Source: Candidatus Staskawiczbacteria bacterium
GTDB taxonomy: Bacteria; Patescibacteriota; Minisyncoccia; Minisyncoccales; Staskawiczbacteraceae
DNA length: 64,000 nucleotides
Assembly (NCBI GenBank): GCA_041661545.1
Contig: JBAZUH010000001.1
Location: 672,148 to 736,147, forward strand
Direction of reading: 5' to 3'
A program made the position numbers and the translations under genes. Under the pieces are notes generated by a model. It saw only the letters and a program-made list of their open reading frames with translations. It was not told the origin of the DNA and ran no database searches. Positions 1 to 64,000 of the stretch are shown here, one piece after another. Each line of letters opens with the position of its first letter. Positions within the stretch are counted from its first letter, which is position 1.

Positions 1-71
1 GGGGCGTAGAATGGTGGTATTGGATGAAAACCATTAAAAATCAGCCCGAAATGTGGAGTGAGGCAAAAATA

Positions 72-461
72 TTATTTTTTACCCCAGAGATAAACTAGAA
101 TTATTAAATAGGTAAAATGTAAAAATACATCTGTGGGGGTTGAATCAAAAACAAAGAGTTCTTTAAGGTTTAAAATTATATTTTTACCATTAATTGCAAA
201 AGCACCTAATATGGCACAAACTATAAATATGGAAAATATAAATAAAATTTCCTTTGTTCTTATATTTAAAATTAGCAATAAACCGCCAACTATTTCTACT
301 AATATGACAAGCGTTATTAAATAATACGCTGAAGCAAAATTGAATTTAGAGAATTCTATAATAGCATTTTGCCAATTAAAAACTCTATATATTCCAGCAA
401 ACAAAAACACAAATCCTAGAAAATATCTTAATAAATTGTTGATTTTTAATTTATTTATCAT
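72..461 (-). CDS. DoxX-family small integral membrane protein
   Basis: 129-aa ORF with four hydrophobic helices and FAGIYRV / GGLLLIL patterns that I associate with DoxX. One of very few minus-strand genes. Confidence 0.5.
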   Translation of the reverse strand: MINKLKINNLLRYFLGFVFLFAGIYRVFNWQNAIIEFSKFNFASAYYLITLVILVEIVGGLLLILNIRTKEILFIFSIFIVCAILGAFAINGKNIILNLKELFVFDSTPTDVFLHFTYLIILVYLWGKK

Positions 462-488
462 ATTATAATATTATCACAAATTAATAAC

Positions 489-1610
489 ATGGAAAAGAAG
501 AAAGTTTTAATTTTATATGCGCCGCTAGGAGAGGGTCATGGATCAGCAGCTAAGGCTATAGTTGAGGCTTTTGCTTTAAAATACCCAGAAATAGAGGTTA
601 AGAATATAGATATTTTAGATTTTGTTTTTGATATATTTAAGCATAGTTTGCCATGGGTATATAATCAGACAACCATAAAAACTCCAACTTTATATAAATG
701 GATTTATGATTATTACAATTATAGACTACGCCATAAGTATTTAAACCAAGTGTCTAGTGTTATTTTAAAAAAATCTAGACTGGTAAAATTTATAGAAGAA
801 TATAACCCAGACCTTATTATTTCTACTAACCCTTTGGCCATGCAATTAGTGTCATTAACTAAAAAGAAAAATATAATAAATATTTTGTCTGCTAATGTTT
901 GTACAGATTTTGGTTTTCACGCTCTTTGGAGCAATGAAGACGTAAATTATTATTTTGTAGCTAATAATGAGATAAAAGAGTCTTTAATTAAACATGGAGT
1001 TAATAAAGAAATAATTAAAATAACGGGCATTCCTATTAGTCAAAAATTTAATAAAAATATAAATAGGGAAAAAATTATAAGTGATTTAAATTTTGATAAT
1101 TCTGGCCCCATTTTATTGATAGTTGGAGGTAGAATTCATTATAGAGATTTAGTTAAAATTATTAATGGATTAAAGAGCAAAAACAATAAGATTCAATTTA
1201 TTATTGTTGCTGGCCGAGATAAAATTTTACAAGAAAAGCTAGAAAATTCAGAAATTAAAAAAGAATCGTATGTAAAGGTTTTTAATTTTATAGACAATAT
1301 AGAAGATTATATGGTTGCCGCTGATTTGGTGTTAACAAAAGCAGGTGGTCTTACGGTTTCTGAATGTTTGGCCAAAAGTTTGCCAATGGTATTTAACGAT
1401 ATTATACCAGGGCAAGAAGAAGATAATGTAAAATTTGTAGTTAAGCATGTAGCTGGTGTAAAAGCTGGTAGTGCTAAAAAATCTATTGATGCTATAAATA
1501 AATTACTTTTAAATTCCCAAAAATTATTAGAAATGAAGCAAAATTGTCAAAAAATTGCCAAACCCAAAGCAGCTGAAGATTTAGTAGATATTATAATATC
1601 TAAAACATAA
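489..1610 (+). CDS. Diacylglycerol glycosyltransferase (MGDG synthase / UgtP-like, GT28)
   Basis: N-terminal 'KVLILYAPLGEGHGSAAKAI' and C-terminal 'LTKAGGLTVSECLA ... PGQEEDN' match the MGDG-synthase/UgtP architecture. Confidence 0.7.
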   Translation: MEKKKVLILYAPLGEGHGSAAKAIVEAFALKYPEIEVKNIDILDFVFDIFKHSLPWVYNQTTIKTPTLYKWIYDYYNYRLRHKYLNQVSSVILKKSRLVKFIEEYNPDLIISTNPLAMQLVSLTKKKNIINILSANVCTDFGFHALWSNEDVNYYFVANNEIKESLIKHGVNKEIIKITGIPISQKFNKNINREKIISDLNFDNSGPILLIVGGRIHYRDLVKIINGLKSKNNKIQFIIVAGRDKILQEKLENSEIKKESYVKVFNFIDNIEDYMVAADLVLTKAGGLTVSECLAKSLPMVFNDIIPGQEEDNVKFVVKHVAGVKAGSAKKSIDAINKLLLNSQKLLEMKQNCQKIAKPKAAEDLVDIIISKT

Positions 1611-1622
1611 ATATAATAAAAT

Positions 1623-2867
1623 ATGTACGATTTACCTAAAATACCAAAGTTTAATTTAAAGAAGTTTAATAAAAAGTTTATAAAAAAAATTAAAAACACA
1701 AAGTTTTGGGGTATTTTGATTATAGTTTCTATGGGTTGCGTCATTGGTTTTTCTGCTGGAACAGTTGCTTTGCATTATTTTCCATTACAAACCCAAGCAT
1801 TTTTACAATATTTTAAGTTACCAGAAAAGTCTATAAAAGTTGAAGAAAAGCCAATTAGTGATTTATATATTTCTAAGGTTGCTTATGAACAAGCTATAAT
1901 TGATGCAGCTAAAAATGTTTCACCATCTGTTGTAAGTATTATCGTTTCTAAAAAATTACCTGAGTACCAAGAGGTTGGTGCCGGATCTGGCTTTATTGTT
2001 ACAGCAGATGGTTTGGTTTTAACAAACAAGCACGTTGTATTAGATAAAAAAGCAGATTATACAGTTGTAACCAATAATGGAAAAAAATATAAAGCTAAAG
2101 TTTTAGCATTAGACCCCGTGCAAGATTTGGCTTTAATAAAAATTACATCCGAAGATGATAACATTTTGTTTCAACCAGTTAAATTGGGTAATTCTTCTGG
2201 CATACAAATAGGGCAAAGCGCAATTGCCATTGGAAATGCCCTAGGAGAATTTTCTAATACAGTTTCTGTTGGAGTTATTTCTGGTCTTAAAAGAACAATT
2301 TCAGCTTCTGATAACACGGGCTCTTTTTCTGAAACCCTAGAAGGAATTATTCAAACAGATGCTGCAATTAACACAGGCAATTCTGGCGGGCCATTATTAA
2401 ATTTAAATGGGGAAGTTATTGGCATTAATACCGCAATGGCAGAGGGGGCAGAAGCCATTGGTTTTGCTATTCCTATTAATATGGCTAAAAGAAGCATAGA
2501 TCAAGTTATAAAAACAAATAAAATTGTGTATCCATTTGTAGGAGTAAGATATGTTTTAATTGATGAAGATATTAAAAAAGAAAAAAAATTATCAGTAGAT
2601 TATGGAGCATTAGTTATAAAAGGAGATAATGGTGAGCCAGCTATAACTAAAGGTTCTCCTGCCCAAAAAGCAGGAATTAAAGAAAAAGACATTCTTTTGC
2701 AAATTAATGGAGAAAAAATTACTCTTGATAACTCGGTTGTGGTAATTCTTCAGAAATATAATGTTGGAGATGAAATTACCATACATCTTTTAAGGCCTGC
2801 CAAATTGGCAGGTACAGCGGGCCAAGAAATAGATATTATTTTAAAATTAGCTGAGCGAGCTCCATAA
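1623..2867 (+). CDS. htrA: HtrA/DegP-family serine protease with N-terminal membrane anchor and C-terminal PDZ domain
   Basis: Catalytic motifs TNKHVV (His), DLALIKI (Asp) and GNSGGPLLN (Ser). PDZ-like 'GSPAQKAGIKEKDILLQINGEKI'. Confidence 0.9.
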   Translation: MYDLPKIPKFNLKKFNKKFIKKIKNTKFWGILIIVSMGCVIGFSAGTVALHYFPLQTQAFLQYFKLPEKSIKVEEKPISDLYISKVAYEQAIIDAAKNVSPSVVSIIVSKKLPEYQEVGAGSGFIVTADGLVLTNKHVVLDKKADYTVVTNNGKKYKAKVLALDPVQDLALIKITSEDDNILFQPVKLGNSSGIQIGQSAIAIGNALGEFSNTVSVGVISGLKRTISASDNTGSFSETLEGIIQTDAAINTGNSGGPLLNLNGEVIGINTAMAEGAEAIGFAIPINMAKRSIDQVIKTNKIVYPFVGVRYVLIDEDIKKEKKLSVDYGALVIKGDNGEPAITKGSPAQKAGIKEKDILLQINGEKITLDNSVVVILQKYNVGDEITIHLLRPAKLAGTAGQEIDIILKLAERAP

Positions 2868-2870
2868 CGG

Positions 2871-2899
2871 TTGACATTATTGTTTGTATTTGATAAATT
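2871..2899 (+). promoter_or_regulatory. Putative sigma70-type promoter (TTGACA-17 nt-TAAATT) directly after htrA, with no ORF behind it
   Basis: Perfect -35 hexamer, 17-nt spacer and a 4/6 -10 hexamer, read by eye. Confidence 0.3.
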
Positions 2900-2940
2900 A
2901 TAAATGTATGAATAAGATTAACTCAATTTACTCAGTTAAA

Positions 2941-2975
2941 TACCGCGAAGCGGTAATTTCGCTTTCTGCGAAATT
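2941..2975 (+). other. Two back-to-back GC-rich hairpins (taccgc-gaa-gcggta; aatttcgc-tttct-gcgaaatt)
   Basis: Perfect 6-bp and 8-bp inverted repeats. Same double-hairpin style as 61790..61820. Confidence 0.7.
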
Positions 2976-3083
2976 ATTTAATAGGGTAAACAGCTGGTAT
3001 TTCTTTTTTAGCCCCTTTGCGAGAGAGGTTGGTTTTGGAGAATTAAAAAAGTAAAAAGAAAAATACTTAATTAATCAAAACAA

Positions 3084-3107
3084 GCTTCTCTCGCGAGAGG
3101 CTTTTTT
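3084..3107 (+). terminator. Rho-independent terminator (gcttctc-tcgc-gagaggc + T6)
   Basis: 7-bp stem with one G-T pair, a tetraloop and a T-run. Lies about 215 nt after the htrA stop. Confidence 0.55.
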
Positions 3108-3159
3108 CGAACGTGCAACATGCACATTAACAACTCAACAAAAAAATGGAGGCTACAAA

Positions 3160-3483
3160 ATGACAACAGATAAAGCAGTACGTTTTGTGCTAGAAGTAAG
3201 GCCAATATTGCAAAAAAGCCACGATTTTGTGGGGAAGCCATCAGAAGGACTATCTTCTGTTCGCGATGGCAAAGATTGGTATCATGTGGATAGTCAAAAT
3301 GTTCCGGCTTATAATCAGCGATATTTATTTGTAGGAGATTTTTCGGGCGGCGTTGCGAAGGTAAGAGATGCATTGGGATATTTTTATATATATCCTGATG
3401 GCAGAGAAGTTTTTTCAGAACGGTTTAATCATTATGATGTAGAGGGGTTAAAGCGAGCGTTAGAAGGTGTAACCAAGGAGTAG
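3160..3483 (+). CDS. WG-repeat (KWG-like beta-repeat) protein, short / possibly a fragment, in a GC-rich islet
   Basis: Two repeats of the pattern 'EGLSSVRDGKDWYHVD' / 'GGVAKVRDALGYFYIYPDGREV'. Strong SD GGAGG sits 7 nt upstream. G+C is clearly above the surroundings. Confidence 0.5.
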   Translation: MTTDKAVRFVLEVRPILQKSHDFVGKPSEGLSSVRDGKDWYHVDSQNVPAYNQRYLFVGDFSGGVAKVRDALGYFYIYPDGREVFSERFNHYDVEGLKRALEGVTKE

Positions 3484-3500
3484 CCATATTATTTAGTAAT

Positions 3501-3532
3501 GCGGGATTCTATCATGACCCCGCTCTTTTTTT
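3501..3532 (+). terminator. Rho-independent terminator after the WG-repeat gene
   Basis: gcggg ... cccgc stem followed by tcTTTTTTT. Confidence 0.55.
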
Positions 3533-3542
3533 GGGTGAGGGG

Positions 3543-3569
3543 TTGTCACTCTTGACTTGAGAGTGCTAT
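3543..3569 (+). promoter_or_regulatory. CIRCE-like inverted repeat (HrcA operator-like) upstream of clpB
   Basis: TTGTCACTC-N9-GAGTGCTAT versus the CIRCE consensus TTAGCACTC-N9-GAGTGCTAA (7/9 and 8/9). Overlaps the -35 of the clpB promoter. Confidence 0.6.
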
Positions 3570-3580
3570 TGATATAAAAT
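3552..3580 (+). promoter_or_regulatory. clpB promoter (TTGACT-17 nt-TAAAAT)
   Basis: Near-consensus hexamers with 17-nt spacing. The -10 ends at 3580, so the ATG at 3581 is unlikely to be the true start. Confidence 0.6.
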
Positions 3581-6337
3581 ATGGGAGATGGTAGAATAAA
3601 ATATAAAAAATATATAAAAACTATGAACGGAGCAAATTTTACAAATAAGGCACAGGATGCGTTAATGCAAGCACAGTCTTTGGCTCAAGAAAAGGGACAA
3701 TCGCAAATTGATGCGTTACATTTATTATCTGTTTTATTAACACAAGAGGGTTCTATTATAATTACAATTTTGCAAAAACTTGGAGTTGACCCTGATGTTT
3801 TAATCAAAAAAGTTGATTTACAAATTTTAAAAATTCCACCAATTGCAACGCAACAGGCATTTGGCCAGTTTTATCTTACACAAGATATGGCCAAGGTTTT
3901 AGACAGAGCTAGGCAGGAAGCAATAAAAATGAATGATGAATTTATTTCAATTGAACATTTATTTTTAGCTTTAGTTGATACAAAATCTGGCGCAAAAGAT
4001 GTTTTAGAAAAAGTTAATTTTTTGTCGGGAAGCCCTTCGGGAATAGATGGGGCCGGCTTAAAAAGTTCAAAACTTGATTATGAGGTGGTTATGAAAGTTT
4101 TGTCTCAAATAAGAGGCGGGCAAAGAATTACCGACCCAGAACCAGAATCAAAATATCAAGTAATTGAAAAATATACTAGAAATTTAACAAATTTAGCTGC
4201 TGCAGGCAAAATTGATCCAATAGTCGGAAGAGACAACGAAGTTAGAAGATTAATGCAAATAATTTCTAGAAGAACTAAGAATAATCCAGTTTTAATTGGA
4301 GAAGCTGGCGTTGGTAAAACAGCTATTGTTGAAGGTTTTGCACAAAAAATTGCAAGAGGAAACGTGCCCGATTTTTTAAAAAATAAAGAAATTATTTCTT
4401 TAGATTTGGGGTCTATAATAGCAGGCACAAAATACAGGGGAGAATTTGAAACAAGAATAAAAGCTTTATTAAAAGAGCTTTCCAGGTCTGCAGGAAAATA
4501 TATTTTGTTTATAGATGAGCTCCACACTTTAGTGGGAGCAGGAGCTGCCGAAGGTGCAATTGACGCTTCAAATCTTTTAAAGCCAGCGTTGGCTAGGGGA
4601 GAGTTGCGGGCTATTGGAGCTACAACTTTAAGAGAATATCAAAAATATATTGAAAAAGACCCAGCTTTAGAAAGAAGATTTCAACCTATTTTTGTTCAAG
4701 AGCCAAGCATCGAAGACGCTACTGCAATGTTGCGTGGCATAAAAGAAAAATATGAAGTTCATCATGGAGTAAAAATAAAAGATTCTGCAATTAAGGCAGC
4801 TGTAGATTTGGCTTCAAGATATATTGCCGACAGGTTTTTACCAGATAAAGCAGTAGATTTAATGGATGAAGCAGCTTCAGCTTTAAGATTAGAAATTGAA
4901 TCTGACCCACAAGAGTTAGAAAAATTTGACGAGGCTATTATGAAGTTAGAAATTGAAAAACAAGCTTTAAAAAAAGAAAAAGGAAGCGAAAGAAGGCTTA
5001 AAGTAATTGCCAGAGAATTGGCCAACTTAAATGAAAAAGCAAAATCATTAAGGTTAAAATGGGGAGCTGAAAAAGAATTAATTAATAAAATTAAAGACAT
5101 AAGAGAAAAAGTAGATAATTTATCTTATCAAACAGAAATTGCACAAAGAGAAGCTGATTTAGAAAAAGTTGCAGAAATAAAATATGGGAAAATTCCAGAA
5201 TTATTAAGAGAACTAGCTGCCACAGAACAAAAATTAATTAAAATACAAAAAGAACATAGGTTCTTAAAAGAAGAAGTTACCGAAGAAGAAGTAGCTCGCG
5301 TTGTTTCACGCTGGACGGGCATTCCTGTTACTCGTTTAATAACCGAAGAAGCTAAAAAATTAGAAACAATGGAAGATACTCTAAATAAAAGAGTAATCGG
5401 CCAACAAGAGGCGATTTCAGCCATTTCAAGGGCTATTAGAAGAGCTAGGGCAGGGATTTCAGAAGAAAATAAACCATTGGGCTCTTTCTTGTTTTTAGGA
5501 CCAACAGGAGTTGGAAAAACCGAAACCGCCAGAGCTTTGGCTGAGTTTTTGTTTGATGACGAAAAGGCAATGATAAGGCTAGATATGTCAGAATATATGG
5601 AGCGTCATACAGTTTCAAAAATTATTGGAAGCCCTCCAGGATATGTTGGTTACGAAGAATCTGGTCAATTAACAGAAAAAGTTAGACGAAGGCCATATTC
5701 AGTGCTTTTGTTAGACGAAGTTGAAAAAGCCCACCCAGATGTGTTTAATATTTTATTGCAAATTTTTGAAGATGGCAGGTTAACAGACTCTAAGGGTAGG
5801 TTAGTATCATTTAAAAATACAATTATTATAATGACATCTAATTTGGGAAGTGACTATATTAACAAAATGTCTTCACTTGGGTTTAATAACAAAGAAGAAT
5901 TAGTTCAAAGAGAAAATATGAGAGAAAAAATCTTTGATACTTTGCGCGACTCATTTAGACCAGAATTTTTAAATAGAATTGATGAAATGGTTATATTCAA
6001 TTATTTGAAAAAAGAGCAAATTAAAACAATTGTTGATTTGGAATTGTCTAAAGTAGAAAAACGTTTAGCCACTAAAGAAATAAAAATTAGTATTTCTGAA
6101 AAAGCCAAAGAACTTTTAGTAAAAGAAGGATTTGATCAAAATTTGGGAGCTCGTCCGCTAAAAAGAGTTATTCAGCGCTTAATTTTAGACCCATTATCAG
6201 TTAAAATTGTGGCTAATGAAATTACCGAAGGCAGTAGGGTATTAATTGATCAGCAAGAAGGAAAAATAGTCTTTGATGCCCCTCGGTTATTACCAAGAAT
6301 GCAAAATAATAGAAAATTAGCTAAAATTAAAAAGTAA
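3581..6337 (+). CDS. clpB: ClpB disaggregase (AAA+ chaperone); true start probably ATG at 3623 ([14 protein letters not shown]...)
   Basis: Clp N-domain repeats. Two Walker A sites ([18 protein letters not shown]), a long coiled-coil middle domain and 'GARPLKR' near the C-terminus. Confidence 0.95.
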
Positions 6338-6348
6338 AAAATAAAAAA

Positions 6349-6374
6349 CCCTCGGAATATTCCGAGGGTTTTTT
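6349..6374 (+). terminator. clpB rho-independent terminator
   Basis: ccctcgga-atat-tccgaggg followed by T6. Confidence 0.9.
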
Positions 6375-6403
6375 AGTTCAAAAACCCAGTTATACAACTG
6401 GGC

Positions 6404-6440
6404 AAGAGTTATCCACAGTTTGTTAAGTGGATTTTTGTTT
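6404..6440 (+). repeat. Direct repeat copy 1 (aagagTTATCCACAgtttgttaagtggatttttgttt)
   Basis: About 37 bp, repeated at 6950..6986 with 3 mismatches. Contains a perfect TTATCCACA 9-mer and an ATCCAC/GTGGAT hairpin followed by T5. Confidence 0.9.
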
Positions 6441-6488
6441 ATAAAAAGATGTAAAATAGAATAATAAAAAATTAGTTCTTTAAAATAT

Positions 6489-6555
6489 TTGGTGGCCGAA
6501 GATGAAATTTAAATTTTTTGTATTAATATTCATAAATTTCATCTTCGGCTACCAA
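6489..6555 (+). other. Long hairpin (23-bp stem with one G-T pair, 21-nt AT loop) immediately 5' of the HNH gene RBS
   Basis: ttggtggccgaagatgaaattta ... taaatttcatcttcggctaccaa. Confidence 0.85.
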
Positions 6556-6573
6556 CAATCAAGGGGGTAACAA

Positions 6574-6885
6574 ATGAGGTTCTTTAAATGCAGGTGGAAG
6601 ATATGCAGGAGAAAAAGATGTGCAAGGTGTCGCACTCGATATAGAATAACCCGCCATCACGTCATTCCTAAAGTGCATTGCAAAGGTAGTAACGAAATCA
6701 TTCATCTTTGCCGATACTGCCACAAGTGTATTGAGACGATAATTCTAACAGAAGAGGTAATTGCTGGGGGTTGCGACGTAGGAGAAAGGTTTAGGCTTCC
6801 AGACGAGCGCTATCGTGAAATTGCACGCCTGTTTGTTAAAAGAGAATACCAGCCAGCCAGCGCACCCGAGCTTACCAGCTGTTAA
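6574..6885 (+). CDS. Small HNH-family endonuclease in a GC-rich cassette
   Basis: 'RHHVIPK...GSNEIIHLCRYCHKCIE' fits the HNH His-Asn-His/Cys-box pattern. N-terminus is Arg/Cys-rich. Strong SD AAGGGGG. Confidence 0.6.
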   Translation: MRFFKCRWKICRRKRCARCRTRYRITRHHVIPKVHCKGSNEIIHLCRYCHKCIETIILTEEVIAGGCDVGERFRLPDERYREIARLFVKREYQPASAPELTSC

Positions 6886-6915
6886 TTTGTGTCATTTACT
6901 ACCCACCTTCGTGAT

Positions 6916-6944
6916 GGGCTGTTGCACAACGGCCCCATTTTTTT
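6916..6944 (+). terminator. Rho-independent terminator of the HNH cassette
   Basis: gggctgttg-cac-caacggccc (one G-T pair) followed by aT7. Confidence 0.7.
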
Positions 6945-6949
6945 GAGGT

Positions 6950-6986
6950 AAGAGTTATCCACAGCTTATTAAGTGGATTTTTATTT
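6950..6986 (+). repeat. Direct repeat copy 2 (aagagTTATCCACAgcttattaagtggatttttatttt)
   Basis: See 6404..6440. The two copies bracket the HNH cassette 546 bp apart. Confidence 0.9.
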
Positions 6987-7138
6987 TTTAAAACAACGTA
7001 TTGGTAAGTGTGACTTTAAATTATTGTAAAAATATTTGGATAATGGTTTAATTAAATAAAAAATGTGCTAATTTTCTTATAGTTAGAAAATTGAATATAA
7101 ATTTTAAAATAAAATAAAAATTAAATAAGTATAAAATC

Positions 7139-7993
7139 ATGAAAGAATATAAAGATTTTAACAATAAACTAAAATTGTTGATTAGTAAGCGGAGAGATTT
7201 AATCGTCAATACGTTATCTAATATATTTACAATGAGATTAATCGGCAATAAGACGCATGGTGATTTGGCCGAAATAGGAATGGCTGAATTTGTTCATCAG
7301 TTTATGTATGACTACGATAGTAAACATGTTGGGAAAGACCTTTTTCGCGCAAAGGAGCATGAAGAAGATATTATGATTATTAATGAAGTTACAAAGTTCC
7401 AATTCCCAGTTAGTTTAAAGGCATATGGGGATGGCCCTTTACAGCTTTCGACAGATAGTGACCAAAAAATGTTTCCATATCTTGAAAAGCAAGGTAAAGA
7501 TATTGTAAACAAGAAAAAAATTAGAGAAATTTTTTCTTCACAGGCATTCTCTGATTTTAATAATATAAATGTTATGCCTCTAATTTATAATGAACAAAAG
7601 AAGCAATGTAATATCATGGTTTTTGATCATGATAAAGCAATAAAAAATACAGAACGTATTTTTTATATAGGTAAAGAAGAAAGTTTTGGTAGTAAAAAAT
7701 CAGGTAAATCTAGAAAGCACCCAATTTTTTTGTTTTTAGATAATAAAAATAATTATATTTGCGAAGTTAGGTATGGTGGAGCAGCGGCGAATGCATTGCA
7801 AAGAGGCCTTTGGACAAATACAAAGCATGCCAGCTCTTATTTTGATAGTATCACGGACGGGTGGATTGATTATTCGCACAATTTAACGCTTGTAAGATTA
7901 TTTAGTCTTGCGCTAAATAGTCGGGAAGAATGTCATAAAGAGGTGAATGTAATCTTACAAAGAGATATAAATAAATTGAATGAAAGAAAATAG
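7139..7993 (+). CDS. Putative type II restriction endonuclease (family not recognised)
   Basis: 284-aa ORF overlapping the downstream adenine methyltransferase by 14 nt. Possible PD-(D/E)xK-like 'EEDIMIINE...VSLKAYG'. The call rests mainly on context. Confidence 0.45.
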   Translation: MKEYKDFNNKLKLLISKRRDLIVNTLSNIFTMRLIGNKTHGDLAEIGMAEFVHQFMYDYDSKHVGKDLFRAKEHEEDIMIINEVTKFQFPVSLKAYGDGPLQLSTDSDQKMFPYLEKQGKDIVNKKKIREIFSSQAFSDFNNINVMPLIYNEQKKQCNIMVFDHDKAIKNTERIFYIGKEESFGSKKSGKSRKHPIFLFLDNKNNYICEVRYGGAAANALQRGLWTNTKHASSYFDSITDGWIDYSHNLTLVRLFSLALNSREECHKEVNVILQRDINKLNERK

Positions 7994-9134
7994 CACGATG
8001 CCAATATTGTCTAATAGAAAAGATTTTTCTGACATAAAAACTCAGGGTATAAAATATGCGGGTTCTAAGCTAAAAATAATTCCTTACATCTTAGAAAGTA
8101 TTAAAGATTTAAATATTGTAACGGTCTTAGACGGATTTAGTGGTTCTACTAGAGTAAGTCAGGCGCTGGCACAAAGGGGTTATGATGTAGTCTCTAATGA
8201 CATCGCCTGCTGGTCGGAAGTATGTGCAAAATGTTTTTTATTACACAAAAAAGATAAAGAATACTATCAAAATATAATCGATGGCCTCAACTCTCTTAAG
8301 GGATATAGGGGTTGGTTTACTGAACATTATGGTGGCGATGAATCAATGAAAGTGAAAATGCCATTTCAAATAAAAAATACAAAAAAATTAGACGCGATAA
8401 GGGATAGAATTGATGAATTAAAGTTGAACGACATTGATAAGGCAGTTATTTTAACAAGTTTGATATTCGCATTAGACTCAGTAGACAGCACTCTTGGACA
8501 TTTTGTATCATATCTTTCTAAATGGTCTAGTCGTTCTTATAATGATTTAGTGCTTAAGGTCCCTGAATTAATAAAAACCAATGGTAAGCACACAGTACTT
8601 AGGGAAGATATTTTTGATGTCATAAAAGATAATACTTTTGATTTAGCATATTTCGACCCACCCTATGGGTCAAATAATGAAAAAATGCCACCAAGTAGAG
8701 TTAGATACTCATCATATTATCATATTTGGACATCAGTTATTAAAAATGACAGACCACCGCTCTTTGGAAAAGTGAATAGAAGAGAAGACACGAGAGATTT
8801 GATTTCGGCTTCTTTGTTCGAAGAATTTAGAAAAAATGAGAAAGGAAATTTTATTGCGATGGAAACAATAAAGAAAATGATTCAATGCACTAATGCAAGA
8901 TATATCTTGCTTTCTTATAGTTCAGGTGGGCGAGCAACTAAGCAGGAGCTTGAGGATATTTTTGCAGAAACAGGGAAAGTTCTTAAAATTATTGAAATAG
9001 ATTATAAAAAAAATATTATGGCTACTATGCGTTGGACGAATAAGTGGATAAACTCAGACGGTAAACATAAAGAGTACCTTTTTTTAATGGAAAAAAACAC
9101 CAGAGCAGCGGACAATTTATTAAGAAATAAATAA
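7980..9134 (+). CDS. N6-adenine DNA methyltransferase (D12/Dam-like alpha class)
   Basis: 'KYAGSKLKIIPYI' (like the Dam WAGGK motif), SAM motif 'LDGFSGSTRV', then the catalytic 'FDPPYG'. The motif order (I before IV) indicates alpha class. Confidence 0.85.
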   Translation: MKENSTMPILSNRKDFSDIKTQGIKYAGSKLKIIPYILESIKDLNIVTVLDGFSGSTRVSQALAQRGYDVVSNDIACWSEVCAKCFLLHKKDKEYYQNIIDGLNSLKGYRGWFTEHYGGDESMKVKMPFQIKNTKKLDAIRDRIDELKLNDIDKAVILTSLIFALDSVDSTLGHFVSYLSKWSSRSYNDLVLKVPELIKTNGKHTVLREDIFDVIKDNTFDLAYFDPPYGSNNEKMPPSRVRYSSYYHIWTSVIKNDRPPLFGKVNRREDTRDLISASLFEEFRKNEKGNFIAMETIKKMIQCTNARYILLSYSSGGRATKQELEDIFAETGKVLKIIEIDYKKNIMATMRWTNKWINSDGKHKEYLFLMEKNTRAADNLLRNK

Positions 9135-9213
9135 TATATAAAAAATATGATCTTTAAAATTTACTTTTATAGGGCGATATAAAACAAAAGCCCCCATATT
9201 TATAAATAAAAAA

Positions 9214-10167
9214 TTGAAAACAATGGACATTATAGACAAGTTAATAAATAAATTAGTTGGAAGGCATGGCCTTTTTCTTTTGGTTATATTCGCTTCGATT
9301 TCGATGTTACTTGTATCTTGGATAGAATTTTTAGTAAAATTTTATCTTGGTTCATATATCCCAAATATTCAAGACGTTTTACGAGGTGCTTTATTATTAG
9401 TTTTTTGGCTTTTTTTAATTAAAATATGCCAGTGGCTATGGGAAAAAACTATTTTCTTTTTTAAACTAATTAAAAGGTTTATATTAGGAAACAGAATTAT
9501 CTCTGTGCCCGAGGTATCAGAATGGATTTTTCAGGGAAGTTTGAATGTGATAGGTGACTCTTTGGAATTAACCACTTCTAATTCAGGATGTTTAATTAAG
9601 AATTTCTTATATAAAAATTTCTCATTAAATTGCGTTATGAAGATTCCCAATGGGGGTAGGGGGTCGTTAATTTTTCGAGCAAAAGATTTAGAAAATTATC
9701 TAATGATTCAGTTCGAATTAGCTGATACTTCGGACAATGGTACAATAGTCTACGATATAGTGCCCCATATACGCTATATGGGGCACTTCGAAACTTTTAA
9801 AATATATCAACCAGTTTACCCAAATGAAAGACACTTTCCAACACTCGTAAAATACGATAAGATAGGCGGTCTACCAGTGAACCTGAAGGTCCAAAATAGT
9901 GTTGTAAAATTAACAATAGGTATTGAGCGAAAAGAGTTTTATTGGAATATACCGACTCATACAGAGCAAAATATACTCAGCAATATGATCTCGGGGCAAC
10001 AAGAAGCACAACAAAATAAAATAGAATCGCTTACGGGTAGGATAGATCCGCTAGACGGCATACTTGTTCCAAGAATTTGGTTTAGAGGTGGTTACGGGCG
10101 AATTGGTTTTCGCGCATGGGGTTTAGAAAAAATTATTATAAGTGATTTAAAAATAGAACCTATATAA
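9214..10167 (+). CDS. Membrane-anchored protein with a LamG/DUF1080-like (concanavalin-fold) C-terminal domain; likely start ATG 9223
   Basis: Two or three N-terminal TM helices. The C-terminal 'GSLIFRAKD..YLMIQF' and 'GRIGFRAWGLEKIIISDLKIEPI' resemble DUF1080 strand patterns. Weak call. Confidence 0.35.
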   Translation: MKTMDIIDKLINKLVGRHGLFLLVIFASISMLLVSWIEFLVKFYLGSYIPNIQDVLRGALLLVFWLFLIKICQWLWEKTIFFFKLIKRFILGNRIISVPEVSEWIFQGSLNVIGDSLELTTSNSGCLIKNFLYKNFSLNCVMKIPNGGRGSLIFRAKDLENYLMIQFELADTSDNGTIVYDIVPHIRYMGHFETFKIYQPVYPNERHFPTLVKYDKIGGLPVNLKVQNSVVKLTIGIERKEFYWNIPTHTEQNILSNMISGQQEAQQNKIESLTGRIDPLDGILVPRIWFRGGYGRIGFRAWGLEKIIISDLKIEPI

Positions 10168-10177
10168 AGTTAAAGAT

Positions 10178-10360
10178 TTGTATAATTCTAGTGGCGTAAC
10201 AAATCCTCAAGTAAAAACATGGGATGGTAAAAATGAGTTGGGCGAAGTTGTGCCTAATGGAGTTTATACAATAAAAATTGAATTTGAAGATACGGCGGGG
10301 AATTCGGTTATTGATACAAGTAAAACAATTACTGTGGAGATTGTTGAGGCAATAGAATAG
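10178..10360 (+). pseudogene. Orphan C-terminal fragment of a FlgD-Ig-like surface-protein domain
   Basis: 'TWDGKNELGEVVPNGVYTIKIEFEDTAGN' is the classic FlgD-Ig/T9SS-like beta-sandwich motif. Only 60 codons, a TTG pseudo-start and no N-terminal part. Confidence 0.5.
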
Positions 10361-10363
10361 TTG

Positions 10364-10404
10364 ACCCTTCACCATTTGGGTTATATCACGAAATGGTGAA
10401 GGGT
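10364..10404 (+). other. 14-bp perfect inverted repeat (acccttcaccattt / aaatggtgaagggt) abutting the -35 of the next promoter
   Basis: Read directly from the sequence. Both arms are flanked by TTGAC. Confidence 0.85.
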
Positions 10405-10431
10405 TGACTAAACTAAAATTAGTGATAACTT
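10404..10431 (+). promoter_or_regulatory. Promoter of miniprotein module A (TTGACT-16 nt-TG-n-TAACTT)
   Basis: Extended -10. The whole promoter and 5' UTR are about 70 percent identical to 11416..11496. Confidence 0.55.
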
Positions 10432-10484
10432 TATAAATATGAGTAAGCAGTTGGCCCTTTCACAAGTTTAATGGAGAGAAAACC

Positions 10485-10721
10485 ATGAGAACACTGATTA
10501 TGAACAAGAAACCACTTTCCTGGAGAGGAATTTGCTATTTTAGCTTTGGACTTTTGTTTATGTCTATTGCGATTGTAATTATCAGCATACTACCAACAAC
10601 ACTCAACCCTCCTATTTGGGAAAATGGGTCGTTTATTGTGGGAGGAGTAGGTTTAGTGCTATCTTTCATCTTATGGATAATATCGGAGAACAAGTTTGAA
10701 AAACAACAATTTCCGAAATAA
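10485..10721 (+). CDS. 78-aa two-TM miniprotein (paralogue of 11497..11793)
   Basis: SD GGAGAG. Two hydrophobic helices joined by 'NPPIWENGSFIVGG' (compare 'HPPLWKDAYFIAGN' in the paralogue). Confidence 0.6.
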   Translation: MRTLIMNKKPLSWRGICYFSFGLLFMSIAIVIISILPTTLNPPIWENGSFIVGGVGLVLSFILWIISENKFEKQQFPK

Positions 10722-10743
10722 AAATTTTCTTCTCTTTGCCATG

Positions 10744-10774
10744 CCCAGAGCGCACGCTTATGGGTTCTTTTTTT
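10744..10774 (+). terminator. Probable terminator of module A (ends gggttcTTTTTTT)
   Basis: Imperfect ccca..tggg stem plus a T-run. The tail 'gggttcttttttt' recurs at 12268..12280. Confidence 0.45.
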
Positions 10775-10784
10775 ACATAGGTAT

Positions 10785-10838
10785 CCCCAAAAATAGTCGC
10801 GTTTTTGACGGCCGTCAAAAACGCGACTATTTTTGGGG
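10785..10838. repeat. 54-bp perfect palindrome P1 (CCCCAAAAATAGTCGCGTTTTTGACGG | CCGTCAAAAACGCGACTATTTTTGGGG)
   Basis: Both 27-nt arms are exact reverse complements. Related imperfect copies lie at 12351..12399 and 55001..55048. Confidence 0.95.
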
Positions 10839-10851
10839 AACATAAACTAAT

Positions 10852-10877
10852 AAAAAAAGAGTCGAGGGTTGCTCGAC
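10852..10877 (-). terminator. Terminator for the minus-strand gene 10911..11303
   Basis: gtcgag-ggttg-ctcgac, with an A-run on + (a T-run on the minus strand). Confidence 0.55.
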
Positions 10878-10910
10878 AAAAAAGAAGAAAGAATTATGGC
10901 CTAATCAATT

Positions 10911-11303
10911 TTAGAGCGCTACGGTGTTTCCACACTCAGAGCACCAAAATCGGCCGTGGTCGTCGCGAGGCGACATTAGTTTTCCACAACAATATGGCAC
11001 TGCACCCGCCTCTACAATTGAGTCGGTGCGGTCCCAATAATCCCCATTAAGAAGCCCGAGGCTAGCCGGGAAACCTGGAGAAATTTCATCTAAAGTCTTC
11101 TGCACGTCATCTATCGAAGATGATTTGGACGGCGGAGGCTCTCTCTGTAAGCCTTGCGTGCCCGTGTCATTTAACAGTCCCTTGAGATATGCAGTTATAG
11201 CTTCTTCTATGCCCTCGCTAATGGAGGAAGACGACGCTTGTCCTAAAAATCCCGACAATCCAGTTGTGGCAATTGGCCACGCTGATTTTTTTTGGTCTGG
11301 CAT
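10911..11303 (-). CDS. Hypothetical 130-aa protein with C-terminal zinc ribbon (GC-rich islet)
   Basis: 'YCCGKLMSPRDDHGRFWCSECG' is a CxxC-like pair. The N-terminal half is low-complexity and Ser/Gly-rich. G+C is far above background. Confidence 0.45.
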   Translation of the reverse strand: MPDQKKSAWPIATTGLSGFLGQASSSSISEGIEEAITAYLKGLLNDTGTQGLQREPPPSKSSSIDDVQKTLDEISPGFPASLGLLNGDYWDRTDSIVEAGAVPYCCGKLMSPRDDHGRFWCSECGNTVAL

Positions 11304-11415
11304 TTTGGCAATTTCTTTCTATTTAATTTCAGGTTGACAACGAACAACTAAATGATTATTTTAGAGTAACAAATTCAAAAAAGATTAACAAGGGATATAA
11401 TAAAGCTAATTTAGT

Positions 11416-11443
11416 TTGACAAAATCAAAATTAATGATAAATT
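11416..11443 (+). promoter_or_regulatory. Promoter of miniprotein module B (TTGACA-16 nt-TG-n-TAAATT)
   Basis: Homologous to 10404..10431. Confidence 0.55.
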
Positions 11444-11496
11444 AATAACTACGAGCTAATGAACAGCTCTTTTACAACTTTAACAAGGAGAACGCC

Positions 11497-11793
11497 ATGA
11501 ATGAACCGAATGAATTTGACGCAATTGACCGCGATTACAAAGAAGCTTTAAATAAGCTTCGGCGCACTAGAAGATCCTTCACTATTATTTGCACTGTGTT
11601 TGGAATTGGGATGGTGATAAGTGCGCTCGGAATGATTCTTTTCTTTTTTGGGATAGTGAAAGGAGTCATTCATCCGCCACTTTGGAAAGATGCCTATTTT
11701 ATAGCAGGCAACGTTTTGTTTGTGATAGGCATTTTTATACTTGTCTTTATTATCTTTAAGACTGACCGCTTTTGTAGGAGGATAAAATTATGA
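11497..11793 (+). CDS. 98-aa two-TM miniprotein (paralogue of 10485..10721)
   Basis: SD AAGGAG. Same TM-loop-TM layout as the paralogue. The stop overlaps the next start (ATGA). Confidence 0.6.
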   Translation: MNEPNEFDAIDRDYKEALNKLRRTRRSFTIICTVFGIGMVISALGMILFFFGIVKGVIHPPLWKDAYFIAGNVLFVIGIFILVFIIFKTDRFCRRIKL

Positions 11794-12257
11794 ACATACA
11801 AGGATATTCTTTATGTGAGTTGCTTGGGCACATTGAAGATGGTTTGCGCGCAATTAACCCCAAACAATCGTGCGGATACGCTACCATAATGGTAATCAAT
11901 GACAGCGGCTTCGTTGTCTACAAAACATGTCGTTCAGTGGGGCTTAACACATTGCGTGATGAGGGCAATCACTATAATCGCTCTATAAAACAGGCTGATC
12001 GGCTATTTGCTCATCCCAAGCATGTAAGTAGCTATCAAAGCCGAAACCCGCGGCAGAATCAAGGGGCTGGCGCCATACGGGCTGGCTCGGTTATACTTTC
12101 ATTCAGCGGTTTGACGTCAGAGTTTTGCAACGAGGCTTTGGTGCTGTGGGTGGCCCACGTTGTGCGCTGGTTAAGCGTTGATGAGGCGTTTAATATTGCC
12201 AGATTGAGTGGCAACCCTTTAGTTGACGACAATTTTTTTGCTCTTGCCCGGCGATAG
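11790..12257 (+). CDS. Hypothetical 155-aa protein, GC-rich; faint GlcG/DUF336-like pattern
   Basis: Translationally coupled to the miniprotein. 'GAGAIRAGSVILSFSGLTSEF' loosely recalls the GlcG 'GG.PI..G.VIGAIGVSG' motif. The family call is speculative. Confidence 0.5.
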   Translation: MNIQGYSLCELLGHIEDGLRAINPKQSCGYATIMVINDSGFVVYKTCRSVGLNTLRDEGNHYNRSIKQADRLFAHPKHVSSYQSRNPRQNQGAGAIRAGSVILSFSGLTSEFCNEALVLWVAHVVRWLSVDEAFNIARLSGNPLVDDNFFALARR

Positions 12258-12280
12258 AAATATCGAAGGGTTCTTTTTTT
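12247..12280 (+). terminator. Terminator of module B
   Basis: ccc/ggg and cgata-gaaa-tatcg nested stem, then ttcT7. Confidence 0.55.
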
Positions 12281-12332
12281 AGATAAACATACTGTTAAAT
12301 AAAGTTTTTCCACAGGAAAAATTTTACCATTT

Positions 12333-12440
12333 AGCAGTATAAACGAAAATCCCCAAAAATAGCGTTTTTTGACACAAAAAATGCTACCATTTTTGAGGGA
12401 TAAATAAAAATAGCAGTATAAACGAAAATCCCCTTGGGGT
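12333..12440. repeat. 22-bp direct repeats (agcagtataaacgaaaatcccc at 12333 and 12413) flanking imperfect palindrome P2 (12351..12399); the second copy ends in ccccttgggg
   Basis: Read directly from the sequence. The P2 arms share CCCCAAAAATAG..TTTTTGAC with P1 and AAATGGTA.CATTTTTTG with P3. Confidence 0.85.
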
Positions 12441-12469
12441 GATTCTCTGATAGTGATATAATATAAAAT

Positions 12470-13555
12470 ATGGATTTAAGTAATTTAGAGAAAGTTTTAG
12501 AAAATGAGCCAAAATACCGCCTTGCACAAGCTAATGAGGCGGTTTTAAAAAATTTTATATCTGACTGGTCAGAGGCAACTTTTTTTACAAAAGAATTGCG
12601 AGATAAATTAAATAAAGAATGCCCGCTTAAAATTGAAGCGGAAGTTTTGGTTTCCCGCCCAAGAGGGGCGAGGCTCGCCTCGTCAACTGACGAGGCGGCA
12701 AAAAAATCTGATTGTATCAAAGCTAGAATTACTTTAAAAGACGGTTTGCAAGTTGAGTCGGTTTTAATGCGTCACGAAGACCCGCTTCGCCCCGAGGTGA
12801 GTGGCAGAAACACTGTTTGCGTTTCTTGTCAGGTTGGTTGCCCGCTAGGATGTTTATTTTGTGCTACAGGAAAAATGGGCTTAAAAAGAAGTTTAACAAC
12901 AAATGAAATTGTAGAGCAGGTGATTTTTTTTAGTAGATATCTAAAACCAGAAGGCAAGCAGGTGACTAATGTCACTTTTATGGGCATGGGAGAGCCATTT
13001 TTAAATTACGAAAATGTATGGGAGGCTGTAAAAATTTTTAATGATTATAAATATTTTAATATTGGAGTAAGGTCTATTTCTATTTCAACAGCAGGAATTA
13101 TTGAGGGAATAAAAAAACTAAGTGACGAAAAATTGCATGTTAATTTGGCAATTTCTTTGCACGCCCCAAACGATAAACTAAGAAGCCAATTAATGCCAAT
13201 TAATAAAAGATATCCTTTAGAAGAAGTTTTAAAAACAGTTGACCAATATATAGAAAAAACTAAAAGAAAAGTGATGTTTGAGTATGTTTTAATTAAAGAT
13301 GTAAACGATACAGATGAGCATGCTAGGGAATTAGCAAAAATAATGGACAACACTTCGACTTCGCTCAGTGCAAGAAAATTATATTTTGTGAATTTGATTC
13401 TTTATAATGATACTGGAATTTATCAGGCCTCAACAGCACAAAGAGTAAAAGCATTTAGAGATATATTAGAAAAATTAAAAATAAGATATACGCAAAGATA
13501 CAGATTTGGCGACGACATAAGCGCAGCCTGCGGGCAATTTAACACCAAGAAATAG
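12470..13555 (+). CDS. rlmN: 23S rRNA/tRNA (adenine-C2)-methyltransferase RlmN (radical SAM)
   Basis: 'CVSCQVGCPLGCLFCATG' is the CxxxCxxC cluster. 'GMGEPFLNY', 'ISTAG', 'LAISLHAP' and a C-terminal 'AACGQ' are also present. Confidence 0.9.
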   Translation: MDLSNLEKVLENEPKYRLAQANEAVLKNFISDWSEATFFTKELRDKLNKECPLKIEAEVLVSRPRGARLASSTDEAAKKSDCIKARITLKDGLQVESVLMRHEDPLRPEVSGRNTVCVSCQVGCPLGCLFCATGKMGLKRSLTTNEIVEQVIFFSRYLKPEGKQVTNVTFMGMGEPFLNYENVWEAVKIFNDYKYFNIGVRSISISTAGIIEGIKKLSDEKLHVNLAISLHAPNDKLRSQLMPINKRYPLEEVLKTVDQYIEKTKRKVMFEYVLIKDVNDTDEHARELAKIMDNTSTSLSARKLYFVNLILYNDTGIYQASTAQRVKAFRDILEKLKIRYTQRYRFGDDISAACGQFNTKK

Positions 13556-13673
13556 TTTTTATTCACAGTTGAATAGATTTTGTAATTGTGAGATAATTAG
13601 AAAACGTTTTTCGTAAAGGAAGTCCTTTGACTTTTGGTTAGATTTTTGTTAATTTTAATGATAATTAATTTCA

Positions 13674-14333
13674 ATGATAAACAAAGACTTTCTCAAATTA
13701 ACAAACACTATTTACAAGTTATTGGAGTTTTTTCCAGAATCAGATCCATTAAAAAATAGGGCCAAAGATAAGGCTCTAACAATAATGGATAATTTGGTTT
13801 TAATTAACGAAACTAGTGGATGGGCTTCTTTTCAAAAAGAAAAGATAAAAGTGCAACTTTTAGAGGACATAGATATGCTTTTAGGATATCTATGGATTGG
13901 AAAAACGCAAGGTTGGTTGAACTCAGTAAATTATCTTATAGTTGTTAATGAATACGAAAAAATAAAAGAAATTGCTGAGCCCACATTAGAGCCAACTCAG
14001 AAATTACCAGGTTTCGGTGACAAGGGCATAATACAAGAAAAAGAAAACATAGTTCAAGAAAATATTATTCGCGAAAGCTCGGCATTTGCATTATCAGATA
14101 GGCAAACCCCGCCCTTACATGAAGTTACGGCGAGGCAAAGGCAAATTCTTGAATTTTTAGAAAAAAACCAAAAAGCTCAAGTCATGGACTTACAAACAAT
14201 ATTGCCAGATGTCACAAAAAGAACAATTAGAAGGGATTTAGATGAACTTCTTTTGGCAAATAAAATAGTGAGGTTAGGAGATTTTAATCAGGTTTTTTAC
14301 AAAATAAGAGAGAATCAAATTTTAACTAGTTAG
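13674..14333 (+). CDS. DeoR-type winged-HTH regulator with N-terminal helical domain
   Basis: The C-terminal 'RQRQILEFLEKNQKAQVMDLQTILPDVTKRTIRRDLDELL' is a typical DeoR HTH. Confidence 0.55.
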   Translation: MINKDFLKLTNTIYKLLEFFPESDPLKNRAKDKALTIMDNLVLINETSGWASFQKEKIKVQLLEDIDMLLGYLWIGKTQGWLNSVNYLIVVNEYEKIKEIAEPTLEPTQKLPGFGDKGIIQEKENIVQENIIRESSAFALSDRQTPPLHEVTARQRQILEFLEKNQKAQVMDLQTILPDVTKRTIRRDLDELLLANKIVRLGDFNQVFYKIRENQILTS

Positions 14334-14341
14334 TAGGGGGG

Positions 14342-14401
14342 TAGGACATAATTGAGATAGATAGGACAGATAGGACATTTTCTTTAAAATATTATGTCCT
14401 A
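14342..14401 (+). promoter_or_regulatory. TAGGACA motif array (3 direct copies, 1 inverted; 9-bp IR ataggacat/atgtcctat)
   Basis: Copies at 14342, 14362 and 14371, with an inverted copy at 14395. Lies between the DeoR-like gene and the sigma-factor promoter. Confidence 0.6.
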
Positions 14402-14455
14402 TCCCGCCACAGCGGGACCCCGCTAAGGCGGTGGTCAATAATAGAGCAGAAAATA

Positions 14456-14484
14456 TTGACTTTTATGGTTATTTAGTATATTAT
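14456..14484 (+). promoter_or_regulatory. Promoter of the ECF sigma gene (TTGACT-17 nt-TATTAT)
   Basis: Near-consensus hexamers. Confidence 0.6.
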
Positions 14485-14497
14485 TAGCTTTAACTAG

Positions 14498-15004
14498 ATG
14501 GATAGTATAAACGAACAATTTAGTGAGATATACGATCAATATATAGACAAAATATATAGGTTTATTTATTTAAAAGTAGATTCAGAAGAAACAGCTCAAG
14601 ATATTACCTCCAAAGTCTTTATAAAGGGCTGGGATGCTTTTAGGGGCAAGCCAGAGAAGATAAAAAATCCAGGTGCCTTTTTATATCAAATAGCCAGAAA
14701 CACTGTTATAGACCATTATAGGGGCAAGGGTAGGACAAAGGTGGTATCGGTTGATGCCAGTCCAGATTTAATTGATCCCAAGATAAATGCTCAAGAAAAA
14801 GCCATTTTAAGCGTAGATATTAGCACTATAAAAGAGTCTATAAAAAAGCTTGGAAAAGAGCATCAAGATATAATAATTTTACATTATTTAGAAGACATGC
14901 CTATTGATGATATAGCCCAGTTATTGGGTAGACCGGCTGGCACAATAAGAGTGATGTTGCACAGAGGCTTAAAAGATTTAAAGGGCTTAGTGCAAGAGTC
15001 ATAA
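14498..15004 (+). CDS. ECF-type sigma-70 family factor
   Basis: Region 2 'IYRFIYLKV..AQDITSKVFIKGW' and region 4 'MPIDDIAQLLGRPAGTIRVMLHRGLKDLK'. Confidence 0.85.
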   Translation: MDSINEQFSEIYDQYIDKIYRFIYLKVDSEETAQDITSKVFIKGWDAFRGKPEKIKNPGAFLYQIARNTVIDHYRGKGRTKVVSVDASPDLIDPKINAQEKAILSVDISTIKESIKKLGKEHQDIIILHYLEDMPIDDIAQLLGRPAGTIRVMLHRGLKDLKGLVQES

Positions 15005-15009
15005 AGTCG

Positions 15010-15125
15010 CTTCGCTCGACAGTCAATTTTACGCTCGGCAACGAAGTTTTTCTACGCACTTATTCGCTTCGCACAACAAGCTTCGAAAAACTTCATTCCC
15101 TCGCTTAGTTTCCTGCCTCGCTTTA
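15010..15125 (+). other. Structured GC-richer intergenic element (10-bp stem gaagtttttc/gaaaaacttc), homologous to 52861..52945
   Basis: Shared flanks cgctcgg ... cctcgctt. The stem shows compensatory changes relative to the secD-secF copy. Confidence 0.6.
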
Positions 15126-15178
15126 TAATAAACAACAAGTTGTAACAAAAGCATAGTGTCAAGCGTCATACTTATACA

Positions 15179-15883
15179 ATGGCAAAGATAACAGACAAAC
15201 AATTTATTGAGTCATTAAAGCAGTTAAAAGCTGTTAAACCCAATCAAGAATGGGCTTCTTTGCTTAAGTCTAAAATTTTAATAGAAAATACAGTTGAAAC
15301 AAAAATTCCAGCTCAAAGAATTAGCTTTATGGATATTTGGTCATCAGCTTTTGCGCCAAGAAAATTGGCTTATGCTTTGTCAGCAGTTTTGTTATTGGTA
15401 GCTGGAACATTTGGATTAGTTAAAATATTGCCATCAGTGGAGGCGCCAGAACAAACAGCCTCTTTAAATCAATCGGTAGTTTTAAGCCAAGAAGTTGAAA
15501 TGTTAAATACAAAAATAAGTGAATTGGCGGTTGCTTCCCGCGAAGGTAAAATAGAAAATATTGCTCCCGCTGTAATAGAGGTTGAAACCAAAGCATCTAA
15601 ATTGGCAAAAAATTTAAAAGATAATCCAGAGCAAGATCCAGAAACAATAAAAGATATAGCAGTTAGCTTAAAAACATTAGCTAATGTTCCAGGCACAGAT
15701 TTAAGTGAAAGCTCAGATATAAAAGATTTATATAAAACAGTGGTTGAAAGTCAAATTAATGATTTGAAAGAAGCAACATTAACTGATGGTCAAGTTGAAA
15801 AATTATTAGAAATTGAAAGTTTATCTGAAGAAGAAAAATATACAGAAGCTTTAGAAGAAATATTATTAATTAGTAACGAATAA
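15179..15883 (+). CDS. Single-pass membrane protein, anti-sigma-factor-like (DUF5667-like helical ectodomain)
   Basis: Follows the ECF sigma gene. It has a short cytoplasmic N-terminus, one TM helix (LAYALSAVLLLVAGTFGLV) and an acidic helical C-terminus. The call is contextual. Confidence 0.4.
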   Translation: MAKITDKQFIESLKQLKAVKPNQEWASLLKSKILIENTVETKIPAQRISFMDIWSSAFAPRKLAYALSAVLLLVAGTFGLVKILPSVEAPEQTASLNQSVVLSQEVEMLNTKISELAVASREGKIENIAPAVIEVETKASKLAKNLKDNPEQDPETIKDIAVSLKTLANVPGTDLSESSDIKDLYKTVVESQINDLKEATLTDGQVEKLLEIESLSEEEKYTEALEEILLISNE

Positions 15884-15906
15884 GCAGATAACGTACAAAA
15901 TCGCCG

Positions 15907-15947
15907 GCACATATTTATTTTTATAAGATTTGAAAATAAATACGTGC
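15907..15947 (+). other. 14-bp inverted repeat (gcacatatttattt / aaataaatacgtgc, 1 mismatch)
   Basis: Read directly from the sequence. Lies 24 nt after the stop of 15179..15883. Confidence 0.7.
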
Positions 15948-16138
15948 TAGGTGATTATTCATCTGCACATAAGACGAGTCGTGGTTCGCAATAAGTTCGT
16001 GATTAGTACGTAAAGTCGCGAACAAAAACGCGAGCAAAAATGGTCGGCCGACGAGAAATAAAAAAAATAACAATAAGTTCTTATCTAATTAAATATTTAT
16101 ATTCAATTAGATGAGGATAAAAAACAATTTAAAGAACA

Positions 16139-18031
16139 ATGAGTATTAAAAAAACAATTATCGCAACAGTCTTAGGCTTGGCCTTGGTTGCAGCAGTTGT
16201 TCCAGCACCAGCTCAAGGTGTAACAATTGACGAGTTATTAGCTCAAATTACAGCTTTAACAGCTCAATTGAATGCATTGCAAGGTGGTTCAACAGCAGGA
16301 ACCGGCGCATGCGTCGGAGTCACATTCAGCAGATTTTTGACCATTGGGTCAACAGGATCCGATGTAAGATGCTTACAACAAATCGTAGGCAACACAATCA
16401 CAGGAACATTTGGTTCATACACAAAAGCCAAAGTTGTAACATGGCAATCCACACACGGAATCACAAATTGTGGTAGCGTTTGTGGAACAGTAGGTTCATT
16501 AACAAGAGCAGCATTAAACAATGCTCTTTCAGTAGGTGGATCAGTAATACCTCCAGTAACACCGGTTGTAACAACACCAGGAGCTGAAGGTTCAATCGCA
16601 GTAACAAAATCAGCAAGCCCAGCTTCAGGAGCTGAATTAAATGTTGGAACAAGCGGAGCAGTTATTGCTCTTGATGTAAAAGCAACAGGTTCAGATGTAG
16701 TTATGAATCGTTTGGACTTGAACTTTGACACCGCCACATCAGGCACAAACTGCAATATCAGGCCTTGGACATATGTCCAAAGCGTAACAGTTTCAGATGG
16801 CACAACATCAAAAGAAATGGCTGTAACATCTGCCAACACACTTGAAAACACAGTTGGTTCAGATTACACAGTAAGAATTGAAGGATTAAACATGGTTGTC
16901 GCAAAAGACGTAACAAAGAAGTTTACAGCAACATTTACAGCTGTATCTGCTTTGCCAGCCGGAGCAACATCATGCGTGAACACAGTTGAAGTTGACGCAA
17001 ACGGCGTCCGTGCAACTGATGGCGCAGGTGTAAGCCAATACAACGCAAGCGCAATAACAGGAAATAGCTTCACAGTGAAGACTGGTGACACAGGAACTCT
17101 TACAGTTTCTGCTCACACAGACAATCCAAAAGCAAAGAACGTTATTGTTTCTGAAACAGCATCAACAGAAAATGTTCTTTTGTTGAAATTTAATGTTGAG
17201 GCAAAAGTTAATGATGTTATTGTAAGAAAAATTTACGTTCAACCTTACAGCTCAAGCACAACTTTGGCAACAACTATGCCAACATTAAAATTGCTTGATG
17301 GAACCACAGAGGTGGCTTCAACAAGCACAGCTGCAAGCGCTACTTTTGATGTAACAGGAATTACAATTCCAAAAGGAACAACAAAGACATTCTCTGTAGT
17401 TGGAACAGTTGCCAAAACAAATGCTAGCGCAGTAAGTGAAGGAGACGCTGTTTACGCAAACATGGCCGCAGCCGATGTAACTGGAGAAGATGCTTCAACA
17501 TTTGCAGCAGTAACAGCTGGTGGATCAACTTTGACAGGAGCATTGCAATATGCATATTTGAAAGCTCCAACATTCGCATATGTTAGCTCTTCAATTTCAC
17601 CAATTGCTTCTAGCTTGCTTGCCAGCAGCACGCCACAACAACTTAGTACTGAACTTAAGTTCAATGTAACAGCCGTGGGTGGAGATATCTATATAAGAAA
17701 ATATGATTCCACAGCAGCTTCTAGCGGACTTGTTTCTACATCAACTAGTGGAAACGTCGCAGCCTCTTCCACCATTGCTTATACATTTGATAGCAATGCT
17801 ACATCGCAAACATATGCTTATAAGATTTCCAATGGTGAAACAAAGACATTCACAGTCAATTCCAACTCAACAACTATGAACCATGCCGCAGACATGTGGG
17901 AAGGAACTGGAATTCTTAATATCAAATGGGGAACAACAGATGGCAATACAGATGAAGATGGTAGCACAGTTCAGACATGGGGTCTTGAAGACCTTAAGAC
18001 AAGTCAACTACTCTTGAAAGCAAGAGATTAG
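16139..18031 (+). CDS. Secreted Thr/Ala/Ser-rich cell-surface protein with N-terminal coiled segment and PG-binding-like domain
   Basis: Signal peptide 'IIATVLGLALVAAVVPAPAQG'. 'LLAQITALTAQLNALQG', then 'C..TFSRFLTIGSTGSDVRCLQQ' (PG_binding_1-like). The remainder is a long beta-rich low-complexity region. Confidence 0.65.
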   Translation: MSIKKTIIATVLGLALVAAVVPAPAQGVTIDELLAQITALTAQLNALQGGSTAGTGACVGVTFSRFLTIGSTGSDVRCLQQIVGNTITGTFGSYTKAKVVTWQSTHGITNCGSVCGTVGSLTRAALNNALSVGGSVIPPVTPVVTTPGAEGSIAVTKSASPASGAELNVGTSGAVIALDVKATGSDVVMNRLDLNFDTATSGTNCNIRPWTYVQSVTVSDGTTSKEMAVTSANTLENTVGSDYTVRIEGLNMVVAKDVTKKFTATFTAVSALPAGATSCVNTVEVDANGVRATDGAGVSQYNASAITGNSFTVKTGDTGTLTVSAHTDNPKAKNVIVSETASTENVLLLKFNVEAKVNDVIVRKIYVQPYSSSTTLATTMPTLKLLDGTTEVASTSTAASATFDVTGITIPKGTTKTFSVVGTVAKTNASAVSEGDAVYANMAAADVTGEDASTFAAVTAGGSTLTGALQYAYLKAPTFAYVSSSISPIASSLLASSTPQQLSTELKFNVTAVGGDIYIRKYDSTAASSGLVSTSTSGNVAASSTIAYTFDSNATSQTYAYKISNGETKTFTVNSNSTTMNHAADMWEGTGILNIKWGTTDGNTDEDGSTVQTWGLEDLKTSQLLLKARD

Positions 18032-18076
18032 TTTGACGAGGTTTTCTTGTAGAGCTTAAAACAGGATTAAAAAGTG

Positions 18077-18099
18077 CCCCGCCTCGGCGGGGCCTTTTT
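18077..18099 (+). terminator. Rho-independent terminator
   Basis: ccccgcc-tc-ggcgggg followed by ccTTTTT. Confidence 0.85.
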
Positions 18100-18139
18100 A
18101 TTTGAAAAATAATATGAATATGATAAGATTATAAAAAAC

Positions 18140-20380
18140 ATGATATCTTATAAAACTGTCAAAATAATTTTACAGGCATTGCTTTTATCTGTAATTGCCA
18201 TAATTCCTTTTATACAAATAAATGAACTTTATTTTCCATTTGTCTCTGGAAAAGTTTATGGTTTTCGTTTGCTTGTATGCTTGGCCTTTTTCTTTTGGGT
18301 TTGGTTATTGCTTAAGAAAGACCCAAAAAAACCAGAAACAATGGCCATATCACCTTATAGGAACATTTTAGTTGCGAGCTTGGCAATATTCTTTTTAGTT
18401 CAAATTGTGGTGTCTATTTTCGGAATTTCTCCAGCTTTATCGTTTTTTTCAAGCATTGAAAGGCAAGACGGGGTGATACAATATGGATTTTGGGTTTTAT
18501 ATTTTTTAATGCTTTTATTTGCATTTAAAAATAAGCAAGATTGGAAAATACTGTTTTCTGTTTCTATAATTACGGCATTTTTAGTGTCTTGTTATTCTTG
18601 GCTAAATTTAGCAAATCAAGGCAGGTTGGCTGGCTTTTTTGGCAACCCGTCATATTTGGCCGCATATTTACTTTTTGCAACTGGGTTCTGTTTTATTTCT
18701 ATTGAAAGGAAGTTTTTTGAGAATAAGCTTATAAATATTCTGCCATGGATACTATCTTTGTTTTTTGCTGTTACTTTGTTTTATACACAAACTAGAGGAG
18801 CCTATTTGGGTTTGGCTGGAGCAGTTTTTCTTTTTTGTTTATTGGCTGTTTTATTTTTGAGGTCACAGAGCAAAAAAATAGTTATTTATTCTGCAATTAT
18901 TTTAGCAATTGGAATAATTTCTGTTGCTGGTCTATTTTTTATAAAAGATACTAATTTTGTTAAAGATAGTCCATTACTTAGTCGTATGACAGAGATTACC
19001 CAATTTTGGGAAATTGGATCTATAAGAGAGCGTATTTTAACGTGGCAGATTGCTTTGAAAGCATTTACAGAGAAGCCGGTTTTTGGATATGGCCCAGAAA
19101 ATTTTATGGTTGCTTTTAATAAGCATTATGATTTTAGGGTGGGCAGAGGAGATCCTTGGTTTGACCATACTCATAACCAGTTTTTTGAATATTTGGCAAC
19201 AGGGGGTATTGTATTGATAATCTTTTATATTCTTCTTCTGTTCTTTATTTTTTACGTGATTTTTAAAATAGCAAAAAAAGAAAAAGCTTTATCTTTTATT
19301 TTAGCGTCGGTTTTTTTAGCCTATATAATACAAGGGCTTTTCCTGTTTGATACTTTGGCTGTTTATTTGGGCCTTTTCCCATTTTTAGCTTTTATCGCTG
19401 TTGTTTCACAACAGACGCTGATTAGTGCAGACAAAAAACAGATTAATGTTGATGTAAAGAATAAGTGGCAAACTCCCGTGCTTGTTATTACTGCTTTGGT
19501 GTGTTTGTTTGGCATTCAGACAGCCGTTATTCTTCCATATACGGCCAGTGCTTCGGCAATACAATTTTTAATTGGCACAAATCAAGGATATTATAAGGAG
19601 GTAATTCCTTTCATTCAAAAAGCTTTTGATATCAAATCTCCTTATACTTATTGGGAATTAAGAAAAAGAGCAGGGTGGCAGTTTTTAAATGTTATCGATG
19701 GAGATAAAAAACTTACAGAACAAGAAGTAGCAGATTTAGGTAATATTTATGACATAGTTGTTCCAGAATTAGAAAGATTTTCTATAGCCATGCCTTCTGA
19801 TCCTCAAATATATTATGTTTTATCAAGAATATATAGATTGGGTTATCAAAAATTAGGCAAAAATGATTTAGAAAAAGCAAAAACTTTATTAGAAGCAGGA
19901 TTTACATATTCTGACACAAGAATAGAGTATTATAACGAAATGGGGCAGGTTTTACTTTTAGAGGGAAAATTTAGCGATGGTGAAAAATTACTAAAAGACT
20001 ATGCTAATAGAATGAAGCCAATTTCTTTTGATTATTTTTCATCGTGGCTTATGGGCAATTATTATTATGTGGCAGGTAAATATGACTTAGCAATGAAAAG
20101 CTATATAATGGCAAAAGAGGCGGGTTATGATTTTACAGAGAATGATAGAGAATATTCTCGTTATATTGAAGTTGCTGATAAATCTAAAAATTACCAAGAA
20201 ATTGTGGATATGTCTATTATTCACATTGAAAGGCGCGGACCAAAAGCAGACGTTTATTTTAATGTGGCTCTTGGGTATTATTATTTAGGAGACAAAATCA
20301 AAGCTAAAGAATTTTTTCAAAAAGCAGTGGAGTTAGATAAAGAGCAATATCAGCAATATGAGTCGTTTTTTGTGCGTTAA
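18140..20380 (+). CDS. O-antigen ligase-like (Wzy_C) polytopic membrane protein with C-terminal TPR-like domain
   Basis: Over 10 TM helices. 'YTQTRGAYLGL' and 'HTHNQFFEYLATGGI' are typical Wzy_C motifs. The soluble tail is TPR-like. Confidence 0.7.
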   Translation: MISYKTVKIILQALLLSVIAIIPFIQINELYFPFVSGKVYGFRLLVCLAFFFWVWLLLKKDPKKPETMAISPYRNILVASLAIFFLVQIVVSIFGISPALSFFSSIERQDGVIQYGFWVLYFLMLLFAFKNKQDWKILFSVSIITAFLVSCYSWLNLANQGRLAGFFGNPSYLAAYLLFATGFCFISIERKFFENKLINILPWILSLFFAVTLFYTQTRGAYLGLAGAVFLFCLLAVLFLRSQSKKIVIYSAIILAIGIISVAGLFFIKDTNFVKDSPLLSRMTEITQFWEIGSIRERILTWQIALKAFTEKPVFGYGPENFMVAFNKHYDFRVGRGDPWFDHTHNQFFEYLATGGIVLIIFYILLLFFIFYVIFKIAKKEKALSFILASVFLAYIIQGLFLFDTLAVYLGLFPFLAFIAVVSQQTLISADKKQINVDVKNKWQTPVLVITALVCLFGIQTAVILPYTASASAIQFLIGTNQGYYKEVIPFIQKAFDIKSPYTYWELRKRAGWQFLNVIDGDKKLTEQEVADLGNIYDIVVPELERFSIAMPSDPQIYYVLSRIYRLGYQKLGKNDLEKAKTLLEAGFTYSDTRIEYYNEMGQVLLLEGKFSDGEKLLKDYANRMKPISFDYFSSWLMGNYYYVAGKYDLAMKSYIMAKEAGYDFTENDREYSRYIEVADKSKNYQEIVDMSIIHIERRGPKADVYFNVALGYYYLGDKIKAKEFFQKAVELDKEQYQQYESFFVR

Positions 20381-20452
20381 TTAAAGTTGTAAATAAGCCT
20401 ATTTTGTGGTAAAAAAAGTATATAAAATTATAGAGCTATACTACATAAATTT

Positions 20453-21760
20453 ATGACAAATATAACAGAATTAATTAAGTCTAAAAAAGCTAAGGTAGCT
20501 GTTATGGGACTAGGGTATGTTGGCCTTCCTCACGCGCTTCTAATGGCAAGGGCTGGTTTTGAAGTATTGGGTTTAGATGTAAAAAAATCTAGAGTAGATG
20601 ATTTAAATAAAGGAAAATCATATATTGGAGATGTTAAAGACGAAGAATTAGCTGAAATTATTAATTTGGGTAAATTTAAAGCTTTTAACAATTTTGAGCC
20701 ACTAAAAGATGCTGACATTATAATGATTTGTGTGCCGACCCCTTTAGATAAAAATAAAAATCCCGACGTGTCTTATATCAAAAAATCTGCAGAAGAAATT
20801 AAAAAATATTTACACAAAGGCCAATTAGTTATTTTAGAAAGCACCACTTACCCAGGCACTACAGAAGAACTTGTTTTACCAATGTTAGAGGAGAGCGGGC
20901 TTCATGTTGGTAAGGATTTTCATTTGGTTTTTGCACCAGAACGCATTGACCCAGGAAATGACATGGCTAAATCAAAAATTGCTAAAGTTGTTGGAGGAGT
21001 TACAAAAGAATGTACAGAAATAGCTGTTTTGTTTTATTCCCAATTTCTAGAAATTGTTTATCCTGTTTCTTCGGCAAAAACCGCTGAAATGACAAAAATT
21101 TTAGAAAATACATTTCGTTTAGTTAATATATCAATGATAAATGAATTAGCTTTATTGTGTGGAAAAATGAGAATAGATATATGGGAGGTTATTGAAGCTG
21201 CCAAAACAAAACCTTACGGCTTTATGCCTTTTTACCCTTCTCCAAAAGCAGGTGGCCATTGCATACCCCTAGATCCTTTTTATTTAAGTTATAAAGCAAG
21301 AGAGTTTAACTTTTGGGCAAAATTTATTGAGTTAGCTGGAGAAATAAATGAACAAATGCCACATTTTATTGTGACAAAAATAAATTATTGGTTAAATTTA
21401 AATAAGAAATCTATTAATAGTTCAAAGATTTTAATTTGGGGCGCTGCTTATAAAAAAGATATTGCCGACTCAAGAGAGTCTGGGTTTTATGATATTGCTA
21501 AAATTCTTATTAAAAAAGGAGCTGAAGTTGATTTTTTTGATCCATTTGTTAAAGAGGTTATTGTTGGAGACAATATTTTAAAAGAAAAAATTTTAAAGTC
21601 AATCGATTATTCTCTAGAAGTTTTAAATAAATATGATGTAGTCGTTATTTTAACAGATCATTCTGGTTTTGATTATGAAGAAATTGGGAAAAATTCAAAA
21701 CTTGTTGTAGACACAAGAAATGCTATAAAAAACAGAAGTTTAAAAAATATTATTTGGTAA
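20453..21760 (+). CDS. UDP-N-acetyl-hexosamine 6-dehydrogenase (WbpA/WecC-like nucleotide-sugar dehydrogenase)
   Basis: Rossmann 'VAVMGLGYVGLPHA', catalytic 'GGHCIPLDP' and the UDPG_MGDP_dh domain layout. Confidence 0.85.
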   Translation: MTNITELIKSKKAKVAVMGLGYVGLPHALLMARAGFEVLGLDVKKSRVDDLNKGKSYIGDVKDEELAEIINLGKFKAFNNFEPLKDADIIMICVPTPLDKNKNPDVSYIKKSAEEIKKYLHKGQLVILESTTYPGTTEELVLPMLEESGLHVGKDFHLVFAPERIDPGNDMAKSKIAKVVGGVTKECTEIAVLFYSQFLEIVYPVSSAKTAEMTKILENTFRLVNISMINELALLCGKMRIDIWEVIEAAKTKPYGFMPFYPSPKAGGHCIPLDPFYLSYKAREFNFWAKFIELAGEINEQMPHFIVTKINYWLNLNKKSINSSKILIWGAAYKKDIADSRESGFYDIAKILIKKGAEVDFFDPFVKEVIVGDNILKEKILKSIDYSLEVLNKYDVVVILTDHSGFDYEEIGKNSKLVVDTRNAIKNRSLKNIIW

Positions 21761-21761
21761 A

Positions 21762-22547
21762 ATGAAATTTTCAATAATAGGAACTGGTTTTATTCTTCCT
21801 GCCCACATACAGGCTATAAGAGATATTAAGGGTAATATAAGAGACATTGTTAACAATGTCCATGGAGAAGATTCTTGGAGAAAAATGGTACAATCAACTG
21901 ACGCTGATTGTATTGTTATTTTAACGCCAAATTATTTGCATAAAGAAATGATTTTGGAATCTATCAAATTAGGCAAAACTGTTCTTTGTGAAAAGCCAAT
22001 AGTTATAAATTCAAAAGATTGCCAAGATTTAGAGGGTAAAGGAAATATATTTAGTGTATTGCAGTTAAGATATCATCCATTGTTGAAAGATATAAAAGCT
22101 AATATGAAAGAAAGCGGTAATGTTATAAACATGGACATATCTGTTTATAGAGATGCTGATTATTATGCTGGTTGGAAAGGTCAAAAAGAAAAATCTGGAG
22201 GGCCACTTTTTAATTTGGGGGTTCATTACTTTGATTTACTTTTACATATTTTTGGCGAAGCTAAAGAAACAAAAACAGAATATTTAGATGATAAAACTGG
22301 CAGGGGAATTATTAAGGGTGACAGTTATGTTTGTAACTGGCAAGTTAGCACAGGGGCTAAAAAAGAAGAGGCAAGAAGAGTGTTTGAAATAAATGGTATA
22401 AACTATAATTTTTCTTCTAAAGAAAATCTTTCTTTTGAGAACTTGCATAAATTTGTTTATGAAGATTTGTTGAGCAATAAGGGTATAGACCCTAAAGAAG
22501 CATCAAAATCTATAAAATTGATAGAAAAATTATATGAATCTCAATAA
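21762..22547 (+). CDS. Gfo/Idh/MocA-family oxidoreductase (WbpB-like)
   Basis: 'FSIIGTGFILPAHIQAI' and 'GKTVLCEKP' motifs. Context between WbpA-like and WbpD/E-like genes. Confidence 0.65.
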   Translation: MKFSIIGTGFILPAHIQAIRDIKGNIRDIVNNVHGEDSWRKMVQSTDADCIVILTPNYLHKEMILESIKLGKTVLCEKPIVINSKDCQDLEGKGNIFSVLQLRYHPLLKDIKANMKESGNVINMDISVYRDADYYAGWKGQKEKSGGPLFNLGVHYFDLLLHIFGEAKETKTEYLDDKTGRGIIKGDSYVCNWQVSTGAKKEEARRVFEINGINYNFSSKENLSFENLHKFVYEDLLSNKGIDPKEASKSIKLIEKLYESQ

Positions 22548-22953
22548 AAATAATAAAACTATTATTTATCACCCCGAACTTTCTAATATATCTAAAACAG
22601 CTAATATTGGTGATAATTGTAAAATTCACTCTCATGTTTGGATTGGTGATAATGTTAAAATTGGCAATAATTGCAAAATTCAATCGTTTGTTTTTATTCC
22701 CGAGGGGATAATAATGGGTGACGATGTTTTCGTTGGGCCTCATGTATGTTTTACAAATGATAAAAATCCTCCATCAGGAAGAGAAAATTGGCAGACGACT
22801 ATTATAAAAAATGGAGCAAAAATTGGCGCCGGTGCAGTAATACTTCCAGGAATTACCATAGAAGAAAATGCTACAATTGGCGCTGGCGCAGTTGTCACCA
22901 AAAATGTTTTTAGTAATTCAACGGTTGTTGGAAATCCTGCAAAACCTTTATGA
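22534..22953 (+). CDS. Left-handed beta-helix (hexapeptide) N-acetyltransferase (WbpD-like)
   Basis: Repeated [LIV]-G-x4 hexapeptides (IGDNCKI, IGDNVKIGNNCKI, IGAGAVI, IGAGAVV). Confidence 0.75.
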   Translation: MNLNKNNKTIIYHPELSNISKTANIGDNCKIHSHVWIGDNVKIGNNCKIQSFVFIPEGIIMGDDVFVGPHVCFTNDKNPPSGRENWQTTIIKNGAKIGAGAVILPGITIEENATIGAGAVVTKNVFSNSTVVGNPAKPL

Positions 22954-24068
22954 TAAATTTTTTAAATTTAAAAGCACAATATAGCTCTATCAAAAAAGAG
23001 ATAAGCTCGGCCGTAAACCGAGTTTTTGAAAGTGGAAATTTTATTGGTGGCGCAGAAGTTGAAAAATTTGAAAAAGAATTTGCTAGCTTTTGTGGAACAA
23101 AATATGCAATTTCTGTAAACTCTGGCACAGATGCTCTTTTTTTATCTTTAAAAGTTCTTGGAATTGGTATAGGCGATGAAGTAATCACAACTCCATTTAC
23201 TTTTATTGCTACAGCAGAGGCAATTGTTAATTGTGGGGCAAAGCCAGTTTTCGTGGATATTAAAGGCGACACTTTTAATATTGATGTTTCTAAAATAGAA
23301 AAAGTAATAACTAAAAATACAAAAGCAATAATACCGGTTCATATTTTTGGGCAAATGGCCAATATGACAGAAATAATTAAAATAGCTAAAAAATATAATT
23401 TATATGTTGTTGAAGATGCATGTCAATCAGTTGGAGCTGAATATAAAGGTAAAAAATCAGGAACAATTGGTAATTTAGGTTGTTTTTCTTTTTTTCCATC
23501 AAAAAATCTTGGGGCAATGGGAGATGGAGGCATGGTTGCAACAAATAATAAAAAACTTAATGATAAAATTAGATTATTAAAAAATCACGGATCTTCGCCT
23601 AAAGAAAAATATAAAAATTTAATTATAGGTATAAATTCAAGGCTAGACAGTTTTCAAGCAGCTATTTTAAGAGTGAAATTAAATTATCTTAGTAAATGGA
23701 ATTCAGAGAGAATAAGAGCGGCTAGCTACTATTCTAACAACTTAAAAGAAGTAAAAGAAATTCAGGCGCCAATTTTAAAAGATAAAAATGGTCATGTTTT
23801 TCATCAATATACCATTCGGCTTCACTCCGCGCAGGTAAGAGATAAATTAAAAAATTATTTAGAGAAAAAAGGTATTCCTACAACGGTTTATTACCCCTTG
23901 CCCCTTCATTTGCAATCAGCTTTAAAATATTTGAGTTATAAAATTGGAGACTTCCCAGAGGCAGAAAAAGTATCTAAAGAAGTTTTATCTTTGCCAATTT
24001 ATCCTGAGTTGTCTAAAGATAGCCAAGGCTTTATAATTAAAATAATTAAGGAATTCTATAAAAAATAA
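22950..24068 (+). CDS. DegT/DnrJ/EryC1-family PLP aminotransferase (WbpE-like)
   Basis: 'GTDALFLSLK', 'VEDACQSVGA' and 'FSFFPSKNLGAMGDGG' (PLP lysine). Confidence 0.85.
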   Translation: MINFLNLKAQYSSIKKEISSAVNRVFESGNFIGGAEVEKFEKEFASFCGTKYAISVNSGTDALFLSLKVLGIGIGDEVITTPFTFIATAEAIVNCGAKPVFVDIKGDTFNIDVSKIEKVITKNTKAIIPVHIFGQMANMTEIIKIAKKYNLYVVEDACQSVGAEYKGKKSGTIGNLGCFSFFPSKNLGAMGDGGMVATNNKKLNDKIRLLKNHGSSPKEKYKNLIIGINSRLDSFQAAILRVKLNYLSKWNSERIRAASYYSNNLKEVKEIQAPILKDKNGHVFHQYTIRLHSAQVRDKLKNYLEKKGIPTTVYYPLPLHLQSALKYLSYKIGDFPEAEKVSKEVLSLPIYPELSKDSQGFIIKIIKEFYKK

Positions 24069-25384
24069 TGGCAAGCTTTACCAAAAATGTATCAGTAACG
24101 TTTTTTATTAGAGTAGCTACCGCTCTTATAACTGTTATAATTACAGTTATAATGGCAAGAGTTTTGGGTCCAACGGGGCAGGGTATATATTCTGTAGCAG
24201 TTTTGTTTCCTTCTCTGTTGTTAATTTTTACTGGTTTTAGCCTAAATTCAACAGTTACTTATTTTTTAGGAAAAGGCGAATATCCGCAAAAGCAAGTTAT
24301 TGGAACAAGTGTTATATTAAATCTTTTAGTAAGTTTTTTTACTATTTTGATTGGGTTTGCCGTTATTTTCTTCTTCGGGGGATTTTTTTTTCCAGACATT
24401 GAAAATGTATATTTATTTTTATCTTTATTATTGGTGCCATTAAATCTTTTTTTTAGTTTGGGGTGCCAGATTTTCCTAGGATTACAAAAATTCAATAAAT
24501 ATAATTTTATTTCTTTTTTTCAAAGTGCTATTTTTTTAATTTTTGTTACAATTCTTCTTTTAACCATGCACTTTGGAGTTACTGTAACAATATTATCTCA
24601 AATTATTTCTTATTTTATAGCAATTATAATTTTATTATTTCTTATTATTAAAGAAATAAAAGGCATTGATTTTAAATTAAGCAAGGTGTATTTAAAGGAA
24701 TATTTTTTATATAGCGTTAAGAGTCATTTAGGTAATATTTTTGATTTTTTACATTCAAGAATAGATTTATTTTTAATTAATTTATTTATAAATCCATTCT
24801 CGGCTGGTGTGTATTTTGCCTCCGTAAGATTGGTTGAGGGTGTGTGGCTTTTTTCCGGTTCTATTGGTACTGTATTATTTCCTAGGTTGGTGTCAGAAAA
24901 AGACCCTCAAAAGTTAAAGGAATTCACCCCCTTAATTTGTAGAAATGTTTTATTTTTTTCAACCATAATAATTATTTTTCTTTTTATAGTTTCTGGCTGG
25001 TTGATAACTTTTTTATATTCAGATAATTTTTCGGGTGCCATTATGCCATTTAGAATTCTTCTTGTTGGAATATTGTCTATTTCTGGTTTTGGTATATTGG
25101 CCAGCGATTTAGCTGCACGAGGAAAGCCGATGATAAATACTTATGCAATAGGAGTTTCTGCTATATTGAATATAATTTTAAATTTATTTTGGATACCAAA
25201 ATGGGGAATAAATGGAGCAGCCCTAGCAACAACTGTTTCTTATACAGTTATGTTTTTAGTTACAATAGCTATTTATATTAAAGTTTCTGGAAATAAGACA
25301 AGGGATATAATTTTAATAAAAAAAGAAGATCTTATTACGTATAAAAATCTATTTTTGTTTATTAAAGAGAAATTAATAAAATAA
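24068..25384 (+). CDS. Wzx-type polysaccharide flippase (MOP superfamily)
   Basis: 438 aa with about 12-14 TM helices. Polysacc_synt-like N-terminus. Located in a glycan locus. Confidence 0.75.
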   Translation: MASFTKNVSVTFFIRVATALITVIITVIMARVLGPTGQGIYSVAVLFPSLLLIFTGFSLNSTVTYFLGKGEYPQKQVIGTSVILNLLVSFFTILIGFAVIFFFGGFFFPDIENVYLFLSLLLVPLNLFFSLGCQIFLGLQKFNKYNFISFFQSAIFLIFVTILLLTMHFGVTVTILSQIISYFIAIIILLFLIIKEIKGIDFKLSKVYLKEYFLYSVKSHLGNIFDFLHSRIDLFLINLFINPFSAGVYFASVRLVEGVWLFSGSIGTVLFPRLVSEKDPQKLKEFTPLICRNVLFFSTIIIIFLFIVSGWLITFLYSDNFSGAIMPFRILLVGILSISGFGILASDLAARGKPMINTYAIGVSAILNIILNLFWIPKWGINGAALATTVSYTVMFLVTIAIYIKVSGNKTRDIILIKKEDLITYKNLFLFIKEKLIK

Positions 25385-25387
25385 ATC

Positions 25388-26458
25388 ATGAAAATTTGTT
25401 TTTTAGCAAGTGCTAATTCTGTGCATAGTTATAAGTGGGTAAAATATTTTGTAGATAAGGGGCACAAAGTGCACTGGGTTTCTTTTACCGAGAATACTCA
25501 AGGGCAAATTAAGGGCGTTTCTTTCTATCAGATTGATAGTCCTTTCCCCTTCAACTTTATTAAATTACGTAAAATTGTAAAAAAAATTAAACCCGATATT
25601 TTTCATGCTCATTATGCGGGTGTAAATGGATTTTTGGCTGCACTTGTTGGTTTTCATCCGTTTGTTTTAACAGCTTGGGGGTCAGATGTTTTAATTGCTG
25701 GAAAGCATTTTATAAAAAAGTTTTTTGTAAAATATGCTCTTAATAAGGCCGACTTAATAACCTGCGACGCAAATCACATGCAAAAAGCAATGGTGGGGAT
25801 GAGAGTGCCTCCTTCTAAAATAAAAATAATTTATTTTGGGATTGATGTATTAAAATTTAGCCCAGGTGAGAAAAATAAAGATATTGAAGAAAAGCTTGGA
25901 ATTTTTGGTTGCCCAGTAGTAGTTAGTTTAAGAAGCTTAGAACCTGTTTATAATGTAGAAACATTTATTAAAGCAATTCCACTAGTTTTAAGTGAAATTT
26001 CAGAAACAAAATTTATTATAGCTGGCAAGGGGTCCGAGGAAGAAAAATTAAAAGAATTAGCCAAAAGTCTTGGAATTTTTAATAATGTTAGGTTTATTGG
26101 ATGGATTTCTCAAGATGATCTTTCTCAGTATTTAAGGGTTGCTGATGTTTATGTTTCAACATCTCTGTCCGATGCAGGGATTGCCTCTTCTACTGCCGAA
26201 GCAATGGCCTGTGGCGTTTGTCCCATAATTACAGATTTTGGTGACAACAAAGAGTGGGTAAAAGATGGTAAAAACGGATTTTTAATGCCCCTAAAAGACC
26301 ATCATTTCTTAGTCGAAAAGATTATTTATCTATTGAAAAATCCGGAAGAAATGCTAAAATTAGGATACAATGCTAGGAAGGTAATTGAAGAAAAAAATAA
26401 TTATTATAAAGAAATGGAAAGAATGGAAAAATTATACGAATCCTTTAAGAAAAATTAA
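25388..26458 (+). CDS. GT4 (GT-B) glycosyltransferase
   Basis: The C-terminal 'SLSDAGIASSTAEAMACGVCPIITDFGDNKEWV' is an EX7E-type motif. Confidence 0.85.
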   Translation: MKICFLASANSVHSYKWVKYFVDKGHKVHWVSFTENTQGQIKGVSFYQIDSPFPFNFIKLRKIVKKIKPDIFHAHYAGVNGFLAALVGFHPFVLTAWGSDVLIAGKHFIKKFFVKYALNKADLITCDANHMQKAMVGMRVPPSKIKIIYFGIDVLKFSPGEKNKDIEEKLGIFGCPVVVSLRSLEPVYNVETFIKAIPLVLSEISETKFIIAGKGSEEEKLKELAKSLGIFNNVRFIGWISQDDLSQYLRVADVYVSTSLSDAGIASSTAEAMACGVCPIITDFGDNKEWVKDGKNGFLMPLKDHHFLVEKIIYLLKNPEEMLKLGYNARKVIEEKNNYYKEMERMEKLYESFKKN

Positions 26459-26472
26459 TATTTTAATAAATT

Positions 26473-27258
26473 ATGAAAACAATAATTCTTTGCGGGGGAA
26501 TGGGTACGAGAATGAAAGAGGAAACAGAATTTAAGCCCAAGCCCATGGTTTTGATAGGAGGCAAGCCAATTCTCTGGCATATTATGAAAACATATAGTCA
26601 TTATGGATATAATGATTTTGTTTTAGCGTTGGGCTATAAAGGTGACATGATAAAAAATTATTTTTTAGATCAACGAGCTTTTGTTAATGATTTTACGATA
26701 GAAGTTTCAAGCGGAAAAACCGATTTTCATAATAATGATTGTGATGATTTTAAGGTCACCCTGGCTGAAACTGGTCAAGAAACCGAGACAGGAGGAAGAA
26801 TAGTGAAACTTAAAAGGTATATAACAGAAGATGAGTTTATGATAACTTTTGGAGATGGTGTTTCTGATATAAATATTAAAGACCTAGTCGCCTTCCATAG
26901 GAATCAAAAAACAATTGGAACAATAAGTGGTTTTCATCCGCAGAGTAAATATGGATTAGTAAAAATAGATGAAAGCAATAACAAAATTATAAACTTTGAA
27001 CAAAAGCCGGTACTTTTTGATTATACCAGCGGAGGGTTTATGATTTTTAATAAAGAGGCTCTTAATTATTTTGATGAAGGGCCAATGGAGGATGGTCTTA
27101 TAAAAATGGTAAACGACGGACAACTTTCAATATATAAACACGAGGGATTTTGGAAGGCCATGGATACTTATAGAGAAATGGAGGAATTGAATAAATTATG
27201 GGAAGAGAGTAAGCCATGGGCAGTTTGGGAAAATAAAAAGAATAATGAAAACAAATAA
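26473..27258 (+). CDS. rfbF: Glucose-1-phosphate cytidylyltransferase
   Basis: 'IILCGGMGTRMKEETEFKPKPMVLIGGKPILWHIMK' and 'GFWKAMDTYRE' are highly characteristic of RfbF. Confidence 0.85.
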   Translation: MKTIILCGGMGTRMKEETEFKPKPMVLIGGKPILWHIMKTYSHYGYNDFVLALGYKGDMIKNYFLDQRAFVNDFTIEVSSGKTDFHNNDCDDFKVTLAETGQETETGGRIVKLKRYITEDEFMITFGDGVSDINIKDLVAFHRNQKTIGTISGFHPQSKYGLVKIDESNNKIINFEQKPVLFDYTSGGFMIFNKEALNYFDEGPMEDGLIKMVNDGQLSIYKHEGFWKAMDTYREMEELNKLWEESKPWAVWENKKNNENK

Positions 27259-28183
27259 CTTTAAAAAGGTTTTGGTTACTGGTGGAGCGGGATTTATTGG
27301 AAGTTACCTCGTAAATGAATTGGTGAGAAAAAACTATGAAGTTGTTGTGATAGATGATTTATCATCTGGTAAAAAAGAAAGTTTAAACTCAAGAGTTAAA
27401 TTTTATAAGCAGGACGTACGGAGTAAGGATGTTTTTAAAATTTTTAAAAAAGAAAATCCCCAAATTATTTTTCATTTAGCAGCTAAGCCAATTGTTGAAG
27501 AAGTATACAAAAACCCTTATGAGGCAATTGAAGTTAATGTTATGGGTACAGTCAATATTCTAGAGGCTTGCAGGAAACAAGGCGGAGTTGAATCAATTGT
27601 TATTGTTTCTTCAGATAAGGCCTATGGCAAAGCAGAAAAATTGCCATATAAAGAAACTTCCCCCCTCAGGGGTGACCACCCTTATGATGTTTCAAAATCA
27701 GCAGCTGATTTAATAGCAAGAACTTATTTTGTAACATATGGTCTTCCAATTTTAATAACAAGATTTAGTAACGTTTTTGGTCCAGGAGACACAAATTTTT
27801 CAAGAATAATTCCTGGAATTTTAGAATCTATTATAGAAAATAAAGAATTTTTAATAAGAAGCGACGGGAAAATGATTAGAGAATATACTTATGTAAAAGA
27901 TATTGTTGACGGCTGTATAAAGTTATCTAATCATAAAAAAAATTTTGGGGAAGCTTTTAATTTTGGATCTAAAAATATATTTAATGTTATTGAAGTTATA
28001 AAAAATATTGAGAAAATATTGAATGTAAGAGTAAATTATAAAATATTAAATATAGCTAAAAATGAGATACCCGTACAATATTTAGATTGGTCAAAATCTA
28101 AAAAAGTTTTAAATTGGGAACCAGAAAATAGTTTTAGAGAAAGTATAAAAGAAACATTTAATTGGTATAAAAATGAATTGTAG
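27245..28183 (+). CDS. Extended-SDR NAD-dependent sugar dehydratase/epimerase (probable CDP-hexose 4,6-dehydratase)
   Basis: 'VTGGAGFIGSYLV', 'SSDKAYG' and 'PYDVSK' (YxxxK). Context after rfbF. Confidence 0.65.
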   Translation: MKTNNFKKVLVTGGAGFIGSYLVNELVRKNYEVVVIDDLSSGKKESLNSRVKFYKQDVRSKDVFKIFKKENPQIIFHLAAKPIVEEVYKNPYEAIEVNVMGTVNILEACRKQGGVESIVIVSSDKAYGKAEKLPYKETSPLRGDHPYDVSKSAADLIARTYFVTYGLPILITRFSNVFGPGDTNFSRIIPGILESIIENKEFLIRSDGKMIREYTYVKDIVDGCIKLSNHKKNFGEAFNFGSKNIFNVIEVIKNIEKILNVRVNYKILNIAKNEIPVQYLDWSKSKKVLNWEPENSFRESIKETFNWYKNEL

Positions 28184-29381
28184 AAATTGTAACTCATCAA
28201 TAATAGAATTTTTTTCTTTAGGGCAGATGCCCCCGATTAATTCTTTTTTGAAGAAGGAGGATATTATTAATGAAAAAAAATATAATTTAAGCGTAGGGTT
28301 TTGTCCTAGATGTTTTTTGGTTCAATTGATAGATACAATACCACCGGAAGATCTTTTTAGGGATTATGTTTATTTTTCGTCTGTTTCTAAGTCGTTTTTA
28401 CAGCATTGCGAAGAAATCGCAGATGACCTAACTAAAAAATTAAATCTTGACAAAGATAGTTTGGTGTTAGAAATTGCCAGTAATGACGGCGCTCAATTGC
28501 AGTATTTTAAAGAGTTGGGAATACCAGTTTTAGGAGTAGATCCTGCTGAGAACATAGCAAAAGTAGCAAATGAAAAGGGAATTGAAACTATAGCAGAGTT
28601 TTTTAATTACAATTTTGCCAGAGATCTAAAAGAGAAGAATATTCAAGCAGATCTAATATTTGGTGCGAACGTTTTAGCTCACGTCCCAGAAATTGTAGAT
28701 TTTGTAAAAGGAGTGAAAGAAATTTTAAAACCAAATGGTACAGCGGTTTTTGAATTTCCATACGTGAAAGGCCTTATGGAGAATAAATTTGATATTATTT
28801 ATCATGAGCATGTTTTTTATTATTCGCTTATTGCTTTGATAAATCTATTTAAAGCAGCAGATTTGGAGGTTTATAATGTTGAGATGACTCCAATGCAGGG
28901 GGGCTCTTTGATGATATTTGTTGCAAATCCAGGAGTTTTCCCAATGAATGAAAATATTAATAATCTTGTGGCAAAAGAAATGGAGATGGATTTTGATAAA
29001 ATTAAAACTTACCAAAAAATTGCAGAAAACGTAAATAAGTTAAAAAATGATGCGGTTGCTTTATTGAATAAATTAAAAAGCGAGGGGAAAAAAATAGTAG
29101 CCTATTCAGCTCCTGCAAAGGGAAATATACTGTTAAACTATTTTGGCATCGGTCAAAATTATCTTGATTTTATAGTAGATAAATCAGAGGCAAAGCAAAA
29201 TTTATATACTCCTGGAACCCATTTGTTGGTTTATCCGCCAGCGAAAATATATGAAGAAAAACCAGATTATCTTTTAGTTTTATGCTGGAATATATCAGAT
29301 GAAGTAGTCGAACAGTTAAAGGATTATCATGATGTCGGTGGCAAGTTCATAATACCAATCCCAGAAATAAAAATTGTGTAA
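28173..29381 (+). CDS. NDP-hexose C-methyltransferase (Zn-ribbon + class I SAM MTase + C-terminal C-MeT domain)
   Basis: N-terminal 'CRNCNSS..FFSLGQMPPINSF ... CPRCFLVQL', SAM motif 'LEIASNDG', TylCIII-like layout. Confidence 0.7.
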   Translation: MNCRNCNSSIIEFFSLGQMPPINSFLKKEDIINEKKYNLSVGFCPRCFLVQLIDTIPPEDLFRDYVYFSSVSKSFLQHCEEIADDLTKKLNLDKDSLVLEIASNDGAQLQYFKELGIPVLGVDPAENIAKVANEKGIETIAEFFNYNFARDLKEKNIQADLIFGANVLAHVPEIVDFVKGVKEILKPNGTAVFEFPYVKGLMENKFDIIYHEHVFYYSLIALINLFKAADLEVYNVEMTPMQGGSLMIFVANPGVFPMNENINNLVAKEMEMDFDKIKTYQKIAENVNKLKNDAVALLNKLKSEGKKIVAYSAPAKGNILLNYFGIGQNYLDFIVDKSEAKQNLYTPGTHLLVYPPAKIYEEKPDYLLVLCWNISDEVVEQLKDYHDVGGKFIIPIPEIKIV

Positions 29382-29916
29382 GAAGATGATTTTTAAAAAA
29401 ACAAAAATTGAAGGGCTGTATATTGTTGAACCAGAATTAAAAACAGATGAAAGAGGTTATTTCGTTAGAAATTTTTGTAAAGAAGAATTTAATAAAGTAG
29501 GCATACAATTTGACATAGCGCAAGCTAGTCAGTCATTCACAAAAAAGAGGGGCACAATTCGCGGAATGCATTTCCAAAAAGAACCAAAAGGAGAGAAAAA
29601 AATAGTGCAATGTATGCGCGGGGCAATATATGACGTTGTGATTGATCTGCGTGAAGATTCAAAAACCTACGGTCATTGGATTGGCGAAGAATTAACTGAA
29701 GAGAATAGAAAAATGCTTTTTATACCTAAAAACTGTGCTCACGGATTCCAGACCTTAACGAGTGATTGTTTGCTACAGTATTTTATGTCAGAATTATATT
29801 ATCCTGAATTAGTGTTTGGGGTTAGATGGGATGACCCTCTTTTTAATATTAAATGGCCGTTGGAGAATAAAACTATTTCTGAAAGAGATCAGAATTGGCC
29901 TTTATTAAAAATATGA
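29374..29916 (+). CDS. NDP-4-keto-6-deoxyhexose 3,5-epimerase (RmlC-like cupin); likely start ATG 29386
   Basis: 'RGMHFQKEPKGEKKIVQCMRGAIYDVVIDLR' and 'IPKNCAHGFQTL'. Confidence 0.8.
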   Translation: MCKKMIFKKTKIEGLYIVEPELKTDERGYFVRNFCKEEFNKVGIQFDIAQASQSFTKKRGTIRGMHFQKEPKGEKKIVQCMRGAIYDVVIDLREDSKTYGHWIGEELTEENRKMLFIPKNCAHGFQTLTSDCLLQYFMSELYYPELVFGVRWDDPLFNIKWPLENKTISERDQNWPLLKI

Positions 29917-31025
29917 ACAAAAAAATGATATCAATCACTGGACCATCTATAACTAAAAAAGAAGTTAGTTATATTACAAAAGCTGTTAAAGATGGCTGGA
30001 ATGAAAATCATAAAAAATATACAAATTTATTCGAAAAAAAATTTGCTCAATATATTAGAAGAAAATATGCTTTAGCAACTTCTTCTTGTACGGGTGCTCT
30101 TCATCTTGCTTTTTTGGTCTTGGGTTTAAAAAAGGGAGATGAGGTAATAGTCCCTAATATTACTTGGATAGCATCGGTTGAGCCATTGTATTGGATGGGA
30201 GTAAGGCCTGTATTTGTTGATATTGATGCAGAAACTTGGTGTATTAACCCTTCGGATATTGCTAAAAAAATAACCAAAAAAACTAAAGCAATTTTAGTAG
30301 TTGATTTATATGGGGGAATGCCTGAAATGAATAAAATTTTAGAAATTGCTAAAAAGCATAATTTGAAAATCATTGAAGATGCTGCGGAAGCCGTTGGTTC
30401 TGAATATAAAAGTAAAAAGGCGGGAAGTTTTGGAGATGTGTCCTGTTTTAGTTTCCATGGGTCTAAAACTCTTACAACGGGGGAGGGTGGGATGTTATTG
30501 ACCAATAGTAAAGACACTATTGAAAAAGCAAAATATTTTTATGATCATTGCAAAGACCAGAAAAAACTATTTTGGAATTTAGAAATTGGTTACAAATATA
30601 AAATGTCCAATTTCCAAGCAGCTTGCGGGCTTGCACAATTGGAAAGGGTCGATGAACTCATTGCTAAAAAAAGAAAAATATTTTCTTGGTATAAAGAAAG
30701 ATTATCAAAAATTCAAGGATTAAAATTAAATGCAGAACCGGAAAATACGAAGAACACATATTGGATGGTGACAGTAGTCTTCGATAAAAAATATAATATT
30801 AATAAAGAAAAACTGGTTGAAAATTTGGCAAAATATAATATCCAGGCCAGACCGTTTTTTTATCCGCTTTCTTCTCTGCCCGCAATAAATTGCAAAGCAA
30901 ATACACCAGTTTCTTTTGATATTTCCTCGAGATCTATAAATCTTCCATGTGGGCAAAATATTACAGAAAAACAGGTCGATTATATTTGTGATTCTTTATT
31001 AAGAATTCTAAAAGATAAAAAATGA
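29895..31025 (+). CDS. DegT/DnrJ/EryC1-family sugar aminotransferase; likely start ATG 29913 (ATGA overlap)
   Basis: 'SSCTGALHLA', 'IEDAAEAVGS' and 'FSFHGSKTLTTGEGG'. Confidence 0.85.
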   Translation: MAFIKNMNKKMISITGPSITKKEVSYITKAVKDGWNENHKKYTNLFEKKFAQYIRRKYALATSSCTGALHLAFLVLGLKKGDEVIVPNITWIASVEPLYWMGVRPVFVDIDAETWCINPSDIAKKITKKTKAILVVDLYGGMPEMNKILEIAKKHNLKIIEDAAEAVGSEYKSKKAGSFGDVSCFSFHGSKTLTTGEGGMLLTNSKDTIEKAKYFYDHCKDQKKLFWNLEIGYKYKMSNFQAACGLAQLERVDELIAKKRKIFSWYKERLSKIQGLKLNAEPENTKNTYWMVTVVFDKKYNINKEKLVENLAKYNIQARPFFYPLSSLPAINCKANTPVSFDISSRSINLPCGQNITEKQVDYICDSLLRILKDKK

Positions 31026-31807
31026 TTGCTAAAAAATTACCACAAAAACCAAAAATTATTCTGCTAGCTAACGATGAAGTTGGCTTAAAGATTGCTAAGT
31101 ATTTAAAAAGTCAGAAAGAAAATATTGTTGGACTGGTATTGCATCCTAAAAATAAAGCTAAATTAGCGGATAAAATAAGGAAAACAATAGGTATTAAAAA
31201 TATTTTTTATGCGGATCAAATGGGCTCGCCGGATTTTTTAGAAAAGATTAAAAAAATTCAGCCCGATATAGCGCTCTCAATGTGGTTTGGATATATTTTA
31301 AAGTCAGAATTTATTAAATTATTTCCATCAGGTTGTATTAATTTACACAATAGTTTTCTTCCGTTAAATCGTGGTAAATATCCACATGTATGGGCCGTTT
31401 ATAATGATTCTAAATATGGTGTTTCTATTCATTATATAGATGAAAAAATAGATACGGGCGATATTTTAATTAGGAAAGAGGTAAAAGTTAAACCTACGGA
31501 TATTGCTGGCACTCTTTATAGTCGCTCACTGGAAGAAATTGTAAAGTTGTTTATATCTTTTTGGCCACATTTTAAAAAGGGGGGAATAAAAGTGATAAAA
31601 CAGAATAATAAAATTGCTACTTCTCATTTTGCAAAAGATATTGAGCGACTTGATTTTATCGACTTAAATAAAAAATATTTAGGAAAACACTTAATCAATC
31701 AATTAAGAAGTCGAAGCTTCGTTGATAGAACATATGCCTATTTCTTGCATAAAAAGAAGCATATTTATATAAAAATAACTTTATCTGATAAGCCTAATTT
31801 TAAATAG
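31022..31807 (+). CDS. Sugar N-formyltransferase (Fmt/PurN-like formyl_trans_N)
   Basis: 'INLHNSFLPLNRGKYPHVWA' and 'GVSIHYIDEKIDTGDIL' (HxSLLPxxRG-type site). Confidence 0.75.
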   Translation: MIAKKLPQKPKIILLANDEVGLKIAKYLKSQKENIVGLVLHPKNKAKLADKIRKTIGIKNIFYADQMGSPDFLEKIKKIQPDIALSMWFGYILKSEFIKLFPSGCINLHNSFLPLNRGKYPHVWAVYNDSKYGVSIHYIDEKIDTGDILIRKEVKVKPTDIAGTLYSRSLEEIVKLFISFWPHFKKGGIKVIKQNNKIATSHFAKDIERLDFIDLNKKYLGKHLINQLRSRSFVDRTYAYFLHKKKHIYIKITLSDKPNFK

Positions 31808-31827
31808 GCAAATCGAAACTAAAAAAT

Positions 31828-32559
31828 ATGAATCCAATTCAACAATTTAAATTAGAAAAAGAAAAAAATATAAAAAGGCAAGGAAAAAATAAAAAGCTTA
31901 AGAATTTAAGCAAAAAGTTTATAGTTGATTCTATAAAATCTAAATATTCATATAATTTTTCTTGGCTTGGCCGGCCAGTTATTCAATATCCTCAGGATAT
32001 TATTGCTATGCAAGAAATTATTTGGAATATAAGGCCAGATTTGATTATTGAAACTGGAATTGCTCACGGTGGAGGATTAATTTTTTACGCTTCTATGTTG
32101 GAATTGTTGGGAACAGGTGAGGTTGTGGGAATTGATGTGGACATCAGGGAGCATAACAAAAAGGAAATTGAGAATCATAAAATGTTTAAGAGGATAAAAA
32201 TGATTGAAGGATCTTCTGTTGACAGCAATGTTGTTGAAAAAGTTAGAGATATAGCCAAAAAACATAATAAAGTTTTAGTAATTTTAGACTCCCTGCATAC
32301 ACACAAGCACGTTTTAAAAGAATTAAACCTGTATTCAGAATTTGTAAGTGGGGGAAGTTATCTTATAGCTTTCGACACTGTAGTTGAAAATATGCCAAAA
32401 GGGTCTTTTAAAAATAGACCATGGGATAAGGGAAACAATCCGGCTACAGCCGTTAAGGAGTTTCTTAAAAATAATGAAAATTTTGTTGTCGATAAAGAAA
32501 TTGAAAATAAATTATTAATTACAGTCGCCCCTGGCGGGTATCTTAAAAGGATTAAATGA
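31828..32559 (+). CDS. CmcI / cephalosporin-hydroxylase-family methyltransferase
   Basis: 'WLGRPVIQYPQDIIAMQEIIWNIRPDLIIETGIAHGGGLIFYA' is typical of PF04989-type proteins. Confidence 0.7.
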   Translation: MNPIQQFKLEKEKNIKRQGKNKKLKNLSKKFIVDSIKSKYSYNFSWLGRPVIQYPQDIIAMQEIIWNIRPDLIIETGIAHGGGLIFYASMLELLGTGEVVGIDVDIREHNKKEIENHKMFKRIKMIEGSSVDSNVVEKVRDIAKKHNKVLVILDSLHTHKHVLKELNLYSEFVSGGSYLIAFDTVVENMPKGSFKNRPWDKGNNPATAVKEFLKNNENFVVDKEIENKLLITVAPGGYLKRIK

Positions 32560-32563
32560 TTTC

Positions 32564-33715
32564 ATGAAACGACCATTTTTTTCGGTAATTATTCCCACAA
32601 AAAATAGGCCGGAATTATTACGAGATGCAATCTCTAGTGTTCTTTTACAGAACTTTGATGACTATGAACTAATAGTTTCTGATAATTTTAATGATGATAG
32701 AACAAAAAAAATCGTTGAAGAGTTTCGTGATAACGAACATTTAAATTATATTAAAACCGATAGGGAAATGAACATGCCTGATCATTGGGAATTTGCAACT
32801 CAAAAAGCAAGCGGATTTTATGTGATGGTTCTTACAGATAGGTCTTTTTTGAGACAGGGTTCGTTGTGCGATATTTATGATTCAATATCAAAGGCCAAAG
32901 AAGAAGTGGACATTTGTTTTTGGGACTTCGGTCTTTACGATGAGAAAAGAAAAATATTGTTTGGAGAAAAGGAAAAAAGGGGGGTTGAATTTTTAAAATC
33001 AAAAGACCTTATAGAAAATTTCAGTAAAACGCTGGGCGAGCATTTTTTGCCTCGGCTCCATAGCAGTTGTTACAGATTTGATATTGCAGAAAAAATTAGA
33101 CAGAATGTTGGTAGATTGTGTTGGCCAATTTCTCCCGACTACACCTCTGCACTTTTGCTTCTGGCACATAGCGATTCCGTGCTATATATTCCGCGTTCTT
33201 TATTTTTTTTTCAAGGGGAAGTGGTAAGTAATGGCACCAACGCAAAATTTAATCCAGCGATTTTTATTTCTTCGCTGAGCGTTGAAAACCCTTATCAGTT
33301 TGTTCCTATCAAGGTACCAATCATTTATAGCACGATTATTAATGATCTTTTGACAATTAAAAATATGGTTAAGGGAAATTTTGGAGATATCAACATTGAT
33401 TGGGTTTTCTATTTTACAACTTGTTATGTCGAGGTAATGGGAAACCTAACAAGACCAGATGCGGATAAAAAAGCCCAACTTGAGCATCTTAAAGAGTGGA
33501 AAAAAACATTGCTTACTTTTGACAAAAAATTTCAAAGAGCAGTTTGGAGAGCGATAAGACGAAGATATAAAGAAATTATAAAATCTTATATAAGATCAAG
33601 CTTTGCAGGGAATTTTTTGGCAGGTGTAAAAAGATTTTTGCTGGGCAAGCCAACTCGCAAGTGTTTGGGCGCTCTTGATGCCGGAGGATTTGATTATAAG
33701 ATATCTAAAAAATAA
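32564..33715 (+). CDS. GT2 glycosyltransferase
   Basis: 'FFSVIIPTKNRPELL...SVLLQNFDDYELIVSDN' is a GT-A DxD-type N-terminus. Confidence 0.75.
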   Translation: MKRPFFSVIIPTKNRPELLRDAISSVLLQNFDDYELIVSDNFNDDRTKKIVEEFRDNEHLNYIKTDREMNMPDHWEFATQKASGFYVMVLTDRSFLRQGSLCDIYDSISKAKEEVDICFWDFGLYDEKRKILFGEKEKRGVEFLKSKDLIENFSKTLGEHFLPRLHSSCYRFDIAEKIRQNVGRLCWPISPDYTSALLLLAHSDSVLYIPRSLFFFQGEVVSNGTNAKFNPAIFISSLSVENPYQFVPIKVPIIYSTIINDLLTIKNMVKGNFGDINIDWVFYFTTCYVEVMGNLTRPDADKKAQLEHLKEWKKTLLTFDKKFQRAVWRAIRRRYKEIIKSYIRSSFAGNFLAGVKRFLLGKPTRKCLGALDAGGFDYKISKK

Positions 33716-33737
33716 TTAAAAATGTACGATAACTATT

Positions 33738-34565
33738 ATGATAATTCTAGATGGAAAAAAATTATCTGAAGAAATTCTGAATGAGATAAAAAAAGAATTT
33801 TTAACAAGAAATCAGAAGATGAGATTAGATATAATATTAGTAGGAGATAATTATTCTTCGGAAGTTTTTGCAAGAAGAAAAGGAATGGCATGCTCATTTA
33901 TTGGCATAGATTTTAGCTTGCATCGCCTTCCTAAAGATATAAGCATTATTGAATTTAAAAAAACAGTTGAAGGTATATCTCGCGACCCTTGTGTTTTTGG
34001 TATTGTAATCCAGCTACCTCTACCGGCAGAAATTAATAAACAGGAGGTATTTGATTTGATTCCTCCAAATAAAGACGTAGATATTTTATCAACATATAAT
34101 CTTGGGAAATTTTATACTGGCAATCCATCGTTTATTCCACCGGTTGTTGGTGCGGTTAGTCATTTTTTTAAAAAATATAAAATTACACTAGAGAAAAAAA
34201 ATGTTGTTTTGGTAGGCGCAGGAAGATTAGTGGGTTTTCCATTGTCGCTTTGGCTTTTTAGAAAAAAAGCAACGGTTTCTATTGTTAATGAATTTACCAA
34301 GGACATATCTTTTTATACAAAAAAGGCAGATATCATAATATCTGGTGTCGGAAAGCCAAAATTTATTAAGGGAAATATGGTAAAAAAGGGTGTGATAGTG
34401 ATTGATGTCGGAGTATCTTTAGTGGGCAAAAAGTTATTTGGAGATTTTGATTTTGAAACAATTTCTAAAAAAGCAAGATATATTACTCCTGTTCCAGGAG
34501 GAGTTGGCCCAATGACAATAGCTTGTTTATTAGAGAATTTTGTAGTTTTGAATAGGGATCGATAA
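33738..34565 (+). CDS. folD: Bifunctional methylene-THF dehydrogenase / methenyl-THF cyclohydrolase
   Basis: 'ILVGDN..SEVFARRK', 'GIVIQLPLP', 'VVLVGAGRLVGFPL' and 'ITPVPGGVGPMT'. Confidence 0.9.
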   Translation: MIILDGKKLSEEILNEIKKEFLTRNQKMRLDIILVGDNYSSEVFARRKGMACSFIGIDFSLHRLPKDISIIEFKKTVEGISRDPCVFGIVIQLPLPAEINKQEVFDLIPPNKDVDILSTYNLGKFYTGNPSFIPPVVGAVSHFFKKYKITLEKKNVVLVGAGRLVGFPLSLWLFRKKATVSIVNEFTKDISFYTKKADIIISGVGKPKFIKGNMVKKGVIVIDVGVSLVGKKLFGDFDFETISKKARYITPVPGGVGPMTIACLLENFVVLNRDR

Positions 34566-34572
34566 AATTAAG

Positions 34573-34693
34573 TTTCGCAGGTAATTTTTTGGCTAGCATG
34601 AAAAGATTTTTATTGGGTAAGCCAACGTTTAAACGTCTCAGTGCTCTTGAGGCCGGAGAGTTTATAATGATAAGGCATCTAAAAAGTAATTAA
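34573..34693 (+). pseudogene. Remnant 3' end of a GT2 paralogue (duplicate of 33602..33715)
   Basis: About 75 percent nucleotide identity by eye. It translates as FAGNFLASMKRFLLGKPTFKRLSALEAGEF.., versus SFAGNFLAGVKRFLLGKPTRKCLGALDAGGF.. at the end of 32564..33715. Confidence 0.7.
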
Positions 34694-34705
34694 ATTATGT
34701 GAGAG

Positions 34706-35374
34706 ATGAGCTATTTAAAGAAGATTAAAAAAGTTTTAGATAAAATTTTGGGTACTAAATCAAATGAATTATCATGGAGATTTAGGCATTTTTTCGATAA
34801 CGAATGGGCAAAAAGTTATATTTCAGAGTCGGCAATTAAACACCCTCATAGAAAATTGCTGGTTGAGGATATATCCAAAACTTATCCATTCGAAAACGTT
34901 TTAGAGGTTGGATGCGCGAGCGGAGCAAATCTTTATTTGTTAGCTGAAAAATTTCCTAAAGTTAGTTTTTATGGGATTGATATAAGCAAAAACGCAATAA
35001 AAGAAGGTAAAAACTTTTTTTACAGAAAAAGTTTTAAAAATATTTTTTTACAAAACTTAGGTATTAACCAGTTAGAAAATTTTACAGATAAAAGCATGGA
35101 TATTATCTTTACGGATGCAACAATAATTTATATTGGCAAAGACCAGATAGAAAAAGTTTTTAAGGAGATGTGCCGCATTGCTAAAAAAACTATTATTTTA
35201 TGTGAACAACATACAGAAGGAAAATCTTTTTATGATAATAAATGGGTGCATAATTATAGAGAAATAATAAACAAGGTTGTGCCTCAAGCCAAAATAATTT
35301 TTACAAAAATTCCAGAAAACATTTGGGCAGGCGAATGGGCAAAATATGGGTATATTATTGAAGTAAAATTATAA
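34706..35374 (+). CDS. Class I SAM-dependent methyltransferase
   Basis: Motif I 'VLEVGCASGANL' and post-I 'FYGIDIS'. Confidence 0.7.
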   Translation: MSYLKKIKKVLDKILGTKSNELSWRFRHFFDNEWAKSYISESAIKHPHRKLLVEDISKTYPFENVLEVGCASGANLYLLAEKFPKVSFYGIDISKNAIKEGKNFFYRKSFKNIFLQNLGINQLENFTDKSMDIIFTDATIIYIGKDQIEKVFKEMCRIAKKTIILCEQHTEGKSFYDNKWVHNYREIINKVVPQAKIIFTKIPENIWAGEWAKYGYIIEVKL

Positions 35375-35382
35375 TATATAAT

Positions 35383-35408
35383 AAAAAACGCCCAAAGGGC
35401 GTTTTTTT
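35383..35408. terminator. Bidirectional terminator between convergent genes
   Basis: A6-cgccc-aaa-gggcg-T7. Confidence 0.85.
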
Positions 35409-35419
35409 GTTGATGTTAA

Positions 35420-36523
35420 TCACAGCAGTTTATATAGTATTTTGCCAAGATATTTGCCCAATCCTAAATTAATTCCAAGAAATAACACAACTTTTAGTAT
35501 TAATATTTTAATTTTAAAGATATTTATATCTTCTGCAGATGTTATAAAAAAATCCCACGAAAAAGAGGTATTTATTAATTTTTTGGATTCTTGCATATTT
35601 CCTTTTATTAAAAAATTCATTGAACGTAAAGTATCATCAGCATTTTTTTGATAATTGTATTGTCGTAAATTTTTTTTGTTTATTTTTTTAATATATTGTT
35701 TATCTATTAAAAAGTAGTCCATAACATCAAAAAAGTCCGATTTCTCTGTGCGAAGAGTGTTGTATTGTTTGCCTCTGCCACTAATTCTGAAATCTATTAA
35801 GTTTTCGTGTAGTATACCTACGGAATATTTTTCTAGTATTCTTAACCACATTTCTAAATCACCTGAGCCACCAAATTGTCCATAAGCCTCAAATAATCCC
35901 AATTTATCAAATATTTCTTTTCGTACCATAAAAGTGGGGGCTACAAGAAAGCTATTCCCATATTTCATGACAGCTGTAAATACTTCTTGAAAATTATATA
36001 TATTTTTTTCACTTAGTTCTTTGGGCAAGTTGTATTGACCAATTATCTTATCGTTTTCGTTTATAATATTGCCAAGAGTAAAAACAGCCATTACTTTTGG
36101 GTTATTTGTTAAAAATTCAGCTTCTTTTTCTATGATATCTTCGTGGTATATATCATCTTGGTGGCAGAAAATTATATATTCTCCCTTTGCTAAGTTAGAT
36201 TGTACAAAACCATTGCAATGGTCTAAACAAATATCATAAAATTTGTTAGATTTTAAAGCAAAATCTTTATTTGCAACATCATAAAATTCCTCAGTTTTTA
36301 CTTGGGAAATATTTTTTCTATATATTATATTTGAGTGTTTTTTTTGTAAAGAATGTATTAATTTTTCTGTGCCATCAGTAGACTGATTATTAGAAATAAT
36401 AAATTCAAAATTAGAGTAGGTCTGTTTTAGAAGAGGATTTATGGACTTCGCCAGAAATTTTTCACAATTATAAGCAAGAAAGCAGATTGTTACTAAGGGT
36501 TTTTTACTTAAAATATTTTCCAT
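35420..36523 (-). CDS. GT2 glycosyltransferase with C-terminal membrane segment
   Basis: 'LVTICFLAYNCEKFL...LLKQTYSNFEFIISNNQSTD' and 'CHQDDIY'. Confidence 0.75.
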   Translation of the reverse strand: MENILSKKPLVTICFLAYNCEKFLAKSINPLLKQTYSNFEFIISNNQSTDGTEKLIHSLQKKHSNIIYRKNISQVKTEEFYDVANKDFALKSNKFYDICLDHCNGFVQSNLAKGEYIIFCHQDDIYHEDIIEKEAEFLTNNPKVMAVFTLGNIINENDKIIGQYNLPKELSEKNIYNFQEVFTAVMKYGNSFLVAPTFMVRKEIFDKLGLFEAYGQFGGSGDLEMWLRILEKYSVGILHENLIDFRISGRGKQYNTLRTEKSDFFDVMDYFLIDKQYIKKINKKNLRQYNYQKNADDTLRSMNFLIKGNMQESKKLINTSFSWDFFITSAEDINIFKIKILILKVVLFLGINLGLGKYLGKILYKLL

Positions 36524-36548
36524 AATTTATTGATTTTTTCCTTTATAA

Positions 36549-36569
36549 ATTGTAATATAACATTACAAT
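36549..36569. promoter_or_regulatory. 8-bp inverted repeat (attgtaat-N5-attacaat) in the divergent GT2 promoter region
   Basis: Read directly from the sequence. Candidate operator. Confidence 0.35.
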
Positions 36570-36598
36570 GAATTATAAAAAAAGACAAGTTTTCTAAA

Positions 36599-37552
36599 AT
36601 GGAAAATAATTTACCCTTAGTTACAATTGTCATATCTTGTCGCAACGAGGAAGGCTTTATTGCGAATTGTCTAGGTTCTTTTTTAGAGCAAGATTATCCA
36701 AAAGATAAAATGGAAATTTTAGTTGTAGATGGAATGTCACAAGATAATACTAGAAAAATTATTAATGATTATTTGGCCAAATACTCTTTTATAAAATTGA
36801 TAGATAATCTTAATAAATTCACTCCGTTCGCATTTAATTTGGGAATTAAAAGTTCAAAAGGGGAAATAATTTTTTTAGCTGGTGCGCATGCAAAATATGA
36901 CAAAAATTTTATTCTAAAATCTGTTCAGAGTTTATATGAATATAAAGCCGACGTTGCAGGCGGTGCTTTAAAAACGGTTCCTAAAAAAAATACAATATGG
37001 GCAAAAGCAATAGCATTTTCTCTTGCCTCTTCTTTTGGGGCGGGAAATTCTGCTTTTAGAGTGGGCGTGGATAAGCCTACGTGGGTAGATACAGTTTTTG
37101 GAGGAGGCTATAAGAAAGAAGTTTTTGATAAAGTGGGACTATTTAATGAAAATTTGATAAGAAGTCAAGATATGGAATTTGCACAAAGAATGAAAAAAGC
37201 GGGTATAAAAATTTTAATTGTGCCAGATATTGTAGCTTATTATTATCCAAAACATACCTTGATAGGATTTTTAAAGCATAATTTTAAAGATGGAATTTGG
37301 GCAGTTTATCCATTAAAGTTTGTTAAAATTCCATTTAAATTACGTCATTATATACCACTAATTTTTGTTTTAACCTTACCAATAAGTATTTGGCCATATA
37401 TTATTGTTTCTTTATATTTTTCTTGGAAAATTGCATCAAGAGAAAAAGATGCAAAATTATTTTTTGTGTTGCCTGTAGTATTTTTTGTAAGGCATTTTTC
37501 ATATGGTTTGGGCTCTTTTTTCGGATTAATAAAATTAATAATTGGAAAATAA
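36599..37552 (+). CDS. GT2 glycosyltransferase with C-terminal TM helices
   Basis: 'LVTIVISCRNEEGFI...LEQDYPKDKMEILVVDGMSQDNT' and 'SQDMEF'. Confidence 0.8.
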   Translation: MENNLPLVTIVISCRNEEGFIANCLGSFLEQDYPKDKMEILVVDGMSQDNTRKIINDYLAKYSFIKLIDNLNKFTPFAFNLGIKSSKGEIIFLAGAHAKYDKNFILKSVQSLYEYKADVAGGALKTVPKKNTIWAKAIAFSLASSFGAGNSAFRVGVDKPTWVDTVFGGGYKKEVFDKVGLFNENLIRSQDMEFAQRMKKAGIKILIVPDIVAYYYPKHTLIGFLKHNFKDGIWAVYPLKFVKIPFKLRHYIPLIFVLTLPISIWPYIIVSLYFSWKIASREKDAKLFFVLPVVFFVRHFSYGLGSFFGLIKLIIGK

Positions 37553-38147
37553 TATGTTGAAACGATTAATGGATATAATATTAGTTTTAATAGGATTTAT
37601 TATAGTCTTACCCATTATGGCGGTTGTGGCTGTTGTAATAAAAATAAACTCTCCTGGGCCGGCCTTGTATGTATCTGAAAGAATAGGGAGGAGCGGAAAA
37701 TCTTTCAAAATATATAAATTTAGGACCATGGTTGTAAACGCAGATAAAATGGGCGGGCCGTCAACAGCTGCTGATGATCCAAGGCTCACTAAAATTGGAT
37801 TGTTTTTAAAGAGGTTCCAGCTAGATGAATTACCTCAATTGTTTAATGTTTTAAAAGGAGACATGAGTTTAGTAGGCCCAAGACCAGAGGTAAAAATTTA
37901 TGTTGATATAATGACAGAAGAAGAAAAAAATGTTATTCTGTCAGTACGTCCAGGTATTACCGATTTGGCGTCTTTGTGGAACTTTCATGAGGCCGAAATA
38001 CTTAAGGGAAGCCCAGATCCAGAAAAAACCTATATGGAAAAAATTAGGCCAGAAAAGTTAAGATTGCAAATAAAATATGTTAAAGAAATGAACTTTTTAA
38101 CAGATATAAAAATTATATTTCAGACAATTTTAAAAGTATTTAAATAA
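37542..38147 (+). CDS. Small (PglC/WbaP-C-like) polyprenyl-phosphate sugar-phosphate transferase (initiating enzyme)
   Basis: 'KRLMDIILVLIGFII', 'GKSFKIYKFRTM' and 'DELPQLFNVLKGDMSLVGPRP'. Confidence 0.85.
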   Translation: MENNMLKRLMDIILVLIGFIIVLPIMAVVAVVIKINSPGPALYVSERIGRSGKSFKIYKFRTMVVNADKMGGPSTAADDPRLTKIGLFLKRFQLDELPQLFNVLKGDMSLVGPRPEVKIYVDIMTEEEKNVILSVRPGITDLASLWNFHEAEILKGSPDPEKTYMEKIRPEKLRLQIKYVKEMNFLTDIKIIFQTILKVFK

Positions 38148-38929
38148 TGGGAAAAGACTATATACAATTAGCTAATAATGCGCGTAAAAAGGTATTAGAA
38201 ATGATATGGAAGGCGCAAACAAGTCATATTGGTTCTAATTTTTCGGCTATAGACTTGCTGACTGTTTTATATGATATTGCAAAAGTTGAAGATAAAACAG
38301 ACAGAGTGATTATTTCTAAAGGGTGGATAGGAGCATCAGCTTATTATTTTTTATCAGAAAAGGGTTTAGTTCCAAAAGAAGACCTAGATACTTTTTGCCA
38401 ACCAGGTAGTAAATACATTGGTCTTTTAGAGCCAAGTGTAAATGGAGTTGATGCAGCCGGAGGATCAATGGGGTTTGGCTTGCCTTTTGCCGTTGGATTT
38501 GCGCTTGCAAAAAAAATAGCCAAAGAAAATGGAAGAATTTTTGTATTAATGGGTGATGGAGAAGTTGCCATAGGAACAACATGGGAGTCAGCTTTGATTG
38601 CTGTTCAACATAAACTAAATAATTTAACAGTTATTATTGATGCAAATGGATTGCAGGCAATGGGCCTTGTTAAAGATGTTTTAAATATAGAGCCATTAAA
38701 AGAAAAATGGCAAGCATTTGGTTGGAATGTTGCAGAAATAGATGGCCACAACTATGACGATATTAAAAAAGCCTTATTTGAAAATCAAGATTCCAGCAAA
38801 CCCAGTATTATAATTGCAAAAACAGTTAAGGGTAAAGGAGTAAGTTTTATGGAAAATAATAATATGTATCATTATAAAGAGCTATCTGATAAAGAATATC
38901 AAGATGCTTTATTAGAATTATCAAAATAA
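38147..38929 (+). CDS. Transketolase N-terminal (TPP-binding) subunit
   Basis: 'HIGSNFSAIDLL' and 'GSMGFGLPFAVG ... VLMGDGEVAIG'. Confidence 0.8.
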   Translation: MGKDYIQLANNARKKVLEMIWKAQTSHIGSNFSAIDLLTVLYDIAKVEDKTDRVIISKGWIGASAYYFLSEKGLVPKEDLDTFCQPGSKYIGLLEPSVNGVDAAGGSMGFGLPFAVGFALAKKIAKENGRIFVLMGDGEVAIGTTWESALIAVQHKLNNLTVIIDANGLQAMGLVKDVLNIEPLKEKWQAFGWNVAEIDGHNYDDIKKALFENQDSSKPSIIIAKTVKGKGVSFMENNNMYHYKELSDKEYQDALLELSK

Positions 38930-38932
38930 AAA

Positions 38933-38979
38933 ATATCGCTACGCTACGTAAACTTATATCGCTACGCTACGTAAACTTA
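38933..38979 (+). repeat. Perfect 2 x 23-bp tandem repeat (atatcgctacgctacgtaaactt) in the transketolase subunit junction
   Basis: Read directly from the sequence. The second unit runs into the ATG of 38979..39485. Confidence 0.9.
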
Positions 38980-39485
38980 TGGCTGAAATAATTAAACAAC
39001 AAGATACAAGAAGAGAGCTGGTTAGCACTCTTATAGAATTAGCAGAAAAAGATAACAAAATTGTCTTAATTGTTCCAGACGTTGGTTTTAATTACTTAGA
39101 AGAATTTAAAGAAAAATTTCCTAACAGATTTTTTAATTTTGGCGTAACTGAGCAAAGCACAATGATTATTGCTTCTGGCTTGGCTTTGGCTGGTTTTAAA
39201 CCATATGTCTACAGCATGATAAACTTTGTTGTTTTTAGGCCATATGAAATGGTTAGAAATGCTGTTTGTATGCATAATGCTAATGTTAAAATTATAGGGG
39301 TTAAGGGAAGTGAAAAATATAAATTTTTAGGCTTTAGCCATAATCTTCTTTCTGAAAATGAAGATATAAAAGTATTAGAAAATTTACCAAATTTTAAATC
39401 ATTTGTTGTTACAGATCCAAAAGAGATTAGAGACATTGTAATAGATACATATAAAAGTAATTCACCTTGTTATATAAGAATTTAA
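38979..39485 (+). CDS. Transketolase pyrimidine-binding subunit, short form (lacks the usual C-terminal domain)
   Basis: 'FFNFGVTEQSTMIIASGLALAGFKP' is typical. At 168 aa it is roughly half the usual size of split-transketolase C subunits. Confidence 0.65.
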   Translation: MAEIIKQQDTRRELVSTLIELAEKDNKIVLIVPDVGFNYLEEFKEKFPNRFFNFGVTEQSTMIIASGLALAGFKPYVYSMINFVVFRPYEMVRNAVCMHNANVKIIGVKGSEKYKFLGFSHNLLSENEDIKVLENLPNFKSFVVTDPKEIRDIVIDTYKSNSPCYIRI

Positions 39486-39495
39486 TTTAAAAAAT

Positions 39496-40440
39496 ATGAA
39501 AAAAAGGGAACAATTTGGGGCTACTGAATCTCTAGAATCAGAAGACAAAGAAAATGAATTAGAAAGAAAAAAGGCAGAATATAGAAAAATTATTGGATTA
39601 CCAGAAGGAGAGAATCCAGATTTAGTTCTTGTTTTAGATGCAGGTATTGCCGAGAGAAGAGTGGGAGATGAGGTCAGATTTTCGCCAACTTCTTATGAAG
39701 ATGAAACTGGTAACTTTTCTGAGCAAGCTGTATCTGATAGTGCAAAATATAATTTGCGTGAAACTAGCCGCGGAAATTTATTGGTTGGAGCTGGTGGTGG
39801 CAAGGCACGCGCGTTGGCTGGAAGAAACTTATTAGAGGTTTTTCAAAAAACAGATATCGTTACAGATAGTAGATACCCGGTTAGAGAGAGTAATCATCCA
39901 GAATTTCCAGCAGATCATTCTCAAATATATAAAGATTATTTAGAGGAAAAAGGCATTGAGGGCAACAGGATAGAAGAAGAAAAAGAATCAACAACTACTT
40001 TTGAAGGTTTAATAAATTTTTTAATAATGGCCATGGAAAATAATAGCCAGCATCTTGTTGTTGTTACAAATGATTACCACCTGCCAAGGACAGAAAAAAT
40101 ATTAGAACTTTTAACGGATCAAGAAAAAATACAAAAATTAAAATATATAATTGAAAGGATGCCAAAGGAGTATCAGGATAAATTAGGGGCAAAAATTGAA
40201 CAGGGTGATAATGGCGAGGTTAATTTATCTTTCGGAGATAAATCATTCTTTGAGAAATTAAAAGCAATTTCTGCACACGTTGCTTCAGCGGAAGCCATAC
40301 TAGCTTACGAAAATTCACATTACCAGGCACTATTTGCAAAGGCTAAAGAAACAGATGCATATAAAAAGAGAGTGACCTTGGAGGAGAAGGGCATTCTTCA
40401 GCTTGAAGAAGGTATATATGGCAGACAGCGAAAAGAATAA
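39496..40440 (+). CDS. DUF218/YdcF-like protein
   Basis: 'HLVVVTNDYHLPRTEKI' resembles the DUF218 SxxH..R motif. The N-terminal half is acidic. Confidence 0.4.
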   Translation: MKKREQFGATESLESEDKENELERKKAEYRKIIGLPEGENPDLVLVLDAGIAERRVGDEVRFSPTSYEDETGNFSEQAVSDSAKYNLRETSRGNLLVGAGGGKARALAGRNLLEVFQKTDIVTDSRYPVRESNHPEFPADHSQIYKDYLEEKGIEGNRIEEEKESTTTFEGLINFLIMAMENNSQHLVVVTNDYHLPRTEKILELLTDQEKIQKLKYIIERMPKEYQDKLGAKIEQGDNGEVNLSFGDKSFFEKLKAISAHVASAEAILAYENSHYQALFAKAKETDAYKKRVTLEEKGILQLEEGIYGRQRKE

Positions 40441-41572
40441 TTTAAATTATCATAATAAAAATAATATGAATAAAGTTCCATTTGTTGGTTATAAATTACA
40501 ATATCAAAATTTAAAACAAGAAATAGATTCTGCTATGCAGGATGTTTTAGCTAGGGGCGACTTAATTATGCGACAAGATAATGACGAATTTGAAGAAAAG
40601 TTAGCAAAATTTGTTGGAACAAAATATGCCATTGGCCTAAACAGTGGAACAGACGCACTGTTTTTGTCTTTATTGGCTTTGGGTGTTGGAAAGGGAGATG
40701 AAGTTATAACAGTCTCGCACACATTTGTTGCTTCAATTGCTGTTATTGCTCAAGTGGGAGCTACTCCAATATTAATTGAAGTGGGTGAAGATTTTGAAAT
40801 GGATGCTAATAAAATTGAAGAAGCCATAACAGAAAGAACAAAAGCAATTATTCCAGTGCATTATAATGGCAGAATGGCCGATATGGATAAAATAATGGAA
40901 ATTGCAAAAAAGCATAATTTATATGTTATTGAAGATGCAGCTCAAGGGCTGGGTTCTAGTTTAAATGGTAAAAAAGCAGGTTCAATTGGAATAACGGGTT
41001 GCTATAGTTTTTACCCTGCTAAAATATTAGGATGTTTTGGAGATGGGGGGGCTTTAACTACAAATGATGAAAAAATAATTGAAAAAATAAAGTTGCTTCG
41101 CGATCATGGCCAAAAAACAAAAACAGAGTTAGTTTGTTTTGGTTGGAACTCAAGATTAGATAATTTACAAGCAGCTGTTTTAAATATAAAAATGAAGTAT
41201 TTGCCCAAGTGGCTTGAGAGAAGAAGAGAAATAGCAAAAATTTATAACGAGGGATTAAAAGAGGTAAAACAAGTAAAAACTCCTTTTGGTTTTGAATCTG
41301 AAAATAGATATGATGTTTTCCAAAATTATGTTTTAAGGGCCGAAAAAAGAGATGAGTTGTATATTTATTTAAAAGAGCAAGGAGTAGAAACTTTAATAAA
41401 AGATCCTGTAGCCAATCATATGCAAGAAGGTTTAAATCTTTTGCATTTTAAACTTTCGTTTAGTGAGCAACTGGCTAAAGAAGTTATTTCTTTGCCTATG
41501 TATCCAGAGCTTACCAATGAGCAAGTTCAATATGTAATGGAATGCATTAATAATTTTTACAACAAAAAATGA
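40403..41572 (+). CDS. DegT/DnrJ/EryC1-family sugar aminotransferase; real start probably the internal Met of 'MNKVPFVGYKL'
   Basis: 'SGTDALFLSLLA', 'IEDAAQGLGS' and 'YSFYPAKILGCFGDGG'. Confidence 0.85.
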   Translation: MKKVYMADSEKNNLNYHNKNNMNKVPFVGYKLQYQNLKQEIDSAMQDVLARGDLIMRQDNDEFEEKLAKFVGTKYAIGLNSGTDALFLSLLALGVGKGDEVITVSHTFVASIAVIAQVGATPILIEVGEDFEMDANKIEEAITERTKAIIPVHYNGRMADMDKIMEIAKKHNLYVIEDAAQGLGSSLNGKKAGSIGITGCYSFYPAKILGCFGDGGALTTNDEKIIEKIKLLRDHGQKTKTELVCFGWNSRLDNLQAAVLNIKMKYLPKWLERRREIAKIYNEGLKEVKQVKTPFGFESENRYDVFQNYVLRAEKRDELYIYLKEQGVETLIKDPVANHMQEGLNLLHFKLSFSEQLAKEVISLPMYPELTNEQVQYVMECINNFYNKK

Positions 41573-43428
41573 ACATTTCGTTTTTAAAAAAAACAAGAAT
41601 AACTAAATTTTTATTTTTTTTCGTCTCAGATATAATTTTAATTTCTGGGGCAATTTTTATTGCTTTTTTAATGAGATTTGAAGGAGTTATACCACAAGAA
41701 TATTTTATAAGTGGTTTAATAATAAAGTATATATTTTTTACCTTGTTTTTCTGTTTGCCAGTTTTTTATTTTTTTAGATTATATTCTTTTTCTTGGTCTT
41801 ATGTTTCAACAAATGAGTTAATATCTCTTTTTAAAGCTACTACAATTTCTTTTATCTTTTTGGGAATTATAATATTTTTTTCTAAAGAGCTTCCTTTATT
41901 ATCGGGGCTTCCTAGGTCTGTTTTTATTATTGATTATTTTTTGGTTTTTATATTATGTGGAGGAGTTCGTATTGCTAAGAGAGTTTATTTGAGATCATCA
42001 GGAAATAGTAAAATGTCAGAAAGAGAAAAAACTTTAATTGTTGGTGCAGGTGACGCAGGAGAACAAATATTGCGCAGTATTATTTCTTCTCAAAATAGTT
42101 TGTATAATCCAGTGGCTATAGTTGACGATAATAATATAAAGCAAGGGGTTTCTATACATGGTCTTAAGGTTTTAGGCAAAATATCAGATATTCCCGACAT
42201 AATTATAGAAAAAGGAATTAAACAAATGATAGTAGCCTTGCCTTCGGCTGGAAATAAAATAATAAAAAAAGTTGTAGAGCTTGGTCGTAAATCCGGAATT
42301 CAGAAAATTAAAATAATGCCAGCATTATCAGAAATAATGTCGGGGCAAGTATCTTTTAATAATTTAAAAGATGTAGAAGCAGATGATTTATTGGGCAGAG
42401 AGCCCGTAACTTTAGATACAAAACAAATAGAAAAATTTATAAAAGATAAAATAATCTTAATTACTGGAGCAGCGGGTTCTATAGGGTCGGAGCTTTCTAG
42501 ACAGGTTGCAAAATTTGAACCAGCTTCATTGGCCCTTCTTGATCAAGATGAAACTGGGATTTTTAATATTTCCAATGAACTTTTAATGAATTTTCCATCA
42601 TTAAAAATAGTTCCCATAATTGCTGATATTACAGATAAAGAAAAAATAAATGAAGTTTTTAAAAATTATCAGCCCAAAATTATTTTTCATGCAGCTGCCT
42701 ATAAACACGTTCCTTTAATGGAAGATAGCCCCGATGAAGCAGTAAAAAATAATATTTTTGGTACAAAAATAGTAGCCGAAGCTAGTATAAGTTATAACGC
42801 AGAAAAATTTATTCTTATATCAACTGATAAAGCTGTAAATCCAGTGTCGGTAATGGGGTCTACAAAAAGAGTAGCAGAAATGTTATGTCAAACTTTAAAC
42901 CAGCAGAATGTTACAAAATTTATATCAGTGCGGTTTGGTAACGTTTTAGACAGTAGGGGAAGCGTTATCCCTATATTTAGAGAGCAAATAAAAAAAGGGG
43001 GGCCGGTTACTATTACTCACCCCGACATGAAAAGATATTTTATGCTAATACCCGAAGCATGTATTTTGGTTTTACAAGCAGGAGCCATGGGTAACGGCGG
43101 AGAAGTGTTTGTTTTAGATATGGGCGAATATGTAAAGATTATTGATTTAGCAAAAGAAATGATTAAATTATCAGGCTATGAGCCAGACAAAGATATAGCA
43201 ATTGTTTTTACTGGAATAAGACCAGGCGAAAAGCTTTTTGAAGAAATTTTAACTGCAGAAGAAGGTACTGTTGCCACGCAAAATAAAAAAATTTTTAAAG
43301 CTAAATTATCTGAAGTTGATAGTTTAATATTAAAAAACAATATAAATAAGTTAAATAATTTAATAAACGGGAAAGATAAAGACAAAATTAAGCAAGAGCT
43401 TAAATTGGTGGTTTTACAAAGCAAATAA
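41569..43428 (+). CDS. Membrane-bound CapD/PglF/WbpM-like NDP-sugar 4,6-dehydratase
   Basis: Four N-terminal TM helices, 'LIVGAGDAGEQI', 'ITGAAGSIGSEL', 'AAAYKHVP' and 'STDKAVNPVSVMGSTKR'. Confidence 0.85.
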   Translation: MNISFLKKTRITKFLFFFVSDIILISGAIFIAFLMRFEGVIPQEYFISGLIIKYIFFTLFFCLPVFYFFRLYSFSWSYVSTNELISLFKATTISFIFLGIIIFFSKELPLLSGLPRSVFIIDYFLVFILCGGVRIAKRVYLRSSGNSKMSEREKTLIVGAGDAGEQILRSIISSQNSLYNPVAIVDDNNIKQGVSIHGLKVLGKISDIPDIIIEKGIKQMIVALPSAGNKIIKKVVELGRKSGIQKIKIMPALSEIMSGQVSFNNLKDVEADDLLGREPVTLDTKQIEKFIKDKIILITGAAGSIGSELSRQVAKFEPASLALLDQDETGIFNISNELLMNFPSLKIVPIIADITDKEKINEVFKNYQPKIIFHAAAYKHVPLMEDSPDEAVKNNIFGTKIVAEASISYNAEKFILISTDKAVNPVSVMGSTKRVAEMLCQTLNQQNVTKFISVRFGNVLDSRGSVIPIFREQIKKGGPVTITHPDMKRYFMLIPEACILVLQAGAMGNGGEVFVLDMGEYVKIIDLAKEMIKLSGYEPDKDIAIVFTGIRPGEKLFEEILTAEEGTVATQNKKIFKAKLSEVDSLILKNNINKLNNLINGKDKDKIKQELKLVVLQSK

Positions 43429-43429
43429 A

Positions 43430-45109
43430 ATGTTTGAAAATAAAACAAAAACTTTAGAATTTATTCTGGTTTCGGCATTTTTTATGCTTGCCTTGGCTGG
43501 AACTGTAAATGCCCAAACTGGGGCAGTCAATTTTTTTGTTGAAAGTAATTTTGATGTTTCGGGGCGTTCAAAAATAGAAGCAGTTTCTATAAAAACATCT
43601 TCTAACGTGTACTTTTATATAGAAAAATCTTGGTGGGATGCCCAATATCAACTTAAAAAAGATGAAATTTTAAAAAATATAGATGATTTATCTGTTGAAT
43701 TTGAAAATAATATATATCCAAATTTAACTAATGTTTTTGGCAACGAAAGAAAGCCAGGAATTGACGGTGACAATAAAATAACAGTTCTCTTCCATCCAAT
43801 GAAGGGAAGCGAAATTGGTTATTTTAGAACCAATGATGGCTATGAAAAATTGCAAGTTTCAACTTCTAACGAAAAAGAAATGGTGTATATGTCAGCAGAT
43901 CTTTTGACAAGTCCTAAATTAAAAATTGCCCTAGCTCATGAATTTGTTCATTTAATAACCTTTAATCAAAAAAATATAGCATTTAATGTAGAAGAAGATA
44001 CATGGCTAAACGAGGCAAGAGCAGATTATTCTTCTACTATTTTGGGGTATGACAATCAATTTGAGATGAGTAATTTACAATCACGAATTAAAGATTTTGT
44101 TGAAAGCTCTTCGGATTCAATTACCGAGTGGCGTGGTTCAAAATATGACTATGCTAGTGTTAGCTTATTTGTGCATTATTTAGTTGATCATTATGGAATA
44201 AAAATTTTGTCTGATTCTTTAAGATTTAAATATGTGGGAATAGAAAGCATAAACTATGCACTTGAAAAAAATGGATATAAAGAAAAATTTTCAGAAATTT
44301 TTACTAATTGGACAATTGCTCTTGCGCTTAACAATTGCTCTTTGGGCCCAAAATATTGTTATTTAGATAAAAATCTCAATGATATTAGAGTGGCACCAAA
44401 TATTAACTTTTTACCTTCTGGTAATGTTTCTTTATCTTTTATTAATACAGCAAAAGACTGGTCTATAAATTGGCAAAAGTTTATAGGCGGAAGTGGAGAT
44501 TTAAAGGTGGAATTTTTAATAAAAAATAGTTTAAAATTTACGGTTCCTTATATAATTGAAGATAAGCAAGAAGAACATACTATAAAATTTTTAACATTCA
44601 ATAATAGCGGAATTGGTACTTTTAGTATTCCAAATTTTTCTACTTATTATAAATCTTTAATAATTATTCCTGTTTTGCAAACAAGCTCTCTGGGCGTTGA
44701 TGGTACGGGACCAGTTTATTCATATAACTATATAATTTCATCAAATAAAAGGGACCTTGTAGCAGATCAGATTTTAATGCAACAACTTTTAGCTCAAATT
44801 GAATCGTTAAAAAAACAAATAGCAGATATTATAGCTCAAAGAGCAGGCGGGGGAACAACTCAGACAAATGCTTGTCAAATAACGAAAAATCTTTCTTATG
44901 GAATGTCTAATAGTAGCGATGTAAGATGCCTGCAAACATTTTTAAAAAATCAAAGTGGTATTTTTTATTCAGGTCTTGTATCAGGATATTTTGGACCGCT
45001 TACCAAGGCATCGGTAATTAAGTTTCAACAAAAATACGTTTTATCGGCAACTGGCGTTGTTGATGAACAAACAAGAATAAAAATAAACCAAATACTAAAT
45101 GCAGGATAA
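43430..45109 (+). CDS. Secreted protein with HExxH metallopeptidase-like core and C-terminal coiled segment + PG-binding domain
   Basis: Signal peptide 'AFFMLALAGTVNAQ', 'LAHEFVHLI', 'LLAQIESLKKQIADI' and 'SSDVRCLQTFLKNQ...GYFGPLTKASVIKFQ'. Confidence 0.55.
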   Translation: MFENKTKTLEFILVSAFFMLALAGTVNAQTGAVNFFVESNFDVSGRSKIEAVSIKTSSNVYFYIEKSWWDAQYQLKKDEILKNIDDLSVEFENNIYPNLTNVFGNERKPGIDGDNKITVLFHPMKGSEIGYFRTNDGYEKLQVSTSNEKEMVYMSADLLTSPKLKIALAHEFVHLITFNQKNIAFNVEEDTWLNEARADYSSTILGYDNQFEMSNLQSRIKDFVESSSDSITEWRGSKYDYASVSLFVHYLVDHYGIKILSDSLRFKYVGIESINYALEKNGYKEKFSEIFTNWTIALALNNCSLGPKYCYLDKNLNDIRVAPNINFLPSGNVSLSFINTAKDWSINWQKFIGGSGDLKVEFLIKNSLKFTVPYIIEDKQEEHTIKFLTFNNSGIGTFSIPNFSTYYKSLIIIPVLQTSSLGVDGTGPVYSYNYIISSNKRDLVADQILMQQLLAQIESLKKQIADIIAQRAGGGTTQTNACQITKNLSYGMSNSSDVRCLQTFLKNQSGIFYSGLVSGYFGPLTKASVIKFQQKYVLSATGVVDEQTRIKINQILNAG

Positions 45110-46076
45110 AATTTGGGAAAAATTAAAAAAGGATTTAATTGGGATTGAAAAAAACGTTTCTCTAAAAAATTATACTACTTATAAAATTGGCGGTCCTGCC
45201 AAATATTTTTTTGTTGCTAAAAATAAAGAAAACTTAATTAATGCAGTAAAAATAGCTAAAGCATTAAAATTGTCAGTTTTTATTATGGGCGGAGGAAGCA
45301 ATCTTTTAATTGCTGACAAAGGATTTAATGGTTTGGTTATTAAAATAGACATAACGGGAGTAGAATTTAAAGATAATAAATTGTTTGTAGGCGCAGGAGA
45401 AAAATTAGCAAAGTTATCTTATTTAACAGCAGACCAAGGACTTTCGGGTTTAGAGTGGGCCGCTGGCATACCAGGTGCTGAAATAGGGGGGTCTATTTAT
45501 GGTCATGCTCAAGCATTTGGTGACAAAATATCTGATAATATAGAAAGCGTTCAAGTTATAGATGCAAAAACTTTAAGATTTAAAAATTTTACAAAAAAAC
45601 AATGCCAATTTTCGTTGAAGAATAGTAGTTTTAAAAAGAATAGGAATTTAATAATTGTTTCTGCTGTTTTGGTATTTGGTAGTGGAGAAAAAGAAGAAAT
45701 TAGAAACAAGATTAAAGAGTTCTTAGATTATAGAAGAAGCAAGCACCCTGTAATATTTCCCTCAGCTGGCTCGGCATTTGTTAATCCAGAAAAGAAAATT
45801 ACTAATAAAAAATTATTAGAAAAATTTCCTGAGCTTAAAGAGTTCAATATTAAGGGGGTTATACCTGCGGGGTATTTAATTAATAAGTCTGGTTTGTCTG
45901 GTAAAAAAATAGGAAACGCCCAAATATCAGAAAAACATTCTAATTTTATAATTAATATTGGTGGAGCCAAAGCTAAAGATGTTTTAGCTTTAATAAATTT
46001 GGCAAAGAAAAAAGTTAAAAATAATTTTGGCATATCGCTAGAGCCAGAGGTTCAATTCGTAGGCTTTTCTAAATAA
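45099..46076 (+). CDS. murB: UDP-N-acetylenolpyruvoylglucosamine reductase
   Basis: 'LKNYTTYKIGGPAKYF', 'IMGGGSNLL', 'GLEWAAGIPG' and 'SAGSAFVNP'. Confidence 0.85.
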   Translation: MQDKIWEKLKKDLIGIEKNVSLKNYTTYKIGGPAKYFFVAKNKENLINAVKIAKALKLSVFIMGGGSNLLIADKGFNGLVIKIDITGVEFKDNKLFVGAGEKLAKLSYLTADQGLSGLEWAAGIPGAEIGGSIYGHAQAFGDKISDNIESVQVIDAKTLRFKNFTKKQCQFSLKNSSFKKNRNLIIVSAVLVFGSGEKEEIRNKIKEFLDYRRSKHPVIFPSAGSAFVNPEKKITNKKLLEKFPELKEFNIKGVIPAGYLINKSGLSGKKIGNAQISEKHSNFIINIGGAKAKDVLALINLAKKKVKNNFGISLEPEVQFVGFSK

Positions 46077-46096
46077 TGTTATAATTAAAAAAAAAT

Positions 46097-46441
46097 ATGA
46101 AAATTCTAATAAAAACTAAGAATTTAGACCGTAGTGAAACATTAGATAATTTTATAGAGAAAAAATTTGAAGGTCTTAAAAAATTTATAGACGAAGGATT
46201 ATTAACAGAAATATTGGTTGAAATAGAAAAAGAAACAAAACATCACAAAAAAGGAGAAATTTTTTTAGTAAAGTCACAAGTTATGCTTTTTGGTAAAAAT
46301 ATAATGGCCGAAGAGCGCGGAGATGACTTATTGGTAGCCGTGGGCAGGACTAGAGATGAGTTAAAATTAGAAATTGAAAAATACAAACTTAAAAAACTTG
46401 ATATAAACAGAAGAGAGGCTAGAAAATTAAAAGGAAAATAA
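46097..46441 (+). CDS. hpf: Ribosome hibernation factor (HPF/RaiA, S30AE family)
   Basis: The size and the pattern 'IKTKNLDRSETLDNFIEKKFEGLKKF ... AEERGDDLLVAV' fit the S30AE fold. Confidence 0.7.
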   Translation: MKILIKTKNLDRSETLDNFIEKKFEGLKKFIDEGLLTEILVEIEKETKHHKKGEIFLVKSQVMLFGKNIMAEERGDDLLVAVGRTRDELKLEIEKYKLKKLDINRREARKLKGK

Positions 46442-46456
46442 AGCTCAAAAATGCTA

Positions 46457-46488
46457 AACTGCCCCGATGTTGCATCGGGGCAGTTTTT
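46457..46488 (+). terminator. Rho-independent terminator after hpf
   Basis: aactgccccgatg-ttg-catcggggcagtt followed by a T-run. Confidence 0.9.
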
Positions 46489-48935
46489 CGTATAAAGTTA
46501 TATATATGTCATTTTTATCTAAAATTTTTGGAGACCCTAATGAAAAGTTTATAAAAGGCCTTCAACCAATAATCGAAAAAATAAATTCTTTTGAGTCAGA
46601 ATTTGAGAAGTTATCATCTAAGCAATTAAAAGAAAAAACTAAAGAATTTAAACAAAGATTAGCCAGCAATGAAACTTTGGACGATATTTTGCCCGAGGCT
46701 TTTGCATTGGTTAGAGAAGCTGGAAAAAGAACACTAAATCAGCGTCACTTTGATGTTCAAATGGTGGGCGGTATTGTTTTGCATCAAGGCAAAATAGCTG
46801 AAATGAAAACCGGAGAAGGCAAAACCTTGTCGGCTACTCTGCCGGCCTATTTAAACGCTCTAGAAGGCCGTGGAGTGCACGTTGTAACAGTAAACGACTA
46901 TTTGGCCAAACGTGACATGGTTTGGATGGGGCAGGTTTATGGGGCTCTAGGATTGTCTACGGGCTGTATAGTAAACGAGTCTGGGTATGTATATGACGCT
47001 GATTACAAAAATAGCGAATCTGATCAAGAAAGAGATGCAACTGGTAATTTTAAAGTAATTCAAGATTATTTAAAACCAGTATCAAGAAAAGAAGCTTATT
47101 CGGCCGATATTACATATGGAACTAATAATGAATTTGGCTTTGATTATTTAAGAGATAATATGGTTTATGAAAAAAACCAAGAAGCGCAACGCGGACATAA
47201 TTTTGTTATTGTTGACGAAGTAGATTCAATTTTAATTGATGAAGCGCGCGTTCCATTAATAATTTCTGGAGAGTCGGATGACGCAACAGAAAAATATTAT
47301 ACTTTTGCAAAAGTTGTAGCAAATTTAGAAAAGAGCTCCTCGCCTGCGCAGGTAGGAGATTATGAGCTAGATGAAAAAACAAAGTCAGTTGTTTTTACAG
47401 ACCAAGGACAAAATAAAATTGTAAAAAGTTTAGGATTTGATCCATGGTTAGACAATGATATTATTACTACCCATCAATTAGAGTCGGCGTTAAAAGCCAA
47501 AGCATTATTTTTAAAAGATAGAGATTATACCGTAAAAAATGGAGAAATTTTAATTATAGATGAATTTACAGGAAGAATTTTGCCAGGGCGCAGGTGGTCT
47601 GCTGGATTACATCAAGCAGTAGAGGCCAAAGAAGGCGTTGTTGTAAGACCAGAATCTATAACAATGGCCACAATTACTTTTCAGAATTATTTTAGAATGT
47701 ATAAAAAAATATCTGGAATGACTGGAACTGCCATAACTTCGGCCGAAGAATTTGATAAAGTTTATAAGTTAGAGGTAGTAGCAATTCCTTCGCATAGACC
47801 TACTGTTAGACAAGATTTGGCTGATAAAGTTTTTAAAACAGAAGCAGGTAAATTTACAGCTGTTATAAAAGAAATTGAAGAACTTCACAAAAAAGGACAG
47901 CCAATTTTAGTTGGAACAAGATCTGTTGAAAGAAATGAATATTTAGGAAAATTATTAGAAATAAAAGGCATTCCTCACAATATTTTAAATGCAAAGAATC
48001 ACGAAAGAGAAGGAGAAATAGTGGCTCAGGCAGGAAAAGAAGGAGCAGTTACTATTGCTACAAATATGGCTGGACGTGGAGTAGACATTATTTTAGGTGG
48101 CAATCCGCCCAGCACAGAAGAAACTCAAAAGGTTAAAGAATTTGGAGGCCTTCATGTTATTGGCACAGAAAGGCACGACGCTAGAAGAATTGATAATCAA
48201 CTTAGGGGAAGATCTGGAAGACAGGGAGATCCAGGTTCTACACAATTTTTTGTTTCGTTAGAAGACGATTTAATGAGAATTTTTGGTGGTGACAGAATAA
48301 AAGGATTGATGACTGCTTTAAAAATGCCAGAGGATGAACCAATTCAGGCAGGAGTAATATCTGGGGCCATTGAGTCGGCACAAGAAAAAATTGAAGGGTT
48401 TAATTTTGATGCTCGTCATCATTTGTTAGAGTATGATGATGTTTTAAATAAACATAGAGAAATTATTTATAAAAAAAGAAAAGAATATTTAGAGAGTTCT
48501 AATTTGAAAGAAAGGGTTTTAGAAATGTTTCAAAAAGCCGGATTATCAGAAGATGATTATAGTAAAAAAGAAAACGAAATTGGCCAAGAAAATATGAGAC
48601 AAATGGAAAAAGCTATTTCTTTAAGAATTTTAGATTTAGTTTGGCAAGAACATTTGTCTTATATGGATCATATTAGAGATTCTGTTAGGTTAAGAGCTTA
48701 TGGAGGAAGAGACCCATTAGTTGAATATAAAAATGAGGGGCACAAAGCCTTTGGTCAACTATTAGCAACTATAGATGCTAATATTGCAGAAAATATATTA
48801 AAATCAGGGGTACAAGTTAATCAAAATAATCTTCCACAATCAAAAGCTGTTGAGTCAAACAAAAAGGAAATTGGTAGAAATGATTTGTGCCCATGTGGTA
48901 GCGGTAAAAAATATAAAAAATGCCATGGAAAATAA
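46467..48935 (+). CDS. secA: Preprotein translocase ATPase SecA; true start almost certainly ATG 46506 (MSFLSKIFGDPNEK)
   Basis: 'MKTGEGKTL', 'VDEVDSILIDEA', 'GTERHDARRIDNQLRGRSGRQGDPG' and the C-terminal 'CPCGSGKKYKKCHG'. The track start lies inside the upstream terminator. Confidence 0.95.
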   Translation: MLHRGSFSYKVIYMSFLSKIFGDPNEKFIKGLQPIIEKINSFESEFEKLSSKQLKEKTKEFKQRLASNETLDDILPEAFALVREAGKRTLNQRHFDVQMVGGIVLHQGKIAEMKTGEGKTLSATLPAYLNALEGRGVHVVTVNDYLAKRDMVWMGQVYGALGLSTGCIVNESGYVYDADYKNSESDQERDATGNFKVIQDYLKPVSRKEAYSADITYGTNNEFGFDYLRDNMVYEKNQEAQRGHNFVIVDEVDSILIDEARVPLIISGESDDATEKYYTFAKVVANLEKSSSPAQVGDYELDEKTKSVVFTDQGQNKIVKSLGFDPWLDNDIITTHQLESALKAKALFLKDRDYTVKNGEILIIDEFTGRILPGRRWSAGLHQAVEAKEGVVVRPESITMATITFQNYFRMYKKISGMTGTAITSAEEFDKVYKLEVVAIPSHRPTVRQDLADKVFKTEAGKFTAVIKEIEELHKKGQPILVGTRSVERNEYLGKLLEIKGIPHNILNAKNHEREGEIVAQAGKEGAVTIATNMAGRGVDIILGGNPPSTEETQKVKEFGGLHVIGTERHDARRIDNQLRGRSGRQGDPGSTQFFVSLEDDLMRIFGGDRIKGLMTALKMPEDEPIQAGVISGAIESAQEKIEGFNFDARHHLLEYDDVLNKHREIIYKKRKEYLESSNLKERVLEMFQKAGLSEDDYSKKENEIGQENMRQMEKAISLRILDLVWQEHLSYMDHIRDSVRLRAYGGRDPLVEYKNEGHKAFGQLLATIDANIAENILKSGVQVNQNNLPQSKAVESNKKEIGRNDLCPCGSGKKYKKCHGK

Positions 48936-48997
48936 AAATAAAAATATAATTAAAAAACCCGTCAAAAGTTAAAACATTTAGGCGGGCAAGTAAAAAT

Positions 48998-49459
48998 ATG
49001 AGCGAAACAAATAAAAATCATAATGAAGAAGCGCTAATTCCTGAAAGCCTAGATAGCGAAGGGAAAAGACAAGAAGCCATAAACTTTATTAAATATATTA
49101 TACAAAATATGGCTATAAGTGGTGATAAAAATAAAGAACGTGATGTTGCTATGGGTGTTTTACAAAAGTTGGAGGCTGGGTCTATTGATCCAGAAGTAGC
49201 CGTAAAAAGAGTTTGGGATTTGGAAAAATCAATTGCTGAGGCAGGAAACAGTTTAGAAAATACTCTAGAAGTAAAAAAGAAAGAAGCTCACGATTTTGTA
49301 TTTCATATTTTCCATAAAATGGCGGTAAGGGGCGCAAATGATAGTGAATATGGTGCAGTCAGAGATGTTTTAAAAAGATTGGATAATAATGATATAACTC
49401 CAGAAGAGGCTAAAAAAATAATTTGGAATATAGAAAATGAAAAGCAAGATTGGCGATAA
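48998..49459 (+). CDS. Hypothetical helical protein built from an internal duplication
   Basis: 'EAINFIKYIIQNMAISGDKNKERDVAMGVLQKLEAGSIDPEVAVKRVWDLE' versus 'EAHDFVFHIFHKMAVRGANDSEYGAVRDVLKRLDNNDITPEEAKKIIWNIE'. Confidence 0.45.
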   Translation: MSETNKNHNEEALIPESLDSEGKRQEAINFIKYIIQNMAISGDKNKERDVAMGVLQKLEAGSIDPEVAVKRVWDLEKSIAEAGNSLENTLEVKKKEAHDFVFHIFHKMAVRGANDSEYGAVRDVLKRLDNNDITPEEAKKIIWNIENEKQDWR

Positions 49460-49469
49460 TTGTAATTAA

Positions 49470-50348
49470 ATGAAAATATTTAAAATAATAATTTTTATTT
49501 TGATTACGATGGCGTTTTTGGCTGGAGTCTATTTTAGAGATGATGTTGTAAAATTTTATAATAATTTTAATAATCAAGTTAAAAAAATTAATACAGGCAA
49601 CATAGGCTCGGTTATAAATCAAGCTTCTAAAGAACTTTTTACCCCACCACCATTATTGGTTTATAAAAAACCAAACTCGGTAATTTTATTGCAAAGCAAA
49701 ATTATTTTAGAAACTAATTTACAAAGACAGCAAAATGGCGGTTTGCCAGCCTTAAAAGAAAATAATTTGCTTAATAAGGTAGCTTTGGCAAAAGCAAATG
49801 ATATGTTTTCAAAACAATATTTTGAACATATTTCTCCTTTGGGTGTGGGGCCAGGAGAGTTGGCCCAAAAATATGGTTATGAATATATTATTGAAGGTGA
49901 AAATTTAATTTTAGGAAATTTTTCTTCAGAAAAAGAAGTTGTTCAAGCTTGGATGGATAGCCCTGGGCATAGAGAAAATATTTTAAATAATAGATATACA
50001 GAAATTGGAGTTGCAGTAATTAAAGGTATTTATAATGGTGAAACAGTTTGGATTGGAGTGCAAGAGTTTGGGTTGCCATTATCAGCTTGTAATGAGCCAG
50101 ATATAAGTATTAAAAAACAAATTGATTTGAATAATTTGCAATTAAATAATTTAGTTGCTCAGCTAGACAAAGATAGACAGCAAATTAATGATACCGATCC
50201 TAATTCAGAAATTTATGAACAAATGGTAAATGATTATAATAAATTAGTTGCAGAGTATAATTTATTAGCAGATAATACAAAATCTTTGGTTGCTACATAT
50301 AATAAATCAGTAAATAATTTTAATAATTGCGTTAGTGGCACAAGATAA
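49470..50348 (+). CDS. Membrane-anchored CAP/SCP (PR-1-like) domain protein with coiled C-terminus
   Basis: N-terminal TM helix. 'AKANDMFSKQYFEH', 'GENL' and 'VQAWMDSPGHRENILNNRYTEIGVAV'. Confidence 0.7.
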   Translation: MKIFKIIIFILITMAFLAGVYFRDDVVKFYNNFNNQVKKINTGNIGSVINQASKELFTPPPLLVYKKPNSVILLQSKIILETNLQRQQNGGLPALKENNLLNKVALAKANDMFSKQYFEHISPLGVGPGELAQKYGYEYIIEGENLILGNFSSEKEVVQAWMDSPGHRENILNNRYTEIGVAVIKGIYNGETVWIGVQEFGLPLSACNEPDISIKKQIDLNNLQLNNLVAQLDKDRQQINDTDPNSEIYEQMVNDYNKLVAEYNLLADNTKSLVATYNKSVNNFNNCVSGTR

Positions 50349-50927
50349 ATGAAAATTTTAATTGGAACAAATAATTATAATAAGTTTAATGATTATAAAA
50401 TTGTGTTCAATATTTTTGCTCCAAAATTTGAATTATTGCGTCCTAAAGATTTAAACATAGAAGATGACATAGAAGAAGCTGGCAAAACCCTTGCTGAAAA
50501 CGCAATTTTAAAAGCAAAATTCTTTGGAAAAAAATCAGGCATTATAACAATATCTGATGATACAGGATTATTTGTAGACTCGTTAAATGGTGAGCCCGGG
50601 TTGCATGCAAAAAGATGGCACAATGGCACAGAGCACGACAGATGTGTAAAGTTATTAGAAAGGCTTAAAGGAAAAGACAGAAAAGCTAAATATATATGGG
50701 GGTTTGCAGTTTATAATCCTAAAAACGATAAGGCATGGGTATTTGAGCACATAGTTGAAGGGCTAATATCAGATGAATTTAAGAATGGCGGATTTGGTTA
50801 CGATCCTATATTCAAATTAAAATTAATGGATAAATATTATTCACAACTTACAGATGTAGAGCTAGCAAAAATAGGTGGCAGAGGGGTGGCAGTTAAAGAA
50901 TTATTAAAATCAAATTTTTTAAAATGA
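50349..50927 (+). CDS. rdgB: Non-canonical purine NTP pyrophosphatase (HAM1/RdgB family)
   Basis: 'GTNNYNK', 'ENAILKA', 'SDDTGLFVDSLNGEPG' and 'GFGYDPIF'. Confidence 0.8.
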   Translation: MKILIGTNNYNKFNDYKIVFNIFAPKFELLRPKDLNIEDDIEEAGKTLAENAILKAKFFGKKSGIITISDDTGLFVDSLNGEPGLHAKRWHNGTEHDRCVKLLERLKGKDRKAKYIWGFAVYNPKNDKAWVFEHIVEGLISDEFKNGGFGYDPIFKLKLMDKYYSQLTDVELAKIGGRGVAVKELLKSNFLK

Positions 50928-51382
50928 AATTTGCAATAATAGCAGATACACATAATAATTGGGCTAATTTTGAGAAAGCAATTAAATGGATAAATAAACA
51001 AAAAATTCAGTTGATTTTGCATTGCGGAGATATTTCTAGCCAAGATACAATTGATGACGCCAAAAAATTATTTAATGGCGATATAGAGTTTGTTAAAGGA
51101 AATGCTGATTGGGAATTGAATTTGCCAGAGCAAATGGAAATTGAAGTTGAGGGAAAAGAAATTGCATTTACGCATTTTCCCGATATAGCAAAAAAATTAG
51201 CACAATCAGGAAAGTATGATTTAGTTTTTTATGGTCACACTCATAGGCCGTGGGATGAGAAAGTAAATAAAACTCACATGATAAACCCAGGTGAATTAGC
51301 TGGTCAATTTTATAAACCATCATTTGCTGTTTATGACACCGAGTCAGAAAAATTAGAATTAAAAATATTAGAAAAGCTTTAG
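50924..51382 (+). CDS. YfcE/MJ0936-type metallophosphoesterase
   Basis: 'IIADTHNN', 'HCGDI', 'GNAD' and 'YGHTHRP'. Confidence 0.75.
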   Translation: MKFAIIADTHNNWANFEKAIKWINKQKIQLILHCGDISSQDTIDDAKKLFNGDIEFVKGNADWELNLPEQMEIEVEGKEIAFTHFPDIAKKLAQSGKYDLVFYGHTHRPWDEKVNKTHMINPGELAGQFYKPSFAVYDTESEKLELKILEKL

Positions 51383-51386
51383 GGTA

Positions 51387-51414
51387 TTGATTAATTTAAT
51401 GGTTGGGGTATAAT
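51387..51414 (+). promoter_or_regulatory. secD promoter (TTGATT-16 nt-TATAAT)
   Basis: Hexamers read by eye. Confidence 0.55.
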
Positions 51415-51436
51415 AGTCATATTATATAAATTAATT

Positions 51437-52858
51437 ATGCAACAAAAATATTATATATTTATTGGGGTTATAGTCTTAGCTTTATTGGCTGGGATTTTTT
51501 CATATCCAAATTATTACAACAAGGGAGTTGATTTTTTAAATAGTAAAATGTCTTGGACGCTTCCTCATTTTATAGATAAGCCATATATCTTGGGTCTTGA
51601 TTTGCAGGGAGGAGTAAGCTTAGTTTATCAAGCAGATTTAAGTTCTGTTGATAACAAAACTACAGCCATGTCTGGTTTACGAGACGTTATAGAAAGAAGA
51701 GTAAATATGTTTGGAGTTTCAGAGCCTGTTGTTGAAATTCAAGGAACCGACAGATTGCAAGTTGAATTGCCAGGAGTTACAGATGTTGAGCAGGCTATTA
51801 AAATGATTGGAGAAACTCCATATTTAGAGTTTGACGAACAAAGAACAGAAGCAGAATCAAAACCAATTATAGATAAGATTAAAGAATTAGAAGAAGCTCA
51901 AAAAGCAGGAAAAGATATTACAACAATAAAAGATTGGGAAATAGCTTTGCAAAATCCTTATTTTAAACCAACCGAATTAACTGGAAAATATTTAACTAAG
52001 GCAGTTGTTCTTTTTGATCAAACAACTTATCAGCCACAAATACAATTACAATTTAATGACGAAGGTGCTAAAATTTTTGAAGAAATCACTGCTAGAAATA
52101 TTAAAAAACCTATAGCAATATTTTTAGATGGAGCTTCTATTATTGATACTAATGGTGACGAAAAAATTGATGCACAAGATAATTATGCTCCAATTGTGCA
52201 AGATAAAATTACCGGAGGTAGGGCCGTAATAACAGGAGATTTATCAAGTCAAACAGCAAATTCTATTGCTTTAAGATTAAACTCAGGGGCATTGCCAGTT
52301 AAAATTGGTTCTCCAATATCTCAAGATAGAGTGGGCCCTACTTTGGGAGCCTCTTCATTGCAGAAATCTTTGACAGCTGCTATATTTGGACTTTTAGCAG
52401 TAGTCATTTTTATGATAATATTTTATAGGTTGCCAGGATTATTGGCTAGTTTTGCACTTGTAATATATGTGGCAATAACACTTTCTATATTCAAACTTAT
52501 TCCAGTAACAATGACATTATCTGGTATTGGTGGTTTTATACTTTCTATAGGTATGGCTGTTGATGCTAATATCTTAATTTTTGCTAGAATGAAAGAAGAA
52601 ATAAAATTAGGCAAGGGATTAGACCAAGCCATTCAAGAGGGTTTTAAAAGAGCATGGCCGTCTATTAGAGATAGTAATATTAATTCGTTAATTGTTTGTG
52701 CAATTTTGTTTGTTGTAGCAACATCTTTTATTAAAGGATTTGCGTTTACATTAGCATTGGGCATTTTAGTAAGTTTGTTTTCAGCAATATTTATAACAAG
52801 AATTTTCTTAATGGTTTTTGTTGGCAAGTGGGCCGAAAAAGCTAAGTGGATCCTGTAA
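51437..52858 (+). CDS. secD: Protein translocase subunit SecD
   Basis: N-terminal TM helix, a large periplasmic domain ('LGLDLQGG') and a C-terminal 5-TM bundle ('GIGGFILSIGMAVDANILIFARMKEE'). Confidence 0.9.
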   Translation: MQQKYYIFIGVIVLALLAGIFSYPNYYNKGVDFLNSKMSWTLPHFIDKPYILGLDLQGGVSLVYQADLSSVDNKTTAMSGLRDVIERRVNMFGVSEPVVEIQGTDRLQVELPGVTDVEQAIKMIGETPYLEFDEQRTEAESKPIIDKIKELEEAQKAGKDITTIKDWEIALQNPYFKPTELTGKYLTKAVVLFDQTTYQPQIQLQFNDEGAKIFEEITARNIKKPIAIFLDGASIIDTNGDEKIDAQDNYAPIVQDKITGGRAVITGDLSSQTANSIALRLNSGALPVKIGSPISQDRVGPTLGASSLQKSLTAAIFGLLAVVIFMIIFYRLPGLLASFALVIYVAITLSIFKLIPVTMTLSGIGGFILSIGMAVDANILIFARMKEEIKLGKGLDQAIQEGFKRAWPSIRDSNINSLIVCAILFVVATSFIKGFAFTLALGILVSLFSAIFITRIFLMVFVGKWAEKAKWIL

Positions 52859-52860
52859 TA

Positions 52861-52945
52861 TTCGCTCGGTAAATAATTTTTTCTGCGGGGAGAGCCTCTC
52901 TACGGGGCACCCTCTCCTCTAAAAAATTATTTACCTCGCTTCAAT
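52861..52945 (+). other. Highly structured secD-secF intergenic element (15-bp perfect outer stem ggtaaataatttttt/aaaaaattatttacc, GC-rich inner stems)
   Basis: Read directly from the sequence. Homologous in flanks and architecture to 15010..15125. Confidence 0.8.
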
Positions 52946-52951
52946 TTTTTT

Positions 52952-53857
52952 ATGGAATTTAATTTTACAAAATATTCAAAAGTTTATTATATTATTTCGG
53001 GCGTCTTGATTGTTACGTCTATTGTTTTTTTGTCTATTTATGGATTAAAGTTTGGAATTGAATTTGTTGGAGGAAGTAACATGGAAATTAGTTTCCAAGA
53101 AGCTAGGCCTTTAAATGAATCTATTAACAATGCTTTAACAAGTTTTAATTTAGGACAAATAACAGTTCAACCTACAGGAGAAAAAGATGCTATTTTAAGA
53201 TTTAAAGGAGTTGATGAAAATGTTCATCAACAAATATTAGCAGAAATAAATAAATTATCGCCAGTAACAGAAAAAAGTTTTCAATATATTGGTCCATCGG
53301 TTGGCCAAGAACTAAGAAACAAAACACAACTAGCTATAGTAATAGCTTTATTGGCTATAACAATGTATATTGCATTTGCTTTTAGAAAAGTTTCTAAACC
53401 TGTTAGCTCATGGAAATACGGCATTGCTTCTTTAATAGCATTGGTTCATGATGTTTTAATACCACTAGGAGTATTTTCTTTATTAGGTCATCTTTATAAT
53501 GTTGAGATTACAATTCCAATTATTGCAGCCTTACTGACAGTTTTAGGTTTTTCGGTTCACGATACAATTGTTATTTTTGATAGAATCAGAGAAAATATTT
53601 TAAGAAGGGGAATGGGGCAGTTTGAAGAAACAGTAAATTTAAGTTTAACTCAAACATTAGGCAGGTCTGTTAGCACGGTTTTAACAGTAGAGTTTGTGCT
53701 AATTTCTCTATACTTTTTTGGAGGCCAAACCCTTAAAGATTTTGCATTAGCTTTAATTATTGGTATAACTTCGGGTGCATATTCGTCTATATTTATAGCA
53801 GGCCCTCTTTTAGTATCTTGGTACAAAAAAGGTGCTAAAAAAACAGCTAAAAGGTAA
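52952..53857 (+). CDS. secF: Protein translocase subunit SecF
   Basis: 'GIEFVGGS' and 'HDVLIPLGVFSLLG ... GFSVHDTIVIFDRIRE'. Confidence 0.9.
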   Translation: MEFNFTKYSKVYYIISGVLIVTSIVFLSIYGLKFGIEFVGGSNMEISFQEARPLNESINNALTSFNLGQITVQPTGEKDAILRFKGVDENVHQQILAEINKLSPVTEKSFQYIGPSVGQELRNKTQLAIVIALLAITMYIAFAFRKVSKPVSSWKYGIASLIALVHDVLIPLGVFSLLGHLYNVEITIPIIAALLTVLGFSVHDTIVIFDRIRENILRRGMGQFEETVNLSLTQTLGRSVSTVLTVEFVLISLYFFGGQTLKDFALALIIGITSGAYSSIFIAGPLLVSWYKKGAKKTAKR

Positions 53858-53870
53858 TTTATGTTACCTA

Positions 53871-53899
53871 TTGACATAGTTTGATTAATATGATAAACT
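53871..53899 (+). promoter_or_regulatory. Promoter (TTGACA-17 nt with extended TG-a-TAAACT)
   Basis: Perfect -35 and an extended -10. Confidence 0.55.
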
Positions 53900-53926
53900 A
53901 TTTAAATAGGGTAAATAACCAAACAA

Positions 53927-54955
53927 ATGAACAAGATTAACTATTCTCAAACATATCAAAAGCTTACTAAAGGCCTTAGCCCAAAAACTAAGGACATTTT
54001 TGATGCTAGATTTGGAGTAAAAACTGGTGAGCCAGAAACTTTAGATTCTATTGGTAAAAAATTAGGCATAACTCGTGAAAGAGTTCGTCAAATAGAAGAG
54101 GTGGGATTTAACTATGTAAGAAAAAACAATCAAGATACATTAAATACTGTTTTTGCCAATTTTTCTGATTATTTTAAACAACACGGAGGATTTAAACACG
54201 AAGATAAAATTTTAGAAGACTTAGGTGGTAAAAATCAAAAACCATATGTTTTATTTTTGTTAACATTAGGTGAGCAGTTCTCAAAAGTTTGCGAGAAAAA
54301 AGATTATAATTATTTTTGGTCTAATATCCCTAATGCTCAAACAAAAGTTAAAGAAACTTTAAGCTCTTTAGTTTCGCAAATGCAGAAAATTGGAAATCCA
54401 ATTCCTGTAAAAAACTTTTATGCAGAAGTTGCCTCAAAGCAAGGACTTTCTCCTGAAGCCACATTATCTTGTCTTGAAATATCAAAAAGAATTCAACCAA
54501 ACAAGGAAGGAGTTTTAGGTTTAACTGAATGGCCAGAAATAAAGCCAAGAGGAGTAAAAGATAAAGCCTTCTTAGTATTTAACAGACATGGAAAACCTTT
54601 GCACTTTACAGAAGTTGCAAAGTTAATAGATAGCTCTGACTATAATATGCCTAATAAAAAAACATATCCACAAACAGTTCATAATGAATTAATAAAAGAT
54701 TCAAGATTCGTATTAGTGGGTCGCGGAACTTATGCATTGTCTGCTTGGGGATATGTTCCAGGAACAATTAAAGATATAATTGTTAAAGTTTTAAAAGATA
54801 AAAATCAGCCAATACATAAAGATGAAGTTGTAAAAGCAGTTTTAGCTCAAAGATTAGTTGCTAAAAATACCGTATTAATGAATTTAAATAATAGAAAACA
54901 TTTTGACAAAGATGCTAGTGATAATTATTTCTTGAAAGGAGTAAAACAAAGTTAA
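53927..54955 (+). CDS. Sigma-70 region-4 HTH protein with C-terminal HARE-HTH-like domain
   Basis: 'ETLDSIGKKLGITRERVRQIEE' (sigma r4) and 'LHFTEVAKLI...TVHNELIKDSRFVLVGRGTYAL' (HARE-HTH pattern). Confidence 0.5.
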   Translation: MNKINYSQTYQKLTKGLSPKTKDIFDARFGVKTGEPETLDSIGKKLGITRERVRQIEEVGFNYVRKNNQDTLNTVFANFSDYFKQHGGFKHEDKILEDLGGKNQKPYVLFLLTLGEQFSKVCEKKDYNYFWSNIPNAQTKVKETLSSLVSQMQKIGNPIPVKNFYAEVASKQGLSPEATLSCLEISKRIQPNKEGVLGLTEWPEIKPRGVKDKAFLVFNRHGKPLHFTEVAKLIDSSDYNMPNKKTYPQTVHNELIKDSRFVLVGRGTYALSAWGYVPGTIKDIIVKVLKDKNQPIHKDEVVKAVLAQRLVAKNTVLMNLNNRKHFDKDASDNYFLKGVKQS

Positions 54956-54964
54956 AATAAAAAA

Positions 54965-54985
54965 ACCGCCGAAAGGCGGTTTTTT
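54965..54985 (+). terminator. Rho-independent terminator
   Basis: accgcc-gaaa-ggcggt followed by T5. Confidence 0.9.
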
Positions 54986-55000
54986 GTTGTTTATTTATAT

Positions 55001-55048
55001 CCCCCCAAATGGTAACATTTTTTGTGTCAAAAAATGTTATTTGGGAGG
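55001..55048. repeat. Imperfect palindrome P3 (CCCCCCAAATGGTAACATTTTTTGTG | TCAAAAAATGTTATTTGGGAGG)
   Basis: The arms are complementary apart from a 3-nt bulge and one mismatch. Same family as P1/P2. Lies at the left edge of the GC-rich islet. Confidence 0.85.
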
Positions 55049-55058
55049 ATGCCTATGC

Positions 55059-55090
55059 AAAAAAAAGCAGTTGATGGTTAGTCAGACTGC
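55059..55090 (-). terminator. Terminator of the minus-strand DHOD-like operon
   Basis: gcagt/actgc stem with an A8 run on + (T8 on the minus strand). Abuts the stop codon. Confidence 0.5.
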
Positions 55091-56085
55091 TAGCTGAAGA
55101 GCCGTTGGGCTTTTCTGATTATCGCTTGCACTCGTCGAGGACGAAGTGTGCCAACACACCCCAGGGACACAGAATCTGCACCTGCGAGGAAGAGAGAGAC
55201 TATTTCGTCAGATGACATAATCCCTCCGCCAGCACATATATGAGTATCAATGTTAGCGAGTTTGGCCTTATTAAGCCATTCTATCACCAGCGGGAGCAAT
55301 GGTTTCCCGGAAAGAGCTCCGCCCCCAAATTCATGCAAGGGCGAAATATCTGTCCCAAAAAGCTCTTGGCGATCTATTCCTACACGAGGTAAATCATCCC
55401 AATGAATCGTGTTAGACAAACATATTGCGCCTAGATGATGGTTGCATCTTCTGCATATCTCCCGGACATCTTTCACCGGAGTCAACACGTTAAATTTCCA
55501 CATCAGTGGAATGCGTAGGCGATGAGCCAACATAACTCCGCGACAGACTTCATCAATATTGGCTAGGTCATCGGGATTTAGTCCAGCGTTTGGGCAAGAA
55601 CAATTCACCTGTAGACCTACGGGCGCCTTAAAAGAGTCCAGGTGATTGCCCAATAGTTGCAGAAATCGTTCTAACTCATTTAACCGTTTGTCGGGCGTAT
55701 TTTCGACCGACATAAATGAGAGGAAAAATGGTTCGGTGCGTTGTTGCCAGATGCCTTTCTCCAGCAGTGCTTCAGCGCCGATGTTTGAAAGGTCAACTGC
55801 ATTGAGCATAATGCCCAATCTGAACATTCTAAGCGATAACTTCCTGTATCCGGAATGGTAGTTTGGCAGGATGCATCGAGGCGAAAGTTCTTTTGGCGTT
55901 ACGCCATCTTCTTTTAAGGGCATGTTCCCTGCGTGAGGAGGCCCCGTTGTAGTTTTTGCTACAAAGGTAGAACCTGTCCAATTGGGCCTAAAAGGCCATA
56001 TTTGATGTTTGAAGTACCCTCCGAAGACTCCTCGAGCACCCGAAGCGCAAAAAGTTGGATTAAAATCTATGCCTTGTATTTTCAT
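55090..56085 (-). CDS. Dihydroorotate-dehydrogenase-family (class 1 DHOD/DHPD-like) FMN TIM-barrel oxidoreductase, GC-rich
   Basis: 'FNPTFCASG', 'FVAKTTTGPPHAGN', 'VNCSCPNAG', 'LSNTI', 'GGGALSGKPL' and 'CAGGGIMSSDEIVSLFLAGADSV' match the DHOD-family signature positions. Confidence 0.7.
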   Translation of the reverse strand: MKIQGIDFNPTFCASGARGVFGGYFKHQIWPFRPNWTGSTFVAKTTTGPPHAGNMPLKEDGVTPKELSPRCILPNYHSGYRKLSLRMFRLGIMLNAVDLSNIGAEALLEKGIWQQRTEPFFLSFMSVENTPDKRLNELERFLQLLGNHLDSFKAPVGLQVNCSCPNAGLNPDDLANIDEVCRGVMLAHRLRIPLMWKFNVLTPVKDVREICRRCNHHLGAICLSNTIHWDDLPRVGIDRQELFGTDISPLHEFGGGALSGKPLLPLVIEWLNKAKLANIDTHICAGGGIMSSDEIVSLFLAGADSVSLGCVGTLRPRRVQAIIRKAQRLFS

Positions 56086-56279
56086 GGCTTCTTATCGGAC
56101 GAAGTTTTAACTGTTGGTTCAAGATTGCGGGGTATACGCCCTGGAAAGCGTTTAGCAAATATGTGGCAACAGTAATGATATATCGTTTTGCATGCCGAAT
56201 GGTGGCAGACCTGGTCAACAGCATTCCCTGGCCCACACTTGTGGATTAATGGGCAGGGACGATCCATTTTCATTTTCAT
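56082..56279 (-). CDS. Cys/His-rich 65-aa mini-ORF translationally coupled (ATGA) to the DHOD-like gene
   Basis: 'MKMKMDRPCPLIHKCGPGNAVDQVCHHSACKTIYHYCCHIF...'. SD-like AAGGAA lies 7 nt upstream. It fills the otherwise unexplained GC-rich 200 nt upstream of the enzyme gene. Confidence 0.35.
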   Translation of the reverse strand: MKMKMDRPCPLIHKCGPGNAVDQVCHHSACKTIYHYCCHIFAKRFPGRIPRNLEPTVKTSSDKKP

Positions 56280-56421
56280 TGGATTGTTCCTTTGGGGTTT
56301 TGAGTAAAAGTCAATGTGCTAGATTTTTATTAACATATAATTGTATTGCTTGCAAACTTTTATTAAGTATTGATTATGATTTTTTACAGATGTATAATTA
56401 TAAAATAGATAAATATATTTT

Positions 56422-56646
56422 ATGGATATTTTTTGGACAGGCATAATTACTTTACTTGTTACAACAGCAGTATTTTATATTGTTTTATTTTCGTTCATAT
56501 ATTATTGGCACTTAAAAAAAATTAGTTTTGTTGCTGTGCCAGCAATTTTTGCTTTTGAATTTTTTATAACAGGATTTTTTATTGTAGTAATAGTTTCATT
56601 TGTTTTGCAGTATTTGCCTTATATATTTAAATTATCTGGTGCATGA
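56422..56646 (+). CDS. 74-aa two/three-TM miniprotein, first gene of the ATPase module
   Basis: Entirely hydrophobic. Its stop overlaps the next start (ATGA at 56643). Confidence 0.5.
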   Translation: MDIFWTGIITLLVTTAVFYIVLFSFIYYWHLKKISFVAVPAIFAFEFFITGFFIVVIVSFVLQYLPYIFKLSGA

Positions 56647-58031
56647 GCGTAAAATTACCTTCATATTTATTTTGGTGGGAATGGGTTAAAAAAATTATCT
56701 GGGATCCATTTTGGTGGGTAATTTTATTTATAATTATTTTGTGGGTTCCATTTTTAAGAGTATGGTGGTGGGTATTTTTACCTTGGATGCTTCAAGCTCA
56801 GTTGAAGATAGTTTATATTTGGTATCTTAATTGGGACTATGATTATCAAAAACAAAAATGGATTTTATTAGAAATTACTCCACTTGAATCAATGCTTATG
56901 CCACTTAAAGCCATGGAAGATGTATTTGCTGCAATTTGGCCGTTAATGGATGTGGCTAACTTTAGAGAAAAATGGTGCGATGGAGAATTAGCATGGGGGC
57001 CTTATTGGTGCTCTTGGGAATTAGCTAGCGTTGAAGGGCAAATTCATTTTTATGTAAGAGCTTTGTCTCAACATAGACATAGCATAGAATCTTCATTGTG
57101 GGGCCATTATCCCGATATAGAAATTAAAGAAGTGGCTGACTATGTTAAATTAGTTCCACCAACAGTTCCAAATGAAGAGTGGGATATGTATGGTGAAGAT
57201 TGGGACTTTAGAAGAGAGCCTCAATATCCTATTAAAACATATCCAAGTTTTTTTGAACCCCAAGGCGAAAGAATTTCTGCAGAAGAAAAAAGAATTGATC
57301 CCATTATCTCTTTGTTAGAAGCTATGTCTAAACTAGGGCCAGGAGAGCATTACTGGGTGCAATTTACCACAGTTCCAGTTGGTGAAAAAGATGAACCGAA
57401 TTGGCAAAAAGAGGGCCAGAAAATAGTAAATAAAATAGCAAAGCGCCCAGAGAAAAAAGAAATTACTTTTTTCCAAATGTTATCTCACACATTTGGTGAG
57501 CTTATTTCTGGCCCCGTTAAAGATGGTGAAAAATATAGTTGGGTACCTTTAGAAATTGATGAAGAAACTGATGAGCTAAGAACATCACTCACTCCCGGAG
57601 AAAGAGAGGTTATAACAGAAGTTGAGAACAAACTGAAAAAGCCAATTTTTAGAACTAATATAAGAGGAGTTTATGTTGCTAAACGAGAGGCATGGAAAGC
57701 TTCGCATAGAGTTATTACTCGTACATATATGGGTCATTTTAGTCATGTTCATATGAATAGCTTTGGATTTCAGAGCAAAACAAGGCCAAGGGTTCACTTT
57801 TTTATGAGAAAGAGAAGAGTTTTTATGAGAGCTAGAAAAATGTTTAGAATGGCAGTTTTAAGATTTCCACCTATGTATCCCGATAGGCAACAATTATGTC
57901 CAATTTTAAGTACCGAAGAAATGGCAACATTGTGGCACTTCCCATTAAGAGTTTCTGGAGGTAGCTTGGCTATGCCTAAAATTGAATCCAAAAAAGCTGG
58001 TCCACCGCCTAATTTGCCAATTGAGGAATAA
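56643..58031 (+). CDS. 462-aa membrane protein of unknown family (Trp-rich double TM + large soluble domain)
   Basis: 'FWWEWVKKIIWDPFWWVILFIIILWVPFLRVWWWVFLPW'. The soluble part ends in 'LSTEEMATLWHFPL'. No family recognised. Confidence 0.6.
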   Translation: MSVKLPSYLFWWEWVKKIIWDPFWWVILFIIILWVPFLRVWWWVFLPWMLQAQLKIVYIWYLNWDYDYQKQKWILLEITPLESMLMPLKAMEDVFAAIWPLMDVANFREKWCDGELAWGPYWCSWELASVEGQIHFYVRALSQHRHSIESSLWGHYPDIEIKEVADYVKLVPPTVPNEEWDMYGEDWDFRREPQYPIKTYPSFFEPQGERISAEEKRIDPIISLLEAMSKLGPGEHYWVQFTTVPVGEKDEPNWQKEGQKIVNKIAKRPEKKEITFFQMLSHTFGELISGPVKDGEKYSWVPLEIDEETDELRTSLTPGEREVITEVENKLKKPIFRTNIRGVYVAKREAWKASHRVITRTYMGHFSHVHMNSFGFQSKTRPRVHFFMRKRRVFMRARKMFRMAVLRFPPMYPDRQQLCPILSTEEMATLWHFPLRVSGGSLAMPKIESKKAGPPPNLPIEE

Positions 58032-58048
58032 TATAATCTACGAATTTT

Positions 58049-60025
58049 ATGTCAAAAGATTTAACTTATATTGCTAAAACAAATTTTCGCGATAAAGAGC
58101 AAATATTCGGAATTAAAAGGCCCGATAGACGTCAGCATATGTATGTAATTGGAAAAACTGGAGCCGGAAAAACAGCTTTTTTAAAAAATATGGCCTTGCA
58201 AGATATTGAAAATGGGCAAGGGCTTGCTATTATTGATCCTCACGGAGAATTTGTTGAAGAAGTTTTAGATAATATTCCTGCTCATAGAATGAATGATGTG
58301 GTTTATTTTAATCCTGCTGATATGGAGCATCCTATTAGTTTTAATATTATGGATGTTCAAGATCCAAAATACAAACACTTAATTGCTTCGGGATTAATTG
58401 GTATTTTTACTAAAATTTGGGCAAACGTATGGTCAGCTAGAATGGAATATATTTTAGCTAATTGTATTTTGGCTTTGTTAGATACTCCTGGCACTACTCT
58501 TTTAGGCATACCAAGAATGTTAGTTGATAGAGATTACAGGCAAAAAATTATTAATAATCTTAAAGATCCAGTAGTAAAATCATTTTGGGTTAATGAATAT
58601 GAAGAGTGGGAGCCTAGATACAGAAATGAAGCCATAGCTCCAGTTCAAAATAAAGTAGGGCAATTTTTAAATGTTTCTTTTGTAAGAAATATTGTTGGTC
58701 AAGCAAGAAGCACCATTAATGTTGAAGATATAATGAATAACCAGAAAATTTTGCTGGTCAATGTTTCTAAGGGAAGAATTGGAGAAGATAACTCGTCTAT
58801 TTTAGGAGCTATGCTTATTACTAAAATACAGTTGTCTGCTATGGAGCGCGTTAGAATTCCCGAAGACGAAAGAAAAGATTTTTATTTATATGTTGACGAG
58901 TTCCAAAATTTTGCCACAGACTCTTTTGTTAATATTTTATCAGAGGCTCGTAAATATAGATTAGATTTAACTATTGCTCACCAATACATTGGACAGCTAA
59001 CTACCGATACAAGCACCGCTGTAAGGGATGCTGTTTTTGGTAACGTAGGCACAATGATTTCATTTCGTGTGGGTGCAGCTGACGCAGAATTTTTGGAACA
59101 AGAATTTACTCCAGAATTTTTGCAGAATGATTTAATTCGTTTGCCTAATTACAATATTTATTTAAAACTTATGATAGACGGCATTGCTTCTAGGCCTTTT
59201 TCTGCTAAAACTATTGCGCCTCCTCCCCTTGCAAAAGATGACAAAAAAAGAGAAGAAATAATTAAAATTTCTAGATCAAAATATGCCCATACTGTAAAAG
59301 AAGTTGAAGAAGAAATTAATCGTTGGGCTGGTAGTATAGATGTGCCTGTTAATAATAATGGTTCTTCTGATATTTCTAATCCTCAACGTTCTCAAGATTT
59401 TCCTAAACGGCAAAACCAATCAAATGCTCCTCGTTCACCTGACCAGCCAAAGTTATATGATGTTAAGTGTTCAAGCTGTGGAAAAGACACAAAAGTTATT
59501 TTTCCTCCAGAGCCAGGAAGAGCTGTTTATTGTAAAAATTGTTTAAAAAAGTTAAAGGAACAGCAAGGACAATCTCAGCAAGCAGGGTCAAGTCAGTCAA
59601 AATCAAATTCTCCTGCAAGAGAATCAGTTAAAACTCCGCAGGCTAATTCAAGCAGAAAATCTTCGAGTAACTCAGTTTTGGCGGGCATGGGCATAGAATT
59701 TGCCCCGTCACCCGATGTAGCACCAAGTCGCCAGGTTAGTAGACCTAGCTCTATGACTGGGCGAGCGTCGCCTCACTCCGAAAAAAAATCAGCTCCTGGG
59801 CAATCTTTAGATAATATAATAAAAACAGCAGAGCGAGTTTCTTTTAGTTCAAATAGAAATAAAGAAAATAAAAAGCCACGCAAGGAAGTAGATTTGGGCG
59901 ATTTAAAAAAGGCATTAGAGGAATCTTTATCAAAAACAGATTATAAACCTAAGGATTCTCAAGACGAATTAAAGCAAAGATTAGAGGAAGAAAAATTTGA
60001 GGATAAAGTATCAGAGGAAAAATAA
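58049..60025 (+). CDS. TraD/VirD4/TraG-like (FtsK-HerA superfamily) P-loop ATPase with low-complexity tail carrying a CxxC-x17-CxxC zinc ribbon
   Basis: Walker A 'VIGKTGAGKTAF', Walker B 'FYLYVDEFQNF', 'LTIAHQYIGQL'. Tail 'CSSCGKDTKVIFPPEPGRAVYCKNC' at 59468..59542. Confidence 0.7.
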   Translation: MSKDLTYIAKTNFRDKEQIFGIKRPDRRQHMYVIGKTGAGKTAFLKNMALQDIENGQGLAIIDPHGEFVEEVLDNIPAHRMNDVVYFNPADMEHPISFNIMDVQDPKYKHLIASGLIGIFTKIWANVWSARMEYILANCILALLDTPGTTLLGIPRMLVDRDYRQKIINNLKDPVVKSFWVNEYEEWEPRYRNEAIAPVQNKVGQFLNVSFVRNIVGQARSTINVEDIMNNQKILLVNVSKGRIGEDNSSILGAMLITKIQLSAMERVRIPEDERKDFYLYVDEFQNFATDSFVNILSEARKYRLDLTIAHQYIGQLTTDTSTAVRDAVFGNVGTMISFRVGAADAEFLEQEFTPEFLQNDLIRLPNYNIYLKLMIDGIASRPFSAKTIAPPPLAKDDKKREEIIKISRSKYAHTVKEVEEEINRWAGSIDVPVNNNGSSDISNPQRSQDFPKRQNQSNAPRSPDQPKLYDVKCSSCGKDTKVIFPPEPGRAVYCKNCLKKLKEQQGQSQQAGSSQSKSNSPARESVKTPQANSSRKSSSNSVLAGMGIEFAPSPDVAPSRQVSRPSSMTGRASPHSEKKSAPGQSLDNIIKTAERVSFSSNRNKENKKPRKEVDLGDLKKALEESLSKTDYKPKDSQDELKQRLEEEKFEDKVSEEK

Positions 60026-60032
60026 ATAAAAG

Positions 60033-60059
60033 AACCGCTTTAAATCAGAGCGGTTTTTT
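60033..60059 (+). terminator. Rho-independent terminator after the ATPase gene
   Basis: accgct...agcggt stem followed by T6. Confidence 0.8.
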
Positions 60060-60088
60060 AGTATAATCAAACTGAAGTAGTTTTAGTT

Positions 60089-60108
60089 AGGTTGCCCATG
60101 GGCAACCT
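60089..60108. promoter_or_regulatory. 20-bp perfect palindrome (AGGTTGCCCA|TGGGCAACCT) overlapping the -35 region of paralogue 1
   Basis: Read directly from the sequence. TATAAT sits at 60113..60118, only 4 nt before the ATG at 60123. Confidence 0.6.
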
Positions 60109-60122
60109 GAAATATAATAGAC

Positions 60123-61706
60123 ATGGAATATAAATCTGAAAATAAGGTTTGTCAGAACTGCAAAAAAGACTTTGTTGTAGAGCCTGATGATTTTGCGTTC
60201 TATGAAAAAATGAAAGTGCCCGCACCAACATGGTGCCCAGAATGTCGCATAGTCAGAAGGTTTATGTGGCGCAACGAGCAGAATCTTTTTAGAAGGAAGT
60301 GTCAGACACCGGGGCATAATGAATACCTAATTACAATATTTCATCCAGATGCACCGGTAATAGTTTATGATCAAGAATATTGGTGGTCGGACAAATGGGA
60401 TGTAATGAGCTATGGACGTGATTATGATTTTTCAAAACCATTTTTTGAACAATTTGATGAATTACTCCATTTGGTTCCGCTTCCTCATGTTGCTAATACC
60501 AATTCACCAGATTGTGAATATTGTCATTCACTTCTTAGCTGTAAAGATTGCTATATGACTTTTGTGTCAGATTTTGATGAAAATGTTATGTATACTTCTC
60601 AATCCAATAATATTAAAGATTCTATGGACTGTTTTTGGCTTAGTAACTCTAGCGAAAAATGCTATGAGTTAGTAGACAGTCAAAAATGTTATAATGTTAA
60701 GTTTAGTCGGTTTGCAATTGAATGTAGAGATTCCTCGTATTTATATGATTGCAGAGATTGTTCAAATTGTTTTGCTTGTGTAGGCTTGCGAAGTAAAAAA
60801 TATTATATTTTTAATCAACCATATTCTAAAGAAGAATATTTTAATAAAGTAAAAAATATTTCTGCAGAAGAAGCAATAGAATTTATAAATTCAAAACCAC
60901 GTTCATTTTGCACGTTTAAAAATGCCGTAAATTGTTCTGGAGAAAATATCAACCATTCTAGAAATTGTAAAAATTGTTTTGGAATTAACGAGGGCGAAAA
61001 TTTAAGGTGGGTTCAAGACTCTGTTAAAATAAAAGATGCTTATGATTGTTTTGGTAGTGGATATGGAGATTTAATAAACGATTCTATGAGCATTTTAGGT
61101 TCGCGTATATCTTACAGCAAGCGCGTTTGGTATTCTAATGATGTCCAATATTCTTATTATTGTTACAACTCGTCTGACTTATTTGGGTGTATAGGCCTTA
61201 GAAAAAAGAAGCATTGTATTTTTAATAAACAATATTCAAAGGATGAATATATAAAATTACGAGAAAAAATTATAGAGCATATGAAAAAAACAGAAGAATA
61301 TGGACAATTTTTCCCCTTAGAGCTGTCTCCTTTTGCATACAATGAAACACTTGCTCAAGATTATTTTCCTTTAACTGAAAAAGAAGCAAAAGAAAAAGGA
61401 TATTTATGGAGAGAAAAAATAAAAACAGAATATAATGGTAGCGAAGATAGTGTATTTAAATGCAAAAAGTGTGATAGTTATTTTAAAATTATTGAACGCG
61501 AGCAACAATTTTATGATAAGATGAGTTTGCAAAAACCAGAATATTGTTTTTCCTGCCGTCATAATAAAAGATTATCTTCGAGAACGCCATTTAAATTATG
61601 GAATCGTCAGTGTACAAAATGTAAAAAAGAAATTGAAACCTCTTATGCACCAGATAGGCCAGAAATAGTTTATTGTGAGCAATGTTATAATCAAGAAGTT
61701 GCATAA
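60123..61706 (+). CDS. Cys-rich multi-zinc-ribbon / Cys-ladder repeat protein, paralogue 1
   Basis: N-terminal 'CQNCKKDFVVEPDDFAFYEKMKVPAPTWCPECR'. Two central repeat blocks each end in 'C.GLR.KKY.IFN..YSKEEY'. C-terminal double ribbon '..CKKCDSYFKI...FYDKM..CFSCRH.. CTKCKKEIETSYAPDRPEIVYCEQCY'. Confidence 0.7.
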   Translation: MEYKSENKVCQNCKKDFVVEPDDFAFYEKMKVPAPTWCPECRIVRRFMWRNEQNLFRRKCQTPGHNEYLITIFHPDAPVIVYDQEYWWSDKWDVMSYGRDYDFSKPFFEQFDELLHLVPLPHVANTNSPDCEYCHSLLSCKDCYMTFVSDFDENVMYTSQSNNIKDSMDCFWLSNSSEKCYELVDSQKCYNVKFSRFAIECRDSSYLYDCRDCSNCFACVGLRSKKYYIFNQPYSKEEYFNKVKNISAEEAIEFINSKPRSFCTFKNAVNCSGENINHSRNCKNCFGINEGENLRWVQDSVKIKDAYDCFGSGYGDLINDSMSILGSRISYSKRVWYSNDVQYSYYCYNSSDLFGCIGLRKKKHCIFNKQYSKDEYIKLREKIIEHMKKTEEYGQFFPLELSPFAYNETLAQDYFPLTEKEAKEKGYLWREKIKTEYNGSEDSVFKCKKCDSYFKIIEREQQFYDKMSLQKPEYCFSCRHNKRLSSRTPFKLWNRQCTKCKKEIETSYAPDRPEIVYCEQCYNQEVA

Positions 61707-61751
61707 ATTAGGGTTAGCGTTTAGGGTTTAGTTAAAATTAATAAATAAAAT

Positions 61752-61814
61752 ATGGAATATCAATCAGAGACAAAGGTATGTCAGAATTGTCTGGCTATGC
61801 CAGATCTCGCATAG
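61752..61814 (+). pseudogene. Orphan 5' fragment of a paralogue (MEYQSETKVCQNC...) truncated by a double GC hairpin
   Basis: 13 codons are homologous to the paralogue N-termini. These are followed by tctggc-tat-gccaga and atctcgc-ata-gcgagat hairpins and a stop. Confidence 0.65.
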
Positions 61815-61829
61815 CGAGATAAAAATATT

Positions 61830-63500
61830 ATGGAAAAATCACAAATTAAAATATGTCAGAATTGTAAGAGCGAGTTCGTAATAGAGCTCGATGATTTTGC
61901 ATTTTACGAAAAAATGAAAGTGCCTGCACCAACATTTTGTCCAGAGTGTCGATTTAAAATGCTAGCTATTTGGAGAAATGAAATGTCATTATATTCTAGT
62001 AAAAAATGTGACATGTGTGGTAAAAACATAATAACAATGTATAACCCAAAATCGCCATACAAAGTGTATTGTTACCAATGCTATATGTCTGATTCGTGGG
62101 ATGCACGAGATTATATGAGAGATTATGATTTTTCTCGTCCGTTTTTTGAACAATTTAATAGTCTGCTCAAAGATGTTCCCAAAAAAAACACTTCCATTGA
62201 TGCATCCTCTGGACCAAATATTAATAGTGAATATGCAAATTATGCAGGTGGCATGAAAGATTGTTATATGGTTTTTAATAGCATAGGAGAGCAGATGATG
62301 TATTGCCGAGGAATCCGGGAATCGAAAGAAACAGTAGATTCATATTTTGGAGAACATTTAGAAAAATGTTATGAATGTGTTAATGTTTTTAAATCAAGTG
62401 GTTTAATTTTTGCCAGAAATACCTATAATTCTATGGATTCTGCTTTTGTGATAAACTGCAATGGCTTAAATAATTGTTTTGGTTGCGTCAATTTAAGAAA
62501 CAAATCATATCATTTTATGAATGAATTATTATCTCGAGAAGAATACATTAAAAAAATTGGAGAAATAATGGGTAGTTATTCAAAAATGGAAGAATTTAAA
62601 GAAAAATTTGTAAAATTTGCTTTGACTTTTCCTAGGAAAGAGAATAATAATATTAAAAATGTTAATTCTAATGGAGACTTTTTGTCAGAATGTAAAGACG
62701 TAGATAACAGTTTCGAGGTAATAGGGGCTGAAAATTCTAAGAACATTTTTTCTTCTAGAGCCATTCACAACGCAGATGGGTCTATAGGTTTTGGAACTAA
62801 AAGTGAATTGTTCTTTAATTGTTTAGGATCGGGTTTCTCAAGCAATATTATATGTTCTTGCTCTGTTTCGAGCTCGCATAATATATTATATTCTTTTGGA
62901 TTGATAAATTGTCATGATTGCATGGGTTGTGATAGTTTGAAGAATTCTGAATATTGTATTTTGAATAAACAATATACTAAAGAAGAATACGAAAAATTAA
63001 AAGAAAATATTGTAGGAGAACTTGCTAAACAAGGATTATATGGGCTGATGATTCCGTCAGAGTTTTCTCCTTTTGGCTATAATGAAACTTTGGCTTATGA
63101 TAATATGCCTCTTACCAAAGAAGAGGCGATAGCTCAAGGTTTTCGTTGGGAAGACGATATTCAAATGACAACAGGCAAAGAAACCCTGCAGCTGGGAGAA
63201 ATATCCGATCACATTAAAGATGTAAATAGCACTATAACAAAGGAGATATTAAAATGTATAAGCTGTGAAAGAAATTATAAAATTGCAGAACAAGAGTTAT
63301 CGTTATACAAAAAAATGAATATTCCAATTCCAAGAAAATGTTTTTTTTGTCGTCACCAGGATAGGCTTAGAAGAAGGGGTCCTTATAAATTTTGGAATAG
63401 AAAATGTGATCATTGTGGAAAGGAAATAAATACTAATTATGCTCCCGATAGGCCAGAAATAGTTTATTGTGAAAGCTGTTACAATAACGAGGTAGCGTAG
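61830..63500 (+). CDS. Cys-rich multi-zinc-ribbon / Cys-ladder repeat protein, paralogue 2
   Basis: Same architecture as paralogue 1. The second N-terminal ribbon is intact ('CDMCGKNIITMYNPKSPYKVYCYQCY'). Confidence 0.7.
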   Translation: MEKSQIKICQNCKSEFVIELDDFAFYEKMKVPAPTFCPECRFKMLAIWRNEMSLYSSKKCDMCGKNIITMYNPKSPYKVYCYQCYMSDSWDARDYMRDYDFSRPFFEQFNSLLKDVPKKNTSIDASSGPNINSEYANYAGGMKDCYMVFNSIGEQMMYCRGIRESKETVDSYFGEHLEKCYECVNVFKSSGLIFARNTYNSMDSAFVINCNGLNNCFGCVNLRNKSYHFMNELLSREEYIKKIGEIMGSYSKMEEFKEKFVKFALTFPRKENNNIKNVNSNGDFLSECKDVDNSFEVIGAENSKNIFSSRAIHNADGSIGFGTKSELFFNCLGSGFSSNIICSCSVSSSHNILYSFGLINCHDCMGCDSLKNSEYCILNKQYTKEEYEKLKENIVGELAKQGLYGLMIPSEFSPFGYNETLAYDNMPLTKEEAIAQGFRWEDDIQMTTGKETLQLGEISDHIKDVNSTITKEILKCISCERNYKIAEQELSLYKKMNIPIPRKCFFCRHQDRLRRRGPYKFWNRKCDHCGKEINTNYAPDRPEIVYCESCYNNEVA

Positions 63501-63502
63501 AG

Positions 63503-63530
63503 CCTGTAACCTATAACCTGTAACCCGTAA
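63503..63530 (+). repeat. 4 x 7-bp tandem repeat (cctgtaa cctataa cctgtaa cccgtaa) right after the paralogue 2 stop
   Basis: Read directly from the sequence. A comparable heptad tract (tagggt tagcgtt tagggtt tag) follows the paralogue 1 stop at 61708..61731. Confidence 0.85.
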
Positions 63531-63554
63531 TTTATCGTGTTAATTAAAACATTT

Positions 63555-64000
63555 ATGAATCAAGAAACACATCAATGTCAAAACTGCAAACAAGACTTTA
63601 TTATAGAGCCTGATGATTTTGCGTTCTATGAAAAAATGAAGGTGCCCGCCCCAACATTTTGTTCAGAATGTAGATTGCAGAGAAAATTAGCTTTTCGTAA
63701 CGAAAGAACTTTATACAAAAATATATGCAAAAAATGTAATAAAAGCCTTATTTCAATGTATAGAGAAGGCGGTCCAATGACCGTATATTGTCGAGATTGT
63801 TGGTATTCTGACTCATGGAATCCTATGAGCTATGGGTATGATTATAATTTTTCGCAATCATTTTTTGAACAATTTAAAAAATTGTTTCATGCAGTCCCAG
63901 TGGTAAACTTGTGGACTCCACAGTCAATGAATTCTGAGTATACTAATTTTGCTACAGAAAATAAAAATTGTTATCTTTCGTTTGGCGGGAAGACGTGCGA
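63555..64000 (+). CDS. Cys-rich multi-zinc-ribbon protein, paralogue 3 (5' part, runs off the window)
   Basis: My own translation: MNQETHQCQNCKQDFIIEPDDFAFYEKMKVPAPTFCSECRLQRKLAFRNERTLYKNICKKCNKSLISMYREGGPMTVYCRDCWYSDSWNP... It is absent from the ORF track because no stop falls inside the window. Confidence 0.7.
   Translation, partial: MNQETHQCQNCKQDFIIEPDDFAFYEKMKVPAPTFCSECRLQRKLAFRNERTLYKNICKKCNKSLISMYREGGPMTVYCRDCWYSDSWNPMSYGYDYNFSQSFFEQFKKLFHAVPVVNLWTPQSMNSEYTNFATENKNCYLSFGGKTC

Follow-up and report, generated by a model that had tools for sequence, protein, structure and literature searches.

Two related promoter-miniprotein units in the clpB-rlmN gap of a Candidatus Staskawiczbacteria genome, one of them coupled to a member of a CPR-enriched protein family

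Background

Small hydrophobic ORFs present in multiple copies, with conserved 5' regions and located in accessory DNA, are typical of type I toxin-antitoxin systems. Class II holins and pinholins are likewise small membrane proteins, in which a short periplasmic loop joins two transmembrane (TM) helices and the cytoplasmic ends are basic, while integron cassettes are ORFs arranged in tandem, each followed by a palindrome. Here we describe a locus in Candidatus Staskawiczbacteria bacterium that recalls parts of all three. The window analysed is a stretch of 64,000 nucleotides (GCA_041661545.1, JBAZUH010000001.1:672148-736147) and the locus lies in the gap between clpB and rlmN. A first-pass annotation had described it as a modular, cassette-like accessory region with two copies of a promoter, leader and two-TM miniprotein, one of them carrying a coupled cargo gene, and had likened it to toxin/immunity, holin-like or abortive-infection (Abi) pairs.

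Results

The clpB-rlmN gap

The features of the locus are collected in Table 1, and an independent Logan assembly reproduces the sequence at 100%. Exact-protein look-ups for more contigs returned only the 1.6-kb Logan contig. The content of the window between 6338 and 12469 had no match in any related locus compared. In the nearest relative found (L019, with identities of 91% for ClpB, 66% for RlmN and 70% for the ECF sigma factor) the segment is absent, and the gap holds one unrelated 686-aa HHH/LTD gene with only 9 nt before rlmN. The GC3 of the four genes considered here is 0.49 for the 155-aa ORF, 0.46 for the 130-aa ORF, 0.38 for miniprotein B and 0.37 for miniprotein A, where the median of the window is 0.23 and native genes reach 0.31 at most. 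Strong Shine-Dalgarno (SD) sequences precede three of the four (GGAG, AAGGAG, AGGAGG), and the lack of SDs claimed for native genes was borne out, with a GGAG-type SD in 0 of 50 on the plus strand. The gap in L019, the GC3 values and the SDs support the view that this is an accessory, horizontally acquired region in a variable clpB-rlmN gap; the modular, cassette-like part of the original description fared less well, with two copies only. The host's own genes have very short leaders.

Table 1 Features of the locus (positions in the window; fold energies in kcal/mol)
Feature	Position	Strand	Remarks
Hairpin after Ig-like remnant ORF	10353..10415	+	Inverted repeat I4, 25-nt arms, 84% complementary
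Unit A promoter and ~40-nt leader	10404..10484	+	TTGACT, 16-nt spacer, TGaTAACTT, SD GGAG
Miniprotein A (mini78)	10485..10721	+	ORF of 78 aa, two-TM hairpin; 73 aa in NCBI (WC711_03695)
Unit A intrinsic terminator	10743..10775	+	Hairpin then UUCUUUUUUU; -10.7, z=-1.8
Palindrome P1	10783..10840	.	Perfect, 29+29 nt; lies where the terminators of unit A and of the 130-aa gene converge
Terminator-like hairpin and T-run	10861..10877	-	Downstream of the 130-aa gene
130-aa GC-rich ORF (WC711_03700)	10911..11303	-	Divergent from unit B; no SD
AT-rich divergent control region	11304..11415	.	Between the 130-aa gene and unit B; GC 0.26
Unit B promoter and ~40-nt leader	11416..11496	+	TTGACA, 16-nt spacer, TGaTAAATT, SD AAGGAG
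Miniprotein B (mini98)	11497..11793	+	98 aa; charged N-terminal segment, then two-TM hairpin
155-aa soluble alpha/beta protein (WC711_03705)	11790..12257	+	ATGA-coupled; SD AGGAGG
Unit B intrinsic terminator	12246..12281	+	Hairpin spanning the stop codon, then UUCUUUUUUU; -13.4, z=-1.6
Repeat-rich spacer before rlmN	12297..12440	.	Families D2, D4, D8, D19
Palindrome P2	12349-12401		Imperfect, degenerate cousin of P1; fold -22.4, z=-8

The other ORFs of the gap are HNH-like, a restriction endonuclease (REase), a methyltransferase (MTase), a 317-aa protein with no assigned function and a 60-aa Ig-like remnant (10178-10360), and no integrase, transposase or TnpA/TnpB-like ORF was found among them. 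A restriction-modification (R-M) system had been noted nearby and this is a type II pair at 7139-9134 (PADLOC REase_II E=4.4e-110 and MTase_II E=1.5e-136; Pfam MethyltransfD12 E=5e-21 for the MTase); its proximity is real and amounts to guilt by association only. The neighbours contain no lysozyme or amidase domain and no phage genes, with two or three non-significant PHROGs matches (E 0.014-0.053). No tRNAs were found in the window.

Upstream regions of the two units

The upstream identity of about 70 percent that had been claimed for the two units is present, with an ungapped alignment of their promoter and leader regions giving 55/81 identical positions (68%). The best other 81-nt window on either strand reached 45/81 among the ~128,000 compared. 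With the -35, TGnTAAnTT, SD and ATG masked, 36 of the remaining 56 positions are still identical where 30% would be expected (binomial P ~1e-7), and the likeness therefore exceeds mere promoter consensus, a limit that the first-pass annotation had itself considered. A degenerate 33-nt pattern drawn from both copies occurs at these two sites only in the window and in 0/100 shuffles. The -10 of unit A (TAACTT, 3/6) lies below the threshold of the promoter scanner, and the divergent control region contains two additional plus-strand promoter-like sites at 11334 and 11374. The possibility that the leaders are riboswitches or other structured RNAs was rejected since their folding is not better than that of shuffles (z=0.37 for unit A); an Rfam scan of the whole window gave no match.

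The miniproteins

As first described, the units encode small two-TM proteins with a common inter-helix loop, (N/H)PP(I/L)W. Each has two hydrophobic 19-mers and K/R-rich termini. The two proteins are 28% identical (BLASTP E=6e-6), and their Smith-Waterman score is 70; for 65 other small two-TM ORFs the scores averaged 29 (sd 7) and peaked at 61. Between the two ORFs, identity amounts to 47% at codon positions 1+2 and to 32%, approximately the random level, at position 3. Synonymous sites are saturated, and the 81-nt promoter and leader nonetheless retain their 68% identity. The alignments show the two units to be genuine paralogues whose non-coding flanks are conserved, and an N-in/C-in topology is suggested for the miniproteins by the positive-inside rule.

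Miniprotein B is called by JGI and Logan and has no NCBI annotation, which could be taken to mean that neither ORF is a gene and that the sequence instead serves the 155-aa gene as an extended regulatory leader or as a small RNA, with unit A as a decayed duplicate. Such a view would also fit flanks that are far better conserved than the supposed coding cores, together with the fact that in other genomes the gene family of the 155-aa protein directly follows its promoter and leader. We nevertheless consider it improbable, as both frames run uninterrupted, over 78 and 98 codons, despite the AT-richness of the genome and keep SD and ATG in register, codon positions 1+2 are more alike than position 3, and the two proteins share a PP(I/L)W loop and a two-TM hydropathy profile. 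The exact ATGA overlap, with a second SD within the end of the ORF, argues in the same direction, as do leader folding that does not exceed shuffle level and the lack of an Rfam match.

Word-index searches with mini98 and with a profile of the two miniproteins returned only the queries themselves, and the mini98 query missed even its own paralogue, so that these searches argue only weakly for orphan status. A miniprotein HMM gave no match among all ORFs of 98 loci: the best score (E=0.04) was to an unrelated TM protein upstream of rlmN in locus L027, and a 91-aa TM protein in locus L003 reached E=0.001 in a single comparison that was lost on correction, the family gene there not being adjacent. 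The homologue search that had been proposed therefore yielded no orthologue of the miniproteins in another genome by these insensitive methods, and the known copies number two. Neither the window nor 688 kb of related loci contained a third unit, and none was found in IMG/VR, INPHARED or PLSDB; both protein profiles were run against IMG/VR and recovered no relatives, and INPHARED and PLSDB gave no match by tblastn and blastn.

The 155-aa protein and its family

The GC-rich ORF reported to be coupled to miniprotein B by ATGA overlaps it at 11790-11793, with AGGAGG located 8 nt upstream and a GC content of 0.48. It had been treated as cargo of no known function, and it proves not to be an orphan, the same homologue search being productive here: a full HMMER search (phmmer) recovered 467 relatives at E<=1e-3, mostly from CPR genomes, with a best non-self match of 1.5e-15 over residues 1-145. 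A family HMM matches the protein at E=2e-43. The family is unnamed, CPR-enriched and composed of proteins of 150-170 aa, and full-length alignments of the window protein to its members show 30-42% identity. All of the family motifs (SxEKAxRL, HxSSWQSR(D/N), GGAIR and SFSGLPExxDEA) are present in it and every invariant or nearly invariant column is kept (G29, E67, R71, L72, S81, G94, A95, S104, F105, G107, E115 and N142). Its sequence departs from the family in a one-residue insertion, with LTSEFCNEA replacing LPELADEA. Family GC3 in AT-rich hosts is consistently above that of the host.

The arrangement of the gene differs as well: here it is a second cistron behind a miniprotein and not a stand-alone unit, whereas at 18 other loci the family gene forms a monocistronic unit, equipped with a TTGAC promoter, SD and terminator of its own. 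Those 18 loci contain no adjacent small TM protein and no recurring neighbour gene family; example settings are between secY and adk and beside hrcA-grpE-dnaK genes. The family promoters share no leader motif except TTGAC and the SD, and no TM-fused (Rosetta-stone) form was seen among the longer members.

The AF2 model of the 155-aa protein has a pLDDT of 91.4, and its length and predicted alpha/beta fold fit the family. No fold match was found in PDB or BFVD; the best Foldseek matches, all non-significant, were GAF and LuxR ligand-binding domains with a top TM-score of 0.36. In Pfam, NCBIfam, PADLOC and PHROGs neither this protein nor any of the other three scored above threshold, sequence searches of the PDB gave nothing useful, and a word-index search returned only the protein itself. 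The 155-aa protein is real, conserved and folded. Profilin-like alpha/beta proteins of the GlcG/DUF336 type, which presumably have a similar order of secondary structure and motifs of the GG..I and ..SG....DE..A type, were an unconfirmed lead: an identity with this family was not supported, 0 of 73 family members matching PF03928 even at E<=1, and neither was the fold, no GlcG-like structure appearing in the top 50 PDB matches.

The 130-aa minus-strand gene

An inverted GC-rich gene of 130 aa had been placed together with P1 between the units, and both are found there (GC 0.50 for the ORF). Its designation as a zinc-ribbon gene held up in part, as a C-terminal CC...CxxC zinc-ribbon-like motif is present and matches to zinc ribbons are weak only. 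The protein forms a singleton cluster, had no match by tblastn against phages and plasmids, and gave only a spurious match to ZorA in PADLOC (E=0.014); its AF2 model (pLDDT 51) is too poor for use.

Is the locus a toxin or defence system?

The likeness to toxin/immunity, Abi and holin-like pairs implies a two-TM miniprotein that permeabilises the membrane and a 155-aa or 130-aa protein that senses infection or neutralises it, within a defence island that includes the R-M system. The size, two TMs and charged C-terminus of the miniproteins recall class II holins, and mini98 has a weak match to Holin-X (PF07332; 19.3 bits, E=0.0012). The variable island is shared with the type II R-M pair and the HNH-like ORF, its composition is foreign, and close coupling through ATGA is what toxin-antidote operons of two genes typically show. 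Against this, the Holin-X match is 9 bits under the Pfam cut-off of 28.4, mini78 has no match to this profile and only sub-threshold Pfam matches overall, and PADLOC is empty for mini78, mini98 and the 155-aa protein, with none of the four proteins having a meaningful PADLOC or PHROG match. There are no endolysin or phage genes, and neither family is found in IMG/VR, INPHARED or PLSDB. The 155-aa family is normally a lone gene amid housekeeping genes, a poor fit for a dedicated antidote, and unit A would represent a toxin left unguarded. No gene of the locus is thus tied to such a function, and we regard this explanation as unlikely.

A type I arrangement, in which antisense RNAs would silence the small hydrophobic proteins and the conserved leader would be the site of RNA-RNA pairing, could draw on a minus-strand promoter-like site inside mini78 (10566-10537) in addition to the general resemblance described above. 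This site has no conserved counterpart in unit B, the leader is short and unstructured with no Rfam match, and at 78 and 98 aa with two TMs the proteins contrast with typical toxins of <60 aa and one TM. It is the least probable of the explanations considered here.

Terminators, palindromes and repeats

Both units had been reported to end in a terminator with the same tail, and the GGGTTCTTTTTTTA tail occurs in the window only at 10762 and 12268, each time behind a terminator hairpin. P1 is the longest palindrome of the window, with an RNA fold of -44.4 kcal/mol (z=-10). Its cousin P2 follows module B, so both modules carry a related 3' hairpin. The spacer before rlmN contains two related hairpin units ~60 nt apart, and a perfect 23-nt direct repeat (D8, at 12332 and 12411) brackets P2. 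At the other end of the locus the right arm of I4 ends in GAAGGGTT, overlapping the -35 of unit A, and 10390-10405 resembles 12257-12272 at 13/16 positions (family D18).

These repeats bear on whether the units belong to a mobile gene-cassette system, in which recombination at P1 and P2 would move or duplicate them, much as at integron attC sites or in hairpin-dependent IS200/IS605-type elements. The related long hairpins behind both units, the sequence GAAAT..GAAGGGTT found immediately ahead of unit A and again where unit B ends (D18), and the direct repeat around P2 are consistent with this, as is the Logan contig bearing unit B, which ends <=2 nt from the centres of both P1 and P2. A k=31 assembler is, however, expected to break at a perfect 58-nt palindrome, and many chance pairs are at least as good as the 13/16 repeat. 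The gap is without an integrase, transposase or TnpA/TnpB-like ORF, the units have their own promoters unlike integron cassettes, and no further copies of P1, the 23-mer or the promoter turned up, either in the rest of the window or among the 688 kb of related loci. We consider such a system very doubtful, slightly less so than type I regulation.

Discussion

We tentatively favour a reading in which 10361-12469 is a foreign, lineage-specific insert composed of two anciently duplicated, co-regulated and self-contained units, with miniprotein B working together with the 155-aa protein; we regard this as possible, if somewhat short of probable. The anatomy and paralogy of the units, their foreign composition and signals, the absence of the segment from the nearest relative and the family membership of the 155-aa protein are seen directly; co-regulation, a physical partnership and any cellular role are proposed. 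Each unit consists of a sigma-70-type extended -10 promoter, an unstructured ~40-nt leader with a strong SD and a gene for a two-TM hairpin miniprotein, followed by an intrinsic terminator with the same tail and a related long hairpin downstream.

The flanks have resisted saturation (68% identity compared with saturated synonymous sites), which argues that the non-coding flanks are under selection, and control of both units by one trans-acting factor would be the most likely cause. The divergent 130-aa zinc-ribbon protein may be a candidate for this factor, with its poor model counting against it. Gene conversion instead of selection could also keep the flanks alike. Within unit B, ribosomes finishing the 98-aa ORF would restart at the ATGA overlap, and the 155-aa protein would therefore be made together with miniprotein B, which may serve as its membrane partner, either a tether or a gate. 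Elsewhere the gene for the 155-aa protein would function on its own and be strongly expressed, and unit A would be a paralogue that lacks a partner. Counting against the favoured reading, the 18 other family loci do not repeat the pairing seen between mini98 and the 155-aa protein, no fused form was seen among the longer family members, the copies number two with no orthologue found in another genome, and the 98-aa ORF was not called by NCBI.

A more far-reaching proposal is that these are self-contained mobile expression cassettes of an undescribed kind, made up of promoter, SD leader, ORFs, terminator and terminal hairpin, spread or duplicated by their hairpins and bringing SD signals to an SD-less host, in which the miniprotein and the SSWQSR protein form a membrane-linked, two-component defence or toxin-antidote system with the GC-rich, strongly promoted SSWQSR gene as its mobile core. 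This combination we consider very unlikely, a little more so than the non-coding explanation of the miniprotein ORFs and marginally less so than cassette mobility at P1 and P2.

The locus illustrates that acquired genes can keep their own expression grammar in a CPR genome, with a consensus promoter, leader, SD and intrinsic terminator, and that after duplication a regulatory region can outlast the coding region, which points to a shared regulator. As a by-product the analysis has brought out a large, mostly CPR family that has no Pfam or NCBIfam match and a confident predicted fold with no match in the PDB. Of everything seen here this family is the most rewarding target for experiments, while the miniprotein pair alone, with neither function nor relatives, is of modest interest.

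In comparison with known systems, the miniproteins resemble class II holins and pinholins (Holin-X) in being small, in crossing the membrane twice with a short periplasmic loop between the helices and in having basic ends on the cytoplasmic side, and differ in a sub-cut-off score and in having no endolysin, spanin, phage neighbourhood, PHROG or viral-contig match. The locus resembles hok/sok, tisB/istR and bsrG/SR4 in that small hydrophobic ORFs recur in an acquired region together with conserved 5' regulatory DNA; it departs from these type I loci in its larger, two-TM proteins and in its short leader, which is unstructured, and no conserved antisense promoter or terminator was seen. With integron cassettes it shares tandem ORFs, each followed by a palindrome (perfect or imperfect), and a foreign composition, whereas the units number only two and come with promoters and terminators of their own, no IntI is located nearby, and P1 and P2 on sequence reading are without the R''/R' core motifs of attC.

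A variable and acquired region between clpB and rlmN

The genes under study (WC711_03695 to WC711_03705 in the NCBI annotation) lie in the gap between clpB and rlmN, on a contig of 737,971 bp from a Candidatus Staskawiczbacteria MAG (CPR/Patescibacteria). A metagenome scan with RlmN yielded 80 comparison loci, the closest of which (L019) encodes RlmN, ClpB, a DeoR-like protein and an ECF sigma factor that are 66, 91, 63 and 70% identical to those of the window and has the same flanking order of clpB ... rlmN, DeoR-like gene and sigma gene. In L019 the gap holds a single gene, for a 686-aa HHH/lamin-tail-domain (LTD) protein, ending 9 nt before rlmN, in place of which the window carries 6.1 kb (6338-12469) containing a type II restriction-modification (R-M) pair, several further ORFs and, making up the rest, units A and B and a 130-aa gene (see table). 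Each unit consists of a promoter and leader, a miniprotein gene and a terminator, with a 155-aa gene following the miniprotein in unit B. None of the window's gap genes had a BLAST match in any fetched locus and the gap is a variable hotspot.

Features of the clpB-rlmN gap and other window genes discussed in the text
Feature	Position (strand)	Remarks
103-aa GC-rich Cys/His-rich ORF	6574-6885	HNH-like on reading; SD-like AGGGGG; no Pfam match
Type II R-M pair	7139-9134	PADLOC E=4e-110 and 1.5e-136
317-aa protein		no family
FlgD-Ig-like C-terminal remnant	10178-10360	60 aa
Unit A promoter and leader	10404-10484	
Miniprotein A	10485-10721 (+)	78 aa
Palindrome P1	10783-10840	perfect, 58 nt; longest in window
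130-aa gene	10911-11303 (-)	
Unit B promoter and leader	11416-11496	
Miniprotein B	11497-11793 (+)	98 aa
155-aa gene	11790-12257 (+)	
Repeat-rich spacer before rlmN	12297-12469	two related hairpin units ~60 nt apart
Direct repeat in spacer	12332 and 12411	perfect, 23 nt
Palindrome P2	12349-12401	imperfect cousin of P1
DnaK-sized ORF	16139-18031	630 aa
Minus-strand gene	55090-56085 (-)	Pfam match dihydroorotate-dehydrogenase-like, E=3.7e-9

The window has a GC content of 32.5% and nearly every gene is on the plus strand. No GGAG-type Shine-Dalgarno (SD) sequence precedes any of 50 native plus-strand genes in the window. In many of them a TATAAT-like box lies 5-12 nt ahead of the ATG, suggesting that host mRNAs in this genome are leaderless or have very short leaders. 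In contrast, of the four genes studied here three have a strong SD behind a 40-nt leader. Third-position GC (GC3) has a median of 0.23 across the window and a native maximum of 0.31, and the outliers in the gap are exactly the 155-aa gene (0.49), the 130-aa gene (0.46), the HNH-like ORF (0.43) and the miniprotein genes (0.38 and 0.37). The DnaK-sized ORF, which was identified by no search, lies in a higher-GC stretch (GC ~0.40) but has a GC3 below 0.26, so gene-level GC alone is not the cause of the excess. The first-pass annotation had described an accessory region with SDs that native genes lack, and the content of the L019 gap, the GC3 outliers and the SD contrast bear this out. The region is acquired, and our confidence in its anatomy and origin is high. 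Elsewhere, one of the few minus-strand genes of the window, dihydroorotate-dehydrogenase-like, is a GC3 outlier at 0.44 and is probably a further acquired gene.

Shared flanks of the two units

The promoter and leader regions of units A and B align without gaps with 55/81 positions identical, against 45/81 for the next-best 81-nt window on either strand, and a 33-nt degenerate pattern built from the pair matched only these two sites in the window and none in 100 shuffles. With the -35, the TGnTAAnTT box, SD and ATG masked, 36/56 positions were still identical (binomial P ~1e-7 for an expected identity of 30%), so the likeness extends beyond generic promoter consensus. Both leaders close with an SD (GGAG and AAGGAG) and ATG; they are unstructured in comparison with shuffles (z=0.37 and -0.8), with a consensus fold of -1.95 kcal/mol, and an Rfam search including both leaders gave no match. 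At the 3' end of each unit a modest hairpin is followed by an identical 14-mer, GGGTTCTTTTTTTA, found nowhere else in the window.

Beyond these ends lie P1, 3' of unit A, and P2, 3' of unit B, which have ATCCCCAAAAATAG..CG.TTTTTGAC in common; P2 is an addition to an otherwise accurate earlier description of the region. Neither the window nor 688 kb of related loci yielded a third copy of the promoter, hairpin or 23-nt repeat. An 'empty' mini-palindrome, ATCCCCTTGGGG, also lies in the spacer before rlmN; its right half would act as the -35 element for a near-leaderless promoter of rlmN, with a TATAAT ending 8 nt before the ATG.

Only one other assembly carries these genes: an independent Logan contig of 1,565 bp that matches window 10810-12374 at 100% identity and has its ends within 2 nt of the P1 and P2 centres. 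A k=31 graph is expected to break at the perfect 58-nt P1; a break at the imperfect P2 has no such obvious reason and could reflect coverage loss at the hairpin or a real structural variant.

Miniproteins A and B

The 78-aa and 98-aa ORFs each encode two hydrophobic segments and share the loop (N/H)PP(I/L)W, with 28% identity overall (BLASTP E=6e-6). Each is the other's best match, with a Smith-Waterman score of 70; the background of 65 further small two-TM ORFs, drawn from ~750 kb of CPR DNA, has mean 29, sd 7 and maximum 61. Coding status was assessed between these two paralogues: in aligned codons, identity is 47% for positions 1+2 and 32% for position 3, the latter about random for this composition, a pattern as expected from protein-level constraint after long divergence. 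SD, ATG, frame, hydropathy and loop are all conserved, and the end of the 98-aa ORF overlaps the 155-aa gene by exactly ATGA, with AGGAGG 8 nt before the next start. On this evidence, together with the unstructured leaders and blank Rfam search, we treat both ORFs as real genes. NCBI begins miniprotein A at Met6 (73 aa), yet the SD precedes Met1, and the 98-aa ORF is absent from its annotation but called by JGI and Logan. Small TM protein genes lie directly upstream of rlmN in two relatives (84 aa, L021 670-924; 98 aa, L027 50-346); they are unrelated to the miniproteins, with no significant similarity (E>=0.08).

Despite saturated synonymous sites the 81-nt promoter/leader, terminator tail and hairpin arm are still alike between the units, kept so by either selection or gene conversion, and the simplest explanation is selection imposed by a common regulator. 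The 130-aa gene runs divergently to unit B, over an AT-rich stretch of 193 nt that has additional promoter-like sites, and may encode such a regulator. Its product has a weak zinc-ribbon match and an unusable structure model (pLDDT 51).

The 155-aa protein belongs to a large CPR family

A word-index search with the 155-aa protein, previously described as cargo, returned only itself; an exhaustive HMMER search returned 467 relatives at E<=1e-3 (23 at <=1e-10), mostly of 150-170 aa and sharing the motifs SxEKAxRL, HxSSWQSR(D/N), GGAIR and SFSGLPExxDEA. None of 73 members matched a Pfam or NCBIfam model. AlphaFold2 on the family alignment gave a confident model (pLDDT 91.4, pTM 0.88) with the order alpha-beta-beta-alpha-alpha-beta-beta-alpha-alpha-alpha, for which Foldseek found nothing significant in PDB or BFVD, the best matches being LuxR-type and GAF ligand-binding domains (E=0.03, TM-score 0.35). 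A suspected likeness of the motifs to GlcG/DUF336 gained no support from fold and profile searches.

Among GTDB species representatives the family occurs at 17 loci, 11 of them in named CPR lineages. One labelled 'uncultured Gammaproteobacteria' (L017) shares synteny across several genes with L018, a Kerfeldbacteria locus, which makes its label or binning doubtful; record titles may thus understate how far the family is restricted to CPR. In a Staskawiczbacteria-like relative (L026) the gene (5177-5665) lies 3.5 kb from rlmN; in most of L002-L018 it is at ~4001-4500. At nearly all of these loci it stands alone as a unit, with TTGAC promoter and leader, an SD that is usually strong and an intrinsic terminator that is clearly recognisable. 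Surroundings differ, for example between secY and adk or beside hrcA-grpE-dnaK genes, with no recurring neighbour family. GC3 is at least 0.09 above that of host genes in 10 of 15 loci and clearly lower in none; in AT-rich hosts the excess is large, as in L003 (0.48 vs 0.24) and L011 (0.59 vs 0.35). Self-contained units, high GC3 and the lack of a conserved neighbour suggest frequent transfer or unusual codon selection; no member was found in IMG/VR, INPHARED or PLSDB. As none of the loci shows a small two-TM gene fused to the family gene or next to it, the coupling to miniprotein B is a local arrangement and not a family property.

Proposed account and comparison with known systems

Most likely units A and B, both for small membrane proteins, were acquired horizontally and are regulated together, within a gap that is variable and in part defence-related. 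In this account unit B couples the translation of its miniprotein to that of the 155-aa protein, one of a large and uncharacterised CPR family, and the miniprotein plausibly acts as its membrane partner. Any assignment of function is of low confidence, and the 155-aa family is a more promising lead than the miniprotein pair.

The toxin/immunity, holin-like or abortive-infection role proposed in the first-pass annotation found no support, with nothing in PADLOC or PHROGs for the four proteins. For a holin, the Holin-X match of miniprotein B falls 9 bits under threshold and a lysin or phage gene is absent. Compared with type I toxin-antitoxin systems the miniproteins are too large and the leaders too short and unstructured, and the one promoter-like site in antisense is present in only one of the units. 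Integron cassettes are promoterless and require IntI, whereas units A and B have their own promoters and no IntI is encoded among the ORFs of the gap.

Follow-up and report, generated by a model that had tools for sequence, protein, structure and literature searches.

Long palindromes beside terminators in a Candidatus Staskawiczbacteria bacterium may be copies of a small, strand-specific hairpin insertion element

A stretch of 64,000 nucleotides from a Candidatus Staskawiczbacteria bacterium, here called the window, contains three long palindromes, P1, P2 and P3, each of them close to the 3' end of a gene. What are these palindromes, and did they arrive together with the GC-rich genes beside them? 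The original prediction was that they might be cassette-associated recombination sites, conceptually like attC or REP/MITE elements, or what remains of a vehicle that delivered the GC-rich islets. The explanation towards which we lean, with modest confidence, is that they are copies of a REP/MITE-like, non-autonomous hairpin insertion element of about 65 nt, which would insert 3' of T-runs and be handled as a single strand.

P1 had been described as a perfect palindrome of 54 bp, and its core (10785-10838) is indeed its own reverse complement at 54/54 positions. When the terminal T and A are included the symmetry covers 56 bp (10784-10839, no strand assigned), and a weaker symmetry continues around it out to 94 bp at 81%. 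The single-stranded DNA folds at -31.2 kcal/mol (z = -11.4). P2 and P3, proposed as imperfect relatives at 12351-12399 and 55001-55048, are long bulged hairpins (z = -7.0 and -5.6), and 0/200 shuffled sequences folded as well as either. P2 (12350-12400, plus strand) is of a TCCCC...GGGA subtype with an ACC bulge on its 3' arm. P3 forms part of an element at 54991-55055 on the minus strand, consisting of TAGGCA, the hairpin at 55000-55049 and TATAAATAA; here the ACC bulge is on the minus-strand 3' arm.

The motifs said to be shared by these palindromes are present, with CCCCAAAAATAG confined to P1 and P2 in the window. The reverse complement of P2 aligns with P3 over 60 nt without gaps; reverse-complemented P2 and P3 have the centre CATTTTTTGTGTCAAAAAA and a GGT/ACC bulge in common, and the differences between them are paired changes, for instance AGC/GCT versus AAC/GTT. 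P1 is without the ACC bulge and has a longer centre, GACGGCCGTC. A pattern of left arm, loop and start of the right arm, fitted after the fact to the three sites, has four matches, which are P1 (on both strands), P2 and P3 only, while it matches in 0/100 shuffles. Further, Logan unitigs from SRR18595301, an independent assembly, contain the same sequences, which shows that the palindromes are not peculiar to one assembly. Breaks in these unitigs fall in the middle of P1 and of P2 and within P3, as is expected of de Bruijn graphs at palindromes.

All three palindromes of the earlier list are real, but a fourth, degenerate copy and a decayed remnant had been overlooked. The fourth copy, P2b (12281-12339, plus strand), sits between the module B terminator and P2, and consists of a 5' flank, AGATAAACA, and a hairpin at 12290-12339 of a CTGTT...AGCAG subtype, again with the ACC bulge on the 3' arm. 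P2 adjoins P2b in tandem, with a 10-nt spacer, TAAACGAAAA, between them. The remnant follows P2 at 12413-12440 (plus strand): a second copy of the 22-nt P2b-P2 junction, AGCAGTATAAACGAAAATCCCC, then TTGGGG, that is a 22-nt direct repeat plus TCCCCTTGGGG, the first copy of the junction being at 12335-12356. Judged from this arrangement, the remnant may be a second P2b-P2 unit, made by duplication, that has lost its palindromic cores to deletion. In total the window holds four copies and a remnant in 64 kb, at three separate loci and in both orientations.

The setting of the copies is uniform. The palindromes were all said to follow a terminator, and this is borne out: directly before each locus there is a terminator-like site with a GC stem and T7-8. 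At P1 it is an intrinsic-terminator-like hairpin with T7 (module A terminator, 10743-10774, plus strand) at the 3' end of the gene for a membrane protein of 78 aa; it is a native flank, outside the element, and is homologous to the terminator of module B (GGGTTCTTTTTTT). The latter (12246-12280, plus strand) belongs to the 98-aa and 155-aa genes and overlaps a stop codon. At P3 it is the terminator of the DHOD-like gene (55059-55090, minus strand; GCAGT...ACTGC and T8). P1 and P3 lie between convergent genes, so that each also faces a second terminator: that of the 130-aa gene (10852-10877, minus strand; GTCGAGCAACCCTCGAC and T7) at P1, and that of the 342-aa gene (54961-54985, plus strand; CCGCCGAAAGGCGG and T6), which is conserved in relatives, at P3. 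P2b and P2 lie between co-directional genes. The distances given before, 73 nt from P1 to the 3' end of the 130-aa gene and 42 nt from P3 to the 331-aa gene, are correct, while the supposed DHOD-like operon is a single gene. In the window, the 5' flank of the element adjoins the T-run of a gene's terminator, and the ACC strand is without exception the sense strand of that gene.

It had also been claimed that the neighbours are GC-rich. This holds for the 130-aa, 155-aa and 331-aa genes, which have a GC of 0.47-0.50 and a GC3 of 0.44-0.49 in an AT-rich window with a mean ORF GC of 0.33, but only mildly for the 78-aa gene of module A, where the GC is 0.354. An association with GC3-rich genes is seen at all three loci of the window and again at a related locus in another genome (L132). 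It is probably explained by copies adjoining the terminators of self-contained genes: the GC-rich genes each form a unit complete with a terminator, so copies end up beside them. The copies adjoin about five of the roughly ten intergenic intrinsic-terminator-like sites in the window, of which there are so few because most genes are in long operons. Modules A and B are weak paralogues (protein match with E = 6e-6) and their terminators are homologous, so P1 and P2b may descend from one insertion that was copied along with the module.

The statement that the window contains no integrase, RAYT or transposase stands, as no such domain was found in about 60 ORFs scanned; nor is there any HUH enzyme or tyrosine or serine recombinase in the window, and the related loci contain no consistent recombinase or transposase. 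A homology search finds the 155-aa islet protein to be an ORFan and restricts the homology of the 130-aa protein to a C-terminal zinc-ribbon-like domain of about 50 aa; no mobile-element function is indicated for either.

Whether a palindrome came with its neighbouring gene can be asked by comparing filled and empty sites. The DHOD-like gene has hundreds of homologues in bacteria of the candidate phyla radiation, and it is syntenic in the loci of five relatives (L139, L140/L141, L142/L143 and L144), with the same neighbours as in the window, the 74-aa/462-aa genes on one side and the convergent 342-aa sigma-r4/HARE-HTH gene on the other. The DHOD-like gene is GC-richer than its neighbours in each relative, and all these loci are without the hairpin. 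The terminator of the gene and its T-run are conserved in them. In L142 and L144 the convergent terminators simply abut (TTTTTTTGCA|ACAAAAAACC and TTTTTTTTACA|ACAAAAACCC), and compared with them the window has about 65 nt extra at P3, namely TAGGCA, the hairpin and TATAAATAA; the comparison thus places TAGGCA inside the insertion. By this alignment it is the palindrome that is the insertion at P3 and not the DHOD-like gene. Being syntenic in relatives that have no hairpin, the gene was not delivered with the palindrome; boundaries of the GC-rich islet and palindrome do not coincide there, and neither the cassette-boundary nor the vehicle-remnant half of the original prediction survives at this site, whereas its REP/MITE-like half agrees with what is seen.

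A second comparison gives a similar picture at a different kind of site. In two metagenomic loci (L126 and L136) about 64 nt, the hairpin plus AGGAGG, separate ATATAATTAAAT from the ATG of a small membrane-protein gene of 92-93 aa, while the orthologous gene in L138 has kept the promoter but has neither the hairpin nor the Shine-Dalgarno sequence. Read from these alignments, the hairpin also brings the Shine-Dalgarno sequence in such copies. Presence/absence polymorphism at orthologous sites is consequently seen twice, for P3 versus L142/L144 and for L126/L136 versus L138. The genomes compared are divergent, and these filled and empty sites show no clear target-site duplication, at most a possible CA at P3. 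They also reveal no unambiguous terminal inverted repeat separate from the hairpin; the whole unit is one inverted repeat.

How far does the family extend outside the window? A fairly strict pattern matching the three bulged copies was used to scan 241 million metagenome records. It returned 13 loci, among them eight true homologues that represent seven loci (L131 and L137 are one locus, counted once). The homologues align with P2, P2b and P3 without gaps over 60 nt at a mean column identity of 85%. In six contigs (L126, L131/L137, L133, L136 and L138), corresponding to four independent loci, the hairpin, CCTGCTAAATGGTAATATTTTTCCCGTGGAAAAACATTATTTAACAGG, is found in a gene leader, between a TATAAT box and AGGAGG plus ATG. 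The genes downstream of these leader copies are unrelated and mostly encode small membrane proteins. In all four loci AGGAGG is 8-10 nt before the ATG, half of it within the stem and in the same orientation. The copy in L132 instead resembles P3, including the flank GCATAGGCA; it follows the terminator of a GC-rich gene in a GC-rich islet of two genes beside a tRNA.

Eight copies formed the seed of a covariance model, R1. The model recovers them at 73-87 bits, among them P2b (83.3 bits, E = 1.3e-16), P2 (73.1 bits) and P3 (81.5 bits on the minus strand versus 37.2 on the plus strand), all three of which are in the seed alignment; P1, which is outside the seed, is scored on both strands, at 34 and 31 bits. 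A search with R1 of 298 kb plus 48 kb, comprising the window and 33 other loci, gave no further convincing copy. There are no copies in L120-L125 or L139-L144, and no long palindrome families in L146 or L148. Against Rfam the window gives no match at the gathering threshold, and the related loci yield only tRNAs; sub-threshold matches to mir-548 and the like at permissive E-values reflect a generic long hairpin. In viral contigs four patterns gave non-palindromic chance matches or nothing. In genome contigs the loose pattern TCCCCNNAAATN{3,8}TTTTTGN{1,8}CAAAAA matched at least 114 stretches, essentially all by chance and without a palindromic partner. The eight true matches in 241 million metagenome records suggest that the family is not obviously high-copy.

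The copies have a common structure. The core is a hairpin of 22 pairs, made up of two 11-pair stems; its apical loop, ACR, is 3 nt long, and its 3' arm has a bulge of three bases, ACC, which 8/9 distinct copies from the various genomes retain. Short conserved flanks adjoin the core, with (A/G)(C/A)ATAGG(C/T)A 5' and TATAAA(C/T) 3' of the hairpin. At P1 the 5' flank motif, identified by comparing flanks, is ACATAGGTA (10775-10783, plus strand); its counterparts are GCATAGGCA at P3 and L132, the P2b flank already given, and GAGATAACC in the leader copies. The 3' flank of P1, read from the sequence, is ACATAAACTAAT (10840-10851, plus strand), and it corresponds to TATAAAC at P2b and to the end of the P3 element.

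In the gapless alignment of 60 columns, 8/22 pairs have changed on both sides, which exceeds all 500 shuffles, and in slid-partner controls pairing falls to about 50%. It should be added that compensatory changes in a DNA palindrome can also arise by template switching, with no selection on structure. The two strands are not equivalent: the strand with the ACC bulge is 99.4% paired and has 15 G.U cells, while the opposite strand is 91.5% paired and has one. Independent wobble-compatible changes number about 9 versus 1 (binomial p about 0.02), a rough count made by hand and unaware of the tree. Predicted RNA folds agree, with -24.5 versus -18.7 kcal/mol for the ACC and the other strand in L131 and -28.2 versus -25.0 in P3. 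Such an asymmetry points to an element that probably folds, or is recognised, as a single strand, and it argues against a protein-binding site in the duplex. Within the leader copies, however, the ACC strand runs antisense to the gene that follows, and the mRNA-sense strand pairs poorly, so no single simple model explains the strand orientation in the window and in the leader copies together.

How the hairpin insertion element would behave can be outlined as follows. It would land just 3' of T-runs, in the window at intrinsic terminators between genes and elsewhere in the AT-rich DNA that separates a -10 box from the start codon. Some lineages have it where others have an empty orthologous site. 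As its structure appears to be maintained on only one strand, it probably forms, or is recognised, as single-stranded nucleic acid, and it may be mobilised in trans, as an ssDNA hairpin, by an enzyme whose gene lies elsewhere in the genome. Tandem clusters would form and then decay: P2b, P2 and the remnant could represent a cluster made by local duplication, followed by deletion of palindromic cores.

P1 would have a separate origin in a template switch, in which the 5' arm and loop were copied back on themselves and the bulge was lost, leaving a perfect palindrome without a loop. The exact symmetry, the missing bulge and the loop bases in the centre of P1 all fit a quasipalindrome template switch. 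We also considered P1 as a fusion of the 5' arms of two convergent elements; its right flank (ACATAAAC...) matches the 3' flank of the family, so a single element perfected by template switching suffices. Another palindrome, upstream of module A (10364-10404), was examined as the boundary of a half-element and rejected, the similarity (CACCATTTGGG..TATAT) being too short.

The main rival to the insertion element is a functional, cis-acting RNA hairpin, whatever its first origin. We consider it rather unlikely, and the two are not mutually exclusive, as an inserted repeat can be co-opted. In the window such a hairpin may be a 3' structure on read-through transcripts, serving as a stabiliser of mRNA 3' ends, as an RNase III substrate or as an insulator of convergent genes; in other genomes it may act in the 5' leader, where it would partly hide the Shine-Dalgarno sequence and control translation. 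Several observations would agree with this: the strand-asymmetric pairing with its tolerated G.U pairs, the conserved bulge and loop, and the perfect AGGAGG, half in the stem, at the same short distance from the ATG in four independent loci. For REPs, too, a role as RNA elements downstream of genes has been proposed (PMC3733652). Further, between L126 and L136 the element is 92-98% identical and the adjacent coding sequence only 57-78%, which suggests functional constraint rather than a neutral selfish repeat. On the other hand, every window copy comes after an intrinsic terminator and would be transcribed by read-through only; the strand that pairs well is the antisense one in leader copies; no Rfam family is matched; and the orthologous sites of relatives function without it. 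Nor is the long hairpin itself an intrinsic terminator, given that no T-run follows it on either strand.

Recombination at cassette boundaries is a quite improbable alternative. Here the hairpins would be attC-like sites bounding mobile cassettes, and a recombinase encoded elsewhere would assemble the ClpB-RlmN locus. This interval is hypervariable, its content differing in every relative examined, and in the window it contains a type II restriction-modification pair, an HNH-like ORF and ORFans. Three of the four window copies fall within it, among self-contained modules each with promoter, Shine-Dalgarno sequence, ORF and terminator, one of them an ORFan. The islet location of the L132 copy beside a tRNA is in keeping with cassettes, and a bulged, strand-specific hairpin resembles a folded attC in principle.

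A sister genome adds to this. In L120 there is an unrelated, nearly perfect palindrome family of 54 bp, TTAAGCTCTGTAAAATATTCACGATCGTGAATATTTTACAGAGCTTAA, with four copies in 21 kb, and it punctuates the ClpB-RlmN interval of that genome. One variant palindrome has symmetric changes on both arms, and a further 11 kb of the contig contains none. One L120 copy, however, comes after the core gene RlmN; compared with the window and L121 it is an insertion of about 85 nt. The other evidence against cassette sites is that P3 adjoins an ancestral, syntenic gene and is itself the indel, that the leader copies are single insertions into 5' UTRs and not cassette boundaries, and that conserved R''/R' cores are absent, the mid-stem triplets being AGC/GCT, AAC/GTT, AAT/ATT and AAA/TTT. 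An integrase, an attI and a co-oriented array are all absent from the window.

A bolder version, to which we give similarly little credence, is that the hairpins and the L120 palindromes are recognition sites of an undescribed single-strand-specific recombination system that shuffles modules at ClpB-RlmN in Staskawiczbacteria. If true, this would be an integron-like cassette platform without canonical IntI or attC; the shuffled modules would be terminator-bounded and self-expressed, including ORFans, the HNH-like gene and the restriction-modification pair, with P3 and the leader copies as stray, secondary sites.

It is very doubtful that the palindromes are double-stranded DNA operators for a dimeric regulator of a regulon. 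The sequence is palindromic, TTGAC is found at the centre of P1, P2 and P3, and elsewhere the element is directly downstream of a -10 box and upstream of genes for small membrane or metal-binding-like proteins. However, about 50 bp far exceeds typical operators, a 3-nt bulge in one arm and wobble on one strand are not expected for duplex recognition, the window copies are between terminators and away from promoters, and the central motif is not conserved in leader copies (CCACGGG). A promoter-like match in P1, TTGACG-17-TATTTT, was likewise discarded, as the other copies have not kept it.

Chance similarity or an assembly artefact is hardly credible: libraries and assemblies can produce perfect palindromes, for instance as fold-back chimeras, and Logan unitigs end at the palindrome centres, but the pattern is absent from the shuffles, homologues occur in independent metagenomes, P1 has different and unique flanks on its two sides within a 738-kb contig, and the same arms are in the independent assembly, where breaks are to be expected.

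Genomes of the candidate phyla radiation are very small and usually treated as poor in repeats and mobile DNA. The present comparison shows a conserved, strand-specific hairpin insertion element common to several Parcubacteria genomes. Small palindromic repeats thus do invade these genomes too, reshape their intergenic regions, stack behind terminators and cluster in tandem, and in some genomes genes that otherwise seem leaderless receive a hairpin and a Shine-Dalgarno sequence ahead of them. The palindromes of L120 are a second, unrelated family at the same kind of site in a sister genome. A caution also follows: a GC-rich islet may stand beside such a palindrome without having been imported together with it. 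If an enzyme recognising the bulged hairpin exists, the element is a handle for finding it, and alignment A6 and model R1 are directly usable for a census of the family.

Among known systems the closest in location are REPs, which are found downstream of genes and between convergent ORFs, form species-specific families, carry an unpaired tag, GTAG or CGTC, at one end of their palindrome, and are thought to be recognised as single-stranded hairpins (PMC3733652). The present element is, like REPs and REPINs, a short, imperfect, intergenic palindrome downstream of genes, between convergent or unidirectional ORFs, lineage-specific and sometimes clustered in tandem. Unlike them, it has no GTAG or CGTC beside the stem, and it is larger, with a hairpin of about 50 nt in a unit of 65 nt versus 20-40 bp for a REP. 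Copy numbers of REP/REPIN are tens to hundreds per genome, whereas here they appear low (the four copies and remnant of the window). REP/REPIN are mobilised by RAYT, a Y1 HUH enzyme whose gene is usually REP-flanked, and there is no RAYT in the window or the related loci. The host, a small-genome lineage of Parcubacteria within the candidate phyla radiation, also differs from REP hosts; a full-text literature search found no paper that pairs Parcubacteria with "repetitive extragenic palindromic".

The attC sites of integrons are similar in being imperfect palindromes at gene 3' ends that fold as single strands, with extrahelical bases marking the strand, in being homogeneous within a genome, and in their association with ORFan genes. 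Single-strand folding with extrahelical bases is indeed found here, yet it is not specific to attC but common to other hairpin-recognising systems. In place of R''/R' cores (RYYYAAC / GTTRRRY) at the stem base, and of L boxes, the element has TCCCC/GGGGA or CCTGYT/AGCAGG at its base, and AAC/GTT occurs mid-stem in P3 and L132 only. IntI, attI and Pc are missing, the copies do not form a co-oriented array, and P3 and the leader copies are simple insertions beside resident genes.

Correia elements of Neisseria are small, non-autonomous intergenic insertions, polymorphic for presence or absence, that form hairpins in transcripts and can donate expression signals. The element described here resembles these MITEs in its intergenic presence/absence insertion and in donating a signal, the Shine-Dalgarno sequence in leader copies. 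It differs in being essentially one hairpin, without unambiguous separate terminal inverted repeats around an internal segment, in having no clear target-site duplication, in being about half the size, and in that no parent insertion sequence was identified. The subterminal hairpins of IS200/IS605 are strand-specific and imperfect, with one or more extrahelical bases; insertion occurs 3' of a short sequence, with no target-site duplication. A strand-specific bulged hairpin and insertion 3' of a short sequence are shared features, but our element has one hairpin per unit without separate left and right ends, no tnpA or tnpB nearby, and as target motif a T-run, nothing more defined.

Perfecting of quasipalindromes by template switching is established (PMC7202029), and P1 is like its products in symmetry, bulge loss and loop bases (TTTTTGAC and GG / CC and GTCAAAAA); this process accounts for the form of P1 only, not for the origin or spread of the family. 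TIGR arrays consist of many tandem, alternating repeats of 8-12 nt with 9-nt spacers beside a Tas gene with a Nop domain (PMC12045711). A TIGR-Tas array was rejected, as here there are at most two to three tandem units at a period of about 60 nt, with no dual-repeat structure, and no ORF scanned matches the Nop domain in Pfam. Taken together, the element is probably a small palindromic insertion element of a known kind, notable mainly for its host lineage, its strand-specific bulged structure and its placement of a Shine-Dalgarno sequence and a hairpin before genes.

The long palindromes of the hairpin family, an insertion element of about 65 nt, leave their mark on assemblies. Logan unitigs of SRR18595301 break off at these copies: within P3 (window 55001-55048), and precisely at the midpoint of P1 (10785-10838) and of P2 (12351-12399). 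One unitig, L001, stops in this way at one end, and another, L145, at both ends. Palindromes of the P1/P2/P3 type fragment de Bruijn assemblies, and they may be under-represented within short contigs.

A related Staskawiczbacteria genome (locus L120) carries a palindrome family of its own, unrelated to that of the window. It is a nearly perfect palindrome of 54 bp with the centre CGATCG, present in four copies (L120 3780-3833, 4388-4443, 9456-9511 and 11050-11107). All four lie just 3' of a gene end, one of them after the core gene RlmN, and in one variant copy both arms have changed symmetrically. A further 11 kb of this contig (L142) lacks the palindrome.

A motif found 3' of two of these palindromes, GTTATCCACAG... 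(L120 4436-4470 and about 9505-9525), also occurs in a pair of 47-bp direct repeats in the window (6401-6447 and 6947-6993; 87% identical to each other). In both repeats a T-run comes after a small hairpin that includes a perfect DnaA-box-like TTATCCACA, and the pair brackets a GC-rich ORF of 103 aa (6574-6885) with an HNH-like motif, for which the Pfam HNH match is weak (E = 0.1). The repeats look like either a second terminator-associated repeat family or the duplicated target of a mobile HNH gene. Directly upstream of the Shine-Dalgarno sequence of this ORF there is a 23-nt inverted repeat (6489-6555; 96% complementary, 21-nt spacer), which looks like an operator around its promoter.

Three other hairpins or palindromes are seen in the window. 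Just upstream of module A, the gene for a 78-aa membrane protein before P1, ACCCTTCACCATTT / AAATGGTGAAGGGT (10364-10404; 13-nt spacer) overlaps TTGAC boxes. CACCATTTGGG..TATAT occurs both in this palindrome and in the family's 3' arm and flank, and the palindrome may be either a decayed half-copy of the family or an operator. Upstream of a gene of 612-630 aa, the hairpin GCACATATTTATTTT...AAAATAAATACGTGC is kept, with the same gene downstream, both in the window (15907-15947) and in a related genome (L121 13515-13555); this conserved structure probably serves in regulation or as a terminator. The 86-nt hairpin between SecD and SecF (52859-52944) has a GC-rich inner stem inside AT-rich outer arms (GGTAAATAATTTTTT / AAAAAATTATTTACC); it scores weakly (E = 0.34) against R1, the covariance model built from eight family copies, and seems unrelated to the family.

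Two further genes at 7139-9134, in the hypervariable ClpB-RlmN interval, encode a D12-class N6-adenine methyltransferase and a type II restriction enzyme, the latter recognised by PADLOC as REase_II (E = 4e-110). Elsewhere in the window, long diverged direct repeats were detected at 60123-63900. Here a gene for a TraG/TrwB-like coupling protein is followed downstream by paralogues in tandem, one of 527 aa, one of 556 aa and a third that starts near 63558, whose products carry treble-clef zinc fingers at the C-terminus.

Two metagenome loci show what surrounds family copies in other genomes. At L132 the two genes of a GC-rich islet (2700-5200; GC 0.52-0.55, with a contig GC3 of about 0.2) are separated by a family hairpin; one of them encodes a 541-aa protein rich in Pro, Thr, Ser and Gly, and the islet has a tRNA gene at its boundary. 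At L131, one copy located between a -10 box and an ATG has three ORFs beside it (4251-6873): one of 380 aa that resembles a reverse transcriptase, a small one with the look of an Avd-like four-helix bundle, and one of 251 aa. Judged by eye only, this gene set resembles a diversity-generating retroelement, for which it is a candidate.

Follow-up and report, generated by a model that had tools for sequence, protein, structure and literature searches.

The rlmN gene of a Candidatus Staskawiczbacteria bacterium contains three short in-frame GC-rich tracts, designated T1 (45 nt), T2 (21 nt) and T3 (24 nt), which are insertions relative to both close and distant orthologues and not ancestral loops of the encoded protein. 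At least two of the three tracts belong to repeat families: T1 is a dispersed element of two hairpins, with fixed stems and free loops, that recurs in unrelated genes, and T3 is a decayed copy of a discrete 24-nt unit. Both behave like miniature selfish DNA that is tolerated by proteins. The tracts are probably copies of miniature, non-coding, GC-rich repeats of 21–48 nt that were inserted into the coding DNA of an AT-rich CPR lineage.

The whole stretch of DNA that was analyzed (64 kb, hereafter “the window”) has a GC content of 32.5%, and its + strand holds nearly all of the genes. The host is an ultra-small, AT-rich CPR bacterium, and RlmN is an essential-type RNA methyltransferase. The product of the ORF at 12470–13555 scores 321 bits against TIGR00048, the RlmN equivalog model, which is above the cutoff of 290; it matches a protein named RlmN from Candidatus Staskawiczbacteria (CPR/Parcubacteria lineage) at 100% identity and contains the radical-SAM CxxxCxxC motif and both catalytic cysteines. 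In an alignment of 62 RlmN sequences, C117, C124, C128, C131 and C354 are invariant, all of the catalytic cysteines being kept. The gene and its tracts are arranged as follows:

12470–13555, + strand: rlmN, 361 aa, intact, Ca. Staskawiczbacteria
12652–12703, + strand: T1 element; the inserted codons, 12656–12700, encode RPRGARLASSTDEAA
12656–12660 paired with 12666–12670, + strand: T1 hairpin A, CGCCC with GGGCG
12673–12684 paired with 12689–12699, + strand: T1 hairpin B, with a one-base bulge at T12675
12782–12802, + strand: T2, 21 nt, encoding PLRPEVS
13349–13374, + strand: T3 (13349–13372 as a tract, 13351–13374 as an element unit), encoding NTSTSLSA

The sequences, coordinates and translations of these tracts had been quoted correctly in an earlier, sequence-only reading of this DNA, and the reading frame is kept in all three, as it had stated. 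Its description of them as GC-rich hairpin-forming tracts applies to T1, which folds with a z-score of −4.7, but not to T2 or T3, neither of which folds significantly, and the GC content of T3 is only 50%.

Alignment gaps coincide with T1, T2 and T3 in the solved RlmN/Cfr structures 6fz6, 9p0p and 3rf9. The 120 closest RlmN orthologues (65–80% identical) vary in length from 329 to 386 aa around a modal, base length of 331 aa, and the modal 331-aa orthologue contains none of the three tracts; the family is thus normally shorter at these positions, as had been proposed. In a genome-collection scan with RlmN, the best relative among the matches listed was 64% identical. Most of the length variation among the 120 orthologues falls at approximately six hotspots, and at least one internal insert of at least 4 aa is present in 83 of them and absent from the other 37. 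A codon-by-codon alignment was performed using syntenic DNA from eight orthologues (L081–L088), so that nine genes were compared. The core codons have a GC content of 32–37% in all nine rlmN genes, whereas the inserted codons have a GC content of 57–72% in seven of the eight insert-carrying genes, the exception being L087 (40%). Gly, Ala, Arg and Pro together account for 43% of the insert residues versus 18% of the core residues. If the tracts were ancestral loops, relatives might encode the same residues with AT-rich codons; instead, the residues are either missing from relatives or encoded there by the same GC-rich DNA. The AlphaFold model of RlmN (mean pLDDT 83.9) places the inserts in loops of the predicted fold: T1 residues 62–79 have a pLDDT below 50, T2 lies in a loop or turn leading from strand 94–102 to strand 113–119, and T3 lies between helix 282–292 and strand 305–310. 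The earlier description of small palindromic insertions in surface loops is therefore upheld as regards insertion and, in the model, loop location, whereas the term palindromic holds for T1 only.

T1 has a GC content of 71%, in comparison with 32.2% for the remainder of rlmN (binomial P ~1e-7). The window contains 15 GC-rich perfect hairpins, versus approximately 3 in shuffled sequences, and the one in T1, with arms at 12676–12685 and 12688–12697, exceeds all of the others in length. As single-stranded DNA, T1 is predicted to form two adjacent hairpins (−18.4 kcal/mol, z = −4.7), and none of 200 shuffled sequences was as stable. A metagenome scan with the 18-nt core of T1 identified at least 120 matches of two kinds. 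In GC-rich contigs, the core lies within GTAG-tagged REP-like hairpins; in AT-rich contigs (36–46% GC), the complete architecture is present, namely YCC-CGCCCC-loop-GGGGCG-AGGCTC-GCCTCG-loop-CGAGGC-GGC. Every AT-rich copy seen is located inside an ORF, and these copies lie within long ORFs of unrelated genes (PBP2-like, GyrB-like, TatD-like, MBL-fold hydrolase and others), the genic copies occurring in both orientations and three frames. The copy in TatD corresponds to a clean 17-aa gap relative to PDB 6l25.

In an alignment of 12 T1 copies, the two loops vary and the stems do not; pairing is maintained in 94.5% of cells, versus 40–56% when the partner columns are slid, and compensatory double changes were identified at two pairs. 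T1 scores 73.6 bits against the covariance model of its own family. A search with this model identified a second T1 copy in L085, in reverse orientation within the LTD gene adjoining rlmN, in which both stems are altered on both sides (CGCTCT/AGAGCG and GCCTCA/TGAGGC). In rlmN itself, T1 occupies one identical position in four loci. No further T1 copy was identified within the 64-kb window by the covariance model with filters off, and the T1 18-mer gave 0 matches in viral contigs.

The composition of T3 (24 nt, 50% GC, P ~0.05) is indistinct from chance, and its status as an insertion therefore rests on comparative evidence; it is not a hairpin, since it folds no better than shuffled sequences (z = +0.5). 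Comparison of filled and empty alleles defined the T3 insert as CCCTTCGACTTCGCTCAGGGCAAG, flanked by AA and AAAA, which is the consensus of the unit; the version in the window is CACTTCGACTTCGCTCAGTGCAAG, and the L088 insert at the T3 site is AACCCTTCGACTTCGCTCAGGGCA. The T3-site copies of L088 and L087 are nearer to the consensus than the window copy, which differs by two GC-to-AT changes and matches the 19-mer core with two mismatches, and the L084 copy contains more such changes. These GC-to-AT differences fit the decay of a shared older insertion. Among the rlmN orthologues, the sequence CCCTTCGACTTCGCTCAGGG is found at site 4 in the forward orientation, at site 3 in the reverse (L086–L088) or forward (L085) orientation, and at site 5 (L084). 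The reverse copies at site 3, which follow RYLKK, have the sequence ATCACCCTGAGCGAAGTCGAAGGG and are read as ITLSEVEG, and the L084 copy at site 5 is read as FDSAQDK. Because the same T3 sequence is read in several frames and in either orientation across three rlmN sites, selection for a peptide is excluded. Five of the six frames of the unit are open, and all five were observed.

The T3 19-mer, CCTTCGACTYCGCTCAGGR, is present in at least 120 viral contigs with GC contents of 31–73%, for which the chance expectation is 1–2 contigs by a rough estimate with an assumed collection size; among the matches listed, approximately one-fifth of the copies have an inverted partner nearby. On L126 and L157, several REP-like hairpins are empty, and one on the same contig carries a T3 unit of 23–24 nt in its loop. 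The unit spans 23–24 nt both in rlmN and where it occupies hairpin loops on a phage-like contig. In the L126 hairpin loop, T3 may be bordered by a TAT duplication, and the rlmN sites have no consistent duplication. A palindromic (inverted) T3 doublet was found in Sphingomonas plasmids, only as unannotated intergenic repeats. A fuzzy search of the 64-kb window detected the rlmN copy of T3 and no other. No convincing match is known that would support an origin of T3 as a tRNA, tmRNA or rRNA fragment or as a remnant of a sequencing adaptor; the copies vary, come from independent assemblies and are in frame.

T2 (71% GC, P ~3e-4) has no significant hairpin (z = −0.5). Its DNA is present in L081 and L085 and absent from L082–L084 and L086–L088; 24 of the 120 orthologues have an insert at the T2 site, 22 of them with a PLRPExS-type peptide. 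A fuzzy search for T2 elsewhere in the 64-kb window returned only the rlmN copy, and its 16-mer gave 36 matches in viral contigs, approximately the chance level by a rough estimate. T2 may be counted as an element by analogy and is the weakest case of the three. Its sequence is similar to that of T1 hairpin B (GCTTCG..CGAGG) and to the 3′ half of T3 (CTTCGC..AGGTGA), and where clpB ends, L087 has an insertion with a similar GCTTCG..CGAGGC hairpin; these likenesses are too short for proof. Mutual relatedness of the three tracts is not supported: they represent separate families, and only the weak CTTCGC..AGGTGA likeness links T2 and T3.

Similar GC-rich mini-inserts were found in genes neighboring rlmN in the relatives, and in two further genes of the window:

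2799–2819, + strand: in-frame GC-rich insert in an HtrA-like protease gene, encoding AKLAGTA
47334–47354, + strand: in-frame GC-rich insert in secA, AGCTCCTCGCCTGCGCAGGTA, encoding SSSPAQV

The HtrA-like insert is associated with a perfect 7-bp hairpin (CCTGCCaaaTTGGCAGG, 2796–2812) and is absent from three orthologues. The secA insert corresponds to a gap in T. maritima SecA, and the insert tract (18 nt) is the sole indel between the window SecA and its closest sister orthologue (88% identical); nine other SecA orthologues have inserts at this site. Across 120 SecA orthologues, inserts are patchy and share the same peptide signatures (NPSTGSGQA, SAQGGPASG and GLPAQAG), and T3-type inserts are found in both RlmN and SecA. 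A separate double hairpin lies in intergenic space at 14394–14440, and the TCCGCCcaaGGCGGA-CCAGCCtcgGGCTGG element also folds as two adjacent hairpins.

The presence or absence of inserts is nearly random on the RlmN gene tree. On a neighbor-joining tree of 331 core columns, the parsimony changes at five sites are near random, the observed and randomized mean changes per site being 14/16, 19/22, 28/38, 10/12.5 and 22/24 on this weak tree. Inserts must have been gained and lost many times to give this pattern, the number of events being uncertain owing to the weak tree. The closest core relative of the window RlmN (P0004) has T3, lacks T1 and T2, and contains two inserts that are absent in the window.

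A proposed kinship of the tracts with the intergenic hairpins at 2941, 15010, 38933, 52861 and 61790 failed: these are terminator-like hairpins or tandem repeats, the one 9-mer shared is at 2945, and covariance model and fuzzy searches of the window gave no copy beyond those in rlmN. At gathering thresholds, no Rfam family was detected in the whole window or in eight T3-bearing loci; an Rfam scan by E-value of 10100–13700 gave only chance miRNA-like matches on a palindrome, and a tRNA/tmRNA scan detected none. A full-text literature search for the element sequences and insert peptides returned no relevant paper, and no description of such in-frame elements in CPR/Patescibacteria was found in the searchable literature.

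If the tracts are copies of miniature repeats, new copies would originate in the DNA itself, whether through transposition in trans or through template-switch copying via single-stranded hairpin DNA, and the candidate agent would be an HUH/RAYT-like enzyme acting in trans or template switching itself. The fixed stems and free loops, the presence of T3 in hairpin loops and the REP-like relatives point to a process that acts on single-stranded hairpin DNA. Selection would then retain those copies whose length is a multiple of three, which are free of stop codons and which fall in a surface loop. GC-richness keeps stop codons out: each of T1, T2 and T3 can be read through in four or five of its six frames, and the double mini-hairpin in all six. 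T3, being 24 nt long, cannot shift the frame. Copies would later decay by AT-biased mutation and then be deleted, and the insert peptides themselves may have no role. No transposase or other mobilizing enzyme was detected among the 20 of approximately 58 window ORFs scanned against Pfam, no target-site duplication is evident, and each family has one copy in the 64-kb window. In a bolder extension of this proposal, which is doubtful, the 24-nt unit CCCTTCGACTTCGCTCAGGG(CAAG/TGAY) would be an ultra-small mobile DNA found across bacterial phyla and viruses, put in by an unrecognised enzyme or by templated copying aimed at single-stranded DNA such as hairpin loops, and its length, a multiple of three, and five of six open frames would let it colonize coding sequence almost freely. 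If this were true, CPR housekeeping proteins would, with the T3-type unit and the T1 family, hold in-frame selfish DNA on a large and so far undescribed scale.

The main rival to the repeat-element reading, with which it is not mutually exclusive, is that the hairpins are selected nucleic-acid structures kept because they are useful, whether in mRNA, by delaying ribosomes or shielding the transcript, or in DNA, as binding sites for a host protein such as those proposed for REPs. The conserved stems and compensatory changes of T1 could instead mean such a structural function, given that the stems remain invariant while the loops vary among the 12 copies, that pairing is kept even in the decayed copy with both stems changed on both sides, and that a different double hairpin is found in the intergenic region. 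However, neither T2 nor T3 folds, most orthologues lack the elements, which are distributed near-randomly, insertion in both orientations within genes would give differing RNA structures, T3 copies decay toward AT, and a hairpin required for copying would be expected to conserve its stems just as well; selection for structure is an unlikely explanation. An improbable alternative is a local, recurrent origin in permissive loops, by slippage or by template switching that generates quasi-palindromes, with no mobile source, the likeness among inserts reflecting convergence on linkers rich in Gly, Ala, Pro, Arg and Ser. The hypervariable hotspots do also carry unrelated AT-rich inserts (for example, site 1 of L087 and the IENCKLKIEN-type repeats), and T1 resembles a zig-zag of complementary blocks that might be produced by fold-back synthesis, but identical strings of 19–45 nt across unrelated genes, frames and orientations rule out peptide convergence, and the matching extent of the T3 unit in rlmN and in the hairpin loops of the phage-like contig also argues against a purely local process.

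An ancestral origin of the tracts, as loops that this RlmN clade needs for function and most lineages have lost, is largely refuted and is very improbable: although the PLRPExS peptides are well conserved in the 22 orthologues that have them and T1 occupies the same position in four loci, this idea is opposed by the strong GC contrast with the surrounding gene, the near-random distribution on the tree, the occurrence of the same DNA at other sites and in other genes, the predicted disorder of T1 and the 37 orthologues without any insert. It is scarcely credible that the elements are untranslated, being cut from the mRNA or bypassed by the ribosome; there is a precedent in the byp elements of Magnusiomyces mitochondria, which derive from GC clusters (PMC8811140), and GC-rich hairpins are the kind of signal used in bypassing, but all of the intragenic copies seen are in frame and free of stop codons, which would be needless if they were skipped, an argument that loses force through ascertainment, since broken genes would have escaped retrieval.

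In-frame selfish DNA had earlier examples in Rickettsia, in mitochondria and among a few intragenic REPs, and the repeat-element reading extends it, with high turnover, to core genes of CPR bacteria, a vast and scarcely studied portion of the bacterial tree. The affected genes include rlmN, secA and clpB, as well as tatD-, gyrB- and penicillin-binding-protein-like genes. Such inserts inflate and destabilize protein alignments and mimic “lineage-specific loops”; they also mark loops that tolerate 7–16 extra residues and might serve as fine-scale strain markers. How DNA this short is copied becomes a concrete question, given units of 21–48 nt, one family with constant stems and free loops, and a 24-nt unit present in genomes of 31–73% GC.

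Rickettsia palindromic elements (RPEs) are approximately 100–150 bp long and form one long hairpin or palindrome. The present tracts, of 45, 21 and 24 nt, are set apart from them by length and shape, T1 alone folding, as two short hairpins, and by their CPR host. RPEs are described as non-coding repeats that a small AT-rich genome carries within many unrelated genes, with the reading frame kept (Ogata et al., 2000, cited in PMC3733652). Correspondingly, T1 occurs in frame in the RlmN, TatD-like, GyrB-like, PBP2-like, MBL-fold and LTD genes, and the likeness extends to tolerance at the protein surface, a patchy distribution among relatives and apparently functional hosts. The analogy with RPEs drawn in the sequence-only reading accordingly holds for behavior, with T1 and T3 found in other genes, at other sites, in both orientations and in several frames, but not for family membership, the present units (21–48 nt) being far smaller. 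The GC clusters of yeast mitochondria are short GC-rich palindromes in a very AT-rich genome that cause in-frame polymorphism in var1, evolve faster in their loops than in their stems, and merge and shuffle (PMC8811140). T1 is likewise a GC-rich palindrome in an AT-rich genome that causes in-frame polymorphism in protein length, in this case among orthologues and not among strains; GC clusters, however, are organellar and mostly intergenic, and have terminal AG/TAG repeats, read as target duplications, whereas the rlmN sites show no consistent duplication.

REPs are stem-loops of 20–40 nt, and intragenic REPs have been reported (Di Nocera et al., 2013, PMC3733652). The REP-like hairpins (GTAGGGGCGAGGC..GCCTCGCCCCTAC) of GC-rich metagenome contigs have the same core as T1, GGGGCGAGGCTCGCCTCG, and each T1 hairpin fits the size of a REP stem-loop, but the T1 unit consists of two hairpins, and T2 and T3 do not fold. 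A GTAG beside the stem was found in none of the 12 T1 copies, T1 having no GTAG/CGTC tag, whereas the GC-rich relatives of the core have GTAG; moreover, REPs are high-copy and mainly extragenic, whereas T1 is genic and has one copy in 64 kb, and no RAYT, the HUH Y1 transposase that accompanies REPs and REPINs, was detected among the 20 window ORFs scanned against Pfam. Double-hairpin elements reportedly occur in coding and non-coding AT-rich DNA of chytrid and other fungal mitochondria, where their mobility is said to have been deduced from a patchy distribution. T1 and the TCCGCCcaaGGCGGA-CCAGCCtcgGGCTGG element resemble them in having two adjacent short GC-rich hairpins as the unit; the fungal elements differ in being mitochondrial and unrelated in sequence. 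MITEs, for their part, also make target-site duplications. They are 70–300 bp long with terminal inverted repeats of 15–30 bp (PMC3733652). Bacterial MITEs (Correia/NEMIS, RUP, ERIC and Nezha) are similar to the present elements in being non-autonomous and dispersed, some being co-transcribed or fused to ORFs, whereas the units described here are 21–48 nt long, with no terminal inverted repeats and no evident target duplication. By analogy, therefore, the elements in rlmN appear to work like RPEs, yeast GC clusters and intragenic REPs, while probably standing outside those families.

In-frame inserts were identified in the window in secA and in a gene encoding an HtrA-like protease:

47334-47354, within secA (46467-48935): GC-rich in-frame insert with the DNA sequence AGCTCCTCGCCTGCGCAGGTA, encoding SSSPAQV
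2796-2819, within the HtrA-like protease gene (1623-2867): in-frame insert encoding AKLAGTA and forming the perfect hairpin CCTGCCaaaTTGGCAGG

The secA insert, which contains the palindrome CCTGCGCAGG, is the sole indel that separates the secA of the window from its sister orthologue (88% identity), and its position is a hotspot, at which nine other SecA orthologues also harbor inserts, including SLPAQAG and NPSASSGQA. The AKLAGTA insert is missing from three orthologues of the HtrA-like gene; relatives carry inserts of a similar CCTGCC..GGCAGG type (LPAGG and LPAQTG) in their DeoR-like gene and in rlmN.

The 19-nt core of T3, the tract of the window rlmN that represents a decayed copy of a 24-nt unit, was found in at least 120 viral contigs (loci L089-L208), which range in GC content from 31 to 73%; no match to this core was identified among Rfam families or in the literature. 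In several of these contigs, notably among L126, L157, L110 and L122, the core is positioned in the loop of a hairpin, the stem of which varies between loci, and L126 and L157 each also contain empty copies of their T3-bearing hairpin. A single gene for an MBL-fold hydrolase (locus L304) carries both an insert of the T1 type, the double-hairpin element (REAASPNGEASLAPGKGRG), and an insert of the T3 type (PFDTAQGK). At the site 3 hotspot of rlmN, the AT-rich repeat attgaaaattgtaaattgaaaattgaaaat, read as IENCKLKIEN, fills the position in the orthologue at L083, and repeats of this type are also present there in orthologues P0091, P0095, P0106 and P0107; since an AT-rich repeat occupies the same hotspot, the rlmN loops tolerate repeat DNA that is not GC-rich as well.

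The interval between clpB and rlmN (approximately 6400-12400), which is absent from the relative represented by L082, where rlmN directly follows clpB, looks like a variable island. It contains several ORFs without a Pfam match, and its GC content is raised (0.39 at 10-12 kb). Features within this interval and upstream of rlmN are as follows:

7980-9134: D12-class N6-adenine DNA methyltransferase gene
10783-10840: near-perfect 58-nt palindrome between two ORFs, CCCCAAAAATAGTCGCGTTTTTGACGGCCGTCAAAAACGCGACTATTTTTGGGG
12332 and 12411: exact 23-nt direct repeat, TAGCAGTATAAACGAAAATCCCC
12297 and 12357: 36-nt repeat, 78% identity

The palindrome probably represents a bidirectional terminator; it matches models of miRNA precursors in either strand, but these matches are due to chance. 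The two repeat pairs (12297-12433) are one duplicated promoter-proximal module.

Intergenic features were also identified elsewhere in the window:

38933-38978: tandem duplication of a 23-nt unit (two copies), in the spacer ahead of the gene at 38979, ATATCGCTACGCTACGTAAACTT
14394-14440: GC-rich double hairpin between the DeoR-like and sigma-70 genes, TCCCGCcacaGCGGGA and CCCCGCtaagGCGGTGG, z = -3.2

The tandem duplication shows no detectable relationship to the rlmN tracts. The covariance model of T1 does not match the double hairpin at 14394-14440, the architecture of which is the same as that of T1.
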